From Nannocystales bacterium (GTDB taxonomy: Bacteria; Myxococcota_A; Polyangia; Nannocystales; Nannocystaceae): a DNA stretch of 64,000 bases. A model generated the notes under the pieces. It ran no database searches, had not been told where the DNA came from, and saw nothing but the letters and a program-made list of their open reading frames with translations. Shown here piece by piece: positions 1 to 64,000 of this stretch. The stretch is from the NCBI GenBank assembly GCA_050633305.1, contig JBOEGF010000010.1, forward strand, positions 288,001 to 352,000, given 5' to 3'. The first letter of the stretch is position 1; each line of letters opens with the position of its first letter. The position numbers and the translations under genes were made by a program.

Positions 1-2
1 GG

Positions 3-2645
3 CGGTTCCGAATCGAGGGCTTACTCGCCGCTCGCTACGATGTGACCGCATCCGCGGCTCAACATCTCCCGGGTCGCTTCGAGCCAGGAGACTCGAAGTC
101 GCGTTACGTTCGTGTGGCATCGGGACAGCAGCGCACGGGCGTGGAGATCGCACTTCAGCCCGGCGGGGTTCAGGTGTTCGGCACCGTTCGAGACATCTCC
201 GGCGGAGAGATCGCGCTGGCTCAGGTGACGTCCGGCCGAAACCGATGGTTCGGTGACGGAAACATCCCGACCTCGGTGATCACCGACGAGGAGGGCGCGT
301 TCTCCATGTGGGTCGAGGAGGGCAACGTGTCGCTCAAGGCCGATGCGGAGGGGTACGCAGCGGAGACGCAGCGGGGGCGCGCACCGGGGACGCACTACAA
401 GTTGTTCCTCACGCCGGAGTCTGTGGTCGTCGGCAGGGTTGTCGATGTCGCGACCGGTGACCCCGTGCCTGGCGCTCTCGTTCGTGTGGACCGCGGCCCG
501 CCAGTGCTCTCCGAGGAGGACGGATCGTTTCGGATCGAAGGGCTCGCACCGGGCGTGTACAAGCCCACGGTCAAGGCAGACGCAGGCTATGGCGAAGCCG
601 AGACCAGCGTGCACCTGGGACTTGGTGAGACCTCCAAGGACGTGCTCGTGCGCCTGCACCCCGCGGTCACGGTATCCGGGGTCGTGGTCATCAAAGATGG
701 GGAAGAGGTCCGTCCCTGCGAAAGGGGGTCCGCGATGCTGCGTCGGGTGCCCAACGCCGGCGGTAGCGTGTACTCCGGGTCCGTTCGGACCGAGGGGGAG
801 GTCCGCATGAAGGGCGTGCTGCCCGGTCGATACGAGGTGACCGCGTCCTGTACGGGCTACCTCAGCGAGGATGCCTACGGCGAAATCGACGTCGCGGACA
901 CGCCGGTCGAAGGACTGCGCTGGGAGGTGACGACAGGGGCGTCGATCCGCGGCAAGGTCGTCGTCGCGGAGGCGGAGCAACTGCGCGGCCTCCAGGTCCG
1001 GGCACGGTCAACGGGAGGCGAAGCTCGAGGCAAGGGCGGCTGGGCGAGTACGGGCAAGTTTGACGAGGACGGGACCTTTGTCCTCGAAGGCCTCTCCGCC
1101 AACACCTACAAGCTGACGGCCTCGGGCAGGGGCGTTCCTGAACCCGAAGAGCCACTCGAGGTTGTGGTGCCACAGGGGGAGGTCGTGGAGGGCGTCGAAC
1201 TCGAACTGCTCCCCGAGGCCATCATTCGAGGTCAGGTGCAGGACGAGGCAGGCAACCCGGTGACGGCGGCAGACGTTCGCGCCGAAGGCCCTGGCCGCAA
1301 CTGGTCCGCAGAGCAGGTCGGAGACGATGGCCGTTTTGAACTCCGTGGCCTCCGAGGCGGGGAGTACCGCGTGCGCGCAGCGTTGAACTGGAGCGATTCG
1401 CTTCGCAAGCCCGGGACGACCGACGACGACGTCCAGGGCGAGGCGGTGACCGTCGATGCGGGGGACGAAGCCGAGGTGTTGTTGGTGGTCGAGGCGCGCG
1501 ACGGTACGATTTCTGGGACGGTGACCGACAGCGGCGGGGGTCCGGTCTCCGATGCTTTTATCCGCGCCGAGAGGTTGTCCGACTCGAAGGCAGCAAACAC
1601 CAAGAACACGCTCCGCAGAGCCCGGTGGGGCGGCTGGAACGACCAGCCGATCATGACCGACACCGAGGGCGGGTTCACGGTCGAGGGGCTCTCTGAAGGC
1701 GCCTATACGGTGTGGGCGGTTCGAAAGGGCGGCGGCGAAGGTTATGCGGAGAACGTGTCTTCTGGGGCGGATGGGGTGAGTATTCAGCTTCAACCCACCG
1801 GGCAGATCCTGGGAACCGTCACCGCTGCATCCGGGGGCGCTCCGCAACGGTTCAAAGTGACTGTCAACGACGAGACGACAGGATTTTCAAGGCGGGAGTC
1901 GTTCTTCGCCACCGATGGGCGGTTCGTGATCGACGAGATGCCTCCGGGGAAGTTCTTCGTCGCCGCAAGCAGCACCGAAGGAAGCGGGGATACCGAGGTG
2001 ACGCTCGCCGAGGGCGCGAGCCAAGCTGGGGTCAAGGTCGAGCTCCAGAAGATGGTCGCCGTGAAGGGGCGCGTGGTCGACCTCGAATCCGGTGAGCCGA
2101 TCCCCGGCATCAGCGTCTCGATGAATCGCAAGAAATCGCGCGATTTCAATATCAGCTTCGGCGGGGGCGACAAGCGCAACATCACCGACGACAACGGCAC
2201 CTACGAACTCGATGCGGTCCCCGTTGGGCATGTCTCCGTCATCCTGTTCCCGAAGGACTTCGGTGGGGACAGCGACTATTCCTTCTCACAGACCAGGGCC
2301 GTCGTCGAAGACGGCAATCCGTTCGAAGTCCCTGCGCTGGAGATGATCAAGCGCCGGGTCAAGAAACAGGAAGACACCGGAGACCTTGGCTACACGCTCA
2401 AGGAATCGGCTCCAGACGTCGACTGGATGGAGCGTGAACTGATTGTGGGCTTCGTTCGGCCTGGTGGTCCGGCAGCGCAGGCGGGGTTGAAGGTCGGTGC
2501 CAAGATCGAGTCGGTCGATGGCCATGACGTGACCAAGAAGCCGGCTCGCTACTCCGCCCTCTCGCGCATTGAAGTGGGAGCAACCCTCGAACTGGGGATC
2601 GAAGGCGGGGCGACGGTGAAGATCACCGCCGTGAAGAAGCCGTAG
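3..2645 (+). CDS. Carboxypeptidase-regulatory-like (beta-sandwich) repeat protein with C-terminal PDZ domain; 5' end truncated by the window
   Basis: Repeated 'GxVxD..GxPV.GA.V ... DG.F.IEGL.PG.Y' units. PDZ-like end (VRPGGPAAQAGLKVGAKIESVDG). The frame stays open upstream of 42 to the window edge. Confidence 0.8.
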   Translation, partial: RFRIEGLLAARYDVTASAAQHLPGRFEPGDSKSRYVRVASGQQRTGVEIALQPGGVQVFGTVRDISGGEIALAQVTSGRNRWFGDGNIPTSVITDEEGAFSMWVEEGNVSLKADAEGYAAETQRGRAPGTHYKLFLTPESVVVGRVVDVATGDPVPGALVRVDRGPPVLSEEDGSFRIEGLAPGVYKPTVKADAGYGEAETSVHLGLGETSKDVLVRLHPAVTVSGVVVIKDGEEVRPCERGSAMLRRVPNAGGSVYSGSVRTEGEVRMKGVLPGRYEVTASCTGYLSEDAYGEIDVADTPVEGLRWEVTTGASIRGKVVVAEAEQLRGLQVRARSTGGEARGKGGWASTGKFDEDGTFVLEGLSANTYKLTASGRGVPEPEEPLEVVVPQGEVVEGVELELLPEAIIRGQVQDEAGNPVTAADVRAEGPGRNWSAEQVGDDGRFELRGLRGGEYRVRAALNWSDSLRKPGTTDDDVQGEAVTVDAGDEAEVLLVVEARDGTISGTVTDSGGGPVSDAFIRAERLSDSKAANTKNTLRRARWGGWNDQPIMTDTEGGFTVEGLSEGAYTVWAVRKGGGEGYAENVSSGADGVSIQLQPTGQILGTVTAASGGAPQRFKVTVNDETTGFSRRESFFATDGRFVIDEMPPGKFFVAASSTEGSGDTEVTLAEGASQAGVKVELQKMVAVKGRVVDLESGEPIPGISVSMNRKKSRDFNISFGGGDKRNITDDNGTYELDAVPVGHVSVILFPKDFGGDSDYSFSQTRAVVEDGNPFEVPALEMIKRRVKKQEDTGDLGYTLKESAPDVDWMERELIVGFVRPGGPAAQAGLKVGAKIESVDGHDVTKKPARYSALSRIEVGATLELGIEGGATVKITAVKKP

Positions 2646-2648
2646 AGG

Positions 2649-3944
2649 TCACTCGAGATCGAGCTTCAGCTCAATCTCGACGCCGCGCCGCACAATGGTG
2701 ACGCGGAGGGTCTCTGGCGGCGCTTTTGAGACCGCTGCGTAGGCCTCCAAGGCCTCATCGAAGTCTCCGATCGGTCGCCCTTGGACAGAGACGAGGAGGT
2801 CACCATTGTGAAAACCGAGCTTGTCCAGGAGGCTCGACCGACGGATCCCGTAGAGCTTGAACCCGACGGTCTCACCATCCTTCTGGCTGGGGACGATCCG
2901 AGCCGAGCGTGCGAGGACGGACGGGTCCGCGAGTAGTTCCGCGAAGCGGTCGCGGTCGATGCTGTAGCGGTGCTCCCCGTTCTCCGTGACAACGGCGTCG
3001 AGCGTGGTTGCGGGCTTGGACCGGCTCCCTGCCGGCCCTCCTCTTCGGTAGGCGGACGCGGGCTTCGGCGTAGCCTTGATCGTTGAGAGGGCCTCGGAGT
3101 CCAGTACATCTTCGATCACCTCGTACTGAAGCCGAGCCTCACCGTCGTCGGTCCCAACGGTGAGTTCGAACGTTCGCTCCGCTGCACGCTCCCCGATCCG
3201 TTGCAGTGCGAGTTCGAGGCCGTTCTTCCCGATGTTCTCATCGTCGACGCGCAGTACGGGTCCGCCCCCCGGGACGCCGAGGCTTTGCCATAGCTCGCGG
3301 TTTTGATGGAGCCATGGCATGTCCGCGAGCGTCTCGAGCAAGGCTCGATCGATCAGGCGTCGCCCGCCCTCCTGTTGAACGACCCCGAGCCGGACCAGGG
3401 AGGACGCCACACTCTGAGCGGTGGATCGCGAACGGATCCATAGGAAGATGGTCTCGGTCGATCCGTCCCGCAGGCGTCGAATCTCAGCCCAATGGGTCCG
3501 CTGCGCCAAGGCCCATGTGTCGTGGAGACTCGCCAGCGCGGGCGCCTGGGTTGCTCCGATGGAGAGCAAGAGGTCTCCGGGGAGCAAGCCGACCTGGCCG
3601 GCCACTGCGCCCCGACCGATGGACAGGACCCGAAGTCCGTCCGCTTCGTTCCGGGTTTGCACGACGCCGGACAGAAACTCGAGCGAGAACTCGGCCCATG
3701 CGTCGTCGTCGAGCTGATGGAGTCGGGGATGGTGGCTCTGGACCGTCCATTCGCCGGCTGGAGCGTCGCGCGACCCCTGCGGTGGCGGGTCCGGGAGACG
3801 CTTCGGAGTCGGCGCTTCGTCGCTCACCGCGGCGGCGACATCTGGGGGTGCATCGGGAGCAGGTCCGTCCTTCGAGCGGTCGCACGACGTTGCAGAGGCC
3901 AGTGAGACCAGCAGGAGGAGGGCGGGGAAGGATGCTGACGTCAT
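2649..3944 (-). CDS. GspC-like (type II secretion protein C) PDZ protein, probable lipoprotein
   Basis: C-terminus ARIVPSQKDGETVGFKLYGIRRSSLLDKLGFHNGD is typical of deltaproteobacterial GspC PDZ. A second degenerate PDZ lies N-terminally. Signal peptide ends in ATSC. Start overlaps the kinase stop (ATGA). Confidence 0.7.
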   Translation of the reverse strand: MTSASFPALLLLVSLASATSCDRSKDGPAPDAPPDVAAAVSDEAPTPKRLPDPPPQGSRDAPAGEWTVQSHHPRLHQLDDDAWAEFSLEFLSGVVQTRNEADGLRVLSIGRGAVAGQVGLLPGDLLLSIGATQAPALASLHDTWALAQRTHWAEIRRLRDGSTETIFLWIRSRSTAQSVASSLVRLGVVQQEGGRRLIDRALLETLADMPWLHQNRELWQSLGVPGGGPVLRVDDENIGKNGLELALQRIGERAAERTFELTVGTDDGEARLQYEVIEDVLDSEALSTIKATPKPASAYRRGGPAGSRSKPATTLDAVVTENGEHRYSIDRDRFAELLADPSVLARSARIVPSQKDGETVGFKLYGIRRSSLLDKLGFHNGDLLVSVQGRPIGDFDEALEAYAAVSKAPPETLRVTIVRRGVEIELKLDLE

Positions 3945-6900
3945 GGCGTGAGACGGGCCTGCATGGCCAGGATTCGAGTGCGCAGGGGGATCCAGCGGGT
4001 GACCTCGGGCAGAAGCGGGAGCGCTCGAGCAAGCAGGGCTAACGCCTGTGTCGCGTGTCCATCGTCCTGAGCAATCCGAGCCTCGACGTAGAGCATCCGA
4101 GCACGGGTCGCGTCCGTCGGCTTCGGGGTGGCGAGTCGTTGCTTCGTTTCGAAGTGTTGGCGCGCGGCGTCAACGTCGTCGTTGTCGAGCGCGAGTTCGG
4201 CAGCACTGAGGGCGAACCGCCCCACGATCGCGTGTTCCTTGCCGAAGGAAACCTTGGCCTGCTCCACGGCGGTCTCGACCCAGACCTGCCCCTGCTTCGT
4301 GTCGCCGCCGCAGACCCACGTGTACTTGGCCCGGTTGTGGTTGACGACTGATCGCAGAACGTCGGTCGCTGCGAGCGAGTCGACGGACGCGGCGGCGGCC
4401 TCGAAGTAGCGGAGAGCGTCGTCGCAGCGTCCGAGGTTCATGTAGTCGGTTCCGACCGCGGAGTTGCCTTGCACGACGGAGCGGTGTGTGTCGTCCCGAG
4501 AGACCTGGAGGATCTCGAGCGCCCGGATGTGATGGGCCAGGGCTTCTTCGCCGCGCTCCATCTGAGTCAGCGTGGTCGCCAGGTTGTTGTGCACGAGGGA
4601 GACGTTGGGGTCGTTGGGGCCGCGGGTCCGGGTCCAGGTTTCAATGAGCTGCTCGTACAGAGCCTTGGAACCCTCGAGGTCGCCCTTTCGCTTTAGGATG
4701 CCCGCGAGGACCGCTCGTGGGGAGTCGAGCCGCGGGCTATCCCGACCAAACCACGCCTCGCCCATCGTGAGGGCTGTCTCGACGGAGGACGCTGCTTCGT
4801 CGAGTTTGTTCTGGGCGGCAAGCGCGGCGGCAAGCGTCCCCAGGGTCGGGACGTAGTCCGGGTGCTCGGGCCCATACCGCCGCTCGATCTCTCGGAACAG
4901 CTCCCGCGACCGAGCTTCCGCTGCACCGTAGTCGTCGACGTCCATCTCCAACGCCGCGAGGTTGTTGAGGGGCGAGAGGGCTTCGGGTCCATCGGGCTCG
5001 AACGCCTGATGCAGCTCGTACGAGCGCTTGTAGGCCTTGCGGGCCTCGTCGTAGTTGCCTCGCTGACGTTCGACGAGTCCGACCGAGTTCCAGAATGATG
5101 CGGCGGGGCGGCTGTATAGACCCTCTCGTTCGAGCGCGCCATGGGTCATTTCCATCCACAGGTGAGCCTGTTCGAGGTTGGGAGTGGAGGACCCGAGCAA
5201 GTGCAGGGCGAGCGCTCCCGTACTCACCATCAGCCGGGTGTCGCCGCATCGGATCGCCGTTCGAAAGGCCTGCTCCAGTGCGGCGAGCGAGGACTCATAG
5301 TCAGCCATCCGAAGGTGAAGAAAGCCGACCTCGTGTAGGACCTCCGCGGTGAGTGGATCGAACCCGAGCGCCTCGGCCTCCTCGCGGAGTGAGGTGACCG
5401 ATGCGAGTGCAGTCTCGAACTTTCCCAAGCTGGCGTCCGCACTGACGCGTGCGAGTCGGCGACGGACCGCGGCAACGGGTTCTGCTTGGTCTGCTGGAGG
5501 TGTGCGCGGTGGTGACCGCGTCCAATCGCGTTGGTTGCACTGCACCGGGTCGCCCAGCTTGCCGACCGCCTCTCCGGCGTATTGCAGCGCGTTGTCGTCG
5601 CTCTCTTCGAGCGCGTCGACCAGCGCCTCAAAGTGCACGAGTCGTTCGTCGAGGCACTGCAACGCGACGTTTCGGTGCGCAGTCTTCGAGGACACGCATG
5701 CGGCTGTCCTCGACTCGGTCCACTTCGAGGCGAATCGACCCAGGTCTCCGCGAACCCGTGCCACCAGATCTGCGCTGGTGTCGGTGTCTTTCGCTTGCAG
5801 CGCGACCGTGATCAGGTCCGCGCGCTCGGGGTTCCACGCGGCGACGGGGATGGCCTGTGCCGCCGGGGTGCACCGAGCATCGTCCTTGGACGTCGCGATG
5901 GCGCTGGCGAGGCCCAAGGCTCCGATGCCCAGCCCAGCCAGGAACAATGCCTTGGTGGACCGCCGAGTCGCCGACCACCCCGAGGGCTGCATCGCCCGCA
6001 GGAGGCTCGCCAGGGTCGGAAAACGCTCGCCCGGGTCGGCGCGAAGCCCCCGGACGAGGGCGCTCCGGAGGTGCCGCGGTAGGGCGTCGAGATGTTGCCG
6101 TTCCGCGATCCGGCCGGCGTTGACGTTCGCTGCCAGCTCGGTGACCGTACGCCCAGCGAACGGGCGGCTCCCACACAGCGCCTCGAACAACGCGACACAA
6201 AAGCTGAACTGGTCCGACCGCGCATCCGCGACTCCGCCAGCGAACTGCTCGGGGGACATATAGGCTGGGGTGCCGACCAGCGCCCCGGTGCGGGTGAGTG
6301 TGGCGTCGGACAGCTCAGTCTGCGTGCCCGACTGGGTCGAGAACAGGGCATCTCGGTCCTGCGTGGTTTGGCCTTGCCGGGCCAGGCCGAAGTCGGTGAC
6401 ACGGGCCCGGCCGTCGCGACCCATCAACACGTTCGCGGGCTTGAAATCTCGATGAACCAGGCCTGCCTCATGTGCCGCTTCGAGTCCCCGGCCCGCATCG
6501 TGAAACGCCGCGACGATCTCCTCTTGGCTGCGGTCCTTGGCCGCGAGCCACTCGCCGAGGGTGCCGCCCTCGACATGCTCCATCGCCATGAAGACCGAGC
6601 CTTCATGCAACCCCACATCGTGCACGACGACCACGTTGGGGTGTGCGAGCCGAGCCGTGGCTCTCGCTTCGCGGACCAGACGTTCACTCGAGCCCTCGCC
6701 GAGAGCCCGCGAGCGCAGAAGCTTCAGGGCGACCTTGCGGTCCAGCTCCGGATCGAAGGCAGCGTGGACGACTCCCATCGCGCCTGCACCAAGGGTCCCG
6801 AGCACGAGGTAGCGGCCGATGCTCGTGCCACGGGCCATCGCCGCGGGAAGCAGCTCCGCGAGTCCATCGTCGGCACCGCGGTCCGTGATGCCTTGGCTGT

Positions 6901-7087
6901 CGTCTTCGGGTGCAACCTCGGGGAGAGAGGAGGCGCGTAGCTCGAACACACGGGCGAGCTCGATCAGCACCAGGCGGCAGCTCGGGCACCCATCGACATG
7001 GGCCTCTGCGACCGCAGCGGCCTCTGCGTCGAGGTTGCCCGTCACGAGATCGACGATCTCGTTCTCTTCCAGGCAGGAGGTGCTCAC
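3941..7087 (-). CDS. Ser/Thr protein kinase with N-terminal zf-HC2 zinc finger, TM segment and C-terminal TPR repeats
   Basis: HVDGCPSC; GAGAMG, VALK, HRDFKPAN, DFG and GTPAYMSPE motifs; TPR_12-like repeats. Start placed at GTG 7087 (VSTSCLEENE). Confidence 0.9.
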   Translation of the reverse strand: MSTSCLEENEIVDLVTGNLDAEAAAVAEAHVDGCPSCRLVLIELARVFELRASSLPEVAPEDDSQGITDRGADDGLAELLPAAMARGTSIGRYLVLGTLGAGAMGVVHAAFDPELDRKVALKLLRSRALGEGSSERLVREARATARLAHPNVVVVHDVGLHEGSVFMAMEHVEGGTLGEWLAAKDRSQEEIVAAFHDAGRGLEAAHEAGLVHRDFKPANVLMGRDGRARVTDFGLARQGQTTQDRDALFSTQSGTQTELSDATLTRTGALVGTPAYMSPEQFAGGVADARSDQFSFCVALFEALCGSRPFAGRTVTELAANVNAGRIAERQHLDALPRHLRSALVRGLRADPGERFPTLASLLRAMQPSGWSATRRSTKALFLAGLGIGALGLASAIATSKDDARCTPAAQAIPVAAWNPERADLITVALQAKDTDTSADLVARVRGDLGRFASKWTESRTAACVSSKTAHRNVALQCLDERLVHFEALVDALEESDDNALQYAGEAVGKLGDPVQCNQRDWTRSPPRTPPADQAEPVAAVRRRLARVSADASLGKFETALASVTSLREEAEALGFDPLTAEVLHEVGFLHLRMADYESSLAALEQAFRTAIRCGDTRLMVSTGALALHLLGSSTPNLEQAHLWMEMTHGALEREGLYSRPAASFWNSVGLVERQRGNYDEARKAYKRSYELHQAFEPDGPEALSPLNNLAALEMDVDDYGAAEARSRELFREIERRYGPEHPDYVPTLGTLAAALAAQNKLDEAASSVETALTMGEAWFGRDSPRLDSPRAVLAGILKRKGDLEGSKALYEQLIETWTRTRGPNDPNVSLVHNNLATTLTQMERGEEALAHHIRALEILQVSRDDTHRSVVQGNSAVGTDYMNLGRCDDALRYFEAAAASVDSLAATDVLRSVVNHNRAKYTWVCGGDTKQGQVWVETAVEQAKVSFGKEHAIVGRFALSAAELALDNDDVDAARQHFETKQRLATPKPTDATRARMLYVEARIAQDDGHATQALALLARALPLLPEVTRWIPLRTRILAMQARLTP

Positions 7088-7150
7088 TCGAACCGAGCCT
7101 ACCGTGTGGCGGTGCTTGTTCGGACCGGTAGCCGGTGCGATGCTGTGGTC

Positions 7151-8089
7151 ATGAGCTCGCAGGGACCGGGTTGGTCGCATCTACGGCGCGAGGATTCGTC
7201 CGAGATTCCCCTCAACGCCCCGGAGGCTCCCGCGCCCGCGCAGCCTCCGGTTGAGCACGCTCAGGCACCTGTACAGGCTCCCGTCGCGCAGCCTCCGGTT
7301 GCTCAGGCCCCGCCGCAAACGCCCTTTGCGGCCCCTCCCGTGCACGCGGCAGCCCCTCAGCCGGTTGCCTACGCCCCGCAGGCTCGGCCAGTGCCTCATC
7401 CGGCACAGGCCGGGAATCACGGGGTGTTGCCGGGGGTTGCCTCGCCACCGCCGATGGCTGGCGGGTATCCTCCAGGAGTCGCCATGCAGCAGCAACCCGG
7501 CCACCAAGTCCCTCAGCAGCCCGTCCGCGCTCACGCCCAGCCCCCCGCCGGGTCGAGCGCAAGGCCCGGCGACTCGGAGATCATCTTCGAGGGCGTGGCA
7601 CGCGCGACCTCGGTCTACTCGGGGTACATCAAGTGGTTCGGCGCCTCGGTCGTCGGTGGGGTCGCGGCTTACCTGCTAGGCCTCATCACCTTCTTCTCCA
7701 CCTGGCCGCTGTGGGTCTTGGGCTTTGTCGGAATTCCCGGAATGCTGTGGACCTTCTTCCGCTACCGGACGACCCGCTACAAGATCACCAACCGCCGGCT
7801 CGAGCACGAGCACGGCGTGCTCACCACCACGGTCGACAGCATCGAGCTGTGGCGTGTCCTCGATGTTCGCTACAGCCAGAACATCATCGATCGCATGTTT
7901 GGCAACGCGACGGTCACCTTGATCGGCACCGATCAGACCGACCCGGAGTTCGAGCTCTACGGCTTGCCCAACGCACGCAAGCTGTTCGAAGACCTGCGTG
8001 AGGCTGTGCAGGCCGCCCGTCACACGTCCCGCCCCATGGAAATGGTCGGCGCCGACGGCATGATGGAGAATATGCTCGAGCACCAATAG
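7151..8089 (+). CDS. Membrane protein with bacterial PH (bPH_2) domain and Pro/Gln/Ala-rich N-terminus
   Basis: Two TM helices followed by YKITNRRLEHEHGVLTTTVDSIELWRVLDVRYSQNIIDRMFG. Start placed at ATG 7151. Confidence 0.75.
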   Translation: MSSQGPGWSHLRREDSSEIPLNAPEAPAPAQPPVEHAQAPVQAPVAQPPVAQAPPQTPFAAPPVHAAAPQPVAYAPQARPVPHPAQAGNHGVLPGVASPPPMAGGYPPGVAMQQQPGHQVPQQPVRAHAQPPAGSSARPGDSEIIFEGVARATSVYSGYIKWFGASVVGGVAAYLLGLITFFSTWPLWVLGFVGIPGMLWTFFRYRTTRYKITNRRLEHEHGVLTTTVDSIELWRVLDVRYSQNIIDRMFGNATVTLIGTDQTDPEFELYGLPNARKLFEDLREAVQAARHTSRPMEMVGADGMMENMLEHQ

Positions 8090-8096
8090 CGGGCCT

Positions 8097-8861
8097 GTGA
8101 CGTTCTCGCTGGGGTCCATCGACGACGTCGACGACGTCATCGAGGCGTTGGACACCGTGTTGGCGCTCGGTGTCCGTGGAAGACATCGGTGGGCCATCTT
8201 CGCGGCCATGTACCGCCGTGTGACCATCGCTGTGAAGCACGCGATCGAACGCGGTGAGTTCGACGACGGCCCACGCATGAGTCGGTTTGATGCCGTCTTC
8301 GCGCTGCGATACCTTCGCCCCCTACAAGCATACCTTCGCGGTGCGTCGGTGCCTCGGGCCTGGTCGGTTGCGTTTCGCGCCACCGAAGACCCGAGCCTCA
8401 CCGCGATGCAGTTGCTGCTGCTTGGGGTCAACGCGCACATCAATCTCGACCTTGGGTTCTCGGTGGTCGAGGCCGGCCTCGAACCCGAGCCGTTTCGGAC
8501 GGACTTCGACCGCATCAATGCGATTCTCGCCGGGGAACTCGATGGGGTTCAGGAGGCCCTCGATGCGGTCTCGCCGTGGTTGTCGGGGGTGGACCGAATC
8601 GCGGGGAGGGCAGACGAGCGTCTCGGCGTCTTTGTTGTGGTGCGGGCTCGAGACCAGGCGTGGCGTAGCGCCCGTGCGGCCGACTCGCGCTCGTCGCAGG
8701 AGCGGGCCGTGTACGAGGCCACCGTGGATCGGAACACGGCGGCGCTGGCGGAACGCATCGCGTACCCGCGTTTTCCGCTGTCGCTGCTGGTCCGGTTGAT
8801 CGGCTGGCGCGAGTCGTGGACCGTGCCGCGGATGGTTGAGCTGCTCGGACGACCGCTCTAG
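8097..8861 (+). CDS. DUF5995-family protein
   Basis: FAAMYRRVT, F.DGPRM.RFD..FA.RY, LLLGVNAHINLDL and DFDRINAIL motifs. Confidence 0.75.
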   Translation: MTFSLGSIDDVDDVIEALDTVLALGVRGRHRWAIFAAMYRRVTIAVKHAIERGEFDDGPRMSRFDAVFALRYLRPLQAYLRGASVPRAWSVAFRATEDPSLTAMQLLLLGVNAHINLDLGFSVVEAGLEPEPFRTDFDRINAILAGELDGVQEALDAVSPWLSGVDRIAGRADERLGVFVVVRARDQAWRSARAADSRSSQERAVYEATVDRNTAALAERIAYPRFPLSLLVRLIGWRESWTVPRMVELLGRPL

Positions 8862-10357
8862 CCGAACGTCCCGACGAGCCACACGAACGCGAAGTGTTGC
8901 GGGATGTTCCCCGCGAGGCGTACCCCTGCGTCGACAGGAAGAAACAGCGCGTACCCGGGTTGGACCATCAAGTACGGAGCCCACGGCTTCAGGGTGACGA
9001 AGGCGTCGAACTCGTGCCCCAGCCCCCGCCCAGTATTCGCGGGGTCCCACCCTGAGCCGACGAGGCCGCCGCCCGCGTTTGTCCACCGCCCCGTGGGCTC
9101 CTGCAGTTGCAAGTAGTGGTAGGCCAGCACCCCGGTCAGAAGCTTGTCGAACCCCAGCTTGGCGGCCACCTCGAGGTCGCGCATGTTGGACCAGTTCATC
9201 TGGTCGGCGATGCCGTAATGGATGTGGTTGGTCGGGAAGAAATTGTAGAAGTCGTTGCTGTCGGCGTTTGCACAGACGTCCGTGTCGCCTGAGCATCGGT
9301 GGCCGCTGGCCATCGCATAGCCCAGATGGCCCCCCGGCTTCACGCGGTGCTCGCCGTGCATGTATCCCAGACTCGCTGCCCAAGCCCACGCTCGATGGTC
9401 TTGGTCCCGAACCCGGCCCGTCTGTCCGTGTGCCTCGACGTCGTAGGTCAATCCTGCGAAGGGTGTGCCCCAGACCCTCCCACCGAAGTCGACGAGCCGA
9501 CGTTCGAAGCCCACATCTCCATCTCGACCGTCTTCGAACACGGCGAGTGACATTCCCTCGACGTTCACCGCCTCGTGGATGCTCAGGGCGAGTTTGGCTG
9601 CGGCGAGCTGCGCTCCGGACGAACTCTCGGATTGGGGCGGGTCTACGCTGTCGTCCGCCACGGTTCGTCGCGGGGCGAGCAGTGCCACAAACATGTCGAG
9701 CTCGACGATGGACGCCTTGCCGACTGCACGCACCGCGTCGAACGATCTTGCGCCGGGGAGCCATAGCAAGCTGCCGATCATGCGTTGCTTGCCCCACACC
9801 ACCTCCTGACGACCGGCACGGAGATATCCCGACGTCGTCTGGGACTCTGTCTCCCCCCCGATCTCCAAGAAGCCCTGATGAAGGTCGGTGTTGGCTTCGT
9901 TGGAGACCGTGGAGGCTTCGAAACCCCACGTTCGCGCGTCCTGAACTTGCGCGAAGGCTTTGAGCGGGCCCCAACGAGCGCCCAGTTGAACGCGTGCCCG
10001 CTGCAGGACGGTGCCCGTGTCAGGTGCGGAGCCCGCTCCAAAGTCGGGGTTCACCCTTCCTTGGCCTCGCAGAAACACTTGAACACCGGGCGAAAACTCG
10101 GGCTTGGGCTTGGCCGCGGCTTCGGGTTGGGTGTCGGCTGGGGGGCTGTCAGTCGAGGCGAGAGTGGCTGTTGGCTGTTGGAGAGGTGCCGGAGGCTCGG
10201 GAGGTGACGCGGGCGCTTTGTGGACCGGCTGGGGTTGTACGTCGGGAGCGTCGGCCTGTGGCGCCTCCACTGCGCTTGGACCCGTCGCGGGTCGAAGCGA
10301 CGGTTCGACGCTCGGGCCGATGATGAGAAGTGTGAGTGCGGAACTCGCAGCGATCAT
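8858..10357 (-). CDS. Alginate-export-family outer-membrane beta-barrel; last gene of the nap operon
   Basis: QVQDARTWG, LRAGRQE..WG.QR.IG and FYNFFPTNHIHYGIAD motifs; aromatic C-terminus. ATGA overlap with the upstream gene. Confidence 0.75.
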   Translation of the reverse strand: MIAASSALTLLIIGPSVEPSLRPATGPSAVEAPQADAPDVQPQPVHKAPASPPEPPAPLQQPTATLASTDSPPADTQPEAAAKPKPEFSPGVQVFLRGQGRVNPDFGAGSAPDTGTVLQRARVQLGARWGPLKAFAQVQDARTWGFEASTVSNEANTDLHQGFLEIGGETESQTTSGYLRAGRQEVVWGKQRMIGSLLWLPGARSFDAVRAVGKASIVELDMFVALLAPRRTVADDSVDPPQSESSSGAQLAAAKLALSIHEAVNVEGMSLAVFEDGRDGDVGFERRLVDFGGRVWGTPFAGLTYDVEAHGQTGRVRDQDHRAWAWAASLGYMHGEHRVKPGGHLGYAMASGHRCSGDTDVCANADSNDFYNFFPTNHIHYGIADQMNWSNMRDLEVAAKLGFDKLLTGVLAYHYLQLQEPTGRWTNAGGGLVGSGWDPANTGRGLGHEFDAFVTLKPWAPYLMVQPGYALFLPVDAGVRLAGNIPQHFAFVWLVGTFG

Positions 10358-10641
10358 GACTGTGGTGCCTGTGGGATCTGGTTTCGGACGAGGCGGGTCG
10401 CTGCGCCACGGGCGACGAGCGTGTCGCACCACCCTTTGCCGTCGTGCCGATAGAGAATCTGGACTCCGCGCACCCGGCCTTCGCGGAGTGCCGTGACCGC
10501 GTCGGCCAACCCGGGACTCTCCGAGGAATAGGAGGTTGCACCGCCCTTGACCCTGACTTCGTCGATTTGGGCACAGTCCGCGAGGTCGTCGACCAGGGCG
10601 CTCAGTTGGGCCTCATCGAGGTCGCCTTCGTACACGTTCAT
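10354..10641 (-). CDS. Hypothetical 95-aa protein inside the nap operon
   Basis: ATGA overlaps at both ends (MNVYEGDLDE...IPQAPQS). No signal peptide and no recognised motif. Confidence 0.65.
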   Translation of the reverse strand: MNVYEGDLDEAQLSALVDDLADCAQIDEVRVKGGATSYSSESPGLADAVTALREGRVRGVQILYRHDGKGWCDTLVARGAATRLVRNQIPQAPQS

Positions 10642-11384
10642 CCGAACCCCGGGTGCTGGTCTTTTTGCGCGGAGGAGCCGTGACACTGACGGCAATGGGT
10701 GCGCGTTGTGTGGGTGGTCCGCAGTGGGTTGGGGCCCGCCTCGCCATGGCAGGCATTGCAGCGCTCACGCATCCATGTGGTGTGCGGGATCATCGGAGGC
10801 GCGCCCGGAGCTGCACGCTCCCCGACGGAGCCCGGCCGACCCTCGAAGAGGTTCTCTCCGAAGTATGCGTCCGCGGCGGCAACATCGACGTTGGTGATGC
10901 CAGAGGACCCTGGGACGTGGCATTGCGTGCACGAAGGGTGCAGGTCGTGGCAGATCGTCGACGCCCGGTCGCCCATCGGAAACGCCATCCCATCGGCGTG
11001 GCATGTCAGGCACGCGGCGGAGCTGCGCTCCGTGATCGCGTGTGGCACCACTGGTGGAGCTCCATCGAACGCACGCCGCTCGGCGCGTTCAAGGAGCCAC
11101 CCCTCGCGTGTCGCCTCGTCCTGGCGGCCTCCGCCAACCGGTAGGTTGGCGAGCGCGCCATCGAATCCCTCGGGTTGCATCCACGGGGTTGCCCCGAGTT
11201 CCCGATAGGTTCGGGCCGGTGGTACCGACGACCCCTGCGAGCCGGCCGATTCCCGGTGCTCATGGTGTGACCGCTCCCCATTCTCCGCGGAGGGCATCAG
11301 GAGGCCGACCAAGGCGGAGCCCGCGACGAGCCCCCCCAGCAGCACGAACACGTTCCGCTGATTGTTGTAGTCGTCCCAGTTCAC
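10638..11384 (-). CDS. napB: NapB-like cytochrome c subunit, tetraheme (duplicated NapB unit)
   Basis: Two GAPPxxPH units and four CxxCH motifs (CLTCH, CTQCH, CNACH, CRQCH). N-terminal hydrophobic segment. Directly downstream of napA. Confidence 0.8.
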   Translation of the reverse strand: MNWDDYNNQRNVFVLLGGLVAGSALVGLLMPSAENGERSHHEHRESAGSQGSSVPPARTYRELGATPWMQPEGFDGALANLPVGGGRQDEATREGWLLERAERRAFDGAPPVVPHAITERSSAACLTCHADGMAFPMGDRASTICHDLHPSCTQCHVPGSSGITNVDVAAADAYFGENLFEGRPGSVGERAAPGAPPMIPHTTWMRERCNACHGEAGPNPLRTTHTTRTHCRQCHGSSAQKDQHPGFG

Positions 11385-11385
11385 T

Positions 11386-13764
11386 TCACGCCCTCCGAAC
11401 TCGTGCTGCGCACTTCTTGTAGTCGGGCTGCTTGGAGAACGGGTCGTACGCCTGGAGTGTCAGGTTGTTGACCTGCAAACGCTCGTCGAAGAAGGGAATG
11501 AAAATGTTCCCGCGCTGTGGAGCTCCGCGACCGTCGATCCACGCTGTCAGTTCCAACTGGCCCCGACGTGTCTCCACGACGACCTTCTGACCATCCTGCA
11601 CGCCAAGCTCGGCGGCATCTTCGGGGTTCAACTCGACGTACGCTGATGGCATGGCCCGCCTGCAGGGACGCATGCGCATCGTCATCGTGCCGGAGTGCCA
11701 ATGCTCGAGGACTCGCCCGGTACACAGCCACAACGGGTACTCCGCGTCGGGGACCTCCGGTGGCGCGACGTAGGGCCTCAACCACAGCTGCGCCCGGCCA
11801 TCCTTGGTGGTCGAATGATAGAAGTCCACCCCCTTGCCTTCTTCTACGTACGGGTCGTAGCCCTCCGCGAATCGGAAGCGCGTCTCCTTCCAAGACCCGT
11901 CGTCTTGCTGGACCACGGGCCACCGCATGCCTCGTGCCTTGACGTACTCGGAGTAGGGGGCGAGGTCCTTGTGCTTGAGCCGCGAGAACTTGCGGTACTC
12001 CTCGAACAGTTGCTCGTCGACGTTGATGTCGTAGTAGCGGTCGAAGTTCCAGACCTGCACTTCTTTGCCCGCTTCGTCTTCCATGCGGAACAAGAACTTG
12101 CCGTCCCGGTCCTTCATCTCGGGACGCCCGCGGTCATACAGACGGCGTGCGACTGCAATCGTCTGCCAGCAGTCGTCCCGTGCCTCTCCCGGCGGTTGCA
12201 CCATCTTGAACCACTGTTGGGTCCGGCGCTCCGAGTTGCCGACCATGCCGTTCTTCTCCACCCACATCGCCGAGGGCAAGACCAAGTCGGCGATCTCGGT
12301 GGTTGCGGTTGGGTAGACATCCGACACGATGAGAAACGCGTCCTCTCGCTTGCGGGAAGGAGCGACGAGCGCACCTCGGTTGGGCAGAGTCTGCGCCGGG
12401 TTGGTGACCTGCACCCAGATGGTGTGGATGTCTCCGCCCTCCTTCGAAAACGACTCCCACATCGCGACGGTGTGAAGACCGGGCTTGGGGTTCACGCGAC
12501 CCGGTGGGAGATTCCAGATCTTCTCGGTCTGCTCGCGATGCGCGTCGTTCTTGACGACCCGCCCACCGGGAAGCGCGTGGGCCAAGGTGCCGACTTCTCG
12601 GACGGTGCCACAAGCCGAGGGCTGCCCGGTGAGGCTCGTGGGAGCATCCCCAGGTTTCCCGAAATGCCCGCTGAGTAGGTGCACGCCGTGGACCATCGAG
12701 TTGACGGCCGTACCCTGGGTGTGTTGGTTCATTCCCATGCACCACAGGCTCGTGATGCGGAGTTTGGGGTCGCCGAAGAGGTCGGCGAGCATCTCGACCT
12801 GGGCCGCCGGAACTCCGCTGAGCTCCTCCACCCGTTGCGGCGTGTACTCGGCCAGTCCCTCCCGATACTCCTCGAAAGTGATCGGCTTTCCGTGAAGCGA
12901 TGGCGGATCGCTATCCGCCCGGAATGCGCAGTGGTCTTCGACAAACTTGCTGTCGTAGGAACCGCGCTCGAGCAAGAGGTGGGCTATCCCATTTGCGATC
13001 GCCATGTCGCCCTGGGGCTTCATCGCGAGATAGTCGTCGGCGAAATCCGTGCTCCGCGTACGACGGGTTCCGATGTCGATGATTCGGACGTCCTCGCCCT
13101 TTTCTTGGCGCGCGAGAACCCGGGAGAACAAGATGGGATGCATCTCGGCGGGGTTGTTCCCCCAGAGAATCAGGACATCGCAGACATCGAGGTCGTCGTA
13201 GCATCCCGCCGGTTCGTCCACGCCGTAGACCGCGAGAAACCCCGTGACGGCGGAAGCCATGCACAATCGTGCGTTGGGATCGATTTGGTTGTTGGCCAGG
13301 CCTCCTTTGATGAACTTCTGGGCCGCGTACCCCTCGGGAATGGTCCACTGGCCTGAGCCATAGAATCCAAAACCGTCAGGACCCTTCTCGACCCGATCCG
13401 CGATCACGTCGATCGCTTCGTCCCACGAGATCGGCACGAGCTTTCCATTCTTACGAAGCAGCGGTTGGCGCAGTCGGTCGGCTCCGTAGAGCGCCAATCC
13501 CACGTGGTAGCCCTTGACGCACAGCAAGCCCTTGTTCACCTCGGCTTGCTTGTCACCTCGAACCGCAACCACCTCGCCTTCGGCAACGCCGACTTCGACG
13601 TGGCAGCCCGTCCCGCAGAACCGGCACGGAGCCTTGTTCCATTCCAGACCCTCGGGAGGATTGGCGAGCTCCTCGGTCGGCAAGACCGCCAGTGCATCAC
13701 GGCTCGCGCTCGCGGCTGCGGCAACCGCCGCTCCCTTCATGAAGTTGCGTCGTGTTCCCGTCAT
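11386..13764 (-). CDS. napA: Periplasmic nitrate reductase catalytic subunit
   Basis: Tat signal TRRNFMK; KAPCRFCGTGC...LLCVKG Fe-S motif; NARLCMASAV (Mo-ligand Cys); SLTGQPSACGT; TGRVLEHWHSGTMT; SKQPDYKKCA. Confidence 0.95.
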   Translation of the reverse strand: MTGTRRNFMKGAAVAAAASASRDALAVLPTEELANPPEGLEWNKAPCRFCGTGCHVEVGVAEGEVVAVRGDKQAEVNKGLLCVKGYHVGLALYGADRLRQPLLRKNGKLVPISWDEAIDVIADRVEKGPDGFGFYGSGQWTIPEGYAAQKFIKGGLANNQIDPNARLCMASAVTGFLAVYGVDEPAGCYDDLDVCDVLILWGNNPAEMHPILFSRVLARQEKGEDVRIIDIGTRRTRSTDFADDYLAMKPQGDMAIANGIAHLLLERGSYDSKFVEDHCAFRADSDPPSLHGKPITFEEYREGLAEYTPQRVEELSGVPAAQVEMLADLFGDPKLRITSLWCMGMNQHTQGTAVNSMVHGVHLLSGHFGKPGDAPTSLTGQPSACGTVREVGTLAHALPGGRVVKNDAHREQTEKIWNLPPGRVNPKPGLHTVAMWESFSKEGGDIHTIWVQVTNPAQTLPNRGALVAPSRKREDAFLIVSDVYPTATTEIADLVLPSAMWVEKNGMVGNSERRTQQWFKMVQPPGEARDDCWQTIAVARRLYDRGRPEMKDRDGKFLFRMEDEAGKEVQVWNFDRYYDINVDEQLFEEYRKFSRLKHKDLAPYSEYVKARGMRWPVVQQDDGSWKETRFRFAEGYDPYVEEGKGVDFYHSTTKDGRAQLWLRPYVAPPEVPDAEYPLWLCTGRVLEHWHSGTMTMRMRPCRRAMPSAYVELNPEDAAELGVQDGQKVVVETRRGQLELTAWIDGRGAPQRGNIFIPFFDERLQVNNLTLQAYDPFSKQPDYKKCAARVRRA

Positions 13765-15041
13765 GGCGTGGTCGTTTCTGCCGAGGTGTCGTTGTCCTCG
13801 GGTGCGGTGTTGGAAGTCGAGCTGAGTTGCTCAGCGCCGCTGTACACAGCGACCGAGAGCTTCGCGCCTATCGTGTAGATCATCAGCCCCAGGGCCCAGA
13901 TCCCGACCGAGACCTTCCACTCCACCAGGTTGGGCACGTACTCCACGATTTCGTGCAGGGTGCTCGGGACGAAGCCGGGGACGATGAGGCCCATGCCTTT
14001 CTCGATCCAGATCCCCGCCAGTGCGAAGGCGCAGCCCACGTTGACGCGGAACCTGTTCCGGCGAACGCTCGAGAAGACGAAGATGATGGCTGACGTGACG
14101 TTCAGCGCGATCGAGGACCAGATCCACGGGACTAGCGCGTCATGCCCATCGAGCCCCCGATAGAGGTAGATAGCGCCCGCCGCGTGTGCACCTCCGGTGT
14201 AGAAGAGCGTGAACACTTCGGACAGCATCAAGAATAGGTTGACGATCGCCGTCACCCGCATGATCGCGAGCAACGTGCGAAGTGGCCCGTCTCCCATGTC
14301 GAAGGAGGTCACCCGGCGCACGATCTGCAACGCGACGAGGATGAACGCGGGCCCGGTTACGAACGCAGAGGCGATGAAGCGCGGCGCCAGGATCGCTGTG
14401 TTCCAGAACGGCCGACCGCCGAGTCCCGAGTACAGGAATGCCGTGACGGTGTGGATGGAGACCGCCCAGACGATCGACATCAACACGACCGGAACGTAGA
14501 ACCTCGCGGTTGGCCGCACGCCGATGAAGCGCGTATAGAGGAGGTACCCGGCGATGTGCAGGTTGAACAGCAGATAGCCGGACAACACGATCACATCCCA
14601 GGTGAGCATCGACATCGGCCAGTTGAAGCGGCCGATGCCCGGGATGATGTGCCAGAAGCGGTCGGGGCGACCAATGTCGACGGCCACGAACCCCAGCGCC
14701 ACCACGATCGCTGCGATCGCGAGGAACTCCCCTGCGAGCACCACTTTGTGCATCTCGTGGTCTTTGTAGAGGTAGGCGGGGATGACCATCATGACCCCGC
14801 CCGCCGCAAGGCCGACGAAGTACGTCAGGTTGGCGATGTAGATGCCCCACGAGACGTGGTCGGACATCGCGGTCACGCCCATGCCCTCCGCAGTCTGCCG
14901 GCTGAACGCGTCCAGGCCGACGAGCATGACGAGGAACAACCCCCCCATCCACGCGTAGTAGTAGCCATTCCCCTCGAGCGAGGAGAGGAGGCACCGCAGC
15001 AGGAAGCGCGGGTAGCTTTGGCTGTGGAGGGGTTTACTCAT
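13761..15041 (-). CDS. NrfD/PsrC/DsrP-family quinol-interacting membrane subunit
   Basis: Polytopic; SDHVSWGIYIAN, VDIGRPDRFWH, SIHTVTAFLY and RPFWNTAILAPRF motifs. Start placed at ATG 15041, overlapping the upstream stop. Confidence 0.88.
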   Translation of the reverse strand: MSKPLHSQSYPRFLLRCLLSSLEGNGYYYAWMGGLFLVMLVGLDAFSRQTAEGMGVTAMSDHVSWGIYIANLTYFVGLAAGGVMMVIPAYLYKDHEMHKVVLAGEFLAIAAIVVALGFVAVDIGRPDRFWHIIPGIGRFNWPMSMLTWDVIVLSGYLLFNLHIAGYLLYTRFIGVRPTARFYVPVVLMSIVWAVSIHTVTAFLYSGLGGRPFWNTAILAPRFIASAFVTGPAFILVALQIVRRVTSFDMGDGPLRTLLAIMRVTAIVNLFLMLSEVFTLFYTGGAHAAGAIYLYRGLDGHDALVPWIWSSIALNVTSAIIFVFSSVRRNRFRVNVGCAFALAGIWIEKGMGLIVPGFVPSTLHEIVEYVPNLVEWKVSVGIWALGLMIYTIGAKLSVAVYSGAEQLSSTSNTAPEDNDTSAETTTP

Positions 15042-15939
15042 CGAAAAAGTAGAAGAACCGAGGTTTTGTTCCGAGTTCCTCTTTGAGGACGAAGACCCGC
15101 TTGTTCTCCAAGATCCAACGGATTTCTGACTCGGGGTCGAGCACGTTTCCGAACACTCGGGAACCGGTTGGGCACGCTTCGAGGCATGCAGGCAGTCGAC
15201 CTTCACGAGTTCGGTGCAGGCAGAACGTGCACTTCTCGATCACACCCTGAGGTCGGATGCGGTTGGAGAGGTACGCCTGATCGGGGTTGATCTCTTCTGC
15301 AGGGATCTCGGGCTTGTGCCAGTTGAACCGGCGGGCGTGGTAGGGGCACGCCGCCTCGCAGTAGCGGCATCCGATGCACCAGTCGTAGTCGACGACGACG
15401 ATGCCGTCGGACTCCTGCCAGGTGGCCTCGACCGGGCAGACCTTCACGCACGGGGCGTTCTCGCACTGCTGGCACTGCACCGGCATGTAGAACTTGTCTT
15501 TTGCTGGAACCGGGTGGTTGTAGCCCGCGTTGCCGTGCTCGAAGTCCATGCTGCCCTTCTCCATCTCGAACACACGGATGTAGGACTGGTGTGAGGCGCG
15601 GTCGTGGTTGTTCTCCAGGTGGCACGCCTCTGCACACTTCCGGCATCCGTTGCAGATGCTCAGGTTGAGGGCGTACCCGAAGACGACGCCAGGTATCGGG
15701 CGAACATCCTTGATCTCGACGTCGGCGCCGTACTCCGCTTTGCATGCTGCTTCGTGCCGAGCCAGGACCTCCGCCAGGTCATCCGGACCGAGTTCTCGGT
15801 AGTGGTCCTGAAGGAAACCGTCGAGATCGAGCCCCTCTCCCCACTGAGCAAGCGGAGCGACGGCCTTGAGGAACCCTGCGCCCCCGAGCGTCGCGCCAAG
15901 GACTTTTAGGTGCGTGCGCCTCGTTGTCTTTGTTTTCAC
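15034..15939 (-). CDS. Tat-exported 4Fe-4S dicluster protein (NrfC/DsrO/PsrB family)
   Basis: TRRTHLK twin-arginine; CNGCRKC, CQQCENAPCVKVCP, CIGCRYCEAACP and CTFC..PACLEACP clusters. Confidence 0.9.
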   Translation of the reverse strand: MKTKTTRRTHLKVLGATLGGAGFLKAVAPLAQWGEGLDLDGFLQDHYRELGPDDLAEVLARHEAACKAEYGADVEIKDVRPIPGVVFGYALNLSICNGCRKCAEACHLENNHDRASHQSYIRVFEMEKGSMDFEHGNAGYNHPVPAKDKFYMPVQCQQCENAPCVKVCPVEATWQESDGIVVVDYDWCIGCRYCEAACPYHARRFNWHKPEIPAEEINPDQAYLSNRIRPQGVIEKCTFCLHRTREGRLPACLEACPTGSRVFGNVLDPESEIRWILENKRVFVLKEELGTKPRFFYFFDE

Positions 15940-16634
15940 TCGTGTCGCTCCAAGTCAGCGGGGGGCGGCTCGGGGTACACGACGGGGTACGCGGGAACAT
16001 GCGCGCCGTGGCAGGCCAGACAGTGGTTTCGCTCGCGCGGACCACGGCTCAGGTCCCAGTACCCATTCATGCCTCCGTGGGCGCCGTGGTCGTAGTCTCG
16101 TTTCTGCGGGCCATGGCACTGCGCGCACAGCCGCATGGCATTGGGGAACTCGACGTGCTGTCCGTCCGCGAGCCGCAAACGGTCTCGGTTGTCGCGGTCG
16201 TGGCACGCGTAGCAACTGAGGTCGCCGTGCGAGAGCGAGATCGACGCGTGTACGACCCGCCCCTGAGGGTTCTGAGCTGCCATCCCGCCGTCCGACCCCG
16301 CATGGCAGACGGAACACGCGACGACGACCGGCTTACCCGTCGAAGTTCGGTCTTGTGTTCGGAGCCCCGCGGCTGCCTCGCGCCAACGGATCGTGGTCGG
16401 ATGAACGTTGTCCGACGTTCGGGCGCTCGCCTCTCCCGATGCCACGGCTCTCGACTCGCAACCGACCCCGCCGAAAAGGAACGCAACACCCAGCAGAGCC
16501 AAGCGGGCGCCGTACTGGAGGGGCAGAAGTGGCTCCGCGGCCCGCTGGGGAGGGCTCCGGCGGAAGGCGTCGTCCCCGTCGCCGGCTTCCGCAGATCGCG
16601 TCGAGTAGCTTGTCACGCATTGGTTGCGTAACAC
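15936..16634 (-). CDS. Tetraheme c-type cytochrome, probable lipoprotein (true start uncertain, probably downstream of 16634)
   Basis: CSVCH, CYACH, CAQCH and CLACH motifs. Hydrophobic stretch ending in GVGC. GTGA overlap with the next gene. Confidence 0.8.
   Translation of the reverse strand: MLRNQCVTSYSTRSAEAGDGDDAFRRSPPQRAAEPLLPLQYGARLALLGVAFLFGGVGCESRAVASGEASARTSDNVHPTTIRWREAAAGLRTQDRTSTGKPVVVACSVCHAGSDGGMAAQNPQGRVVHASISLSHGDLSCYACHDRDNRDRLRLADGQHVEFPNAMRLCAQCHGPQKRDYDHGAHGGMNGYWDLSRGPRERNHCLACHGAHVPAYPVVYPEPPPADLERHE
16611..16633. promoter_or_regulatory. Putative operator upstream of the nap operon
   Basis: Inverted repeat TGTCACGCA-N5-TGCGTAACA with one mismatch. Confidence 0.4.
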
Positions 16635-16889
16635 CGTTCAACACCCTCAGAACGGCCCAAATCGTCATGTTAGGCAGCAATCGCTGCGGGGTGGGGGAGA
16701 GGGGGAACGCAGGAGATTCCGGCAAGAAAGACGGTTCTCCGTGCACGGCCACGTGTGGCCCCCATCGTGGTTCGGTGGCGAGCGAAAGGTGGGCGCGTTT
16801 TATCCGCCTGCAGTCGTTTGAGGACGGGGAGGTCGCCGACGTGTCGTGGACCGCGGTTTCGCTGGGCAGCTGGAGACCGGGCGGGGTTG

Positions 16890-17594
16890 CTAGAGCGAGC
16901 CGGCGATCTCTTCGACGATGCCCTTCGCGGCGGTGGCAGGGTCTTCGGCCTTCATGATGGGTCGGCCCACGACGAGGTGCGTCGCGCCACGCTCGATCGC
17001 CATCGCTGGCGTCATGACTCGCTTCTGGTCGCCGACCGCGGAGCCCGCGGGTCGAATCCCCGGCACCACCTTGAACAAGTCTGGCGCTGCAGCGCACACG
17101 CGCTCCAGTTCCTGGCCGCTACACACGAGTCCGGCACACCCTGCCTCCGCTGCGCACTTGGCCCGCATTTCGACCAACTCGGCTGCGGACCGGGTGTGCC
17201 CCGCTTCTTTGCACGCTTGCTCATCTTGGCTGGTCAGGACGGTGACGGCGAGGATGCCGAGGTCGTCACCGGCTTCCTCGACGCAGGCCTTGAGGTGCTC
17301 GACACCGCTGCCCGCATGTACCGTCACGAATCGTGCGCCGAGGCTTCTTGCGCTGGCGATCGCACCGCGCATCGTGTTGGGGATGTCGTGGATCTTGAGG
17401 TCGAGGAACACGTCCACGTCGGGAAATCGCTCCCGCAGCGTTCGAACGACACTGGGCCCCTCGGCGATGAAGAGCTGAAGCCCGACCTTGAACATGCCGA
17501 CACTTCCTTGGAGCTGCTCCGCGCTCGCAAGCGCAGTTGCGGCATCAGGAACGTCCAGGGCGACGATGAGGCGGCTTCGAGCGCTGTCGGTCAC
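16890..17594 (-). CDS. pyrF: Orotidine-5'-phosphate decarboxylase
   Basis: LIVALD, FKVGLQL, FLDLKIHDIPNT, AVTVLTS, VPGIRP..DQKR and VVGRPI motifs. Start placed at GTG 17594. Confidence 0.95.
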   Translation of the reverse strand: MTDSARSRLIVALDVPDAATALASAEQLQGSVGMFKVGLQLFIAEGPSVVRTLRERFPDVDVFLDLKIHDIPNTMRGAIASARSLGARFVTVHAGSGVEHLKACVEEAGDDLGILAVTVLTSQDEQACKEAGHTRSAAELVEMRAKCAAEAGCAGLVCSGQELERVCAAAPDLFKVVPGIRPAGSAVGDQKRVMTPAMAIERGATHLVVGRPIMKAEDPATAAKGIVEEIAGSL

Positions 17595-17640
17595 GGCCCG
17601 GTTGTAGCGTGCTGGCTCTTCAGCAGGCAAGCTCGGCCGC

Positions 17641-18780
17641 ATGACCGATTCTCGTCAAGCGTTGTTCGAGTTGCTCGAGTCTGGCGTGGGAGAGGTCTTC
17701 CCCGGTTGTGTCGCGCTGGTATGGCGCGACGGCGCGACGCTCTACCACGAGGCCCACGGAACGGTTGCCACGCACCGGTGGATCCCCGCCGAAGGGAAGC
17801 CGGTGGTTCGTGAGCAGATCTACGACCTTGCCTCGCTGACCAAGATCTTGTGCACGACGTCGCTCGTCGGGCTCGCGGTCTCCGAAGGGGCCCTCGAACT
17901 CGACATGCCGGTGCCTGAACCGTGGAACGCTGGGTGCCCGGGAGCCACGCTTGCCGACCTGCTGGAGCATTGCTCTGGCTATCCCGCACATCGGGAGTAC
18001 TTCAACGAGGTCGAGCCCTACAGCGCGGAGGGGATCCTCGAGAAGATCGCTGCGACGCCGCCCGACTACCCGCTGCGGACGAAGGCGGTCTACTCGGACT
18101 TGGGGTTCATGGTGCTGGGCCGATGGTTGGAGCAGGCGTATGGCCGTGACCTCGACGTGTTGTTCACCGACAAGGTGATGCTCGCCCTTGGGCTTGATGA
18201 TTCACCGATTCCGCATCTTGGGTTCTATCCGCTCAACGGAAATCCTCCCCCGCCGCGTCCGCATCTCGAGCGCATCGCTCCGACCGAGGTCTATGACCCT
18301 GACCTCCATCCCAGCGGAGTACCCTCGCACTTCGATATGCGGAAGAACGCGGCGGTTGCCCATGGGCTTGTGCACGACGACAACGCGTACGTTTGGGGAG
18401 GCGTTGCTGGCCACGCCGGGCTCTTCGGGACCGCGCATGGCGTCCTGGAGGTTGCGAGAGCCTGGGTCTTGAATCTCCTGCCGGGACTGACTCCGGCGGT
18501 GCGCGACCGGTTCTGGCAGCCGAGCACCGTGGTGGGATCGACGCGGCGGCTGGGATGGGACGGACCGTCTGAGGATGGCTCGGGAACCGCCGGCAATGCC
18601 GTCACATCCGCCGCGGTGGGGCACACCGGCTACACGGGCACAAGTTTGTGGGTCGACCCCAACGCACACGGAGGCCCCACGATCTGCGTTCTGCTGAGCA
18701 ACCGCGTGCATCCGATTCGTACCAACGATGCGATTCGGAGGTTTCGTCCCCGGTTCCACGAAGCAGCGTTTGCGCTCTGA
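17641..18780 (+). CDS. Serine hydrolase, beta-lactamase family
   Basis: DLASLTK (SxxK), YSDLGF, GVAGHAGLF, GHTGYTGTSLW and LSNRVHP motifs. Confidence 0.9.
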   Translation: MTDSRQALFELLESGVGEVFPGCVALVWRDGATLYHEAHGTVATHRWIPAEGKPVVREQIYDLASLTKILCTTSLVGLAVSEGALELDMPVPEPWNAGCPGATLADLLEHCSGYPAHREYFNEVEPYSAEGILEKIAATPPDYPLRTKAVYSDLGFMVLGRWLEQAYGRDLDVLFTDKVMLALGLDDSPIPHLGFYPLNGNPPPPRPHLERIAPTEVYDPDLHPSGVPSHFDMRKNAAVAHGLVHDDNAYVWGGVAGHAGLFGTAHGVLEVARAWVLNLLPGLTPAVRDRFWQPSTVVGSTRRLGWDGPSEDGSGTAGNAVTSAAVGHTGYTGTSLWVDPNAHGGPTICVLLSNRVHPIRTNDAIRRFRPRFHEAAFAL

Positions 18781-18880
18781 AGACGAGCCTGCTACCGAGC
18801 CCGCTGGGGTAGAACGATTCGGCCGTGCTGTGCGTAGGCAGTTGCGGTCGCGCTACCCTACGCCCGCCGCCCGCCTGATC

Positions 18881-21163
18881 ATGCGTACCTCACTCTTCGC
18901 AGCCGCCCTTCTCCTTGGACTCCCCACCGTTGGATGTGCGACCTCGCGTGGCTCCTTCGGTGCCGCCGACACTGACCTCGGGCTCGAGCGCGTCGTCCTG
19001 TACCGCAACGGAATCGGGTACTTCGAGCGCGCAGGGAAGGTCGACGACGATGTCCTACGGATCAAGGTAAGGCGTGACCAGGTCAACGATCTGCTCAAGT
19101 CGCTCACCGTGATCGACCGCGAGAGCGGGCAGGCCGTCAGCGTGTCGATGCCGCTCGACCCTCAAAGCTGGGCAAACGCGGCGCTCTCCACCCTTGCGCC
19201 GGGTCGCGGTAGCTTGGCCGAAGTGCTCGACGGCCTTCGTGGGACGGAGGTCGTGCTTCGCACCAGCGTCGGCCGACTTCGCGGTCGCGTCGTGATGGTG
19301 GAACAGGTGCTCAACGAGCCGGACCCAAGCGCCCGCGTCGTCGCGCCATCCAGCGACCAGCAACCCACGGTCGACCACAAGGTAACGCTGGTCAACGGTG
19401 ACGACCTGTCCGTCGTGCGGCTCTCCAAGGTCTCTGGGTTCACCCTGCTTGACGGGGATGTGGCGCTGCAGCTCAATCGCCGACTCGATGCGAGCGCGGG
19501 GGAGGGCATGTTCCAGCAGATCGAAGTCGAGATTCGCCTCGCCGGGGCGAAGAGTCACGACCTTGTGGTCAGCTACGTGGTCGAGGCGCCGATGTGGAAG
19601 CCGACCTACCGCGTCGTGTTACCCAAGGAAGGGGAGGGCAAAGCGCTGCTGCAGGCGTGGGCCGTGGTGGACAACACCAGCGGAGAAGACTGGACGCAGG
19701 TTGGGATGTCGCTCACCTCCGGAGAGCCCATCGCGTTTCAGTACGATTTGCACACCCCGCGAAACGTCAATCGGGCTGACCTCACGGAGTCCGGGGTTCG
19801 TCGTCGCGCCGTCGTGGCGCTGGGCGAGACGACCTACGACTTGGATGAAGTCGAGGAGGAGACCGCCGAAGCGGGGGACCCCTGGGGCGACGACATGGCC
19901 AAGGCCGAGCCCGCGCCTGAGGCTGTGGCTGCAGCGAAGCCAGCCAGCAAGTCCGGGGGGAAGAAGCGGAAGTCTGCCCGGCGCGCGTTCGATGCAAACA
20001 TCGGTGCCGGAGATGCGCTAGGCGGAGAAGGATTCGGTGGGGGACCCGGTGGTGGGGCCCCCGCAGCTCCACCGGCGGTCGATTACGACGGACTGCGCCG
20101 AAGCACGCAGGCCAAGGCGCGCGCCAGCAGCGTCGCGGGGATGACCCGGTTCGACCTCACGGAGCGGGTCAGCGTCCCCAACGGAAGCTCCACGATGGTC
20201 GCGATCCTCAACCGCGAAGTCGAGGCAGAGGAAACCTTCCTCTTCCGGCCAGGCGGGGCGGGCATGGGTTACGACACCAACCCGTACCGGGTCGTCCGAT
20301 TCAAGAACTCGAGTCCCTTCGTGCTGGAGCCCGGCCCGCTGAGCATCTACGCCGGCGGCAGTTTCGTCGGGGAGGGTCTCTCCGACACCGTCGGTACCGG
20401 GACGAGCGCGACAGTGCCGTTCGCCGTCGAGCCCAGCATCATGGTGACCTCGAACGCGAAGTACAAAGGCGACGAGATGCGGCTCATTCGCATCATTCGT
20501 GGCGTGCTCGAGGTCGAGCAGTTCTCCCGCACTGAGACGACGTGGAACGTTCGCGGACCTCGCCAAGACAAGTCTTGGAAGGTGCTCGTCCGCCACAACC
20601 AGGCGGGCTCGAACTACGAACTCGTCGATCGCCCCGAGGGCACCGAAGACCTTCCGAGTGCGTACCTCGTGCCCGTGGTCGTCCCGAAGGGAAAGACCAT
20701 GTCCGAGGTCACACTCGTCGAGCAAACTCCGTCCCGAACAACGGTGAGCATCTGGGACGGCCGGGCCGTCAAACTCATGTCTACGCTTCTGCTCTCGACT
20801 GAGCTCACGCCGGAGATGCGCAAGACCTTGCAGCCCATCGTCGATGGCCGAACCGCGATCGGGCGTATCGATACGCAGATCGACGGCCTCAAACGGCAGC
20901 AAGTCGAGTTGGACCAGCGCGCTCGCCAGACCCGGGAGAACCTCGAGGCGATCAAGAAGGACCCCGCGGCTTCGTCTCTTCGAAAGAAACTGTCGGGGCG
21001 CCTCGACGAGTTCACCAAAGGCGGCGACAAGATCGGGCGACAGATCGTGGAGTTGCAGAGCCAGCGGCTGGAGCAGAAGATCGAGCTTGAGGACCTGTTG
21101 CAGGATCTCGACCTCAGGGCGCCCAAGGCCGAGGCGAAGACCAAGACCAAATCGAAGCAGTGA
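18881..21163 (+). CDS. DUF4139-domain lipoprotein with C-terminal coiled coil
   Basis: RVVLYRNGIGYFER, VNDLLKSL and WKPTYR...WAVVDNTSGEDW motifs; lipobox TVGC. Start placed at ATG 18881. Confidence 0.8.
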   Translation: MRTSLFAAALLLGLPTVGCATSRGSFGAADTDLGLERVVLYRNGIGYFERAGKVDDDVLRIKVRRDQVNDLLKSLTVIDRESGQAVSVSMPLDPQSWANAALSTLAPGRGSLAEVLDGLRGTEVVLRTSVGRLRGRVVMVEQVLNEPDPSARVVAPSSDQQPTVDHKVTLVNGDDLSVVRLSKVSGFTLLDGDVALQLNRRLDASAGEGMFQQIEVEIRLAGAKSHDLVVSYVVEAPMWKPTYRVVLPKEGEGKALLQAWAVVDNTSGEDWTQVGMSLTSGEPIAFQYDLHTPRNVNRADLTESGVRRRAVVALGETTYDLDEVEEETAEAGDPWGDDMAKAEPAPEAVAAAKPASKSGGKKRKSARRAFDANIGAGDALGGEGFGGGPGGGAPAAPPAVDYDGLRRSTQAKARASSVAGMTRFDLTERVSVPNGSSTMVAILNREVEAEETFLFRPGGAGMGYDTNPYRVVRFKNSSPFVLEPGPLSIYAGGSFVGEGLSDTVGTGTSATVPFAVEPSIMVTSNAKYKGDEMRLIRIIRGVLEVEQFSRTETTWNVRGPRQDKSWKVLVRHNQAGSNYELVDRPEGTEDLPSAYLVPVVVPKGKTMSEVTLVEQTPSRTTVSIWDGRAVKLMSTLLLSTELTPEMRKTLQPIVDGRTAIGRIDTQIDGLKRQQVELDQRARQTRENLEAIKKDPAASSLRKKLSGRLDEFTKGGDKIGRQIVELQSQRLEQKIELEDLLQDLDLRAPKAEAKTKTKSKQ

Positions 21164-21175
21164 TAGGATTTCGGC

Positions 21176-21682
21176 GTGGGCTACTTCGACGACCTGTTCA
21201 GTCCCGAGTTTCTCTTCGACACGGAGTACAAACAGCGGGAGGACATCGAGCGCATCAAGGAACAGATGCTCGATGCCCCGGACCCGGCGGAGGCAATCGA
21301 GCCGCTGATTCAGCGCGTCGATCGGCTCGAGCTCTTGTGCAAGTCGCTCACGGAGCTGATCGTTTCGAAGGGACTCGCAAGCCGAGAGGAGCTCTCCGTC
21401 GTGACCCAGCAGCTCGACCTTGCCGATGGCGTCGAGGACGGGAGGATCGGGTCACGGGTTCTCAAGAGTGGCCCGCGGTGTACGAACTGTGGGCGTTTCG
21501 TGAACCCGCGCCGCTCACACTGCGTATACTGCCACGCGGCGGTCGAGCAGCAGAGCGCGAAGTCGCCGCCGGAGAGGTTGGTGACCTGCGGTGGGTGTGG
21601 GAAAGACGTCGCCGAGTCGGCCAGTTTCTACACTGGGGCCGGCCTGCGCTGCGACGCGTGTTTTGAAGAGGTCCTCCCTTGA
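21176..21682 (+). CDS. Hypothetical double zinc-ribbon protein
   Basis: CTNC..CVYC and CGGC..CDAC pairs following a DLADGVEDGR helical region. Confidence 0.7.
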   Translation: MGYFDDLFSPEFLFDTEYKQREDIERIKEQMLDAPDPAEAIEPLIQRVDRLELLCKSLTELIVSKGLASREELSVVTQQLDLADGVEDGRIGSRVLKSGPRCTNCGRFVNPRRSHCVYCHAAVEQQSAKSPPERLVTCGGCGKDVAESASFYTGAGLRCDACFEEVLP

Positions 21683-21712
21683 CGCTGCGTGCCGCCACCG
21701 GCGAGCTCGGCA

Positions 21713-23155
21713 CTAGCCGTTGATGCAGCTGGGGGGGGCGCCGTCAACGAGCTCGAGCGTGGCGACCTGGCTCTCGCGTGGGGTCAGGAAAGCGGGCGCG
21801 CCAGCGTTCGACCAGCAGACATCTCCGTCCGCGTTGAAGCTCTCGATCTCGATCGCGTAGCCGCCCCACGTCACTGAGTCCATTGAAGTGACGGAGTCGG
21901 TTTTACACGGAGAGAGACTGCCATCGAGCGGAGCCTGGAGCGCATCGATCGGTTGCCCGACGACATCGAGGACGCGGTAGCGAACGTCCGGGTCGCCGAT
22001 CCGGGCGTCGCCGCAGTAGGCCACTTCGGGTCCGTCTTCCCCGGGAACCAGGAACTGATATTGGAACCAAAGCGATCCTTCGAGGGGTTCGAGGAGGTCA
22101 ACATCCGCGAAATCGAGTTCAAGTGAACGCGGCGTTGCGACCCCTGCATCGTTGACCGTGAACTCAAGCGTCTTTCCGACCGTGGCCGGAGTCGGTCCCC
22201 CGACGCCGGTGCGAAGGCCTGTGACCGTCAGGTCGTGGGGCCCCACAGCGAGCGGGGTACTGAACCGTGTCTTGCCGACGATGCACTCGATGGGGTCCAG
22301 CGCGTTGCCGTCGATGGTGAGGTCGAGCAAGCCAACGGTGATGTTGTCGCAGTCCGCGACCGGGTTGCCCGAGAGCACGGAGAGGTTGAGCTCGAGCTCC
22401 GGGTTGAGGACGGGGGTCGATTCGCTGACCCCGAGCTGGCAGCCCGGATCGAGTTGGTCGACGAGCCCGTCCGCGTCTCCGTCGATCCCGTCTTCGCAGT
22501 CGGGAGGGGCTGGAAGGACAAAGTCGTCCAGCCGTCGCGTCTTTTCCGCTTCCACCGTGAATGTCGTGCAGTCGCAGCTTTCGAGCCCGACGTTGCATTC
22601 GCCGTCAACACACAGCGGCGTCCCAGCGGAGTGTGCGGCTTCGAGGAAACCCTCGACCGTGGCGCCCGTGCAGTCCCCAGACTGGGTGTCGGTTTCGTCC
22701 GAGCCGACGAAACCGTCGGAGTCGGAGTCGGAGTCCGGGTCCGAGTCGACCGGCGCCAGGCTGTCGGGACACGTCCCCCAAGGCAGTCCATTGGTCCGGG
22801 TTCCGGCGATGACCAAGGTGTAGTCGCCGGGCGAAAGTGTGGCACCGCGAATCGACCCGCCTTCTTGTCGGAACCGCTCCGGAAAGCAGGGGCGGTCGAA
22901 CTTGTCGGCGAGCAGGTTCAACTCGTCGTAGACCCAGACTTCAACGTCGGAGACGCCGGCGCGCGAGCAGATCGCCGGGCTAGACATCTCGATGTCCTGC
23001 GGCGCCACAGTCGCGGGGTCGGTGCTGGTGCGCGGCTCAACCCGCCATCGAATCGCGTAGCTTCGCTGCTCTTGGCAGCCACTGGCGGCGAGTGCGAGCC
23101 CGATCAGGGCTCCAAAGGTCGAGAGTCGCACGAAGCGGCGTTTTAGCCCTCGCAT
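21713..23155 (-). CDS. Cys/Asp-rich lipoprotein
   Basis: Lipobox ASGC; CEDGIDGDADGLVDQLDPGC Ca-binding-type repeat; SD tract. Confidence 0.75.
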   Translation of the reverse strand: MRGLKRRFVRLSTFGALIGLALAASGCQEQRSYAIRWRVEPRTSTDPATVAPQDIEMSSPAICSRAGVSDVEVWVYDELNLLADKFDRPCFPERFRQEGGSIRGATLSPGDYTLVIAGTRTNGLPWGTCPDSLAPVDSDPDSDSDSDGFVGSDETDTQSGDCTGATVEGFLEAAHSAGTPLCVDGECNVGLESCDCTTFTVEAEKTRRLDDFVLPAPPDCEDGIDGDADGLVDQLDPGCQLGVSESTPVLNPELELNLSVLSGNPVADCDNITVGLLDLTIDGNALDPIECIVGKTRFSTPLAVGPHDLTVTGLRTGVGGPTPATVGKTLEFTVNDAGVATPRSLELDFADVDLLEPLEGSLWFQYQFLVPGEDGPEVAYCGDARIGDPDVRYRVLDVVGQPIDALQAPLDGSLSPCKTDSVTSMDSVTWGGYAIEIESFNADGDVCWSNAGAPAFLTPRESQVATLELVDGAPPSCING

Positions 23156-23949
23156 GGAAGGTTGGCAAGGTCGATGACGTGGGCCTCGGCACCTTGCCCA
23201 ACCTCCAGATCGAGGGTGCACACCGTGGCGTCTACCGCGACGTCGAGCAAGTAGTGGCCGGGATCCACCTCGAGGATGGTGTGCGCGGACGGGAGCTCAG
23301 CGCAGGCAGCCGGCGTTCCGGACAGGGAAAGCCCCTGTTCGCTCTCCAGTGCCTCCCGGTACAGGAGGGAGGTGACCGCTGTACCGTCCTCATTGAGCGG
23401 CGGCTCGGCGAGGTCGGCGTCCAGCTCTGCGTAACGAAGCGAGAGCGAGACTTCGTCGCAGGTGTCGGTTTGCTCGAGGCTCAGCTGCATCTCGACGGGT
23501 TCGAGCCCGAAATCGAAATCTTGGAGCGTGATGGTGCGCTCGAGCACATCGATCTCCATCGTTCTGGCGCGCCGGGTGTTTTCCGCGCCGGCGGGGGTCT
23601 CGCTCACGATGTCGACCAGAACCTCGTATTTCTTGGGGCGGAGCTCGACGAAGGCGTCGGAGGACTCCGTCGCGAACTCGGAGATCGTCTGGTAACCGGT
23701 CCCACAGTCGTAGCGAAAGATCTCGGAGCGCGAGGCATCGGTGGTGTCGGTGATCGAGAAGACCACCTCGTCGACCCGTCCCCCTGCGCACGAACGCAAG
23801 CGCTGGCCGTCCTCGCCGTCGATGGTGTTGACCTCGACGAAGCGCCACGAGAACTCCAATCCGGTCGGCTCATCTGCAGGCAGGACGCAGGCCGACACAA
23901 ACAGACATCCCAGCCACGGAAACCACTTACTCACAACCACATCCTTCAA
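23143..23949 (-). CDS. Lipoprotein, hypothetical
   Basis: Lipobox VSAC. Overlaps both neighbours. Start uncertain by a few codons. Confidence 0.7.
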   Translation of the reverse strand: MKDVVVSKWFPWLGCLFVSACVLPADEPTGLEFSWRFVEVNTIDGEDGQRLRSCAGGRVDEVVFSITDTTDASRSEIFRYDCGTGYQTISEFATESSDAFVELRPKKYEVLVDIVSETPAGAENTRRARTMEIDVLERTITLQDFDFGLEPVEMQLSLEQTDTCDEVSLSLRYAELDADLAEPPLNEDGTAVTSLLYREALESEQGLSLSGTPAACAELPSAHTILEVDPGHYLLDVAVDATVCTLDLEVGQGAEAHVIDLANLPCEG

Positions 23950-24523
23950 GATCCAATGAGCCGCTCCCCGAGGGGTTGCCCTCCTGATCCATGCCGACGA
24001 CCAGTTGGAAAACCTGCAAATCGGTCACGAGACCGGGGTGTACTACGCGTTCCCGCGGTCCGGGAGCTGCGATGCATGCGTCCAAGTCCCGGCACTCATT
24101 TCCGTCGGCCTGGGTGATCACAGGACTGATCGTGAACTGATACGGGGCATCCGAGGACGGGACGGAGGGGTTGCTGCCTCGTGAGCGGTCACAGTCGAAG
24201 CCCAATGGGGCGACGACTTGGCAGTCTGGATCCTCGCATCCTCCAGCACACTCGGGATCGCAGATGACGAGCTCCGCCGCGAGGTCATAGCGAACCTGGT
24301 CAGAACCGTTTCGGCCAGGCAGAGCACACGATGAGGTTCGGCCCAGATCGAACACGCCTGAGGGGAAGATCGGGTCGCCGTCTCGGTCGACAAACGCCCA
24401 AGCCCACTCGACCACTCCCGTGTCGACCGAGCATCCCGGGGCCGCGACCAACACGCTGGCCACCGCGATCGCCAAAGCGCCTCGCACAAGAGGCAGTCTG
24501 GAGCAGTCCGAGGGGCGGGGCAA
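23927..24523 (-). CDS. Cys-rich lipoprotein, hypothetical
   Basis: Signal ending in APGC. Start may be a downstream GTG. Confidence 0.7.
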   Translation of the reverse strand: MPRPSDCSRLPLVRGALAIAVASVLVAAPGCSVDTGVVEWAWAFVDRDGDPIFPSGVFDLGRTSSCALPGRNGSDQVRYDLAAELVICDPECAGGCEDPDCQVVAPLGFDCDRSRGSNPSVPSSDAPYQFTISPVITQADGNECRDLDACIAAPGPRERVVHPGLVTDLQVFQLVVGMDQEGNPSGSGSLDLEGCGCE

Positions 24524-24601
24524 TCATCCCCGAAACAGGCTCTGCAGGCCATTTCTTGTTGTTTGACGCGTACGTCGCGGGCCGGTTAGCCTGGCGCCGA
24601 A

Positions 24602-25336
24602 GTGAACGCGCCCTCGATCGCCCTCTTCGCCGCTTCGGCTCCTTCTGCGCTTGTCGCAGAGGTGGACCTCATCAAGTTGCTCACGTCGTCGAAGGGGATC
24701 GTTCTCGGCGTCGTGATTCTGCTGCTGTTGCTGGTCGCGCTGTGCATCTTCGTGATCATCTTCAAGTTCATCCAGGTCACGATGGCGCAGTCGCAGTCCG
24801 TCGCGTTCCTGGACAAGTTCTGGAAGAGCAAGCGTCTCGACGACATCTATCGGGTGGCGGAAGGCGCCAAGAGCAGCCCGATCGCCGCGATGTTCCGTGC
24901 CGGCTACATCGAACTGTCGAAGGTCAAGAAGTCGCAGGCCGAAGGCGACAACGCGAGCATGCACGACAAGCTGGGCGATGCCGACAACGTCGAGCGCGCG
25001 TTGGCTCGTGCCAAGCTGGCCGAGACCACCAAGCTCGAGAACCTGCTTCCCTTCCTGGCGACGACCGGTTCTGCAGCCCCGTTCATCGGCCTGTTTGGGA
25101 CCGTTTTCGGCATCATGGAGGCGTTCCTCAACATCGCGGCTGCGGGCCAAGCAGAGCTTTCCGAGGTCTCGCAGCCTATCGCTGAGGCTCTGGTCACCAC
25201 GGCGCTCGCGCTCGCCTCAGCGGTCCCCGCAGTGGTCGCCTACAACTACTTCCAGCGGCGTCTGAAGGTCCTGGGGTCGGAGATGAGCAACTTCGGCTCC
25301 GACTACATGAACATCGTCAAGCGCCACTTCTTCTAG
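24602..25336 (+). CDS. tolQ: TolQ/ExbB/MotA proton-channel protein
   Basis: LATTGSAAPFIGLFGTVFGIM, IAEALVTTA and AVVAYNYF motifs; upstream of tolR/tolB. Confidence 0.9.
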   Translation: MNAPSIALFAASAPSALVAEVDLIKLLTSSKGIVLGVVILLLLLVALCIFVIIFKFIQVTMAQSQSVAFLDKFWKSKRLDDIYRVAEGAKSSPIAAMFRAGYIELSKVKKSQAEGDNASMHDKLGDADNVERALARAKLAETTKLENLLPFLATTGSAAPFIGLFGTVFGIMEAFLNIAAAGQAELSEVSQPIAEALVTTALALASAVPAVVAYNYFQRRLKVLGSEMSNFGSDYMNIVKRHFF

Positions 25337-25363
25337 GGGCTGCTTCCGCCCAGACGACCCAGC

Positions 25364-25819
25364 ATGGCGAACAAGTTCATCAACGACGCTCCCAGTGACG
25401 CGAACGAACCCATGGGTTCGATCAACGTCACGTCGCTCGTCGACGTGATGTTCTGCCTGCTCATCATGTTCATGGTCGCGACGCCGCTGATGTCGCCCGA
25501 GGGCATGGACGTCGATCTTCCCGAGGGCCGCGGGGAAGAGATCACCGAGGAGGAGTTCTTCTACTCGATCATTTCGGTCGACAAGACCGGCAAGGTTTTC
25601 CTCGGCACGCTGCCGCTGTCCCAGGACAAGGACAAGCTGGCGGAGGAGCTGAAGAACAACGTCAAGGTCAAGGAAGACGGCAAGGTCTTCATCCAGGGTG
25701 ACCGAAATGTGCCGTACGAGCGGATCGTTGACGTCCTCGTTGCGTTGAAGCAAGCAGAGGTCTCGTCCGTCGGGTTCATTGCGGACCCGCACATGAAGCG
25801 AGTCCGAGGAAGCGAATAG
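25364..25819 (+). CDS. tolR: TolR/ExbD protein
   Basis: INVTSLVDVMFCLLIMFMVATP and GDRNVPYE motifs. Confidence 0.9.
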   Translation: MANKFINDAPSDANEPMGSINVTSLVDVMFCLLIMFMVATPLMSPEGMDVDLPEGRGEEITEEEFFYSIISVDKTGKVFLGTLPLSQDKDKLAEELKNNVKVKEDGKVFIQGDRNVPYERIVDVLVALKQAEVSSVGFIADPHMKRVRGSE

Positions 25820-25825
25820 AGCCAA

Positions 25826-26857
25826 ATGCCCAGTTCACTCGACGCTGCACCCAAGGTCTATGGTGGCGATTTCCGTGAGCTTTTCCGGAATCCGTTCGCG
25901 CTCGTCGTCGCGGTCCTAGGGTGCGGGCTCACCCTCAGCCTGATGGTCTTCTTGGCCTATCAGATGAGCCGAGACTGCATCGCCACCTTCGAAAAGGCTT
26001 GGGTCGAGCACGGCGATCACGAACTTTACAACGAGGCGTTTCAAGACGCGGTCCTCGCGGACTGTGACTCCCTCGAAGACGAGGTCTGCTTGCTCCAGAT
26101 CAAGACGCGGTGGCTCGCGGACGACATGGACGTCCACGGCATCACCTTCAACCTTGCGGTGACCGAGGCCTGCCCCGCGGAGACCGAGGACGAAGACGAG
26201 TTCGAGATCGACTTCGAGCCCGGCACGCTCGTCAAGCTCGGCGTCGAGATCGACGAGAAAGAGATTCCCGAGAAGATCATCATCCAAGAGACCCGGGCCG
26301 AAGAAGAAGAGATTCCCGAAGAGGCGGTCACCGAGGACGAGGAAGCCAAGCCCGCCGAGGAAAAGCCCGAAGAGGAAGAGAAGCCCAAAGAAAAGCCCAA
26401 GGACAAGCCCAAGAAGCCGGTCGAGAAGAAAGACAAGAAGCTTCCAACGTCCAAGCTTCCCACGAAGAAAAACACCCCCTACGACGACCTGCCCACGCAG
26501 ACCGTGCAAAAGGGGGACCCATTCGGTGACCCCGGGGGCTGGTCCGACCTCAAGAAGGACGGCGATCCCTGGGCAACTCAGGTGATGAAGGCCCTCAACA
26601 ACATGCCGGTCGGCGCCTTCGGGGCGAAGATGGGCAAGGGCACGACCAAGTTCCAGATCACCCTGTGCAAGGACGGCAAGGTGAAGAAGGTGCAGAAGAA
26701 GGGCGGCAGCTTGAGCGCAGCCGACCAGGCCCGAGTGGCCAACGCAGTCCGCTCGCTCAATCTCCCCAAGCCCCCGGCCAAGGTCGCGAAGAACATGAAG
26801 GGCAGCTGCGCCAAGATCAAATACACGTTCGTCTGGTCCAACGGCGGCGTGAAGTAG
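25826..26857 (+). CDS. TolA/TonB-like energy transducer, copy 1
   Basis: Single TM, 4-Cys periplasmic domain, E/K/P-rich linker and TonB_C-like C-terminus; sits between tolR and tolB. Confidence 0.7.
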   Translation: MPSSLDAAPKVYGGDFRELFRNPFALVVAVLGCGLTLSLMVFLAYQMSRDCIATFEKAWVEHGDHELYNEAFQDAVLADCDSLEDEVCLLQIKTRWLADDMDVHGITFNLAVTEACPAETEDEDEFEIDFEPGTLVKLGVEIDEKEIPEKIIIQETRAEEEEIPEEAVTEDEEAKPAEEKPEEEEKPKEKPKDKPKKPVEKKDKKLPTSKLPTKKNTPYDDLPTQTVQKGDPFGDPGGWSDLKKDGDPWATQVMKALNNMPVGAFGAKMGKGTTKFQITLCKDGKVKKVQKKGGSLSAADQARVANAVRSLNLPKPPAKVAKNMKGSCAKIKYTFVWSNGGVK

Positions 26858-26876
26858 CCCCTCTCACTCCCCTCAA

Positions 26877-26909
26877 GCCCCCAGCCTTTGCAGGTGTGGG
26901 GGCTCATTT
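26877..26909 (+). terminator. Stem-loop between the two tolA-like copies
   Basis: Imperfect GCCCCCA...TGGGGGC hairpin followed by a short T-run. Confidence 0.45.
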
Positions 26910-26989
26910 GTTGAAGCAACGGGCCCGCTCAACCGTCGGTTTGTCTGTGGACCGCCCGTTGATGCACACCCAAGGACGGAGGTCGCGCG

Positions 26990-27991
26990 ATGCCCAGCGC
27001 CCTTGAACCTGCGCCCAAGGTCTATGGCGGGGATCTCCGGGAGCTCCTGCGGAGTCGGTCGGCCTTGCTCGGTGCGCTGGGCGGGTGCGGCTTGATCGTG
27101 GGTCTGACTGTCTTGCTCGCGTATCAGCTCAGTCGGGACTGTGTTGCGACGTTTGAGCAGAGCTGGCGGACACAGCTCAGCTATGACCTCTACAACGAAG
27201 CGTTCTCCGACACTGTCTTGGCGGAGTGCGACACGCTCGAAGATCGGCCGTGTCTACACGAGATGAAAACGCTGTGGGTCGAGGATGGCCGGGAGGTTCA
27301 TACCGTTGCCTACAACCTGGCGGTGACCGAGGCGTGCCCTGCCGAGACCGACCACGAACATGAGTTTGAGATCGAGTTTGAGCCCGGCGCCCTCATGACG
27401 TTGGGTGTCGAACTGGTGGACGAGCCTGCCGTTCCGGACGCGCGGCCTGAACCCCCGCAGGAGGCCCAGCACGTCACCGACGACCAGGATGCTCGCCCTG
27501 CGGAGACGTCGACCGAACCGGACGAGCAACCAGACGACACGCCGACCGAGCCGGTTTTCGACCGGGACCGGAGGCTCCCGCCCGCCAAGACCCCGATCCG
27601 CAGAACCACGCCTTTTGACGAGCTGCCGAGGCCGGCTGTGCGCAAGGGGAATCCGTTTGGCGACCCAGACGGCTGGTCCGACCTCAGGAAGGACGGGGAC
27701 CCTTGGGCCACCGCCGTCATGAGGGCGCTCGACCAGATGTCGGTGGGCGCCTTCGGGGCGAAGATGGGAGAGGGCACCTCCAAGTTTCAGATCACCCTCT
27801 GTAGGGATGGGCGGGTGAAGAAGGTGCAGAAGAAGGGGGGGAGCCTTCGGGCCGCTGATCAAGCGCGAGTCGCCAACGCGGTGCGTGTGCTCAGGCTGCC
27901 CAAACCCCCGCCTACGGTCGCGAGCGAGATGAAGGGAAGCTGCGCCAAGATCAAATACACGTTCGTTTGGTCGAACGAGGGCGTGAAGTAG
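26990..27991 (+). CDS. TolA/TonB-like energy transducer, tandem paralog (copy 2)
   Basis: Shares its N-terminus (MPS.L..APKVYGGD.REL) and near-identical C-terminus (MKGSCAKIKYTFVWSN.GVK) with copy 1; the linker has diverged. Confidence 0.7.
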   Translation: MPSALEPAPKVYGGDLRELLRSRSALLGALGGCGLIVGLTVLLAYQLSRDCVATFEQSWRTQLSYDLYNEAFSDTVLAECDTLEDRPCLHEMKTLWVEDGREVHTVAYNLAVTEACPAETDHEHEFEIEFEPGALMTLGVELVDEPAVPDARPEPPQEAQHVTDDQDARPAETSTEPDEQPDDTPTEPVFDRDRRLPPAKTPIRRTTPFDELPRPAVRKGNPFGDPDGWSDLRKDGDPWATAVMRALDQMSVGAFGAKMGEGTSKFQITLCRDGRVKKVQKKGGSLRAADQARVANAVRVLRLPKPPPTVASEMKGSCAKIKYTFVWSNEGVK

Positions 27992-28166
27992 CCGCTGTAT
28001 CCACCCAATCGCTGCCACGAAGCTCGCGGCGGCTCGAGGGATCGCGGGCGCGAGGCGTTGTGCCCCATACAAAAAACCGCAAACCTCGGTTATCACGCGG
28101 TAAAGGCCACTTCCCCCGTCCCCCCCGGACGGCTATGCTCCCCTCGGAGCGAGGTCCAACCTGACT

Positions 28167-29441
28167 ATGAAGCGAACTCTCATCGGTACCACCGCTCTCG
28201 CCGGCATCCTCCTCGGCGGGGCCTACTGGGCAGGTCAAGACGACACTGCACTCATCAACGAGGCACAGGCCGCGCCCGAGACGGGCGTTGGCGGGACAGT
28301 GGTCTTGCTCAAGCTCGCCGTACCGGCGGGTGACGAGGTGGGCGACGTCGTGCGCAAGAACGCGAAGCTCTCCGCGGGCTTCGATGTTGTCGACCGGCGG
28401 TCACTCCCCGCAGCCCTCATCAAGGAGAAGGGCTTCAACAAGAAAGCCTGGGTCGAGACCGGCGCGCAGGCGGTCATCAAGAACGCCGAGATCAACGGCC
28501 AGATCAAGTTCCAGCTCTACGATCTGTCGCGTGGCAAGAAGCCCGTGCTCTCGAAGGGCTACCCCGCGGGCGACAAGCGCAAAGCTGCGCACCGCTTCAT
28601 GAACGAGGTCATCAAGCACTACACCGGAACGCTTGGCGTGTTCGGGTCGCGCATCGCCTTCGTGCGTACGCGTCGTAGTCCCACGGTCTCCAAGAACATC
28701 TTCACGATGGAGATGGACGGCGGCAACGTGGCGGGCGTCACCGCCAACCGCTCGCTCAACATCCTTCCGTCGCTCGGCCCCGGTGGTCAGGTCATCTTCA
28801 CCAGCTACGCCAAGCGCAACCCCGACCTGTGGATGAGCAGCGGCGGTGGACCGACCCGGATCTCGAAGTTCCCCGGTCTCAACCTTGGCGGCACGATGAG
28901 CCCCACCGGCGGTGCTATCGCGCTTACGTTGTCCAAGGACGGCAACTCCGAGGTCTACACCATCGGCACGAGCGGCAGCGTCAAGGCGCGGCTCACCAAG
29001 AACGCGGCCATCGACGGTTCGCCGACGTGGAGCCCCGGCGGGAACCAGATCGCTTTCGTTTCGAACCGTGCGGGTGGACCTCAGGTCTTCCGCATGAGCT
29101 CGGGCGGTGGCGGCGCGGCCCGGGTGAGCAAGAAGGGCAACTACAACCAGACGCCCGACTGGAGCCCTGGCCAAGGCGAGTACGGACAGTGGATCGCGTA
29201 CGCAGGCCGGGACGGCAGCCGCTTCGATGTGTTCGCGGTCAACGTGAAGTCCGGCAAGATCAAGCGAATGACTCAGGGCGGCGGTCGCAACACCGACCCG
29301 ACCTGGTCGCCTGACGGACGCCTGATCGCGTTCTCGTCCTCGCGCGGCGGTATCACCATCGCGAACGAAGACGGCAACAACCAGATCCAGGTCATGCGCG
29401 CTGGCACGACCCCGGACTGGGGCCCTCGCGCGCTGAAGTAA
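28167..29441 (+). CDS. tolB: TolB (PD40 beta-propeller)
   Basis: AAHRFMNEVI...GVFGSRIAFV plus PD40 repeats (PTWSPGG.QIAFVS.R, PTWSPDGRLIAF). Confidence 0.88.
   Translation: MKRTLIGTTALAGILLGGAYWAGQDDTALINEAQAAPETGVGGTVVLLKLAVPAGDEVGDVVRKNAKLSAGFDVVDRRSLPAALIKEKGFNKKAWVETGAQAVIKNAEINGQIKFQLYDLSRGKKPVLSKGYPAGDKRKAAHRFMNEVIKHYTGTLGVFGSRIAFVRTRRSPTVSKNIFTMEMDGGNVAGVTANRSLNILPSLGPGGQVIFTSYAKRNPDLWMSSGGGPTRISKFPGLNLGGTMSPTGGAIALTLSKDGNSEVYTIGTSGSVKARLTKNAAIDGSPTWSPGGNQIAFVSNRAGGPQVFRMSSGGGGAARVSKKGNYNQTPDWSPGQGEYGQWIAYAGRDGSRFDVFAVNVKSGKIKRMTQGGGRNTDPTWSPDGRLIAFSSSRGGITIANEDGNNQIQVMRAGTTPDWGPRALK
29271..29302 (+). repeat. Direct repeat copy 1, inside the 3' part of tolB
   Basis: ACTCAGGGCGGCGGTCGCAACACCGACCCGAC; matches 36007-36038 at 30 of 32 positions. 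Confidence 0.85.
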
Positions 29442-29464
29442 CGCATCGCGACTGCGTTCGAACG

Positions 29465-29501
29465 AAACCCCGCGGGCCTCGAGCCGGCGGGGTTTTTCTT
29501 T
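29465..29501 (+). terminator. Intrinsic terminator of the tol operon
   Basis: AAACCCCGC...GCGGGGTTT hairpin followed by TTCTTT. Confidence 0.85.
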
Positions 29502-29600
29502 GCCCTCAGCACGAACCCGCTCGGCCTCCAGGCCTCAGGGATGACTCCGCTCACATCGGCGCCGTGATCGATTGGGGCGCGGCGAGCTTCGTATGTGGCG

Positions 29601-30053
29601 ATGAATGACTTCGCTGCCAAGTTCCCCGCCGCGTTTGCCGGCCTCATTGCACTCGTTGCCGTCGCGCTCGCCATCGGCAGCGGATACGCCACTGCTGGCA
29701 TGGGGCAAACGGTGGGCCTCGCGATCTACTTCGCCATCTTCGCCGCCGCCGGATTCGCAGCAAGCTTTGCGACCCAGGCCGGGAAGGGCACCGCGATCCT
29801 GGCCATGATCGTCGCAGCGCTGATCACGGGGGCGGCGTACTACGCCATCGTGAGCAGCACGATGAGTGGAGCCACCGAGGCCCTGAGCACAGGCGTCGGT
29901 GCCGATGGGGACGCGGGCGCCGAAGCCGGTGGAATCCTGGGCACGTTCATGGGCGTGGTCGTTGCGATCGTCGCCATGGGGGACGCCCTCGTCGCAGGGA
30001 TTGGAGGTGCCGTCGCCGGATCCAAACTCAAGGCTCAGATCACGGGCCGCTGA
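29601..30053 (+). CDS. Ala/Gly-rich 4-TM membrane protein
   Basis: Four hydrophobic segments with host-like codon usage. Start is 29595 or 29601. Confidence 0.75.
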   Translation: MNDFAAKFPAAFAGLIALVAVALAIGSGYATAGMGQTVGLAIYFAIFAAAGFAASFATQAGKGTAILAMIVAALITGAAYYAIVSSTMSGATEALSTGVGADGDAGAEAGGILGTFMGVVVAIVAMGDALVAGIGGAVAGSKLKAQITGR

Positions 30054-30669
30054 TCTGGTGCAGCGTGTCCCCCAACGCACGCGTCTGCGCCTCGAGGCTC
30101 TCAAGGGCCGCATCGCGCAACTGCGGGGACTGAGCGCCCATCTGTTCGCGGAGGATCTCCTTCCCGCGCCGCAGACGACTGCGGACCGTCCCCTCGGGAA
30201 TGCCGAGCACGTGTGCGATCTCGGGGGCGGTCGCGTTCTCCCAGTAGTAGGATTCCAGAGCGATCTGGTAGTCGAGTGGCAGCCGGCGGAGCGCTCGCTG
30301 TACGAGCTGCTGTTCTTGCCTGCGCACGACCCAGGTGCTTGGACGCGGGTCGAGATCCTCGACCGACGTTTCGAGTGGATCGAACCGGGCCTGTCGTCTC
30401 GCCGTGCAGCGATAGTGCCGTACGAGTTCACTGCGGGCGACCGCCAACAGATACGCCCGGAAACTCGCCGCATCCCGCACCTCGTCCCTTCGTTCTACGC
30501 AAACGGTCAACGTCTGCTGCACGAGGTCCTCGGCGGCATCGGAGGCCTTGTTGAGGAAGAACCGAAACAGGAGTCGGTGATAACGCTCAATGATGAGCCC
30601 ACCCGCGTCGCGGTCGCCCCCGCGCCATGCTTCCATCAGTTCCGCGTCACTTCGCTCGGTGTTGTTCAT
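30040..30669 (-). CDS. ECF sigma-70 factor
   Basis: SDAELMEAWRGGD, AEDLVQQT, SFRAYLLAVAR and EIAHVLGIPEGTVRSRLRRG motifs. ATGA overlap with the kinase. Confidence 0.9.
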   Translation of the reverse strand: MNNTERSDAELMEAWRGGDRDAGGLIIERYHRLLFRFFLNKASDAAEDLVQQTLTVCVERRDEVRDAASFRAYLLAVARSELVRHYRCTARRQARFDPLETSVEDLDPRPSTWVVRRQEQQLVQRALRRLPLDYQIALESYYWENATAPEIAHVLGIPEGTVRSRLRRGKEILREQMGAQSPQLRDAALESLEAQTRALGDTLHQISGP

Positions 30670-33155
30670 CGTCCGCTCTCCCGCATCGCTGCCACCTCAC
30701 TCAACCGTGCCGCAGCATTCTCGACTTCGGGGTGGTCATCGTCGAGCGTGTGTCGAAGCGTCGCGAGTGCATCTCTGTAGTTGTTCTCCGCCGCCTCGAG
30801 CTGACCGAGTTGCTCATGGACCTCCGCCAAGGACATCAAGCTACGCCCGACCGCGGGGTGCTCGTCGCCGAGCGTGGCTTGTCGAATGGCCAGTCCGCGC
30901 TGGGCGAGCGGAAGCGCCTCCTGGGGCCGGCCGAGTTCGACGACCACCAGGGCGATGTTGGCCAAGGTCGAACTCAGCGAGGGATGCTCGGGCCCAAACG
31001 CCTGCTCTCGGATCTCCAAGCATTCTCGCCACACTCGCTCGGCCTCGACAAGATCCCCTTGCTTGGCAAACACGAGGCCCAGGTTGTTGTTCGCCGTCGC
31101 GACCCCCGGGTGTCTCGGACCCAGCGCCTTCGCAAAGTCGCCACGTGCTTGCTCGATCTGTTCACGCGCGATGTCGAGCCTGTCTTGCTGCAAGGCGACT
31201 GTGCCTAGCTCGAACCGGGCGTCGGCGGTGAGGAAGTGGTCGGGGCCGAGGGCGTTCTCTCGAATCTGCAGCGCACGCTCGAGCCTCGTTTGCGCTTCGT
31301 CGAAGCGTGCCAGCCGCTGCAACGTGATCGAGACGGTGTAGTGCAGCTTGCTCGAGACGATCGGGTCGGGCGAGTCGACGAGCAGGCTCTCGGCGTGCCT
31401 GCCCCATCGTAGAGCTTCCTCGTAGTCCCCTCGATCGGTGTGGAGCCCGACCAGGTTGCTCGCGATCTTCAACGCGCGCACCTCGAGATGGTGTTCTCGA
31501 GCGAGGAAAAACGCCTCCGTGGAGTATCGAAGCGACTCCTCGTACCGGGCTTGGTGGCTCGTCACCACGGCGAAGGTCTGCAATGCCTCGACACGCAGCG
31601 GAGCGAATCCCAACGCATTCACCTGCTCGAGTAGCTCCGAGAGCCGGGCATTTGCCTTCGCGAACTCGGCGTTCTCGACCATGGGATGCACCGACTGCAG
31701 CTCGCTCATCAAGGCCGCCACAGGGCCCCGCAACGAGAGGTCGTCGGGGGGCTTGAACTGTGTCGCGAGGTACCGCGAATCGGCGCAATCCTCGACGGGT
31801 GGGAGTGCATACACGGCCGATACGCTTCCTCGTAGCGTGCGCTCGGACGGCTCTGTCGACAGCCGCGTCACGAGTTCGAACAGGCTTCTCTCACGCCGTT
31901 GCAGGCAGCGGGCGACCGCGTCTCGGGGCGTGCTCGCGCTCTCATTCGTCACGGAATTGCAGGCGGAGCGCTGGGCCGCGGCGAGTTCCCGGACGTAGTC
32001 GTCCACGCCGCCCACCACACGGGCGCCACTGTCGACGAGGTACGCCTGTCCGGCTCCGGAGAAAGGCGCCTGCACCCCATCCCGGGCGTCTTGCCAGCGC
32101 GCGGCCGCCGATGCACCAGCGCGATCGCAATCGAGTCCTGGCGCGGCGCGACGCATCGACCACCCGCCGACTCCTGCGAAGATGGCCACTCCGACACCTG
32201 CCGCCAGTGGCCACCATCGTCGTGGTTGCAGCGTGCGCTCGAGCGCGGACGCGAGTTCGTGGGCAGAAGACCAGCGGTCCTCAGGATCATGGGCCAGTCC
32301 GCGCTGCACGATACGACCGACCGCACGCGGAACCCCCGGAATGGGCGCAGCACCGTGGCCCACCGCGTCGTCGAAGTCCTGCGAGTCCCCGTTCGGGAAG
32401 GGACGTTCGCCATTGAGCCCCTCATACAACGCCACACTGAGCGAGAAGATATCGGCCGCAGGCGAATCCGCTCGTGCCCGAAGCTTCTCGGGCGCTGCGT
32501 ATCCCAGCGTCCCTCCCACTCCAGTCGTGCTGTCACCAGCGGCCACGGGGGCGGCGACGCTGGCCATGGCCTCTTCACGGAGTTGTGCGAGGCCGAAGTC
32601 GATCAACTTCACGTCGCGTTGGGCGTCGAGGAGCAGATTGGAGGGCTTGATGTCGCCGTGTACGACGCCTTCATCGTGGGCATAGGCGAGGGCGCGCGCG
32701 GCCTGCCCGAACGCGCGGACCACCGCGCGCCAGTGAGGCCGAGTCTCGAACCAGGTGTTGAGTTCACAGCCATCGATTCGCTCCATCGCGACGTAGACCC
32801 GGTCGTCTGTCGAACCGATGTCGAAGACGGTCACGATGTGGCGGTGTTTCAAGCGCGCAAGCACATGCGCTTCATGGCGGAGTCGGGCCTGCGACAGACG
32901 TCCGTCGAGACGGAGCAGCTTCAGCGCCACCGGCCGTGAGAGGTGGGGGTCCCAGCCCTCGTACACCGTGCCCATGCCCCCCGAGCCGATCCTCGTGCGG
33001 AGCTCGAACCGTCCCAACCGGCGCGGCGGGCGTGCCTCGCCGAGCAGCGTGACCCGAAGCCGCTCATGAAGCATGCCCATTCGCAGCGAGTCCTCGCGGT
33101 CCCCGGGATCCATTCGCGGGTCAGACGGGTCTTCGGTGCCGAGGTTGCGCGTCAA
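30666..33155 (-). CDS. Ser/Thr protein kinase with TM segment and TPR repeats
   Basis: GSGGMG, VALK, HGDIKPSN, DFG and GTLGYAAPE motifs; TPR_12-like repeats. Confidence 0.9.
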   Translation of the reverse strand: MTRNLGTEDPSDPRMDPGDREDSLRMGMLHERLRVTLLGEARPPRRLGRFELRTRIGSGGMGTVYEGWDPHLSRPVALKLLRLDGRLSQARLRHEAHVLARLKHRHIVTVFDIGSTDDRVYVAMERIDGCELNTWFETRPHWRAVVRAFGQAARALAYAHDEGVVHGDIKPSNLLLDAQRDVKLIDFGLAQLREEAMASVAAPVAAGDSTTGVGGTLGYAAPEKLRARADSPAADIFSLSVALYEGLNGERPFPNGDSQDFDDAVGHGAAPIPGVPRAVGRIVQRGLAHDPEDRWSSAHELASALERTLQPRRWWPLAAGVGVAIFAGVGGWSMRRAAPGLDCDRAGASAAARWQDARDGVQAPFSGAGQAYLVDSGARVVGGVDDYVRELAAAQRSACNSVTNESASTPRDAVARCLQRRERSLFELVTRLSTEPSERTLRGSVSAVYALPPVEDCADSRYLATQFKPPDDLSLRGPVAALMSELQSVHPMVENAEFAKANARLSELLEQVNALGFAPLRVEALQTFAVVTSHQARYEESLRYSTEAFFLAREHHLEVRALKIASNLVGLHTDRGDYEEALRWGRHAESLLVDSPDPIVSSKLHYTVSITLQRLARFDEAQTRLERALQIRENALGPDHFLTADARFELGTVALQQDRLDIAREQIEQARGDFAKALGPRHPGVATANNNLGLVFAKQGDLVEAERVWRECLEIREQAFGPEHPSLSSTLANIALVVVELGRPQEALPLAQRGLAIRQATLGDEHPAVGRSLMSLAEVHEQLGQLEAAENNYRDALATLRHTLDDDHPEVENAAARLSEVAAMRESGR

Positions 33156-33331
33156 CGACCGCGATGAGGGGGTGGAGCCCGCGGTATTCCCTCGTTGCCC
33201 GACATCAACAACGCGGCGCGTGATGAGCGAGATACCTCACTCGGTTTTTGAGCCTCCGCGTGATCGATTGACCCCGCTCGGGCTTCTTGTCGCGCGCTCC
33301 CCCGGTGGGAGTCCACCAGCACAGGAAACCG

Positions 33332-35950
33332 ATGACCGACACCGTCCTCTCCGAAGCAGCCGCCAACAGACTCGTCCGCAAGATCCAGCGTGCCAAGAGC
33401 TGGGACAAATGGGACCCGATCGTCGAGGAGACCGAGTACGACAACGTGCGCGGCTGCCAAATCGCGTGGGATTTGCACGGCCGGGGCCTGCTCGATGTCG
33501 GCACGATGCCCGGGCTCTGGCACGCGCTCGCGAACCACCCCGAACTGGCACCGCCAGCCGCGGTCGCCTCGATGCTTTCGACGTTGGAGCGCTTCACTGC
33601 GCGCGAGGACGAGGACGACTGCGAGGAGGACGATGACGACTACGAGGAGGACGACTACGACGAGGAGGACGAGGAGTTCTGCCAGGACAATTACGAGGAG
33701 GACGAGGAGGACGAGGAGGACGAGGACGACGACGACGATGACGACGAGGAAGAAGATGAGAACGAAGACCCCTGGCCCGAGTCGCTCGATGCGCTGGCCT
33801 TCGTGGCGTCGTTGCGAGACCCGGCTGCATTCGACAACGTGGATGCGTTCCCTGAACCGGTACGTCGCGGGCTAGCCTTCACCTTCCTACGCACCGGGAA
33901 GACGTTGACCGATGCACAACGGGACCGCCTTCGCCAAGACCTCGCGAAACAACACCTCGACCAAGGGCTACCCGTCGAGCTGCAGATGGTTGTCGACGGA
34001 GCACCGACCAAGGTGAAGCTGTTCGACGACGACTACGCGCGTCTGCAGCCCAACGCGCACCACCAGCAGATCATCGACAGTTTGGGCGGAAGCACCTCAT
34101 GGGCGGAGGCAATTCTCGCTGCAGCGCGCAAACGGCAGTGGAACCTCAGTGCGGAGCGCAGTCGCCCGGCGGTGAGGATCGCTCCTGTCGACGACCTCGC
34201 CCACTTCTTCGCCACCTACGACGCGGGGGCCAGCAAGTACCGTGCGATCTACGAGATCCTCACGACGTTGCGCAACGACAGCGTCGACGACCTGCTTCGG
34301 GTTGCCGAGCAGCTGGACGAAAAGGACGACGAGCAGGAAGCCGACGCCGTACGTACCGTGGCAATCCTGCGAGCGCGAGACCAGGGACTCGCGATCGATC
34401 GGGCCCTCGACGAGAAGTTCGCAGCGCGCGGCCGATACCTCGACGAGTACGCGCCCCAGGCCCCCTACGTGGGACTCGAACAGACATTGGATGCGCTGCG
34501 CCATCTCGGGCCCGAGCGTGCCCGGGCGATCCTCGAGCGGGAGATCTCCGGGCGGCACTACGACGCCCTCGGTGCTCTGCCCTCCCTCGTCGCCCTCGAT
34601 GACCTCGCACTCACTCAACGATGCCTCGAGGCGATCCTGCCCGAGATGCAGCACGCCGGCGGCGACTGGGTGTTCGGCTGGCGGCCGCACGGGCTGGGAG
34701 TCTTGCCCCTGCTCGCCACGACCCACGACACCGACGAGCGCCCCAAGACCAAAGAAGTCCTGCACCTCGCCATCCTGCACCTGCTCGCCGACGCCTCCGA
34801 TCGTGGCATCGAGTTCGATGCGCAGTGGGACCGATTCCTGCACTTTCGCGACCACGAGGACCTCAACTCGTACGACTTCGTGCACAAGGTCGTCCCGCAG
34901 ATGCGCCGCATTCTCGCCAAGCTTCCCGAAGACCGGGCGAGCACCGCGATGTTGAACGGTCTCGACCCCGAGCAACGAACCTTCGCGAGGCCCTTCTCCT
35001 GTTTCGCCGTACGCCCGATCGACGCCGTCCTCGACCGCGGATTCGATCTTCTCGCCCAACACGCGTCCCGCCTCAATCAGCCCACCCACGACTACGTCAG
35101 CGAGGTCGTCCGCGACCTCGGTGAGCGGGTGCACTCCCGGCTGCAGGCGGCGATGGAGACCAGCCAAAGCCCGCAGCTCGCCAAGCTGTTCAGAGCCGCG
35201 CTGGGTGAGCAGCACTTCGAGACTCTGATGGCGGGCAGCGAAGCGGCTCAGATCAAGGCCGAGACCCACGTCCAAAAGGTGCAGCGCATCGCCGCCGAGC
35301 TGAAGGGGCGCGACGATCTGATCCGCATCTACCTGCTCGAGGTCGATCACGAGGCCCAGGCGGCGCCGGGCGAGATGAACCGCGTCGGCGACACGGCGAT
35401 CGGCTTCACCGCCGAGACCTGGCCCACCCGGAGTGACAGCGAAGAAGAAGACGACCCCGAGGACTCCCGCAAGGAGCACGTCTTCACGCTCGACCTCGCC
35501 TCCGTCCCCGAACTCCAGTCCCAGTTCCCGGACGCCGCTGCCATCGCGCTGTTCATCGACTCGCGTGACGACAACGAGGCCTACGAGCCGCACAACGACG
35601 AAACGACGCTCGTTCCCCTGACCCGCGCCGACCTCGAACACGGGGAACTCGCCACCGACGAGCGCGATGCCAACCCCTTTGCCGTGATCCCCGTCGACAT
35701 CCCGGCTGCTGTCTTCGACATCGACGGCGAGAACGCCGATGACCCTGCTCTGCACGACTTGAGAACCGCGGTCTACCAATCCAGCGGACGCGTCCTCGGA
35801 CACCCGATCTGGCTGCAGGGCGACGACGACGACGGCGACCCCGGAAGCGTCTTCCTGCTCCAGTTCGACGAGGGCTTCGCGTCCATGAACCTGGGCGACT
35901 GCGGCGTGATGTACGTCTATGACGACACCGCCTTCTGGCAGTGCCACTGA
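33332..35950 (+). CDS. Large protein with an acidic tract and C-terminal DUF1963/YwqG-like domain
   Basis: C-terminus GHPIWLQ...LLQFDE...NLGDCGVMYVY..FWQCH. Start placed at ATG 33332. Confidence 0.7.
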   Translation: MTDTVLSEAAANRLVRKIQRAKSWDKWDPIVEETEYDNVRGCQIAWDLHGRGLLDVGTMPGLWHALANHPELAPPAAVASMLSTLERFTAREDEDDCEEDDDDYEEDDYDEEDEEFCQDNYEEDEEDEEDEDDDDDDDEEEDENEDPWPESLDALAFVASLRDPAAFDNVDAFPEPVRRGLAFTFLRTGKTLTDAQRDRLRQDLAKQHLDQGLPVELQMVVDGAPTKVKLFDDDYARLQPNAHHQQIIDSLGGSTSWAEAILAAARKRQWNLSAERSRPAVRIAPVDDLAHFFATYDAGASKYRAIYEILTTLRNDSVDDLLRVAEQLDEKDDEQEADAVRTVAILRARDQGLAIDRALDEKFAARGRYLDEYAPQAPYVGLEQTLDALRHLGPERARAILEREISGRHYDALGALPSLVALDDLALTQRCLEAILPEMQHAGGDWVFGWRPHGLGVLPLLATTHDTDERPKTKEVLHLAILHLLADASDRGIEFDAQWDRFLHFRDHEDLNSYDFVHKVVPQMRRILAKLPEDRASTAMLNGLDPEQRTFARPFSCFAVRPIDAVLDRGFDLLAQHASRLNQPTHDYVSEVVRDLGERVHSRLQAAMETSQSPQLAKLFRAALGEQHFETLMAGSEAAQIKAETHVQKVQRIAAELKGRDDLIRIYLLEVDHEAQAAPGEMNRVGDTAIGFTAETWPTRSDSEEEDDPEDSRKEHVFTLDLASVPELQSQFPDAAAIALFIDSRDDNEAYEPHNDETTLVPLTRADLEHGELATDERDANPFAVIPVDIPAAVFDIDGENADDPALHDLRTAVYQSSGRVLGHPIWLQGDDDDGDPGSVFLLQFDEGFASMNLGDCGVMYVYDDTAFWQCH
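33605..33769 (+). repeat. GAG/GAC low-complexity repeat encoding an ~55-residue Asp/Glu tract
   Basis: EDEDDCEEDDDDYEEDDYDEEDEE...DDDDDDEEEDENED. Confidence 0.85.
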
Positions 35951-36006
35951 AGTGGACTCGCGGGCCTTGCGAAGAGCAGGCCGGTGAGTTTCCAGAGCCG
36001 GTGGTC

Positions 36007-36038
36007 ACTCAGGGCGGCGGCCGCAACACTGACCCGAC
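36007..36038 (+). repeat. Direct repeat copy 2, an isolated tolB fragment
   Basis: ACTCAGGGCGGCGGCCGCAACACTGACCCGAC; both mismatches are synonymous in the TolB frame (TQGGGRNTDPT). Confidence 0.85.
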
Positions 36039-36404
36039 TTGTTGTTCGGTGGGATGCGGTGTGTTTGCGGCTCGGGTGGCGGTGTTCGAGACGATGGGCG
36101 GGACCGGGACCGTGCGATCCCAACTCGCCATTCGTCTTCGACGGGCTCTCACGGATGGCGATCCATCGTGGCCGAACTTCAGGACCGCGCTGAGGAGTCC
36201 GGACGAGGCGAGCGCCGAGAGGAGATACGCCGCGGCGCTGAGCCAGCCGGCGATCGCCGCGATGCTTGCACCCAAGAACAGGACGGCAGCTGCGGCGCCG
36301 ACAAGGTAGACCCGGTTTGCATGCCGGTCCTCCAGGTTTGAGAGTGAAGACACTGGTCGGGGGAACGGGACCGCAGGCGGTCGGAGGGCGGTCGTCGTGG
36401 TCAT
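36009..36404 (-). CDS. Small 2-TM membrane protein, probably leaderless and Fur-repressed
   Basis: Hydrophobic hairpin; a strong promoter lies immediately upstream of the ATG. Confidence 0.5.
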   Translation of the reverse strand: MTTTTALRPPAVPFPRPVSSLSNLEDRHANRVYLVGAAAAVLFLGASIAAIAGWLSAAAYLLSALASSGLLSAVLKFGHDGSPSVRARRRRMASWDRTVPVPPIVSNTATRAANTPHPTEQQVGSVLRPPP

Positions 36405-36410
36405 TTTTTT

Positions 36411-36438
36411 ATTATATGAAAATGATAATCCTTTTCAA
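36411..36438 (-). promoter_or_regulatory. Sigma70 promoter TTGAAA-N16-TATAAT overlapped by a Fur box (36418-36436)
   Basis: AT-rich patch. GAAAATGATAATCCTTTTC matches the GATAATGATAATCATTATC consensus at 16 of 19 positions. TATAAT lies 6 nt before ATG 36404. Confidence 0.75.
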
Positions 36439-36508
36439 GTTAAGCGGTCTGAGGATTTTGTGACGTGGCTCATCGGGGCCAGCAGGGAACGATGCTTCCT
36501 TCGAGCCC

Positions 36509-37390
36509 GTGAAGGCCGTCATCGATATCGGGACGAACTCGGTGCTCCTGTTGCTTGGCTCGCGTGACGCGACCGGGGCCGTTCGCATCAGCCGAGACGA
36601 GGCTCGGGTCGCGCGATTGGGGGAGGGGGTCGCCAAGAGGGGTTCACTCCTGCCCGCTGCGATCGAGCGAACCGTTCGCGTCCTCGCCGACTACAGGGCT
36701 CTGGCGGACGAAGCCGGCGCCCCGATCCAGGCGGTCGCGACCGAGGGTCTCAGGTTGGCATGTGACAGGGACGTCTTCCTCGAGCGCGCCTGCGAGGCCC
36801 TCGGGGTCCCGGTGCGCTTGATCTCCGGCGAGGAGGAGGCGGAGCTCTCGTACCTATCCGTGGCTCGCGAACACCCCGAGGTGGGTGAAATGCGGGTGAT
36901 CGACATCGGAGGCGCATCCACCGAGCTCGCCGTGGGCAAGGGGGAGGTGGTCGGCGGCGTGGTCTCTCACAAGATTGGCTCGGTCCGTCTTACGGAGGCG
37001 CACGTCGCCCACGATCCGATTCTGGCGGAAGAAGTGCTCGCGATCGAGGCCACGGCACGAAAGGCGTTCGCGGCTCAGCCGCTCCCGCCATCCGAAGAAC
37101 TCTATGGTCTTGCCGGGACTGTGACCACCACGGCCGCGCTGTTGCTTGGGCTCGACGCATACGACCGTGACCGAATCGATGGGACGCGGTGGAGCATCTC
37201 GGAGATCGTGGGGTTGCGAGATGTCCTGGCTGCCGAACCCTTGGACGTGCGAGTGCAGCGCCCGTGTCTCCCTCCCGGACGCGCAGACGTCGTTGTCGCA
37301 GGCCTGAGTATTCTGCGAGTTGCCATGGAGCACTGCGGCGCGAAGACGCTGGTCGTGCGAGACCGCGGACTTCGCTACGCGCTGCTGTAG
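36509..37390 (+). CDS. ppx: Ppx/GppA-family exopolyphosphatase (short form)
   Basis: AVIDIGTNS, RLGEGV, ISGEEEA, DIGGASTE, GSVRLTE and GRADV motifs. Confidence 0.88.
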   Translation: MKAVIDIGTNSVLLLLGSRDATGAVRISRDEARVARLGEGVAKRGSLLPAAIERTVRVLADYRALADEAGAPIQAVATEGLRLACDRDVFLERACEALGVPVRLISGEEEAELSYLSVAREHPEVGEMRVIDIGGASTELAVGKGEVVGGVVSHKIGSVRLTEAHVAHDPILAEEVLAIEATARKAFAAQPLPPSEELYGLAGTVTTTAALLLGLDAYDRDRIDGTRWSISEIVGLRDVLAAEPLDVRVQRPCLPPGRADVVVAGLSILRVAMEHCGAKTLVVRDRGLRYALL

Positions 37391-37432
37391 TCCAACCAAT
37401 CGCGTATCCTCAGCCGGACCCGAAACGCCGCC

Positions 37433-38266
37433 GTGAAGCTCGACCTCCATTGTCATTCCACGTGTTCGGACGGCTCCCTGTCAGCCTACGACGTTGCCCG
37501 CCGCGCCGGGGAGTACGGTGTGGAACTCTTCAGCCTCACCGACCACGATACGTTCGCGGGCTTCGAGGATACGAAAGACGTCCTTGAGGAGAGCGGAGCG
37601 ACCGTGCTTCGGGGGATGGAGCTGAGCTGCAAGGACAACGGGCGGACGGTGCACCTGCTGCTCTACGACCTGCAGGAGGGGCCGGGGCTGGAGGCTGTTC
37701 GAACAAGAACCGAGCGGATCTTCGTGGCTCGTACCGAGCGACTACGGGAAATCTGCGGTCGCTTGGAGGCGCTTGGCCACCACCTCGATCCCGAGGCGAT
37801 CCTCGCCCAGACCCACGGTGTTCCCGGACGTCCCGCGGTCGCGAAGGCGTTGGTCCAGGCGGGCATCTGCACGAGCATGAAGGAATCGTTCTCCCGGTTT
37901 CTACGCGACGGCGGGCCCGCCGACGTCCCAGTTGAACGCGTGTCGTTGCGCGATGGGCTCGACCTCGGTCTGGGTGCAGGCGCGAAGGCGTCGCTTGCCC
38001 ACCCGCATGCCTTCGGGGCGTTTGCACTGGTCGAGTCGATCTGCCGACGCCACCGGGAGCACGGCTTGACCGGACTCGAGGCCCTGTACGGTCGTTATGG
38101 CAAGGCGGAACGCACGGGCTGGCTGCGGCTCGTGGACAAGTTCGACATGGTCGCGACCGGCGGCTCCGATTTTCACGGCGAGGCGATTCCCGAAATCACA
38201 CGGCCGGGTATCGAGCTCGACCCTGCGAGGTCGGAGCTTCTGTCGCAGTGGCTTCTCGCGGGCTGA
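37433..38266 (+). CDS. PHP-domain phosphoesterase (TrpH/YciV-like)
   Basis: DLHCHSTCSDG, LTDHDT, LAHP and TGGSDFHG motifs. Confidence 0.9.
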   Translation: MKLDLHCHSTCSDGSLSAYDVARRAGEYGVELFSLTDHDTFAGFEDTKDVLEESGATVLRGMELSCKDNGRTVHLLLYDLQEGPGLEAVRTRTERIFVARTERLREICGRLEALGHHLDPEAILAQTHGVPGRPAVAKALVQAGICTSMKESFSRFLRDGGPADVPVERVSLRDGLDLGLGAGAKASLAHPHAFGAFALVESICRRHREHGLTGLEALYGRYGKAERTGWLRLVDKFDMVATGGSDFHGEAIPEITRPGIELDPARSELLSQWLLAG

Positions 38267-38273
38267 AGAAGTC

Positions 38274-39125
38274 TCAAGACCGGGCTGCCCGGCGGTTTCC
38301 CCGGAGCGGGGAGCGGATGACGGCCCACGTTCTGGCGATCGGCGGGGGACTCGATGTGGCGATGACGTCGCGCCCGCACTGGGTGCATCGAGGCACGCTG
38401 ACGTGAGTATCGGGGTGGACAGGCGTGGCGCAGTGTTGGCATGCGTTCGCCCGAGGCGCCGTTGCGGGGGGCAAGTCGCCCACGACTCGGACGATCGTCG
38501 GATCGTGCGCCCCGAGCCAGGCAGGAGCAGGACCGGCGCGGTGGGATAACCCGCACCGCCCACAGTGCACCGAATGCATCGGGCTCTGCGCGCTGAGTGG
38601 AAGCGCGGCGTCACAGTTGTGGCAGCAGCTCTCCCCTTGTTCGCCGTGAACGAGCAACCGCCAGGGTCCGCTGCTCATACGCGTGAAGCCAGCGCCACGC
38701 ACCGCGACTTCGAATGCTCCTGCCCACCACTGTGGGTCGAGGTCAGCGTGAAATCCACAGCGAGTGCACGTGGCATCGATCCAGGGGCCGTTGATGGCAA
38801 CGGTGCCGCCGCACGCCGGACACGAGGCGTGAACACGAAGCCGCAGGACCTGCTCGACCTGCTCGACGGAGGCCGAAGGCGCCGGTTCGTGCCCAATCCA
38901 ACCGAGTTCATCGCCGCGGGTAAGGTCTTCGCCGGGGCCTTTGCTGGTCTTGAGCAAAACGCCGTCCGCCGTCGCGAGGATCTCCACAACCGCCTTGTCC
39001 GCTTCGACCTCGACCAACCGCTGCCCTGAACGAACCTGATCTCCTTCGGACACGAACCACTGCGTGATCGTGCCCGAAGTGTGTTCGTCGCCCAGGTCAA
39101 AGAGGATGACGGTCGGGGCGCTCAC
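38274..39125 (-). CDS. Lipoyl-domain protein fused to multiple zinc ribbons
   Basis: W.V.EGD.V..G..LVEVEADKAVVEI, followed by six CxxC motifs. Confidence 0.7.
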   Translation of the reverse strand: MSAPTVILFDLGDEHTSGTITQWFVSEGDQVRSGQRLVEVEADKAVVEILATADGVLLKTSKGPGEDLTRGDELGWIGHEPAPSASVEQVEQVLRLRVHASCPACGGTVAINGPWIDATCTRCGFHADLDPQWWAGAFEVAVRGAGFTRMSSGPWRLLVHGEQGESCCHNCDAALPLSAQSPMHSVHCGRCGLSHRAGPAPAWLGAHDPTIVRVVGDLPPATAPRANACQHCATPVHPDTHVSVPRCTQCGRDVIATSSPPPIARTWAVIRSPLRGNRRAARS

Positions 39126-39153
39126 ATCGGCAGTGTAGCCGGTGCGAGCCTCG

Positions 39154-39540
39154 CTAGCCTTCCATCCGCTTCACCGGGCTGGTCGCGTCGAGTTCGACGC
39201 GCTCGTGCTCGGTGAGGACTTTGGAGCGCGTCAGGAACCGCATGCCCTCGGGCGACTCGAGGGAGAAGCCCGCACCGCGGCCGGCCACCGCATCGATGAC
39301 CAACCGGGTGTGCTTCCACAGCTCCCACTGCGCCGCTCCGATGTAGACCGAACAGCCCTCGATCTCACCCAGGAGGATGTCGCTGCGCCCGAGCTTGAAC
39401 TCCCCCGCGGGGTAGCACATGGGCGCGCTGCCATCGCAGCAGCCACCGGACTGATGAAACATCAGCGGCCCGTGCACGTCGCGAAGCCGCTTGATCAGGC
39501 TCGCCGCGACGTCCGTGACGCCCACCCGGGCAACCGCCAC
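39154..39540 (-). CDS. DUF779-family protein
   Basis: HGPLMFHQSGGCCDGSAPMCYP and GRGAGFSLESPEG motifs; the usual neighbour of aldB. Confidence 0.92.
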   Translation of the reverse strand: MAVARVGVTDVAASLIKRLRDVHGPLMFHQSGGCCDGSAPMCYPAGEFKLGRSDILLGEIEGCSVYIGAAQWELWKHTRLVIDAVAGRGAGFSLESPEGMRFLTRSKVLTEHERVELDATSPVKRMEG

Positions 39541-41060
39541 TAGAAGAACCCCATGGGCTTGGGATCGTAGCTCACCAGCAGGTTCTTGGTCTGCTGGTAG
39601 TGGTCCAGCATCATCTTGTGGTTCTCGCGACCGATGCCGGAGTGCTTGTACCCACCGAACGCAGCATGCGCTGGGTAGAGGTGGTAGCAGTTCGTCCAGA
39701 CACGACCGGCCTCAATCGCTCGACCTGCGCGAAACGCAGTCGCACCGCTGCGAGTCCACACGCCGGCACCGAGGCCGTAGAGCGTGTCGTTTGCGATGTT
39801 GATTGCGTCGTCGTAGTCCTCGAAGCTGGTGACGGAGACGACGGGTCCGAAGATCTCTTCCTGGAACACCCGCATCTTGTTGTTCCCTCGGAAGATGGTC
39901 GGCTGGACGTAGTAGCCACCCGCCAGGTCTCCTTCGAGCTCCGCCCGTGCTCCGCCCATCAGGACCTCAGCACCCTCTTGCTTGCCGATGTCGAGGTAGC
40001 TGAGGATCTTCTCGAACTGGTCGTTCGATGCCTGTGCGCCGATCGTCGTGGCGGGGTCGAGGGGGTTGCCCGGTGCGTGCGTCTTGGCTCGTTCGACGGC
40101 GAGCTCGAGGAACGAACCGTAGATCGACTTCTCCACCAGGGCTCGCGATGGGCAGGTGCAGACCTCGCCCTGGTTGAGCGCGAACATGCCGAAGCCTTCG
40201 AGGCATTTCTGCAAGAAGTCGTCGTTCTCCTGCATCACGTCCGCGAAGAAGAGGTTGGGGCTCTTGCCTCCGAGCTCGAGGGTGACGGGGATGATGTTCT
40301 CCGTCGCGTACTGCATGATCAGCCGCCCGGTGGTGGTCTCTCCGGTAAACGCGACCTTCGCGATGCGGTTGCTCTGCGCGAGGGGCTTTCCCGCTTCGAC
40401 ACCGAAGCCGTTGACGATGTTGAGGACGCCCGGCGGAAGCAGGTCTCCGCATAGCTCCGCGAAGAGCATCAGCGACACCGGGGTCTGCTCGGCCGGCTTG
40501 ATCACCACGGCGTTGCCCGCAGCCAGGGCGGGAGCGAGCTTCCATGCCGCCATGAGCAACGGGAAGTTCCAGGGGATGATCTGGCCGACGACACCCAGTG
40601 GCTCTTTCACGTGATAGGCAACCGTGTTGGCGTCCAGCTCGGCCATGGAGCCTTCTTGGGCGCGGATGCAGCCGGCGAAGTACCGGAAGTGATCGATGGC
40701 CAGGGGAAGGTCGGCGGCCAGCGTCTCGCGGACGGGCTTGCCGTTGTCCCAGCTTTCTGCGACCGCGAAGCGCTCCAAGTTCTGCTCGAGGCGCTCGGCG
40801 ATCTTCATCAGCACCGTCGAACGGTCTCCAGCGCTTGTTTTGCCCCACGCCGGAGCGGCTTTGTGTGCCGCATCCAGGGCTGTCTCGATGTCCTCTGCGG
40901 TGGAGCGCGCAACCTCGCAGAACACCTTGCCGGTCACCGGGGTCACATTCTCGAAGTAGTTTCCTTGGGCCGGTTCGACGAACTCGCCGCCGATGTAGTT
41001 GCCGTAGCGGCTCTTGAAAGTGACGAGGGATCCTTCGGTATTGGGGGCTTTGTAGACCAC
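39540..41060 (-). CDS. aldB: Aldehyde dehydrogenase (AldB/ExaC/AcoD type)
   Basis: [34 protein letters not shown] and EEIFGP motifs; 506 aa from GTG 41060. Confidence 0.93.
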
Positions 41061-41123
41061 GGTGTGTTCCTGGGTTCGAGGTGGGTTCGGGCACCCGCTG
41101 TGGGTGTCTCCACCTGGGCCTTG

Positions 41124-41140
41124 AGCAAGCTTGGTGCCAA
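41124..41140 (-). promoter_or_regulatory. Sigma54 -24/-12 promoter of aldB
   Basis: Minus strand reads TTGGCACCAAGCTTGCT (GG-N10-GC). Confidence 0.85.
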
Positions 41141-41192
41141 TCGTGCGGTTGGGCCGCTGCAACGCGTTCCGCGAGCATGTGTCGCGCCCGCC

Positions 41193-41233
41193 TGTCGCGC
41201 TCGCGACAGCGACACCTGTTGCGTTTCGCGACA
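41193..41233. promoter_or_regulatory. Tandem upstream activator sites for the AcoR-like activator
   Basis: Palindromes TGTCGCG-CT-CGCGACA and TGTTGCG-TTT-CGCGACA, about 55-95 bp upstream of the -24 element. Confidence 0.65.
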
Positions 41234-41297
41234 GTCGCGAACTATTCTGATCCCACGCGCGTGGAGTCTCGGGGCTCCGCGAGGCGCGTCGTATTGT

Positions 41298-43238
41298 ATG
41301 GAACTCGATCCCGAACGCGCTGCGTTGACGCTCGACATCGCAGGCGACGCTTCCGAGCAGGTCCACCGGGCCTGGAGTCGCGCGCGCGCGATGGGAGTCG
41401 ACCCGTCAGGCATCGGCCACGTCGAGAGTATCGACGTGGGAAGCGGGCTCGCGGTTCGTCAGCTGTCGATGCAGCACCTGGTGCGTTCCGGCCAATCGGT
41501 TCTGGATGACTTGGCTCGGGACTTGGCCCATCGGCATTTCGCATTGTTGCTCGCGGACTGCGACGGTGTGGTTCTGCATCGGATGGGCGGCGGCGAGTTT
41601 GAGGCCACGGCAGATCATGTCCGACTGATCGAAGGGGCTCATTGGGCGGAGTCCGTCCGAGGCACGAACGCGATCGGGACGGCGCTGGCCGAGAACGCGC
41701 CGGTCAGTGTTCTTGGCGGTGCCCACTACGCACAGCCCAACCAGGCCCTCGTTTGTTACGCCAGCCCGATTCGGGATCCTGGAGGCCAGACGGTCGCCGT
41801 GCTCGATGCTACGGGCGCAATGCCCAACGCCGACGCTTCGGTCAGCGCCGCGGTTCGGTCCGCCGCGACGGCGCTGGAGGATCGGCTGCGCTTGGAGCTT
41901 TGGCCGCAGCGGGGCCCCAACTCGCTGAGGGTCCTTCAGCAAACGCTGCAACGCTGCGCTGTTCCTGCATTTGTCGTCGAGCGTCCGGGGACCGTTCGGG
42001 CTTCCAACTCGTCGGCAGTGGCGCTGCTGGGTCGAGCGACCGCGGCGCGTCTCGACGCGTTGCTCGGCCTCTCCTGGTCCGACCTCGAGCGACTGATTCA
42101 GACCGGAGACCTGCCTCAGTGCGCAGCCGGGCGGCTCGCTCACGCGTTTCCCCATCAGCAACTGCACGTCGAGCCAGTTCTCGATCTGCACGGAGATGTC
42201 TGGGCGGCGGTCGTGTTCCTCGAGCCCCTGCCGGTCCTCCGGCGAATCCGGCCCGCCTCATCGACCACGCCGACGCTGCCTTCGGCGTTCGCACGTATCT
42301 GTGGCTCCGACCCCGGGCTGAAGGCGGTGCTGCAGCACGCGGCCTTGGTTGCCGAGACAACGTTGCCCATCCTGATCCGCGCCGAGACCGGCACCGGCAA
42401 GGAGCTGCTCGCCGCTGCTGTGCATCACGCCAGCGACCGCGCGGATGAGCCGATGGTGTCGCTCAACTGCGGTGCTGTGCAGCCAGAGCTCATGGCCAGT
42501 GAGCTGTTTGGCTATGCTCCGGGCGCGTACACAGGCGCGGATCCCAAAGGCCGAGAGGGCACCGTCGCGGCGGCAGCTGGGGGCACGTTGTTCCTCGACG
42601 AGCTCGCGGACATGCCCAAGGCGCTCCAGGTGTTGCTGCTGCGGTTTTTGGAGAGTGGCAGCTACCAACGGGTCGGCGAGTCAAAGCTGCGGCACGTCAA
42701 CGTCCGCCTCGTCTGTGCGACGTGCCGTGACCTCGACGCGCTTGTGGAGTCCGGCGAGTTTCGTCGCGACCTCTACTTCCGCATCAAGGGGGCGTGCCTT
42801 CGCCTTCCGCCGCTGCGGGCTCGTGACGACCTCGCGGAGCTCGCCAACGAGCTCCTCGACGAGCTGGCGGATGCCGAGTCGCTCGATCCCCGACCCCGCT
42901 TGTCCGAGCAGGCTCTGCTTCGGCTCCAGGGTCACGATTGGCCGGGGAACACTCGAGAGCTCAAGATGGTGCTTCATCACGCCCTTGCGCTGACTCGGGG
43001 ACGGACAGACATCGGTGCGGACGACATCCCGCTGCCTCAGGTCTCTTCGAGGCCGTCGGTCGTCCCGGGAGCCGAGCCGGGTTCGATGCACGACCACAAG
43101 CGTGCCGCGTTGGCTCAAGCGCTCTGCGATGCAAACGGAAACGTCTCCGCTGCGGCACGAGCCCTCGGTGTGGCTCGCAGTACCATCTATCGACAGCTAC
43201 AGCGCTACGGCTTGCTGAGCGGTGTCGACGGATCCTGA
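41298..43238 (+). CDS. acoR: AcoR-type sigma54-dependent activator (GAF-AAA-Fis HTH)
   Basis: [47 protein letters not shown] and HTH motifs. Start placed at ATG 41298. Confidence 0.88.
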
Positions 43239-43283
43239 GCGCGTGGCCGAGCTCTGATGCGCCCCGCCCGTCGCCCACGGGGT

Positions 43284-44033
43284 TCAGCTCATCGAGGCGC
43301 CGCCGTCGACGTCGATGGTGCGACCGTTGAAGTAGTCGCATTCGAGCACGAAGCGAACCGCGCACCAGATGTCCTGCGGGGTGCCGATGCGGCCGACCGG
43401 GATTCCTGCAACGAGCGCGTCACGGGCCTTCTGGTTCATGCCCTGTGTCATGGGAGTTTCGACCATGCCTGGGGCCACCGCGCCCACGCGGACCCCCATC
43501 GGCGCAAATTCGCGGGCCCAAGTCACGGTGTTCGCGGCGAGAGCGGCCTTCGTCGCGACGTAGTTGCTCTGACCGCGGCTGCCGTGCCGGGAAATACTGG
43601 AGATATTCACGACCACGCCGCCGGCGACCTCGGTCTGCAAAGCGTTGAGGGCAAAGGCACGTGTCATGAACATGGCGCCGGTGAGGTTCACCGCGAGGAC
43701 CGAGTTCCACGCCTCGGTGCTCATGGTGGATAGCTCGCCGGTTCTTCGACTGCGCTTGGCAAGCAGACCATCACGGATGATGCCCGCGTTGTTGATCAGG
43801 CCGTTGACGCCACTCAGCTCGTCCTGCGCCCATTGAACAAACGCGTCGCAGTCGGCCTCGTCGGTCACGTCCAGCCTTCGCTTCGCGACATTGTCGGGAA
43901 GCGATGCGAGTCCCTCGGTATCGACGTCGCCCGCGGCGACCTGCGCTCCGGCTTCTGCGAGTTGGGTTGCAAAGTGGGCGCCCATGCCTCGGCCGGCTCC
44001 CGTGACGATGATCTTCAGTTGGTCCAGTTGCAT
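43284..44033 (-). CDS. SDR 3-oxoacyl reductase (FabG/PhaB-like)
   Basis: TGAGRGMG, NNAGIIRDGLL, NISS and YVATK motifs; located in the PHA locus. Confidence 0.85.
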   Translation of the reverse strand: MQLDQLKIIVTGAGRGMGAHFATQLAEAGAQVAAGDVDTEGLASLPDNVAKRRLDVTDEADCDAFVQWAQDELSGVNGLINNAGIIRDGLLAKRSRRTGELSTMSTEAWNSVLAVNLTGAMFMTRAFALNALQTEVAGGVVVNISSISRHGSRGQSNYVATKAALAANTVTWAREFAPMGVRVGAVAPGMVETPMTQGMNQKARDALVAGIPVGRIGTPQDIWCAVRFVLECDYFNGRTIDVDGGASMS

Positions 44034-44066
44034 CGGTGATCCTTCTTGTGCGTGTCGATGAAACGC

Positions 44067-44092
44067 GTGCGCCGCTCCGTCGAGCGGCGCAC
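44067..44092 (-). terminator. Perfect 11-bp hairpin after the phasin-like gene (leaky terminator or mRNA stabiliser)
   Basis: GTGCGCCGCTC-cgtc-GAGCGGCGCAC; only a weak U-tract follows. Confidence 0.6.
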
Positions 44093-44117
44093 TACGGGGG
44101 CGTCGCTCGTCCGAGCG

Positions 44118-44444
44118 CTAGCTGTTGCTGTTGGCAAACGCGCTCATCGTGCGGCGCGAGGCGGTCATGCCAAGGTTCATCCACTGCTGGCTGAGCTGGA
44201 TGCCGTAGTTCATCGATGCCTTGACGACCTCGGTCATCTCGTCGGCGGCCTCGCGGGTCCGACGAAGGTTGGCTTCCTGCGCCTTGGCGAGGTCGTCGAG
44301 GCCCTGCGTAACCAGGGCGCGTTGATCCTGCAGGGTCTCGGTCATAGGAGACCACATTTGTTGCGCCTGCGAAAAGAAATCCCGCACTGCGTCATTTGCA
44401 GCCGAGGTGGTAGACGCGCCAGAGGACGGCTTCTGAGCTTCCAT
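44118..44444 (-). CDS. Phasin-like amphipathic helical protein
   Basis: 108 aa, rich in A/Q/M/S, no Cys. Downstream of phaR, with a PhaR-type box in its promoter. Confidence 0.6.
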   Translation of the reverse strand: MEAQKPSSGASTTSAANDAVRDFFSQAQQMWSPMTETLQDQRALVTQGLDDLAKAQEANLRRTREAADEMTEVVKASMNYGIQLSQQWMNLGMTASRRTMSAFANSNS

Positions 44445-44451
44445 GAGCTGA

Positions 44452-44502
44452 GAAGTAGTCAGTCTAGGCTGGCCTGTCAATTCAATTTTGTGCGGTGCAC
44501 AA
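44452..44502 (-). promoter_or_regulatory. Promoter of the phasin-like gene with PhaR-type operator
   Basis: Palindrome TTGTGC-GGT-GCACAA (44488-44502) just upstream of a perfect TTGACA (44480-44475). The -10 is weak (TACTTC). Confidence 0.7.
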
Positions 44503-44504
44503 TT

Positions 44505-45065
44505 TTACGTGGCGTCGTCTCCACCCCGGACCGCTCGCTTCAGCTCCTCGAGTTCCGCCCGCAACGCTTGGAGGTCATCACTCACGCTGGGCGACTCCTG
44601 CTCAGTCGGCGGGGGGGGAGGTGCGGTCGGGGGCGAGGGGGTGGATGCTGGCGGAGCCTGTCCCGGCCAAAACGGTGCGCCCGCGAACATGCGGGCGAAA
44701 GGGCCACCTGCTCCCCAGGGCCCAGATCCGAAAGGGAGCATTGAACCGAGAGTTTGCCCCCCACTCTTCACGCTCAGGTAGACGTCTAGAGCCCAAGTGA
44801 CGTAGCTGGAGAAGAATTCGGCGATGGCGTCATCCTGCATCCGCAGCAGGCGGTGAAGAAGACCCACAGGCAAGAGCTTGGCGGTGGGACTCTCGAGAAT
44901 GAGCTGCGTCAGCGTCATCTGGGTAAGGTCATCACCCGATTTTGCGTCCACGACTCGGACCTCTTCCCCGTCGCGGATCTTGGTCGCGAGTTCGTCGAGC
45001 GTGATGTATCGGCTCAGCCCCGTGTCGTAGAGGCGCCGGTTGCTGTACTTCTTAATGATCGTCAC
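44505..45065 (-). CDS. phaR: PHA synthesis repressor PhaR (DNA-binding)
   Basis: IIKKYSNRRLYDT..SRYITLDEL...VRVVDAKSGDDLT..TLTQLILE. Start placed at GTG 45065. Confidence 0.88.
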   Translation of the reverse strand: MTIIKKYSNRRLYDTGLSRYITLDELATKIRDGEEVRVVDAKSGDDLTQMTLTQLILESPTAKLLPVGLLHRLLRMQDDAIAEFFSSYVTWALDVYLSVKSGGQTLGSMLPFGSGPWGAGGPFARMFAGAPFWPGQAPPASTPSPPTAPPPPPTEQESPSVSDDLQALRAELEELKRAVRGGDDAT

Positions 45066-45084
45066 GCCGAGGAACTCCGTGCTG

Positions 45085-45093
45085 TGCGCCGCA
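45085..45093. promoter_or_regulatory. PhaR-type box upstream of phaR (possible autoregulation)
   Basis: TGC-GCC-GCA, 20 nt upstream of the start codon. Confidence 0.5.
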
Positions 45094-45171
45094 ATATCCC
45101 ACTGGCGCTTCACAATGGTCAACTCTCGCTGCGTGCCTTGCGAAGTGGACTCAGTGCCATCCCAGTGGCAC

Positions 45172-45229
45172 TTGACGGCGCGGTGAACACCCCGATAGTC
45201 TCCGGCGGGCTAATGGTGCAGCGCAGCAT
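45172..45229 (+). promoter_or_regulatory. Promoter of the lipoprotein-to-phaC operon, with a PhaR-type box over the first codons
   Basis: TTGACG-N18-TAGTCT, then ATGGTGCAGCGCAGCAT containing TGC-AGC-GCA within an imperfect palindrome. Confidence 0.55.
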
Positions 45230-46187
45230 ATTCGGTTCGAGGCTGACGCTTCTTCTGGTCCTCTCGGGGTGTGGGGACGACGCGTCGGCGTGTGTCGTGG
45301 GTGCCGACTGCCCTTCGGGCCAGTGCAGCGCTCAGGGCGAGTGCGTGCCCGTCGCTGGCACATCGTCATCCGGCGAGCTGGGCTCATCGGGCGCAGAGAC
45401 TTCGACGGGGTCGAGCACCACCGCCGAGAGCGACGACGCCTCCGGGGGGGTGGACGAGAGCAGCACAACCTCCTCGGGTCCGGCGGATTGCATGCCGCCC
45501 AACGGAGATGGCGTCATCGAGCGGGGCGAGCTGCGGTTCGAGCCAGACCTGCAGGTCAACTACCGTGCGGCCCAGGCGGTCACGTTTGATACGGCTGGCT
45601 CGACGATCGACGGTGAAACCGTCTGGGACATGTCGGTCGAGTTTCCGGGGGACCACACGAGCAGTGGTGAGTTTCTGTCGGTCGAAGGGCAGTGGTTCGA
45701 GCCGTCATTCCCAGGGGCCACGTATGCGACGCGTTTGACGGATGCCGATGACTTGCTCGGGGTGTTTGAGGCCACGGACAGCGCGTTGACCCTACGCGGG
45801 GTGGTCTCGCCGGTCGGCGGCGCTCAGCGGACCGAGCTCGTCTACGACCCTCCGGTGACGGTCCTGAGCTTTCCGCTGGTGCAGGGCAAGGCTTGGGAGT
45901 CGGACGCCAACGTCACGGGGGTCGCGCTGGGCATTCCGACGGGCTACACAGAGAACTACCAGAATCGGATCGACGCGTCGGGCACGTTGCGGACACCCTT
46001 CGGCGACTACGAGGTCTTGCGTGTGGGCGTCGTGCTGACGCGGACCTTTGGCATCGTCCCCACCGTCGTACGGACCTTCGCGTTTGTCAGTGAGTGCGTC
46101 GGAACGGTGGGCAGCGTGCGTTCCAATGACAACGAGGACTCGCCCGAGTTCACACAGGTGGCGGAAGTCCGGAGGATCGACCCTTGA
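45213..46187 (+). CDS. Lipoprotein A of the PHA operon (Cys knot, S/T linker, beta-rich domain)
   Basis: Lipobox LSGC; EF-hand-like NGDGVIERGE; paralog of 48753-49589. Confidence 0.75.
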   Translation: MVQRSIFGSRLTLLLVLSGCGDDASACVVGADCPSGQCSAQGECVPVAGTSSSGELGSSGAETSTGSSTTAESDDASGGVDESSTTSSGPADCMPPNGDGVIERGELRFEPDLQVNYRAAQAVTFDTAGSTIDGETVWDMSVEFPGDHTSSGEFLSVEGQWFEPSFPGATYATRLTDADDLLGVFEATDSALTLRGVVSPVGGAQRTELVYDPPVTVLSFPLVQGKAWESDANVTGVALGIPTGYTENYQNRIDASGTLRTPFGDYEVLRVGVVLTRTFGIVPTVVRTFAFVSECVGTVGSVRSNDNEDSPEFTQVAEVRRIDP

Positions 46188-47167
46188 AACGACTCGCAGC
46201 CGCGGCGGCGGGAATGCTGTTGGGTGGCTGCCTCCATTTTCATGATGGTCCGCTGCCGAACGAGCCGGCGGATGCTCGTTTCGCCGATGTGCAGGACGCT
46301 CGTGTACGGTTTGTCGACGAAGGCCAGGGGCCTGCAGTCGTCTTGATCCACGGATTCGCGAGTTCGCTGGAGAACTGGGACCCCGTGCTCGAGGACCTCC
46401 TCGAGGGACACCGGGTCCTCGCGCTGGATCTCAAGGGGTTCGGCTGGACGGACCGGCCCGAGGGGGACTACTCGCCCTCGGCCCAAGCCGCGCTGGTGTT
46501 TGCACTCATGGATCAACGGGGCATCGAGCGAGCCGCCGTCGTGGGCCACTCTTGGGGGTCTTCGGTCGTGTTGGCGATGGCGCTCGATCAACCCGAGCGT
46601 GTCGAGCGTATCGCGCTGTACGACGCGTGGGTGTTCGAGGAGCAGCTGCCTCCGATGTTCGTCTGGGCCCGGGCGAAGGGCCTCGGGGAGCTGCTGTTCC
46701 GGTTGTTCTACTTGGAACGACCCGACGACAAGGTTGAGCTGGCCTATCACGACCGCTCGGTCGTCTCGCAGGATCACGTCGAGGCGATCGAGCAGGCCCA
46801 AGCCCGACCCGGCACCACCGCCGCCGCACTCGCAGCGGTACGCGGTCAGCGGTACGCGGAGGTGCAGCGGCACTACCACGAGATCGAGCAGCCGGTGCTC
46901 CTCCTGTGGGGCCGCGAGGACAGGATCACACTGCTCGAGGACGGCGAACGCTTGGCCGGGACGCTGCCCAACGCCGAGCTCCGAGTGTATCCCAACTGCG
47001 GGCACTTCCCGATGCGTGAGGCCGAGCCGGCGTCCACGCGCGCGCTCGTCGACTTCCTCGCACCGGCTAGAACCAAGATGCCGGAACCAGAGGTGACTGC
47101 GGAGCCGGAATCCACACCACCACAGGCCGAGCTCCAGCCTGCCGAGGTTGCGGGAGTTGTGCCATGA
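46184..47167 (+). CDS. Lipoprotein alpha/beta hydrolase (esterase/depolymerase candidate)
   Basis: Lipobox LGGC; LIHGF, GHSWG nucleophile elbow, WGREDR and GHFP motifs. Confidence 0.85.
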   Translation: MKRLAAAAAGMLLGGCLHFHDGPLPNEPADARFADVQDARVRFVDEGQGPAVVLIHGFASSLENWDPVLEDLLEGHRVLALDLKGFGWTDRPEGDYSPSAQAALVFALMDQRGIERAAVVGHSWGSSVVLAMALDQPERVERIALYDAWVFEEQLPPMFVWARAKGLGELLFRLFYLERPDDKVELAYHDRSVVSQDHVEAIEQAQARPGTTAAALAAVRGQRYAEVQRHYHEIEQPVLLLWGREDRITLLEDGERLAGTLPNAELRVYPNCGHFPMREAEPASTRALVDFLAPARTKMPEPEVTAEPESTPPQAELQPAEVAGVVP

Positions 47168-48750
47168 CGCCTGTCGTCTCCGCACTCCTCTCGACGTTGG
47201 CGCTGGCGCCCGCGCCCGAGGCGGACGAGCCGACCACCCAGGGGCTTGGGAACTACGGTGTCTCGCTTGGCCAACGCCGAGCCAAGGTGTGGGAGATCGG
47301 CGGCTATGCCCGGATGCGCGGCGAGCTGCAGCACAACTACGACCTCGATCACGGGCCCACGCCCGGCGGCCAGCTGCTCTATCCACTGCCGCTGGGCAAC
47401 CCGAGGCGCCAACTCCTGACCCGGGCGGATATGCGTTTGCGAACGGACCTTTCCGCCCACGCGCCTCGTGGTTGGGTCTCGATGAACGTTCGCTTGGATG
47501 TTCTCGACAACTTCGCGCTGGGCTCTTCTCCCGCGGGCGTGCCTGCGGCCACGGCGACCCAGGTGTCCGGGGCGGAGGTCATCCGGGTGAAACGAGTGTT
47601 CGCGCAGGTGCTCACGCCGCTGGGCGTCATCGCGGTCGGTCGGATGGGGAACCACTGGGGCCTGGGTATGCTGGCCAACAGCGGGGACTGCTCGGGTTGC
47701 GACAGCAGCGATGCATCCGATCGCATCGCGTGGGCACTGCCTGCGTTCAAGCATGTGTTTGCGTTGGCCTACGACATCTCTGCGTCTGGCCCCTTCGTCT
47801 CCGACGCCGCCGGCACCCGTGCCATTGGAGTCGCGCCCCGGGCAGCGGTGCACTCGGTCACAGGAGCGCTCCTGCGGAGTCGCTCTCCCAACTCACTCGC
47901 GCGCCGTCGGGCCGGCGGGCGGTTGACCTTCGAGTACGGCGCCTATGGGTCTTATCGGTGGCAGAACTTGGACGTTCCGAGCACCTACCTTCCGCTGGCC
48001 AGCGCTGCGCCCGAACTCGATCGCGGCCAACTGATGATCCGCGGGTACCAGGCCGCGGCGGCCGACGGATGGCTTCGATTGACAGGCAAGTGGTTTCGGG
48101 TCGAGACCGAAGGTGCGTTCCTGTGGGCAAACGTCGAGCAGCCGTCGCTGATCCCAGGCGTGTCTCTTCCACGCCCCGCGACGTCGAGGCAGGGCGGGGT
48201 TGCGCTGGAGAATGAAGTCGGGGAAGTCAATGGGCGGTGGAGCGTGGGGCTCGATCTCGGGTTCGCCAGCGGCGATCGTGCACCAGGGTTCGGGGCGTAT
48301 CCGGCCGTCAACGGAGCCGCGCCCGTGCCTGGGGATCTCGACGGCGCACAGGCGACGCCTCCGTACGACAACGCGGTGAACAACTTTCGGTTCCACTCCG
48401 ACTACCGTGTCGATCGCATCCTCTTTCGCGAGATCATCGGCACGGTCACAGACGCAACGTACGTGCGTCCACATGCCCGGTACACGGCGTGGCGGGGGCC
48501 AACAGGGCAACTCGACATCAACCTCGCGGGCGTGTTCTCAGCCGCGGTCGAGCCAACATCGACACCGGGCCAACAGCGACCTCTCGGTGTGGAGCTCGAC
48601 CCCTCCATCGTCTTTCGCACCAACTTCGCGCTCGAGGCAGCATTCGAGCCGGCGCTCCTCATACCCCTGTCTGGCCTCGACAACGTCGCGGCTGGCTACG
48701 CCGCCAAGCCTGCGCAGCTGTACCGCGCCCGCTTGCAGTTCAACTTCTAA
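47164..48750 (+). CDS. Outer-membrane beta-barrel (TIGR04551-like myxobacterial family)
   Basis: Signal peptide; GRMGNHWGLGMLANSGDC..CD and NFRFHSDYRVDRILFREIIGTVTDA.Y.RP motifs; C-terminal LQFNF. Confidence 0.75.
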   Translation: MTPVVSALLSTLALAPAPEADEPTTQGLGNYGVSLGQRRAKVWEIGGYARMRGELQHNYDLDHGPTPGGQLLYPLPLGNPRRQLLTRADMRLRTDLSAHAPRGWVSMNVRLDVLDNFALGSSPAGVPAATATQVSGAEVIRVKRVFAQVLTPLGVIAVGRMGNHWGLGMLANSGDCSGCDSSDASDRIAWALPAFKHVFALAYDISASGPFVSDAAGTRAIGVAPRAAVHSVTGALLRSRSPNSLARRRAGGRLTFEYGAYGSYRWQNLDVPSTYLPLASAAPELDRGQLMIRGYQAAAADGWLRLTGKWFRVETEGAFLWANVEQPSLIPGVSLPRPATSRQGGVALENEVGEVNGRWSVGLDLGFASGDRAPGFGAYPAVNGAAPVPGDLDGAQATPPYDNAVNNFRFHSDYRVDRILFREIIGTVTDATYVRPHARYTAWRGPTGQLDINLAGVFSAAVEPTSTPGQQRPLGVELDPSIVFRTNFALEAAFEPALLIPLSGLDNVAAGYAAKPAQLYRARLQFNF

Positions 48751-48752
48751 CG

Positions 48753-49589
48753 ATGTCTGTCTTTCGCTCTGTGTTGCTCGCTGGCCTCGCCCTCGCAGGA
48801 TGTGATGGCAATGGTGCGCTTCCGCCGGACCGTCCGCTCTACGAAGGTGAGGATGAAGTCCCGCTGGACTGCATTCCCAACCTCGATGGTGTGATCGACG
48901 CCCACGAGCTGCCGCTGGTGCTCGGCGCTGAGGTCACGTACCTCGTGTCTCCTCCCGGAGAGCTTCGAACCGTCGATATCGAAGGAGCAGGGGAGAGCAC
49001 GACGCGGGGTTGGGACTGGTCGGTCGACCTGGCCGACGATCAACTCGCGCGCATCTCCGCCTTCTCCACCGAGGAGCGCTGGTACGCCGACCGTTTTCCC
49101 CCCGATGCTTTCGTGGCCCCCTTTGACGACGGCGGAAGTACGGAGACCATCTCGCGTCGGGACGACGACGGACTCTACGTCCTTGGGATTGCCTCGCGTG
49201 AGTCGGACCCACCGACCGGCCGAACACTGCTGATCTACGACGAGCCGATCCCGTTGATCCGGTTTCCCGTCGAGACGGGCACGAAATACTCGTCCTCTGC
49301 GAACGTGCAGGATGCGGTCTTTCACGGGATCCCGTACGCCGCCCGGGACACGTACGAGGTTGAGGTCTCGGCGGTGGGCGAGCTGCGGCTGCCCACCCTT
49401 TCGTTCTCTCAGGCCCACCAAGTTCGGATTCAGCTCACCGTAGAGCCTGCGCTGGGGGAGACCACCTCGGTTCGACAAGTCAGCTACTTCTTCGAATGCT
49501 TCGGAGAGGTCGCACGCGCCACCAGCCAGCTGGACGAGCCTGACCCCAACTTCACCGAGGCCGCCGAAGTGCGACGCCTTGGCTACTGA
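48753..49589 (+). CDS. Lipoprotein B of the PHA operon (paralog of A)
   Basis: Lipobox LAGC; CIPNLDGVIDAHE; C-terminal ECFGEV...FTEAAEVRRL matches ECVGTV...FTQVAEVRRI of lipoprotein A. Confidence 0.75.
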   Translation: MSVFRSVLLAGLALAGCDGNGALPPDRPLYEGEDEVPLDCIPNLDGVIDAHELPLVLGAEVTYLVSPPGELRTVDIEGAGESTTRGWDWSVDLADDQLARISAFSTEERWYADRFPPDAFVAPFDDGGSTETISRRDDDGLYVLGIASRESDPPTGRTLLIYDEPIPLIRFPVETGTKYSSSANVQDAVFHGIPYAARDTYEVEVSAVGELRLPTLSFSQAHQVRIQLTVEPALGETTSVRQVSYFFECFGEVARATSQLDEPDPNFTEAAEVRRLGY

Positions 49590-49610
49590 ACGCCGCCCAC
49601 GGAGCCCACC

Positions 49611-49910
49611 ATGAACCTCTGGAAAACCTGGAAGACCGCCTTCGACGGTTGGGAAAACAACACTGCACAGTTGCTGGACCCCATCGTCCGAAGTGCGCGG
49701 GTGTTGGAGCCCGTCGGCTCTGCGTTGAGCGCCACCATGAAGCTCAAGGCGATGACCGATCGAGTCGCGGCAGCGTGGTGGGGGGCGATCGGTTTGCCCA
49801 CGCGGCGAGATCAGGAGCGTGCGTTGCACAAGCTCAACACGCTGGAGAGCCGTATCCTCGACCTCGAGGAGCAGCTCGAGGACGCGGGTTCCGCTCGGGA
49901 GGGGAAGTGA
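49611..49910 (+). CDS. Miniature PhaE-like PHA synthase partner subunit
   Basis: GLPTRRDQERALHKLNTLESRILDLEEQL resembles the PhaE C-terminal LPTRxE coiled coil; 99 aa. Confidence 0.65.
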   Translation: MNLWKTWKTAFDGWENNTAQLLDPIVRSARVLEPVGSALSATMKLKAMTDRVAAAWWGAIGLPTRRDQERALHKLNTLESRILDLEEQLEDAGSAREGK

Positions 49911-51640
49911 TGGACGTCGCGGCATACTTGGAACTCAAGCCTGCACCCGCGATCCTGCTCGAGCGGGCGGAGACCCGCGGGGCGCAGCCTCGGTACATGC
50001 TGCCCACCGACGATGGTGGCTGGAAACCGCGGACGTGGGCCGAGCACGCGACGGCGGTTCGCGACGTCGCCGCGGCACTGGTCGAGCGTGGGTTGCATGG
50101 CACGGAGCGTGTGGCGATCTTTGCCGGGAACAGCACCGCATGGATCGAGTCCGCGCTTGGAGCCCAGGCGGCTGGTCTTGTCGTGGTCCCGATCTACCCG
50201 GCATCGACGGCGGAGCAGGCCAGCTACGTGCTCGAACACAGCGACGCGCGCGCCTTGTTCGTCGGAGGGGAGTCGCTCGTTCGCCGTGCGCTGAGAGCTT
50301 GGGAAAGCCTGGATGCTGTCGGTACGGTTGTGGTCCTCGATGACACATCCGTCACCGAGGTGCTCGATGGGATGCGAGATGAGGGAGATCGGGTCCCGTC
50401 GTCGGATTGGGTGCAGCGGAGGTTCGTCCATGTCAGCCAGCTTCGCGAGCAGGGCCGAGCAGCCCGCGTCGCCCATCCCACCCTCGTCGAGGAGCGCTTG
50501 GCGGACATCCGCATGGAAGACCCGGCGCTGATGCTCTACACCAGCGGTACGACGGGTCGCCCCAAGGGCGTGCCGCTCTCGCATCAGAACATCGGGGTCA
50601 ATGCCCGGGACTGGGTCGTCAACAACGGGCCCGCGCTTCCTGAAGATGGAGTGGATGTGCTGTGGCTCCCCATGAGCCACATCTTCGGGTTCGGTGAGGC
50701 GTGTCTGGGGAACAACCTCGGTTTCACGTCCTACCTCTGCAACCCCAAGCAGGTGATGGATGTTCTCCCGACGGTCCGGCCGAATGTCTTCATGAGCGTG
50801 CCCGCCTACTGGGAGAAACTCGCTGGTTCGTCTATCGGGATCGAGGACGACGCGGCGGCCAAACAGGCGTTGAGCGAGGCCACGGGCGGTCGCCTTCGCT
50901 TCTGTCTTTCTGGGGGCGCCGGTCTCAGCATTCCCGTCAAGGAGCACTACAAGCGCTGCGGAGTGCTCATCATCGAGGGCTACGGGCTCACGGAGTGCTC
51001 ACCAACCCTCACGCTCAACCGTCCCGCCGACTATCGTTTCGACTCGGTGGGGAAGCCGCTGCCTTCCGTTGAACTCGAACTCGCCCCCGATGGAGAGATC
51101 TTGGCCCGGGGCCCGAGCGTGTTTGGTGGCTACCACAAGGACCCGGGCGCGACGGCGGCCGCATTCGACGACAACGGCTGGTTCAAGACCGGTGACATTG
51201 GACGTTGGACGGAAGACGGCTTCTTACAGATCGTCGACCGCAAGAAGGAAATCCTGGTCACGGCAGGTGGAAAAAACGTGCCTCCTGCCAACATCGAGCG
51301 CTTGTTCGCGAGCGATCCGCTCTTCGCCCATGTGGTCGTCTATGGCGATGGCCGGAAGTACCTCGTTGCAGGTGTGTGGCTCGACACCGAAGTGCTCGCC
51401 GAACGTCTCGCCGCGATGGCAGCGGCGCCCGACGACGCCGCAGCTCGAGAATCGCTGGTGCAGGCCGCAGTGGACGCGGCCAACGCGAAACTGGCCCGCT
51501 TCGAACAGATCAAGCGCTTCCGAGTCATGGAGCGCCCGCTGAGCGTCGAGGAGGGGCTGCTCACCAGCACCCTCAAGATCCGTCGCAAGCACATCTACAA
51601 GGCGTTCTCCGGCGCCTTTGAGGGGCTCTACGCGTCATGA
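49910..51640 (+). CDS. Long-chain fatty acid-CoA ligase (FadD15-like)
   Basis: YTSGTTGRPKG, EGYGLTE, WFKTGDIG, DRKKEILVTAGGKNV and LTSTLK motifs. TGATG overlap with the upstream gene. Confidence 0.9.
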   Translation: MDVAAYLELKPAPAILLERAETRGAQPRYMLPTDDGGWKPRTWAEHATAVRDVAAALVERGLHGTERVAIFAGNSTAWIESALGAQAAGLVVVPIYPASTAEQASYVLEHSDARALFVGGESLVRRALRAWESLDAVGTVVVLDDTSVTEVLDGMRDEGDRVPSSDWVQRRFVHVSQLREQGRAARVAHPTLVEERLADIRMEDPALMLYTSGTTGRPKGVPLSHQNIGVNARDWVVNNGPALPEDGVDVLWLPMSHIFGFGEACLGNNLGFTSYLCNPKQVMDVLPTVRPNVFMSVPAYWEKLAGSSIGIEDDAAAKQALSEATGGRLRFCLSGGAGLSIPVKEHYKRCGVLIIEGYGLTECSPTLTLNRPADYRFDSVGKPLPSVELELAPDGEILARGPSVFGGYHKDPGATAAAFDDNGWFKTGDIGRWTEDGFLQIVDRKKEILVTAGGKNVPPANIERLFASDPLFAHVVVYGDGRKYLVAGVWLDTEVLAERLAAMAAAPDDAAARESLVQAAVDAANAKLARFEQIKRFRVMERPLSVEEGLLTSTLKIRRKHIYKAFSGAFEGLYAS

Positions 51641-52695
51641 TGAAGGGCGTCTTCAACTTGGCGCGGCGGGCCAAACACGGGCTGCCCGACGTCGGTCAAA
51701 CTCCAGCGGATGTCGTGCACGCGGAGAACAAGTGGTCGTTGCTTCGCTACCGCCCTGGGCCCGACGGGCTCGCGCCCGGCCGCCCCATCGTGTTGGTACC
51801 CTCGCTCATCAATCGGCACTACGTGCTCGACTTGATGCCCTCGAAGAGCTTTGTCGAGTTCCTCGTCGATCAAGGCCGGGACGTCTACATCATCGACTGG
51901 GGGACGCCGACCGCCGAGGACCGGTTCGTCACCTTCGACGACATCGCAGACCGAATCCTGCACCGCGCGTTTCGTGTTGCGGCGAAACTCTCCGGGAGCC
52001 CCGATGTCCACGTGTTGGGGTACTGCCTCGGGGGCACCCTCACTGCGATTCACGCTGCGGTCCGGCCGGCGCGCGTCGCCACCCTCACCGTGTTGGCTGC
52101 CCCCGTCGATTTCCACGACGACGGCCCGTTGTCGCAGTGGACCAACACGAAGAGCTTCGATCTCGATGCGCTGGTGTCCGCGACCGGGCTCGTGCCGTGG
52201 CCGCTCATGCAGGCAGCCTTCTACTTGCTTCGGCCGACGATGATCCTGTCCAAGGGAGTCACGCTTGCTGATCGGGCATGGAACGACGAATTTCTCGACG
52301 GGTTCCTGGCGATTGAGCGATGGGGGAACGACAACGTTTCGTTTCCAGGCGAGTGCTACAAGCGCTACATCGGTCGGCTCTACCGGGACAACGCGCTGAT
52401 CCGTGATGCGTTCTCACTCAGCGGCGAGCGTGTTTCGTTGTCCAACATCATGTGCCCCGTCCATGCCGTCACGTTCGGCCACGACAACATCGTCCCCTGG
52501 CGGAGCGCTGCCAAACTCGTGGACGTTGTGGGGACGCAGGACAAGAAGCACTTGCACCTTCCCGGGGGCCATGTGGGGGCCGTGGTATCCAAGAAGGCCC
52601 GGCACAAGCTGTGGCCCGAGCTACTGGGGTGGTGGGAGGAGAGAGACGGTGGCCCCGCAGTGCGCTCGGTCTCGGTTGACGCCGCTGGGAGCTGA
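51637..52695 (+). CDS. phaC: Class III-type PHA synthase catalytic subunit
   Basis: VGQTP, SLINRHYVLDL, DWGTP, lipase box GYCLGG, HDNIVP (Asp) and GGHVG (His); 352 aa. Confidence 0.85.
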   Translation: MMKGVFNLARRAKHGLPDVGQTPADVVHAENKWSLLRYRPGPDGLAPGRPIVLVPSLINRHYVLDLMPSKSFVEFLVDQGRDVYIIDWGTPTAEDRFVTFDDIADRILHRAFRVAAKLSGSPDVHVLGYCLGGTLTAIHAAVRPARVATLTVLAAPVDFHDDGPLSQWTNTKSFDLDALVSATGLVPWPLMQAAFYLLRPTMILSKGVTLADRAWNDEFLDGFLAIERWGNDNVSFPGECYKRYIGRLYRDNALIRDAFSLSGERVSLSNIMCPVHAVTFGHDNIVPWRSAAKLVDVVGTQDKKHLHLPGGHVGAVVSKKARHKLWPELLGWWEERDGGPAVRSVSVDAAGS

Positions 52696-52720
52696 GATCG
52701 AGGCAGGGTAGTCTCCGCTG

Positions 52721-53755
52721 ATGCGGCACAGTGCGTTCGGCATCTCGGTAGCGTTGGGCATGCTCCTCGCGTGCGACGGCGGAGACAAGCAGGCTCCAGC
52801 GAAGCCGACGGTGAAACCCGCCAAGGCTGTGGAGTCCAAAGCGGGGAGCCACGAGGAGCCCACGGCCGCAGCCGAGCCGGTGGTCAAGGTCATCCGGCCA
52901 CAGGACGAGCAGCCGAACGCCGCGGATGCACCCCCTTCAGAAAAACTCGCGGACTTGGTCGCAGCGGAACCCGGTCAAGCCTACGGCCAGGTCCTCGTGC
53001 AAGCCCGCTCCGAAGAAAACCACATCGCGGAGCTGACGGTCGTCCGGGCCGAAGGTGTCAAAGCCCGGAGCGGCTCGGTGCGCTATACGGCCGAGCCACG
53101 TGTGGTCGTGGCGAAGGCCAAGACGATCGTGCACGAGGCGAACCTTCTGGGCACCGGGATCTCGATCGACATCGATGGTGACGGAAAGACGAACGCCAAG
53201 ATCCCGACGAAATGCGACGGTGGTGCGGCCGTCCTCGAAACCCAACCTCCACTTCGCCTCGAACCTGTGACGGAGCTATCGGATGCGGTCGCACGCTTTG
53301 ACTATGGCAAAGCCGATGCCCATGTTCTTGCAAACGAGGGGGCCGGCGCACTGCTGTACGCCCCGTGCGACAAGCAGACCCTCATCCTCGGCCTCGATCC
53401 GTCAGGCCCGCTGAAGATGCATGAGGTCCCCAGTCCCGCGGCATTCGTCGTGTACCGGGTGGCGGTTGAGTCTGCCGAGACCGAGGACCCCTTCACGTTG
53501 CAGAAGGTCAACAGCGGCGAAACGGAGGTTGAACACGACCTGTACTCGTTCCGAGAGGTCTCGGTCGAAGCGGACGAGGTCAAGGTCTACGCAGCCCATC
53601 TCGTCGTGTTCGCGCTCGACCCCGAACCCGCGCTGCAGCATGTGACGCTGGAGATCGCCGGGGAGAAGCCAGAGTTCATCACCGCTTCGGTCAACGAAGT
53701 CGACGGCGATGGCCAGCGTATTCGGTACGCCGACGGCTTCAAGCCGTTCCGCTGA
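52721..53755 (+). CDS. Lipoprotein, hypothetical
   Basis: Lipobox LLAC; DIDGDG loop. Confidence 0.7.
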   Translation: MRHSAFGISVALGMLLACDGGDKQAPAKPTVKPAKAVESKAGSHEEPTAAAEPVVKVIRPQDEQPNAADAPPSEKLADLVAAEPGQAYGQVLVQARSEENHIAELTVVRAEGVKARSGSVRYTAEPRVVVAKAKTIVHEANLLGTGISIDIDGDGKTNAKIPTKCDGGAAVLETQPPLRLEPVTELSDAVARFDYGKADAHVLANEGAGALLYAPCDKQTLILGLDPSGPLKMHEVPSPAAFVVYRVAVESAETEDPFTLQKVNSGETEVEHDLYSFREVSVEADEVKVYAAHLVVFALDPEPALQHVTLEIAGEKPEFITASVNEVDGDGQRIRYADGFKPFR

Positions 53756-53834
53756 GAGACCGGCCTTCGGGTCCCCGCGCAGCTCCAGCCCGCGCAGACG
53801 TGACAACGAAGGCGCAGTAGCCTACCTACAGAGG

Positions 53835-54344
53835 GTGAAGGTTCTCGGACGGTTGCTGGTCGCCCTTGCTCTCGTTGTCGCGTGTTCCGCGGGAGGGCCC
53901 CGTCTGGCGGAGGGCGCCCAAGCTCCTGCGCTGAAGGCACAGGCTCACGACGGTACCGCGGTCGACCTCTCGAAGCTCGATGGCAACCCCACCCTCGTTT
54001 TCTTCTATCCGAAAGACGGAACGCCGGGGTGCACGAAGGAAGCCTGCGCGTTTCGAGACGTGTGGGACGACTACCAGGCCGCGGGCGTGACCATTGTCGG
54101 GGTCTCCGCGGACTCTGCGGAGTCCCACAAGTCCTTCGCCGCCGAACATGGGCTGCCGTTTCCGCTGGTCGCCGATGAGGAAGGGACTTGGGCGAAGGCG
54201 TTCGGTGTTGACACCACGTTGGGTATGACGAGCCGCGAGAGCTTCTTGATCGGTCCGGGAGGAACCGTCGCAAAGGTCTATCCAGGCGTGGATCCCGGGG
54301 TGCACGCCGCCGAAGTCCTCAACGATGCGCGCTCTCTGCAATGA
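53835..54344 (+). CDS. bcp: BCP/PrxQ peroxiredoxin with lipoprotein signal
   Basis: FYPKDGTPGCTKEACAFRD and GVSAD..SH..F motifs; signal ends in VVAC. Start placed at GTG 53835. Confidence 0.85.
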   Translation: MKVLGRLLVALALVVACSAGGPRLAEGAQAPALKAQAHDGTAVDLSKLDGNPTLVFFYPKDGTPGCTKEACAFRDVWDDYQAAGVTIVGVSADSAESHKSFAAEHGLPFPLVADEEGTWAKAFGVDTTLGMTSRESFLIGPGGTVAKVYPGVDPGVHAAEVLNDARSLQ

Positions 54345-54747
54345 GCGATCGCTTGCTCGTGACTTTGAGCGGAGGTCATTCTCACTGTGCAATCCGGGGT
54401 CCAGGGCCACCTCGCGGGGCCTGGTGCGTCCCAGCGGAAAGAGAACGAGCCGCACACCAAGGGGCATAGGCGCGAGGGCAACGTCTGTGGGCCTCGCCGG
54501 GAGTTACTGGACGGATCTTCAATCGGCTACCCGATGGATCCGGGGGAGACGGACCACGACCTGGGGGGAAGCCGACCACGGTCTGTGCCCCTAAGGGACG
54601 GGCCGATGCGTGGGGCGATTCGCTACGCCGCCCGGTCTCGACTGTTCCAATGTGAGTCGCCTTTGGAGTGGTCCGTTCGCGCTCGCGGCCGCCGCAATCG
54701 CGCGATTGTGGGCTGCGCCCGATTGGTCCAAAATCTCGACGTCTCTA

Positions 54748-55770
54748 ATGACCGACCGCTCGACGAAGCACCCATCGGAGGTTGACGACCTTCTGGCGCC
54801 GCCGCCGTTCGGAGTTGCTGAAACCACCGGGGACCAGCTGCTTCCGATCGCGACCTCGATGGAGCAAGTGCTCGATGAGGATCAGGGTTCTCTCGCCGAG
54901 CCCGAACCACAACGCGAGCCGATCACCACGGCGGCTCCGGAGCCGAAAGCGCCGCCGAGTCAGCCGACTCCGCTCGCGCCGGCGGCCGCGATCGCAGCCG
55001 CATCCACCGAACCGCCGGCTGGTTCGGGCCGCACTTTGATGGTCGCCGCCGTCGCCGTTCTCTTGCTCGGAGCGGCCGTGTTCGCCTGGATGCGCGGCGG
55101 TGGCGACGTCGTTCAGCCGCACTCCGATGCACCCAGGGCGGGCGCCGTGGCTTCGGCCGCAGATGGCACCCCAGACACCATTCCAGCGCACCCTGTGGGG
55201 GATTCGGCGGGCGACGCTGGTGCCGCTGACCCTCCTCCTTCTGCGCCGGCGGTAGCCCCTTTGCCGACCGAGCTCGACGAGCTCCGGAAGCTCTCCTTCG
55301 AGGCTCGTCATGCGGGGTTGGCAAGTGCGCCGGGGGACGTTCCGGTCGAACTGCATGTCGGCCTCGATCTGGTTCAGGCGCAACAGAGTGAAGAACCGTG
55401 TCGAACCTTTTCGGACGCGCTGTCGATCATTGAGTCGAGTGAGGATCCCGAGGCGTTCAAGTGGGCGCTCGACGAAGCGAGCATTCCGACGGACGACGTT
55501 GCTCCGAGCTGCGGGGGTCTGGCGAAACGGCTGGCTGCGGCACGAGGTGCGAGCGGCGAAGTCGACAAGCCTCGGCCCCGTTCTCGTCCCAGTCGAAGTA
55601 AACCGCGCTCGAAGCCTCGGCCCTCGCGCCCCACTCGCGTGGCGGACTCGACTCCGCCCGCGAAGTCCGCAGACAAGGCTGAGCCTGCGAAGCCAAGTCC
55701 TCCGCCCGCGCGGGAACCACCCAGTGTTGCTACCAAGCTCGACGACGACCTCCGAGGTCTTGGAGAATGA
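54748..55770 (+). CDS. Single-TM protein sharing its periplasmic domain with the pseudokinase
   Basis: LDLVQA..EPCRTFSDAL..PSCGGL..SVATKLDDDLRGL. Start placed at ATG 54748. Confidence 0.7.
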   Translation: MTDRSTKHPSEVDDLLAPPPFGVAETTGDQLLPIATSMEQVLDEDQGSLAEPEPQREPITTAAPEPKAPPSQPTPLAPAAAIAAASTEPPAGSGRTLMVAAVAVLLLGAAVFAWMRGGGDVVQPHSDAPRAGAVASAADGTPDTIPAHPVGDSAGDAGAADPPPSAPAVAPLPTELDELRKLSFEARHAGLASAPGDVPVELHVGLDLVQAQQSEEPCRTFSDALSIIESSEDPEAFKWALDEASIPTDDVAPSCGGLAKRLAAARGASGEVDKPRPRSRPSRSKPRSKPRPSRPTRVADSTPPAKSADKAEPAKPSPPPAREPPSVATKLDDDLRGLGE

Positions 55771-56636
55771 TCATGTACGGCCAGTTCAAACAATTCTTGC
55801 TCGGTCTCACCACGGCAGCTTCGGTTGCCGGGGCGCCCCTCGTGGCCTACGCCGAGCCTCCGCCCGATCCCCCAACGAACGCTTCGGAAGGGGAACTCGA
55901 GCGCGCGAAGGAACTGTTCGAGAACGGGAAGGGCCTGTACGCAGAAGGAAGTTACAGCGCCGCGATCGCAGCGTTCCGTCAGGCCTACGCCCTCTCTGGC
56001 GACCCGGTGTTGCTCTACAACATCGCCTTGGCCCACGACCGCGGGGGTGAGTTTGACGAAGCCCTCGAGTATCTGGGCTACTACCGGGCGTACGCGCCTC
56101 AGAGCGAGCGAGATGCACTCTCCGAGAAGGAAGACAGCCTGCGGAAGCGGAAACTTCGCGCTCAGACCGAGGAGGAAACTGCAACAGCACCGGCGAACGA
56201 ACCGGCGGAGGACGACGTGGCTGAGGTGCCGCCGCCACCGAGTGCTTCGGTTTCGGATACCGGTCCCACCGATGACGTGGCGAAGCCACGGCAGAAAATC
56301 TTCACGGCTCCCGTGTGGGTCATGACCGGTGTGACGGTCGCCGCGCTCGGTGTCGGGACGGGTCTCGGGGTGACAGCACTGAGTCGCAAGGACGACGCGG
56401 ATGCGCTCTGCACCGGAGACGGAATGGGCGGAACCGTCTGCCCGGAAACATCTGAGTCCGATGCCGACTCCGGTCGCCGGATGGCTCTGGGCGCCGACGT
56501 GGCGTTCGGGATCGGAGCTGTTGCAGGGGTGGTCGCGATTGCTCTCATCGCTCGCAACGCCTCGCGTCGCAAGAAGAGTCGGACCGCGACGTTGGTGCCT
56601 CGCTCCCGTGGAGCGGGGATTCAACTCCGCTTCTAA
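55767..56636 (+). CDS. Secreted/membrane TPR protein (myxobacterial type)
   Basis: Signal peptide; AKELFENG..LY..G.Y..A..AF.QAY..SGDPVLLYNIA; C-terminal hydrophobic hairpin ending in LRF. Confidence 0.8.
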   Translation: MIMYGQFKQFLLGLTTAASVAGAPLVAYAEPPPDPPTNASEGELERAKELFENGKGLYAEGSYSAAIAAFRQAYALSGDPVLLYNIALAHDRGGEFDEALEYLGYYRAYAPQSERDALSEKEDSLRKRKLRAQTEEETATAPANEPAEDDVAEVPPPPSASVSDTGPTDDVAKPRQKIFTAPVWVMTGVTVAALGVGTGLGVTALSRKDDADALCTGDGMGGTVCPETSESDADSGRRMALGADVAFGIGAVAGVVAIALIARNASRRKKSRTATLVPRSRGAGIQLRF

Positions 56637-56657
56637 GCGACAGACCCAACGTGAGAG

Positions 56658-56686
56658 AAGCCCGGGCCGTACCGCCCGGGCTTTTT
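56658..56686. terminator. Intrinsic terminator between convergent genes
   Basis: AAGCCCGGGC-cgtacc-GCCCGGGCTT followed by TTT. Confidence 0.85.
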
Positions 56687-56702
56687 CGTTGCCGCCGTTT
56701 CT

Positions 56703-58364
56703 CTAGAGATCGCGCAAGTCTTCGTCGAGCTTGGTTGCAACGCTCGAAGGCTTCGAAGGCGAGGTTTTGCTTTTCTTCCTCTGTGGGCTCGCGGGAGCCG
56801 TGGTCGAGGGCGACGCCTTCGCCGCAGACGACGATGCGCGGCTGCGTCTCGAGGAACGCTTACGGTTGCTACGTCGTGTCTTCACGCCATCGGGGACAGC
56901 CTTGAACTCTTCGAATCCGTCGGAGAGGCCGATGCACGAATCGTCCGGATCGACGCCCGCTCTGGAACCAGGCGCAGAAGTCGGCACGACGACGCGGTCG
57001 ATGAGGTCCCGTTCCGCTTCGTTGTTTGGGGACCCCTCAAGTGACGCGAGCGCGGCTGCAAACGTGGCGCATGGACGGTCGGCATCGTTGGCTTGCCAGA
57101 GATCGAGCATCGAGTTCCAGCGCTCGTTGACTCGCTCGTTCACACCCTCGCGTTCGGCGAGTGCAGCGAGGAGCTTTCTCCGTTGTCGAAGCGGGAGCAC
57201 TGCACCGAGGTCGGTGCGGTTGACTTGGGAAAGCCAGACAATTGGGTTGCCCTCCGGCTTTGCGGCGGACACCGGCGTTTTCGTGGGCAGCGGCTCCGCT
57301 CCAGGGGGGGCCGGAGGGGCGCCCGCAACGGATGCTGCTGAGGGGGGGCGTACTCCATCCTGTGGGGTCGAGTTGTCGGCTCCGCCGTTGGTTGCGACGA
57401 ACACGAGGCCAGCGGCAGCAACACCGGCGAGCAGCAGCCCAAGTCCCAAGCCGCGTCGCGACTTGGGCGGTTCTTCGAAGACGGGGTCCACACCCGCCGG
57501 GCCCGTCTGGGGTCCGGGTATGCTCGCCGTAGGCTCCGGGTAGTCGCCTTCGTCCGCGGTAGGAATCTCGAACAGTCCGCTCGAGATCGCGGTGATCTCG
57601 GGGCTGGGCAGCCACTCGAGGTCAAACGGCCGCGATGCATCCTCCACGAACTCCGCAAGTCGGAAGCAGGCTTCGCTGGCGAGGGGGCGGAGCCCGGGGT
57701 CTTCAGCGAGCAGGCTCTCGATCACGTCCAGGAGCACGGGCGCGGTGTGTGGAGGAGCAAGAGCCTCCAGGACTCGCCCGGCTGAGAAAATGTCGGAGGC
57801 CTCGGTCGCGACTCCGCTGCGACGGAACTCGGGCGCGAACCAGTGGGGGTCAACGCCACTGACTGGCCCTCGCACTTGTCCAACGACACGCGCGAACGAG
57901 AAGTCCACGATCTGCAGCCGGGGGTAGCCACCTTGTTCGCCGAGCACCACGCCTTTCGGGGTGACATGACCGAGCACGATGCCTTGGTTGTGCAGGTGTT
58001 CCAGACCCCGAAGGAGCTGGAGTCCAACCTCAGCGAGTTCGCGGTCGGGAAGGGACTGACCGATCATCCCCGTAAGCGGTCCGGCGACTGCCATCTCGGT
58101 GACGGTGTAGAGGCTTTGGTCGACGAGTTGTCCGGCACCCAAGGCACTCAAGCAGTTGAGGTGGTCGACGCGTCCGAGGAGCGCGGCGACTGTGCTGAAC
58201 TGTTTGCGAGCAGCCCCCGATGCCGATGGCCCAACGATTCGAACGTCGACCTTGCTCGCATCGGAGATACGGAGACCGACGAACCGGGTCTCGTTGCCGA
58301 GATCCTCGCCGTCGTCCGTGAGCTCGTACAGCCCCTCGATGATCGTGCCCTTGCTTGCTGCCAT
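56703..58364 (-). CDS. Membrane-anchored protein-kinase-fold pseudokinase
   Basis: Kinase scaffold retained (LEHLHNQGIV, WFAPE, SDIFSAG, DP..RP). Catalytic motifs altered: VAIK to VDVR, HRDLKP to LGHVTP, DFG to DFS. Confidence 0.75.
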   Translation of the reverse strand: MAASKGTIIEGLYELTDDGEDLGNETRFVGLRISDASKVDVRIVGPSASGAARKQFSTVAALLGRVDHLNCLSALGAGQLVDQSLYTVTEMAVAGPLTGMIGQSLPDRELAEVGLQLLRGLEHLHNQGIVLGHVTPKGVVLGEQGGYPRLQIVDFSFARVVGQVRGPVSGVDPHWFAPEFRRSGVATEASDIFSAGRVLEALAPPHTAPVLLDVIESLLAEDPGLRPLASEACFRLAEFVEDASRPFDLEWLPSPEITAISSGLFEIPTADEGDYPEPTASIPGPQTGPAGVDPVFEEPPKSRRGLGLGLLLAGVAAAGLVFVATNGGADNSTPQDGVRPPSAASVAGAPPAPPGAEPLPTKTPVSAAKPEGNPIVWLSQVNRTDLGAVLPLRQRRKLLAALAEREGVNERVNERWNSMLDLWQANDADRPCATFAAALASLEGSPNNEAERDLIDRVVVPTSAPGSRAGVDPDDSCIGLSDGFEEFKAVPDGVKTRRSNRKRSSRRSRASSSAAKASPSTTAPASPQRKKSKTSPSKPSSVATKLDEDLRDL

Positions 58365-59266
58365 GTCGTTCCCTACTTTCGACTACTCGTGTGTGCGCCG
58401 GTTCTTCTCGAGAGCTTCGTGCCAGAATGCCGGGCTCTCATCGGGTGAGCGGTCCGAGCATGAGGGTCCGTCCAAGCGTACCAGAACACCATTCGAACGC
58501 TGTATTCTGGCCTTGAGTCCAACCTGGTGGGGCGTGCCAAGTGTCACTACCCCCCGCAAATCTCGCGGGTCTCCGTGCTGAGGCGAGTCGCGATCGTGCC
58601 GGAACGAGACAGCCTTCGAGGACGTCCGTTCGTACTCCGGTGACCGCAAGTGGGGCGAGATGGGGCAGTGTTTTCGTGTGCCAGGTCGCGCGCTCGGAGT
58701 TTTTCAGTCGTCCCCGGTTACAGACAATGCACGCGTTCGGGCCGCGATCACCATCGCGGTGGAGTCGGGGCCTCCCGGACACGTCCGCGCTTCGCCGAGG
58801 TGAAACCGTGGACACCACGACCCGACGCTCCCCGGGACCGACAGAGTCGCGAACTTTCGACCGATTGGAGTGTTCGCTGATGGCTCTTGGGGCAGAGCGC
58901 CGGGGTCGGCAGCACCCGAGGTTCGGGGGCACGCTGCACCGCGGATCGGACCCGGTCGGAGTCCGACGAGCGGTCACGCGATCGCTCATCATTCGTCGGG
59001 GGTGGAGGTGCGCTCTGAACATCGAGACCGTCCTCGCCATGCTCGCGAGACCGACCCGTTTTGAGGCACTCCGCCGAGTCGTCGGGGGTCTCACACACGT
59101 CCTCGAATCACTCTGCCCGACACGTATCTGTTACCATCCCGCGGGCCGCGGACGTTGTTCTGGGGCACATCTCATCGCGCTGGACCGCTCGCGCCAACCC
59201 GCCGCTCACCCCCTTTTTGGGAGGGTGCCGGCCTCAGCGTCCGACCTCAAAGGAGTTCGTCCCCCT

Positions 59267-60766
59267 ATGTCTTCTCGGCTTCCCTTCACGGTTTCCATCC
59301 GCATCGCGGCGCTCTTGCTCGCACCCGTCGCCGGTTGCACGCTCGCAGTGGGCGAGCCCGAGGTCTGCGATGCCGACCTCGAGTGCGTCACCGGATTCGG
59401 CTTTGGCTCTGTTTGCCAGTCCGACGGCTTCTGTTCGGCGCCACCCGAGATCCCGGCACGGTGCGGCCGGACGTATCCCGACGACCTCCTCGACCAGCCA
59501 GCGGAATTCGCCGAGCACATCATCATCGGCTCGCTGTTTTCCTACGAAGCCCACAATGACACGCTTCAAGCAGCCGAGCTTGCGGTGCGTCAGGTAAACC
59601 AGAACGGGGGGCTGGAGGGACGTCGTTTTGGCATCGTGCACTGCGACTACGAGGCCGAGGCGGGCGACAACCTCGATGACATCGAGGCGGTTGAAATGCT
59701 GGCTCCGTACCTCGCCGATACCCTTGGCACGCCTGTGATCGTCGGACCGCGAGGGTCCTCGCGTACGGAGGCCACGTTCAACGCGGTCCGCGACCTCGAT
59801 ACCGTGGTCATCTCCCCGTCGGCGACCTCGCCGGCATTGACGGCGCTCGATGGCGGCAACGGTAGCGACGCGTCGCCGGGGCTGCTTTGGCGAACGGCGC
59901 CGCCTGATTCGCTGCAAAGCCGCGTCATCGCGTCCACGATGCTCGACAGTGGGGTCGCGAACGTTGCGGTCATCTTCCAGCAAGGCGCCTACGGCGAGGC
60001 CTTGGCCGCTTTGTTCCAAGCTGACTTCCTCGCGAATGGCGGCAACAACGTCGAGTCCTTTCCGTTCGAGGCGGGCAACGACTTCTCGACCAGCGTGGCG
60101 ACGGTCTCCACCGGAATCACGGCTGGGGAGATCGACGAAGTTCTCTTCATCTCATCCGACCGCGCCGACTACGTGTCGTTCTTGTTGTCCGTCACGGCAA
60201 CTGATGCTCTGCGGACCGCGTTCACGGAGACGTTGGGCGCCGACGACCGTGGACTCTTCTTCGCGGACACAGCCTACTCGGCGGACATGCTCACCGATAC
60301 CGTGGGCAACGCCGAGGCGTTGTTTGGCAAGATCCGTGGAACACGCCCCGCACCCGCGGAAGGGGCGTTGTTCGACGCATTCGCAGCGGCCTACGTCTCG
60401 ACATACGTCGAAGACTCCACAGGCTCAGCTTACACGCCGCACGCCTACGACGCGGCATGGATGAGCATCTACGGCATCGCCTGGGCGACGTTCAACGAGT
60501 CGGAGGTCAACGGAACAACCGTTGCACGCGGTCTTCGCAAGATGTCCGGTGGGACCGACTACGACATCACGCCCACCACGTGGACGAGTGTCGTCAACGA
60601 GTTCCGCTCTGGGTCTTCCGTCAATGTGACGGGTGCATCGGGAACCCTCGACTACGATTCAACCACTGAGGAGACCACCGCGCCGATCGAAACCTGGGTC
60701 GTGGTGGTGAACGAGGATGAGCAGAGCGGGTACGGGTTCGAGCGCGCGGCGCTGACTCAACCGTAG
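59267..60766 (+). CDS. LivK-like (Peripla_BP_6) substrate-binding lipoprotein with Cys-rich N-terminus
   Basis: Lipobox VAGC; ELAV.QVNQNGG, ISPSATSPALT, WRTAPPDSLQ, AYDA and GASGTLD motifs. Start placed at ATG 59267. Confidence 0.85.
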   Translation: MSSRLPFTVSIRIAALLLAPVAGCTLAVGEPEVCDADLECVTGFGFGSVCQSDGFCSAPPEIPARCGRTYPDDLLDQPAEFAEHIIIGSLFSYEAHNDTLQAAELAVRQVNQNGGLEGRRFGIVHCDYEAEAGDNLDDIEAVEMLAPYLADTLGTPVIVGPRGSSRTEATFNAVRDLDTVVISPSATSPALTALDGGNGSDASPGLLWRTAPPDSLQSRVIASTMLDSGVANVAVIFQQGAYGEALAALFQADFLANGGNNVESFPFEAGNDFSTSVATVSTGITAGEIDEVLFISSDRADYVSFLLSVTATDALRTAFTETLGADDRGLFFADTAYSADMLTDTVGNAEALFGKIRGTRPAPAEGALFDAFAAAYVSTYVEDSTGSAYTPHAYDAAWMSIYGIAWATFNESEVNGTTVARGLRKMSGGTDYDITPTTWTSVVNEFRSGSSVNVTGASGTLDYDSTTEETTAPIETWVVVVNEDEQSGYGFERAALTQP

Positions 60767-60855
60767 TGAGCCCATCGGAGCCCCGCCCGCCGACGAAGCG
60801 GGTGGGGGGGGCGGACCGCGCGATGCCGGCTCCACCGCACCTTCACGGCGCCCTC

Positions 60856-61743
60856 TTAGAGTTCCATCAGGAGCTGCTGCGCAGGGACGTCACCATACTG
60901 GACGGCCTTCTGCAGATGGGTTCGTGCCTTGGCTCTTCGGCCCAGGGCCATGTACGCCTGTGCGAGGAGACGGCGGTTGTCGGCCTTGCGAGGCTCGATC
61001 TCTACGGCAGATCGCAAGTGGTTGAGAGCTCTGCGGGGTTGATTCCGGCGCAGCGCGATCTTGCCGAGCCCAGCGTGTGCCATTCGGTTCTTCGGTTGCG
61101 CGGCGAGGGCTCGTTCGAACATTTTTTGCGCCGTAGCGTTGTTGCCGTCCTTGAGTTGACGGTTGCCGATCGTCGCCCACTTTCGAGCCGAAGCACGGTT
61201 GTCGGGTGCTTCCTCGACCGGAGCGACGACGGCCACCGGCTCGGGCTCATCCACCTCGGCTCGAAGCACGACGGCTGCGGCCGGTTGGGGTACAGCCGCG
61301 GGTTCGGCACTGGCACTGGTGGGAGCGAGGCTCCAACCGAGCAATATGACAGCGACACTTGCGGCCGCTGCCGTTCCCATGATCCAGCCGAACGAGCGAC
61401 GCCGCGGCTGCCAGGTCACGAGCGAGTCAGAGGGGGTGGGAGCGCTCGTTGACAACGCTGCAACCGCGGCCGCGGCTGGACTCGGGTTCGTAGCGCGAGG
61501 CTCCAGACATGGAACGGGCTCTGCGACTCGGGTTGCGACCGCCGAGTGGGTTGGGTCGAGCGGCTGCGTCGGTCGCGGTTGGGCCTGGAGCACGGGGTGA
61601 GGCTCGGGCTGCGGCTCGTGTTCAACCTCCATGATCGCCGACAGCTCCAACAGCGGAATCGAGTCAGCGGGTCCCCATTCGTCTTCGATTGGAAGCACGT
61701 CCGACTCCGACAACTCGATCGCGGTTGGCTTGAGCGCTGTCAT
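60856..61743 (-). CDS. Single-TM protein with C-terminal TPRs
   Basis: FERALAAQPKNRMAHAGLG and AVEIEPRKADNRRLLAQAY repeats. Confidence 0.75.
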   Translation of the reverse strand: MTALKPTAIELSESDVLPIEDEWGPADSIPLLELSAIMEVEHEPQPEPHPVLQAQPRPTQPLDPTHSAVATRVAEPVPCLEPRATNPSPAAAAVAALSTSAPTPSDSLVTWQPRRRSFGWIMGTAAAASVAVILLGWSLAPTSASAEPAAVPQPAAAVVLRAEVDEPEPVAVVAPVEEAPDNRASARKWATIGNRQLKDGNNATAQKMFERALAAQPKNRMAHAGLGKIALRRNQPRRALNHLRSAVEIEPRKADNRRLLAQAYMALGRRAKARTHLQKAVQYGDVPAQQLLMEL

Positions 61744-61875
61744 CCCCAATGCTTTAGCATTGGATCTGCGCGTGCTGCAAATTACAAAAATGCTACGGTG
61801 TGAAAGGGTGATATCGCGCATGGGCGGAGTGTCGTGTCGCCCGCGTCGACCGGCCGGATCTGCTTCGAAGCCCCG

Positions 61876-62331
61876 CTAGCCAAGCTGAGGGGGAGCATCA
61901 GCGGGAGTGGGTGGTCCGCGCAACGCCGTGATGAGGACGCCCACGAGATCGGACTCGGTGACGATCCCAACGAGAGCATCACCATCGATCACCGGAAGGC
62001 ATCCGATCTTGCGACCGTGCATCAAGTTCGCGGCTTCGAGCAAGGGGGTCGTGGGCGTGACGACGCGGATGTCACAACTCATGATCTCACCGATCGCGAT
62101 CTGACGCCGATACACCCTTGCGTCGTTCTCGTCGAGGCCGGCCAAGCAACTCGCCGCAGCCGAGAGCAGGTCGCGGTCCGAAACAATGCCGACAAGCTCG
62201 CCGTTGTCACCGAGCACGGGAAGGTGGCGGACCTCGATGGTCTTCATCAGTTGGTCGGCCAAGCTCACCGTCTCCTTCGCGATGAGGGTGACCAGCTCCG
62301 TCGACATCACATCACGAACGAGTATCGCCAC
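61876..62331 (-). CDS. CBS-domain pair protein
   Basis: VRDVM..VRHLPV..LVGIVSDRD and IGCLPV..LVGIVTESD; GGAGG RBS before GTG 62331. Confidence 0.9.
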   Translation of the reverse strand: MAILVRDVMSTELVTLIAKETVSLADQLMKTIEVRHLPVLGDNGELVGIVSDRDLLSAAASCLAGLDENDARVYRRQIAIGEIMSCDIRVVTPTTPLLEAANLMHGRKIGCLPVIDGDALVGIVTESDLVGVLITALRGPPTPADAPPQLG

Positions 62332-62427
62332 GTCGATCAGCCTCCCCGCGACCGCGACCCGCTGCAAGCGCCGTTCTTGCCGGCTGCTCGCCGACGAGCG
62401 AGCAAACCGTGCTGCCGACCTTGCCGA

Positions 62428-63354
62428 CTAGGGGACGAGTCGGCAGACGCCGACGTGTTCGTAGCCGGCTGGGGCTTGGTCCTCTTCGTAGAACGGCTGG
62501 CAGACCTGCCCTTCGTCCGGACAGACGTCGGCGATATCGAGGGTGTGGTCGCACAGTTGTGCACAGCAACCTCCGCCTTCACCGCCATCGCATCCGGAGA
62601 CCCCAAGCCCCTCGGCGGGGAGACACGTCGTCAGACCCGCGCAAGCGGCGAGCGGCGCGCCCTCGAGCGAGCACTCGTCACCGTATGTCGGACTAGTGCC
62701 GTCGTCTTGGGGGAAACAGCTCCATGGGTCTCCTGCGACTACGGGTTCACACTCCTGCGCGGAGCCCAGCGAGTTCGGACACGCCGGACCGAACGGATCG
62801 CATTCCTGCGACCCGATGCCGCCCAGACCTTGGCACAGGCACTCGCACGGGCCGGGGTCCGAGTCGTCGTAGTGGCACTCGAAGTAGTCCTGGAAGCCAT
62901 CGCCGCAGGGCGTTGGGCCCGAGAACCACTCGTACGTGCCGTCCTCCAGCTCGCGCGTGAAGACGGAAGTGTCCTCAACGCAAGAAGACGTCGTGGCACA
63001 GCCGTCGCCGATGTATTCGGATGCGACGCACCGTCCGACTGGCGCGCCTTCGAGATCGCAGGTGGCGTCGGTGGTGTGCATGTCCACCCACAGACAGCTT
63101 GATTCGAAGTCGCCGGGCACCGCCGCACATGCAGCAGCGTCGGTCGCGGCTGCACAGACGGCCGGCTCGCCCCCCGAGGAGGACGCTTCGCCTGTCGGCT
63201 CAAATCCGCCGCTGGATGTGCCGGCTACGCCTCCGGAGGTCTCCTCTCCCACGGTCGAGCCGAGCTCCGTCGACTCGGGATCGCAGCCGAAGAGAGGGAC
63301 GGCGAAAAGCAGGGACGCAGCCGATACAAGCCAGTTGGTCATCAACGTCTTCAT
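62428..63354 (-). CDS. Cys-rich myxobacterial lipoprotein
   Basis: Lipobox LFGC; CDPFGPAC and GCCAQLCD...GYEHVGVC motifs. Confidence 0.8.
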   Translation of the reverse strand: MKTLMTNWLVSAASLLFAVPLFGCDPESTELGSTVGEETSGGVAGTSSGGFEPTGEASSSGGEPAVCAAATDAAACAAVPGDFESSCLWVDMHTTDATCDLEGAPVGRCVASEYIGDGCATTSSCVEDTSVFTRELEDGTYEWFSGPTPCGDGFQDYFECHYDDSDPGPCECLCQGLGGIGSQECDPFGPACPNSLGSAQECEPVVAGDPWSCFPQDDGTSPTYGDECSLEGAPLAACAGLTTCLPAEGLGVSGCDGGEGGGCCAQLCDHTLDIADVCPDEGQVCQPFYEEDQAPAGYEHVGVCRLVP

Positions 63355-63386
63355 GCCCGCTTCGTCTCCACAACGGTGCTCGTCTG

Positions 63387-63998
63387 TCATTCTCGACCAG
63401 GAGTTTCTTCGAGGTCGCACGCGAGGCGGACCTGGCCGGCCAGCGTTGCGTTGGGGTGCGCCTTCACGAAGATTCGCCCACGACCCCGGCCCTGGGTGTT
63501 CTTACCAAGCCGGCACAACGCGATCGCCCGATACGCGCGGCGCTCGACCGCGAGTTCGCCGTGGGGGAAGCGTGAAGCGTGCCGATCCAGGGTCGCGAGT
63601 ACGTCCGAAGGCTGGCCTGCCTCGAGACCTCGACGAACGGCGCCGATGAGGGTGACCTCCTCGCGAAGGGAGTCCGTGGGCGGGATTTCGAAGCTGCGCT
63701 TGGACCGTCGGTTCACGGACTCGATGGACGCAGGCGCGGGGGGATCTTCGGGCTGCGGCGGCACTTCGGGCAATGCAACCTGCGGCGAAGGAGCTGTGGG
63801 TGGAACGGGGGGGGCATCCGAAGTTGGACTTTCGGGCACCGTGACCTGGGCGAGCGGTGGTTCGTCCGGCGTCAGCGCACGGGCTCCGAGGACCCCAACG
63901 AAACCCAACGCAGTGATGGCCGCGGCGCCCTTCCAGAGGCTGGCGAGGATCACTGGCGTGGCGTTCATTCGAAGCGCCAACAGAGCCGCAACCCGTCG
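63387..63998 (-). CDS. TM protein with C-terminal TPR-like domain (myxobacterial anti-sigma-type); 5' end probably truncated
   Basis: LREEVTLIGAVRRGL...HASRFPHGELAVERRAYRAIALC; the frame is open to the window edge. Confidence 0.65.
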   Translation of the reverse strand, partial: RRVAALLALRMNATPVILASLWKGAAAITALGFVGVLGARALTPDEPPLAQVTVPESPTSDAPPVPPTAPSPQVALPEVPPQPEDPPAPASIESVNRRSKRSFEIPPTDSLREEVTLIGAVRRGLEAGQPSDVLATLDRHASRFPHGELAVERRAYRAIALCRLGKNTQGRGRGRIFVKAHPNATLAGQVRLACDLEETPGRE

Positions 63999-64000
63999 GG

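Follow-up and report, generated by a model that had tools for sequence, protein, structure and literature searches.

The locus analysed here raises the question of why a predicted outer-membrane barrel and predicted exported lipoproteins stand in one gene row with a PHA synthase. In the window, i.e. the whole stretch of 64,000 nucleotides that was analysed, a first-pass annotation had described a row of seven genes that share one orientation and follow each other tightly, with phaR, a phasin-like gene and a FabG-like gene divergent from it. Both the row and its divergent arrangement were borne out, and all ten genes of the region were found, together with predicted PhaR-like boxes and an eighth co-oriented gene:

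43284..44033, minus strand: FabG/PhaB-like short-chain reductase of the PRK08217 type (adh_short_C2)
44118..44444, minus strand: small protein with a putative phasin-like role
44491..44499, no strand: predicted PhaR-like box (TGC-N3-GCA) upstream of the phasin-like gene
44505..45065, minus strand: PhaR repressor (PF07879, 92 bits)
45085..45093, no strand: predicted PhaR-like box in the divergent region between phaR and lipoprotein A
45213..46187, plus strand: lipoprotein A, 324 aa, lipobox Cys20
45217..45225, no strand: second predicted PhaR-like box, lying over the opening codons of the lipoprotein A gene
46184..47167, plus strand: lipoprotein serine hydrolase (Cys16; Ser123-Asp246-His274)
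47164..48750, plus strand: predicted 18-stranded outer-membrane barrel, PHA-linked subfamily of TIGR04551
48753..49589, plus strand: lipoprotein B, 278 aa, Cys17, with a predicted beta fold that may be YmcC/GfcB-like
49611..49910, plus strand: mini-PhaE, 99 aa, C-terminal part of PhaE only
49910..51640, plus strand: acyl-CoA ligase (AMP-binding, long-chain FadD type, adenylation motifs intact)
51637..52695, plus strand: class III-like PhaC (GYCLGG box, Cys130, Asp283, His312)
52721-53755, plus strand: eighth co-oriented lipoprotein gene, starting 25 nt past phaC

The junctions were located where they had been placed (TTGA at 46184, ATGA at 47164, a 2-nt gap at 48751-48752, TGATG ending at 49910-49912 and ATGA at 51637), and an additional one, absent from that description, is the 21-nt gap between the end of lipoprotein B at 49589 and mini-phaE at 49611. 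The eighth lipoprotein gene was found in 4/93 loci, every one of them a close relative.

Recurrence was scored in 79 fetched loci carrying this barrel subfamily and representing 24 families. The linkage anticipated for relatives was found: 76/79 loci contained a PhaC-family gene no more than about 10 kb away, and the other three had no PhaC scoring match. It spanned several gene orders, more than one PhaC lineage and two types of ligase. Hydrolase and lipoprotein B were each present in 78/79 loci, lipoprotein A in 76, a ligase (either of this type or of a second one) in 69, PhaR in 63 and mini-PhaE in 58. Given that the same seven-gene order was observed in 39/79 loci and the order hydrolase-barrel-lipoprotein B in 77/79, the juxtaposition exceeds chance. 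The description of the locus as "fused" thus holds for the placement of the genes, but not for the proteins. A hydrolase-barrel fusion in two of the loci (L107 and L108) was set aside as strong evidence, since both belong to one genus and have an internal signal-like stretch before the barrel part. As a control we used the paralogous main TIGR04551 barrel, based on six fetched loci and the coordinates of the phaC matches listed, 218 phaC matches being left out; this barrel was near phaC in 0/23 genomes among the matches listed and in 0/6 of the fetched loci. The barrel subfamily was present in 97/400 sampled genomes of the phylum. The cassette is accessory to phaC loci, since both the cassette and a secreted esterase were missing from 17/35 other phaC loci. 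The cassette was found nowhere described in the literature searched, which had most subscription journals outside its scope, and TIGR04551 gave no papers.

What is new here is a second, similarly composed cassette. A lipoprotein, a barrel and a lipoprotein esterase were located behind orthologous phaE-ligase-phaC genes in relatives, some of them of the same family, and the barrel and lipoprotein had no detectable homology to those of the first cassette (hhalign 3.5% and 6%). This second cassette adjoined phaC in 14/35 and 6/20 further loci, and in 8 of these, all from the window's own family, it stood behind the orthologous phaE-ligase-phaC. A sodium:solute symporter of one subfamily was found in 23 PHA loci with either cassette type or none, and in only 14/79 loci of the first cassette; in this genome it is single-copy and located on another contig, and the window contained no inner-membrane transporter gene.

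The sequence suggests that the row may be under PhaR control. The TGC-N3-GCA box was located upstream of 49/52 phasin-like homologues, its pattern resembling the phaP1 boxes tabulated in PMC10888616, and boxes upstream of lipoprotein A were found in 50/101 cases against a background of 10.7%, although most of these belong also to the promoter of phaR or of the phasin gene. For stand-alone lipoprotein A genes the figure was only 5/14 (background 15%). Two sigma-70-like sites, one per strand, were found in the divergent region between phaR and lipoprotein A (0.8 expected); lipC boxes outside the window's own family were left uncounted because they are GC-rich and probably lie inside the ligase coding region. 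Shared regulation could in principle be the whole explanation, in that a cassette for general carbon uptake would stand beside the pha genes because PhaR governs the two alike, without any direct metabolic hand-over. The many phaC loci that lack the cassette are compatible with this, as are the few loci in which the cassette stands with a thiolase or with an MFS transporter and an HpaB-family gene. However, cassette and synthase genes are joined by overlapping stop/start codons and the linkage persists through rearrangement and cassette replacement. This explanation is improbable.

PhaC, with GYCLGG at 128, HDNIV at 282 and GGHVG at 310, has the Cys lipase box, Asp and His, carries neither signal peptide nor membrane helix and matched only PHA synthases in the PDB; its nearest class is class III (TIGR01836), but the score was under the cut-off (258.7/365.3 bits). 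No second PhaC was found in the genome. Mini-PhaE scored 25.4/25.7 bits with PF09712 (positions 230-304 of 311) and 28.6/154.95 with TIGR01834. A distant PhaC and ligase as one fused protein of the PRK07868 type was ruled out, as they are separate ORFs. The phasin-like protein had no family match. It had been pointed out that no thiolase (phaA) is present in the window, which is true, but the absence carries little weight given eight near-full-length thiolase matches elsewhere in the genome.

The barrel scored 301.4 bits with TIGR04551 (cut-off 300), and the other member in this genome, at 390 bits, is 27% identical to it. The predicted structure (pLDDT 90.6, 18 strands) matched the AlgE/Occ 18-stranded channels with Z 22-24 and rmsd 3.6-4.5 over 322-352 residues, and conserved charged residues in the strands were 14 acidic and 14 basic. 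Its profile had no significant match among PDB sequences, and no Pfam match was found at E 0.1, Alginate_exp (PF13372) included; that domain was carried by 10% of the members of one cluster of barrel look-alikes. Lipoproteins A and B are paralogues (31% over 245 aa) without a match in Pfam or NCBIfam, their profiles gave no significant match to PDB sequences, and a lipobox-like signal was found in 44/50 scored lipoprotein A homologues. For the model of lipoprotein B (pLDDT 92.9) the best match in the fold search was 4fvs (Z 9.9), and GfcB/YmcC (2in5) matched with Z 7.7 and rmsd 4.4 over 149 residues; Foldseek gave E 2e-3 to 6e-2. In capsule export GfcB binds the barrel GfcD, according to PMC8592465.

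Such likenesses to parts of polymer-export systems would fit export, in which a short polyester or acylated product of PhaEC would leave through the AlgE-like barrel and the GfcB-like lipoproteins and the hydrolase would trim or release it. The top Foldseek match of the barrel was indeed the exporter AlgE (E 2e-16), but in a wide fold search it tied with the Occ carboxylate import channels and MOMP, OccD2 and AlgE were within 1.2 Z units of each other, and the modelled AlgE/Occ fold fixes no direction of transport. Furthermore, neither an inner-membrane exporter nor a periplasmic scaffold recurred in 85 clustered loci, the recurring transporter belongs to an import family, and the presence of PhaR and phasin suggests granules inside the cell. 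A review names one PHA-releasing mutant, its route being unknown (PMC7147478). Export is improbable. Import followed by re-polymerisation is favoured over it, given that the symporter recurs in these loci, that esterases anchored at the surface accompany them and that the PhaR and phasin genes are of the granule type.

The hydrolase belongs to the Abhydrolase_1 family with a GHSWG motif, and its Ser-Asp-His triad and oxyanion HG were invariant across 42 aligned homologues. It scored below the cut-off of every depolymerase model (i_nPHAscl 78.6/300, TIGR02240 46.8/250.6), and a Bacillus PHB depolymerase (8ynv) was among the top PDB matches of its profile. The latter match would also fit a role in turnover of the cell's own PHA, where oligomers coming off granules would be recaptured, or their breakdown completed, in the periplasm, with the ligase closing the cycle. 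Monomer recycling is described for Pseudomonas putida in PMC4834554, and no intracellular depolymerase of the PHB_depo_C type was found in this 92% complete genome. Such turnover, however, needs neither an outer-membrane barrel nor surface-anchored esterases, a cytoplasmic hydrolase with PhaR-like boxes is present on contig C7, and several relatives have a PhaZ1-like gene besides the cassette. This reading is improbable.

The substrate could instead be lipid. Prey phospholipids or acylglycerols would be cut, the fatty acids would enter and be activated by the long-chain ligase, and beta-oxidation with FabG/MaoC would feed PhaEC. The ligase, with FadD11 as its best NCBIfam match, looks long-chain from its sequence and would suit fatty acids better than 3-hydroxybutyrate. 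A FabG-like reductase, which likely supplies (R)-3-hydroxyacyl-CoA, was present in 29/79 loci (254 bits with NF006072 in this genome, under the cut-off of 298), and 3 loci carried a MaoC-like hydratase. Esterases that resemble class-2 lipases, carry a MYXO-CTERM-like tail and are secreted were found in 7/79 loci and, counted with the depolymerase-type ones, in 15/35 loci; the class-2 esterase is nearest to true lipases, resembling Bacillus LipA (E 3e-11) more than PhaZ7 (E 0.03), and its identification as PhaZ7 was not upheld (26/450 bits). PHA synthesis from beta-oxidation has been proposed for Bradymonabacteria in PMC7460792. Against a lipid substrate, three FadL-family genes are already present in the genome. 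FadL is a 14-stranded barrel with a hatch, and a FadL-type fold was rejected for the 18-stranded model, which matched a FadL homologue with only Z 10.1 and rmsd 7.9 against Z 22-24 for the 18-stranded channels. In addition, some of the surface-anchored esterases are of the extracellular PHB-depolymerase type, namely those linked to the second cassette in the window's own family. Adjoining a PHB-depolymerase-family esterase of this genome (TIGR01840 155.7/107.85, e_dPHAscl_type1 142.6/150), a remnant of the second barrel and its lipoprotein esterase were found. On balance, a lipid substrate is unlikely.

The reading that we prefer, with a probability of about 0.45, is that the row is a PhaR-controlled salvage line for outside polyester, e.g. 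from prey, which is cut, imported and re-polymerised. A salvage role had been suggested at the outset, and the linkage in relatives and the second cassette behind phaC have strengthened it, while the AlgE/GfcB likeness counts against it. So do the lack of an inner-membrane transporter gene in the window, the long-chain look of the ligase, the closeness of the class-2 esterase to LipA, the hydrolase scores below the depolymerase cut-offs, the phaC loci without the cassette, the three cassette loci without a PhaC match, the few boxes before stand-alone lipoprotein A genes and the equal numbers of acidic and basic residues in the barrel strands. Surface-anchored esterases, encoded elsewhere in this genome or within the locus in relatives, would break PHA from lysed cells into oligomers. 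The oligomers would pass through the barrel with its two lipoproteins, the lipoprotein hydrolase, acting on hydroxy-acid oligomers at the outer membrane, would trim them to monomers, and the sodium:solute symporter would carry these across the inner membrane. In the cytoplasm the ligase would make the CoA ester, reaching PhaEC directly or via beta-oxidation and the FabG-like reductase, and PhaEC would re-polymerise it into storage granules. Intracellular PHA builds up in Bradymonas sediminis during predation, as stated in PMC7460792; in the nine supplementary files searched for the transcriptome of that study, only gene-count rows matched. Somewhat more tentatively, the loci may represent Myxococcota "polyester utilisation loci", i.e. 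a PhaR-controlled line from surface to granule for PHA from prey or dead cells with a new channel-lipoprotein complex. Such a line would have arisen at least twice, each time from other families of barrels and lipoproteins, which are interchangeable behind the same synthase.

How PHA products pass the outer membrane and whether predators retain prey polyester were unanswered in the literature searched. The locus makes the question testable since it offers a candidate channel, lipoproteins, esterase, permease and ligase, and since the hydrolase has a homologue in a cultured species (P0140 of Persicimonas caeni, 67% identical). Given its presence in about a quarter of the sampled genomes and the abundance of the phylum in sludge and soil, the route could matter for bioplastic turnover, and the enzymes could serve PHA recycling. 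Were export true instead, the locus would hold a natural polyester secretion channel.

Among known systems, the predator Bdellovibrio hydrolyses the PHA of its prey by extracellular-like depolymerases (PhaZBd, Bd2637), but an uptake cassette or re-polymerisation is not described there in the corresponding part of PMC4834554, and no phaC is given for B. bacteriovorus HD100 in the supplement of PMC7460792. Loci of class III PHA synthases (TIGR01836/TIGR01834), where phaEC is accompanied by phaR and phasin, share the PhaC of about 350 aa with Cys lipase box, Asp and His, a putative PhaE domain, PhaR and a phasin-like gene, whereas here PhaC falls below the model cut-off, PhaE is shortened, phaA is absent from the locus, and a ligase and four exported proteins are added to one row. 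The 18-stranded barrel fold is common to AlgE and the OprD/Occ carboxylate channels, but sequence identity is 8-13% and alginate genes do not recur in these loci. Similarly, group 4 capsule loci have a lipoprotein whose fold may be similar to the predicted one (GfcB/YmcC) adjoining a barrel gene (GfcD), but identity is 4-6%, two paralogues are present here, the barrel is of another type and capsule genes do not recur. The Pseudomonas PHA cycle (PhaZ, acyl-CoA synthetase, PhaC), which includes an acyl-CoA synthetase step, has the same hydrolysis, CoA activation and monomer re-polymerisation, with the difference that its hydrolase is intracellular, whereas the one described here is predicted to be a lipoprotein and is encoded next to an outer-membrane barrel. 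Bacteroidota polysaccharide utilisation loci combine a surface hydrolase, a channel with lipoprotein partners, a periplasmic hydrolase, a permease and a regulator. Their gene layout resembles that of the present loci by analogy only, given that SusC/SusD homology and a TonB-dependent plug are absent here, and the chemistry is that of esters instead of glycans and is linked to storage.

An open reading frame listing and junction checks bore out the first-pass annotation of seven co-oriented, tightly joined genes, with phaR, a phasin-like gene and a FabG-like gene divergent from them in the opposite orientation. The row (45213-52695) runs in the order lipoprotein A, lipoprotein hydrolase, barrel, lipoprotein B, mini-PhaE, acyl-CoA ligase and PhaC, and its junctions comprise four overlaps, one 2-nt gap and one 21-nt gap. 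The gene names were backed by family scans, in which both lipoproteins (31% identical to each other) gave no match. The first four genes are here called cassette 1, and their barrel, of a PHA-linked TIGR04551 subfamily, barrel 1. The genome (11.0 Mb, 92% complete) holds a single PhaC, a single PhaR and a single cassette copy, and eight near-full-length thiolase matches outside the window. The closest named barrel (93% identity) is from an uncultured Nannocystaceae MAG, and a named homologue of the hydrolase comes from Persicimonas caeni (67%). An aldehyde dehydrogenase gene, a small downstream ORF and a divergent sigma-54 activator (39154-43238) adjoin the locus and are not conserved with it; a co-oriented lipoprotein of no known family (52721-53755) was seen in close relatives only.

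Of 401 genomes in the phylum, 320 had a barrel 1 match, and 97/400 (own genome excluded, counted from the match list) had one at E 1e-57 or better; up to 20 kb was fetched around 79 of the latter, the other 18 being mostly on short contigs. The synteny of barrel, lipoproteins and hydrolase with phaC suggested for relatives was found, with a PhaC-family gene in 76/79 loci, one of them (L081) with Ser in the box. The hydrolase and lipoprotein B were each present in 78/79, lipoprotein A in 76/79, a ligase in 69/79, phaR in 63/79 and phaE in 58/79. The loci represent 24 families and 39 of the 79 retain the seven-gene order, the remainder including arrangements in which the synthase precedes the cassette, follows it or points away from it. 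Three loci had no scoring PhaC: in L045 and L047 the cassette is followed by a thiolase and by a gene that weakly resembles PhaC and belongs to no Pfam family, and for L105 phaC is present elsewhere in the same genome. As controls, PHA genes were found in 0/6 fetched loci with weaker barrel hits, and the paralogous main-clade barrel lay within 10 kb of phaC in 0/23 genomes among the matches listed with both positions. These figures are counts and not a test, because related genomes are not independent. The locus is real and conserved.

Several variants were seen. At L081:12674-18993 cassette 1 is preceded by a TetR gene, the PhaC-like gene with the Ser box, and genes for an MFS transporter, a ligase and an HpaB-family protein, an arrangement in which the cassette may possibly serve catabolism. 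Many relatives have, upstream of phaR, another PhaC-family gene (about 42% identity) that the own genome lacks (e.g. L035:3708-4679), and in one family MBOAT acyltransferase and GDSL-family genes adjoin the locus (L091, L092, L094). Two genomes from a single genus encode hydrolase and barrel in one open frame that contains an internal signal-like segment (L107:3082-6066, L108:7858-10689); one protein has two lipoprotein A/B domains (L088:6364-8256), and some loci have at least three such domains.

PhaC was detected in 213/401 genomes. Among 35 phaC loci fetched from genomes with weak barrel hits, cassette 1 was broken or diverged in 2, 14 carried another type of lipoprotein, of barrel or of both, in most cases together with a lipoprotein hydrolase (cassette 2: lipoprotein C, barrel 2, hydrolase/esterase), 15 had a secreted esterase and 17 had none of the three. 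With hhalign no homology was detectable between barrel 2 and barrel 1 (3.5%) or lipoprotein C and lipoprotein B (6%), and family-model scans of barrel 2 and lipoprotein C gave nothing beyond low-complexity hits; from its sequence pattern, we infer that barrel 2 is a barrel. In the Nannocystaceae PhaC occurs in 36/72 genomes, and 20 fetched phaC loci had cassette 1 in 2, cassette 2 in 6, a secreted esterase in 12 and none in 3. A quick PhaC tree (123 rows) nested the 8 own-family cassette 2 loci in the clade otherwise bearing cassette 1 (SH-aLRT 87; 97 with one cassette 1 row). One cassette has thus taken the place of the other at the same synthase, an argument that the function is needed there. 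In the same tree cassette 1 was also found alongside a number of distant PhaC lineages and with a ligase of a second type.

The motif TGC-N3-GCA, which resembles the PhaR boxes reported for Bradyrhizobium (PMC10888616), was found upstream of phasin-like genes in 49/52, phaR in 80/113 and lipoprotein A in 50/101 cases. The corresponding frequencies were 10.7% in random windows and 9-17% for the inner genes of cassette 1. The cassette is likely to be under PhaR control, as judged from sequence. Of the lipoprotein A boxes, 39/49 lie in a promoter region common with phaR, phasin or phaE; stand-alone lipoprotein A genes had the box in 5/14 (background 15%), and lipoprotein C, not adjoining phaR, in 6/8 own-family loci. 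That cassette and synthase have only their regulation in common is the least probable of the readings considered.

The best reading is import of PHA oligomers followed by re-polymerisation, to which we give a probability of roughly 0.45; the same route with lipids as substrate ranks second and is rather unlikely. An alignment of 42 out of the 85 hydrolase homologues found showed Cys16, the oxyanion motif HG and Ser123-Asp246-His274 in every row; the closest solved relatives of the hydrolase are a mix of meta-cleavage hydrolases, esterases and one PHB depolymerase. PhaC carries the Cys box, Asp and His, is closest to class III yet under the class III cut-off, and had neither signal peptide nor membrane helix when scanned for them. 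Turnover of the cell's own PHA by these proteins is improbable, slightly more so than export. Against import stand a long-chain type of ligase, a window without a permease, the likeness of the barrel to AlgE and that of lipoprotein B to GfcB, a protein reported to bind the barrel GfcD (PMC8592465). The predicted barrel 1 model (pLDDT 90.6) has 18 strands and AlgE ranked first with Foldseek; a wide fold search gave MOMP (Z 23.8), OccD2 (22.7), AlgE (22.6) and a FadL homologue (10.1), and the direction of transport is therefore not fixed by the fold. The lipoprotein B model (pLDDT 92.9) showed weak to moderate likeness to YmcC-fold lipoproteins (Z 9.9 and 7.7). Its conserved Cys-Pro-Asn-x-Asp-Gly stretch (residues about 40-52, window 48870-48905), with weak matches to EF-hand proteins (E 0.3-0.5), is a possible calcium site. 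Clustering the ORFs of 85 loci yielded no recurring exporter or scaffold family, and one review describes natural PHA secretion as without a known mechanism (PMC7147478); export is improbable.

Two further loci of the own genome bear on direction:
C7, 49262-52706 (L169): KAS III-like gene, cytoplasmic hydrolase and sodium:solute symporter, with two PhaR-like boxes upstream
C18, 650135-653965 (L168): degenerate barrel 2 remnant, intact lipoprotein hydrolase and PHB-depolymerase-family esterase with a MYXO-CTERM-like tail

This symporter subfamily occurs in 23 PHA loci (14 of the 79 barrel 1 loci); the own genome has one copy, behind the other two C7 genes, and in the sister genus the PHA locus includes all three. 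The KAS III-like gene could stand in for PhaA. In 4 own-family loci the C18-type esterase gene, truncated there by the edge of the locus, comes after cassette 2, and in 2 others it is close to phaC. The secreted esterase found with both types of cassette resembles class-2 lipases and has a MYXO-CTERM-like tail, which passed one cut-off in 1/3 proteins scanned; MYXO-CTERM proteins are described as surface-anchored (PMC11980579). A second exported (lipobox) esterase of PHB depolymerase family PF10503 is encoded on contig C40 (L170:4711-6042), and a PhaZ1-like gene (PHB_depo_C, DUF3141) adjoins the secreted esterase in several loci, e.g. L098:17012-18052.

A literature search found no paper on the cassette, and the locus is apparently undescribed so far. 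Among known systems, Bdellovibrio is reported to hydrolyse prey PHA (PMC4834554), and in Bradymonas sediminis intracellular PHA builds up during predation, for which a beta-oxidation route was proposed by its authors (PMC7460792); in the supplement of that paper, strain YN101 is listed with two phaC and Myxococcus xanthus with none. The synthase side of the present locus is of an already known kind; the new part is the cassette with its interchangeable counterpart.
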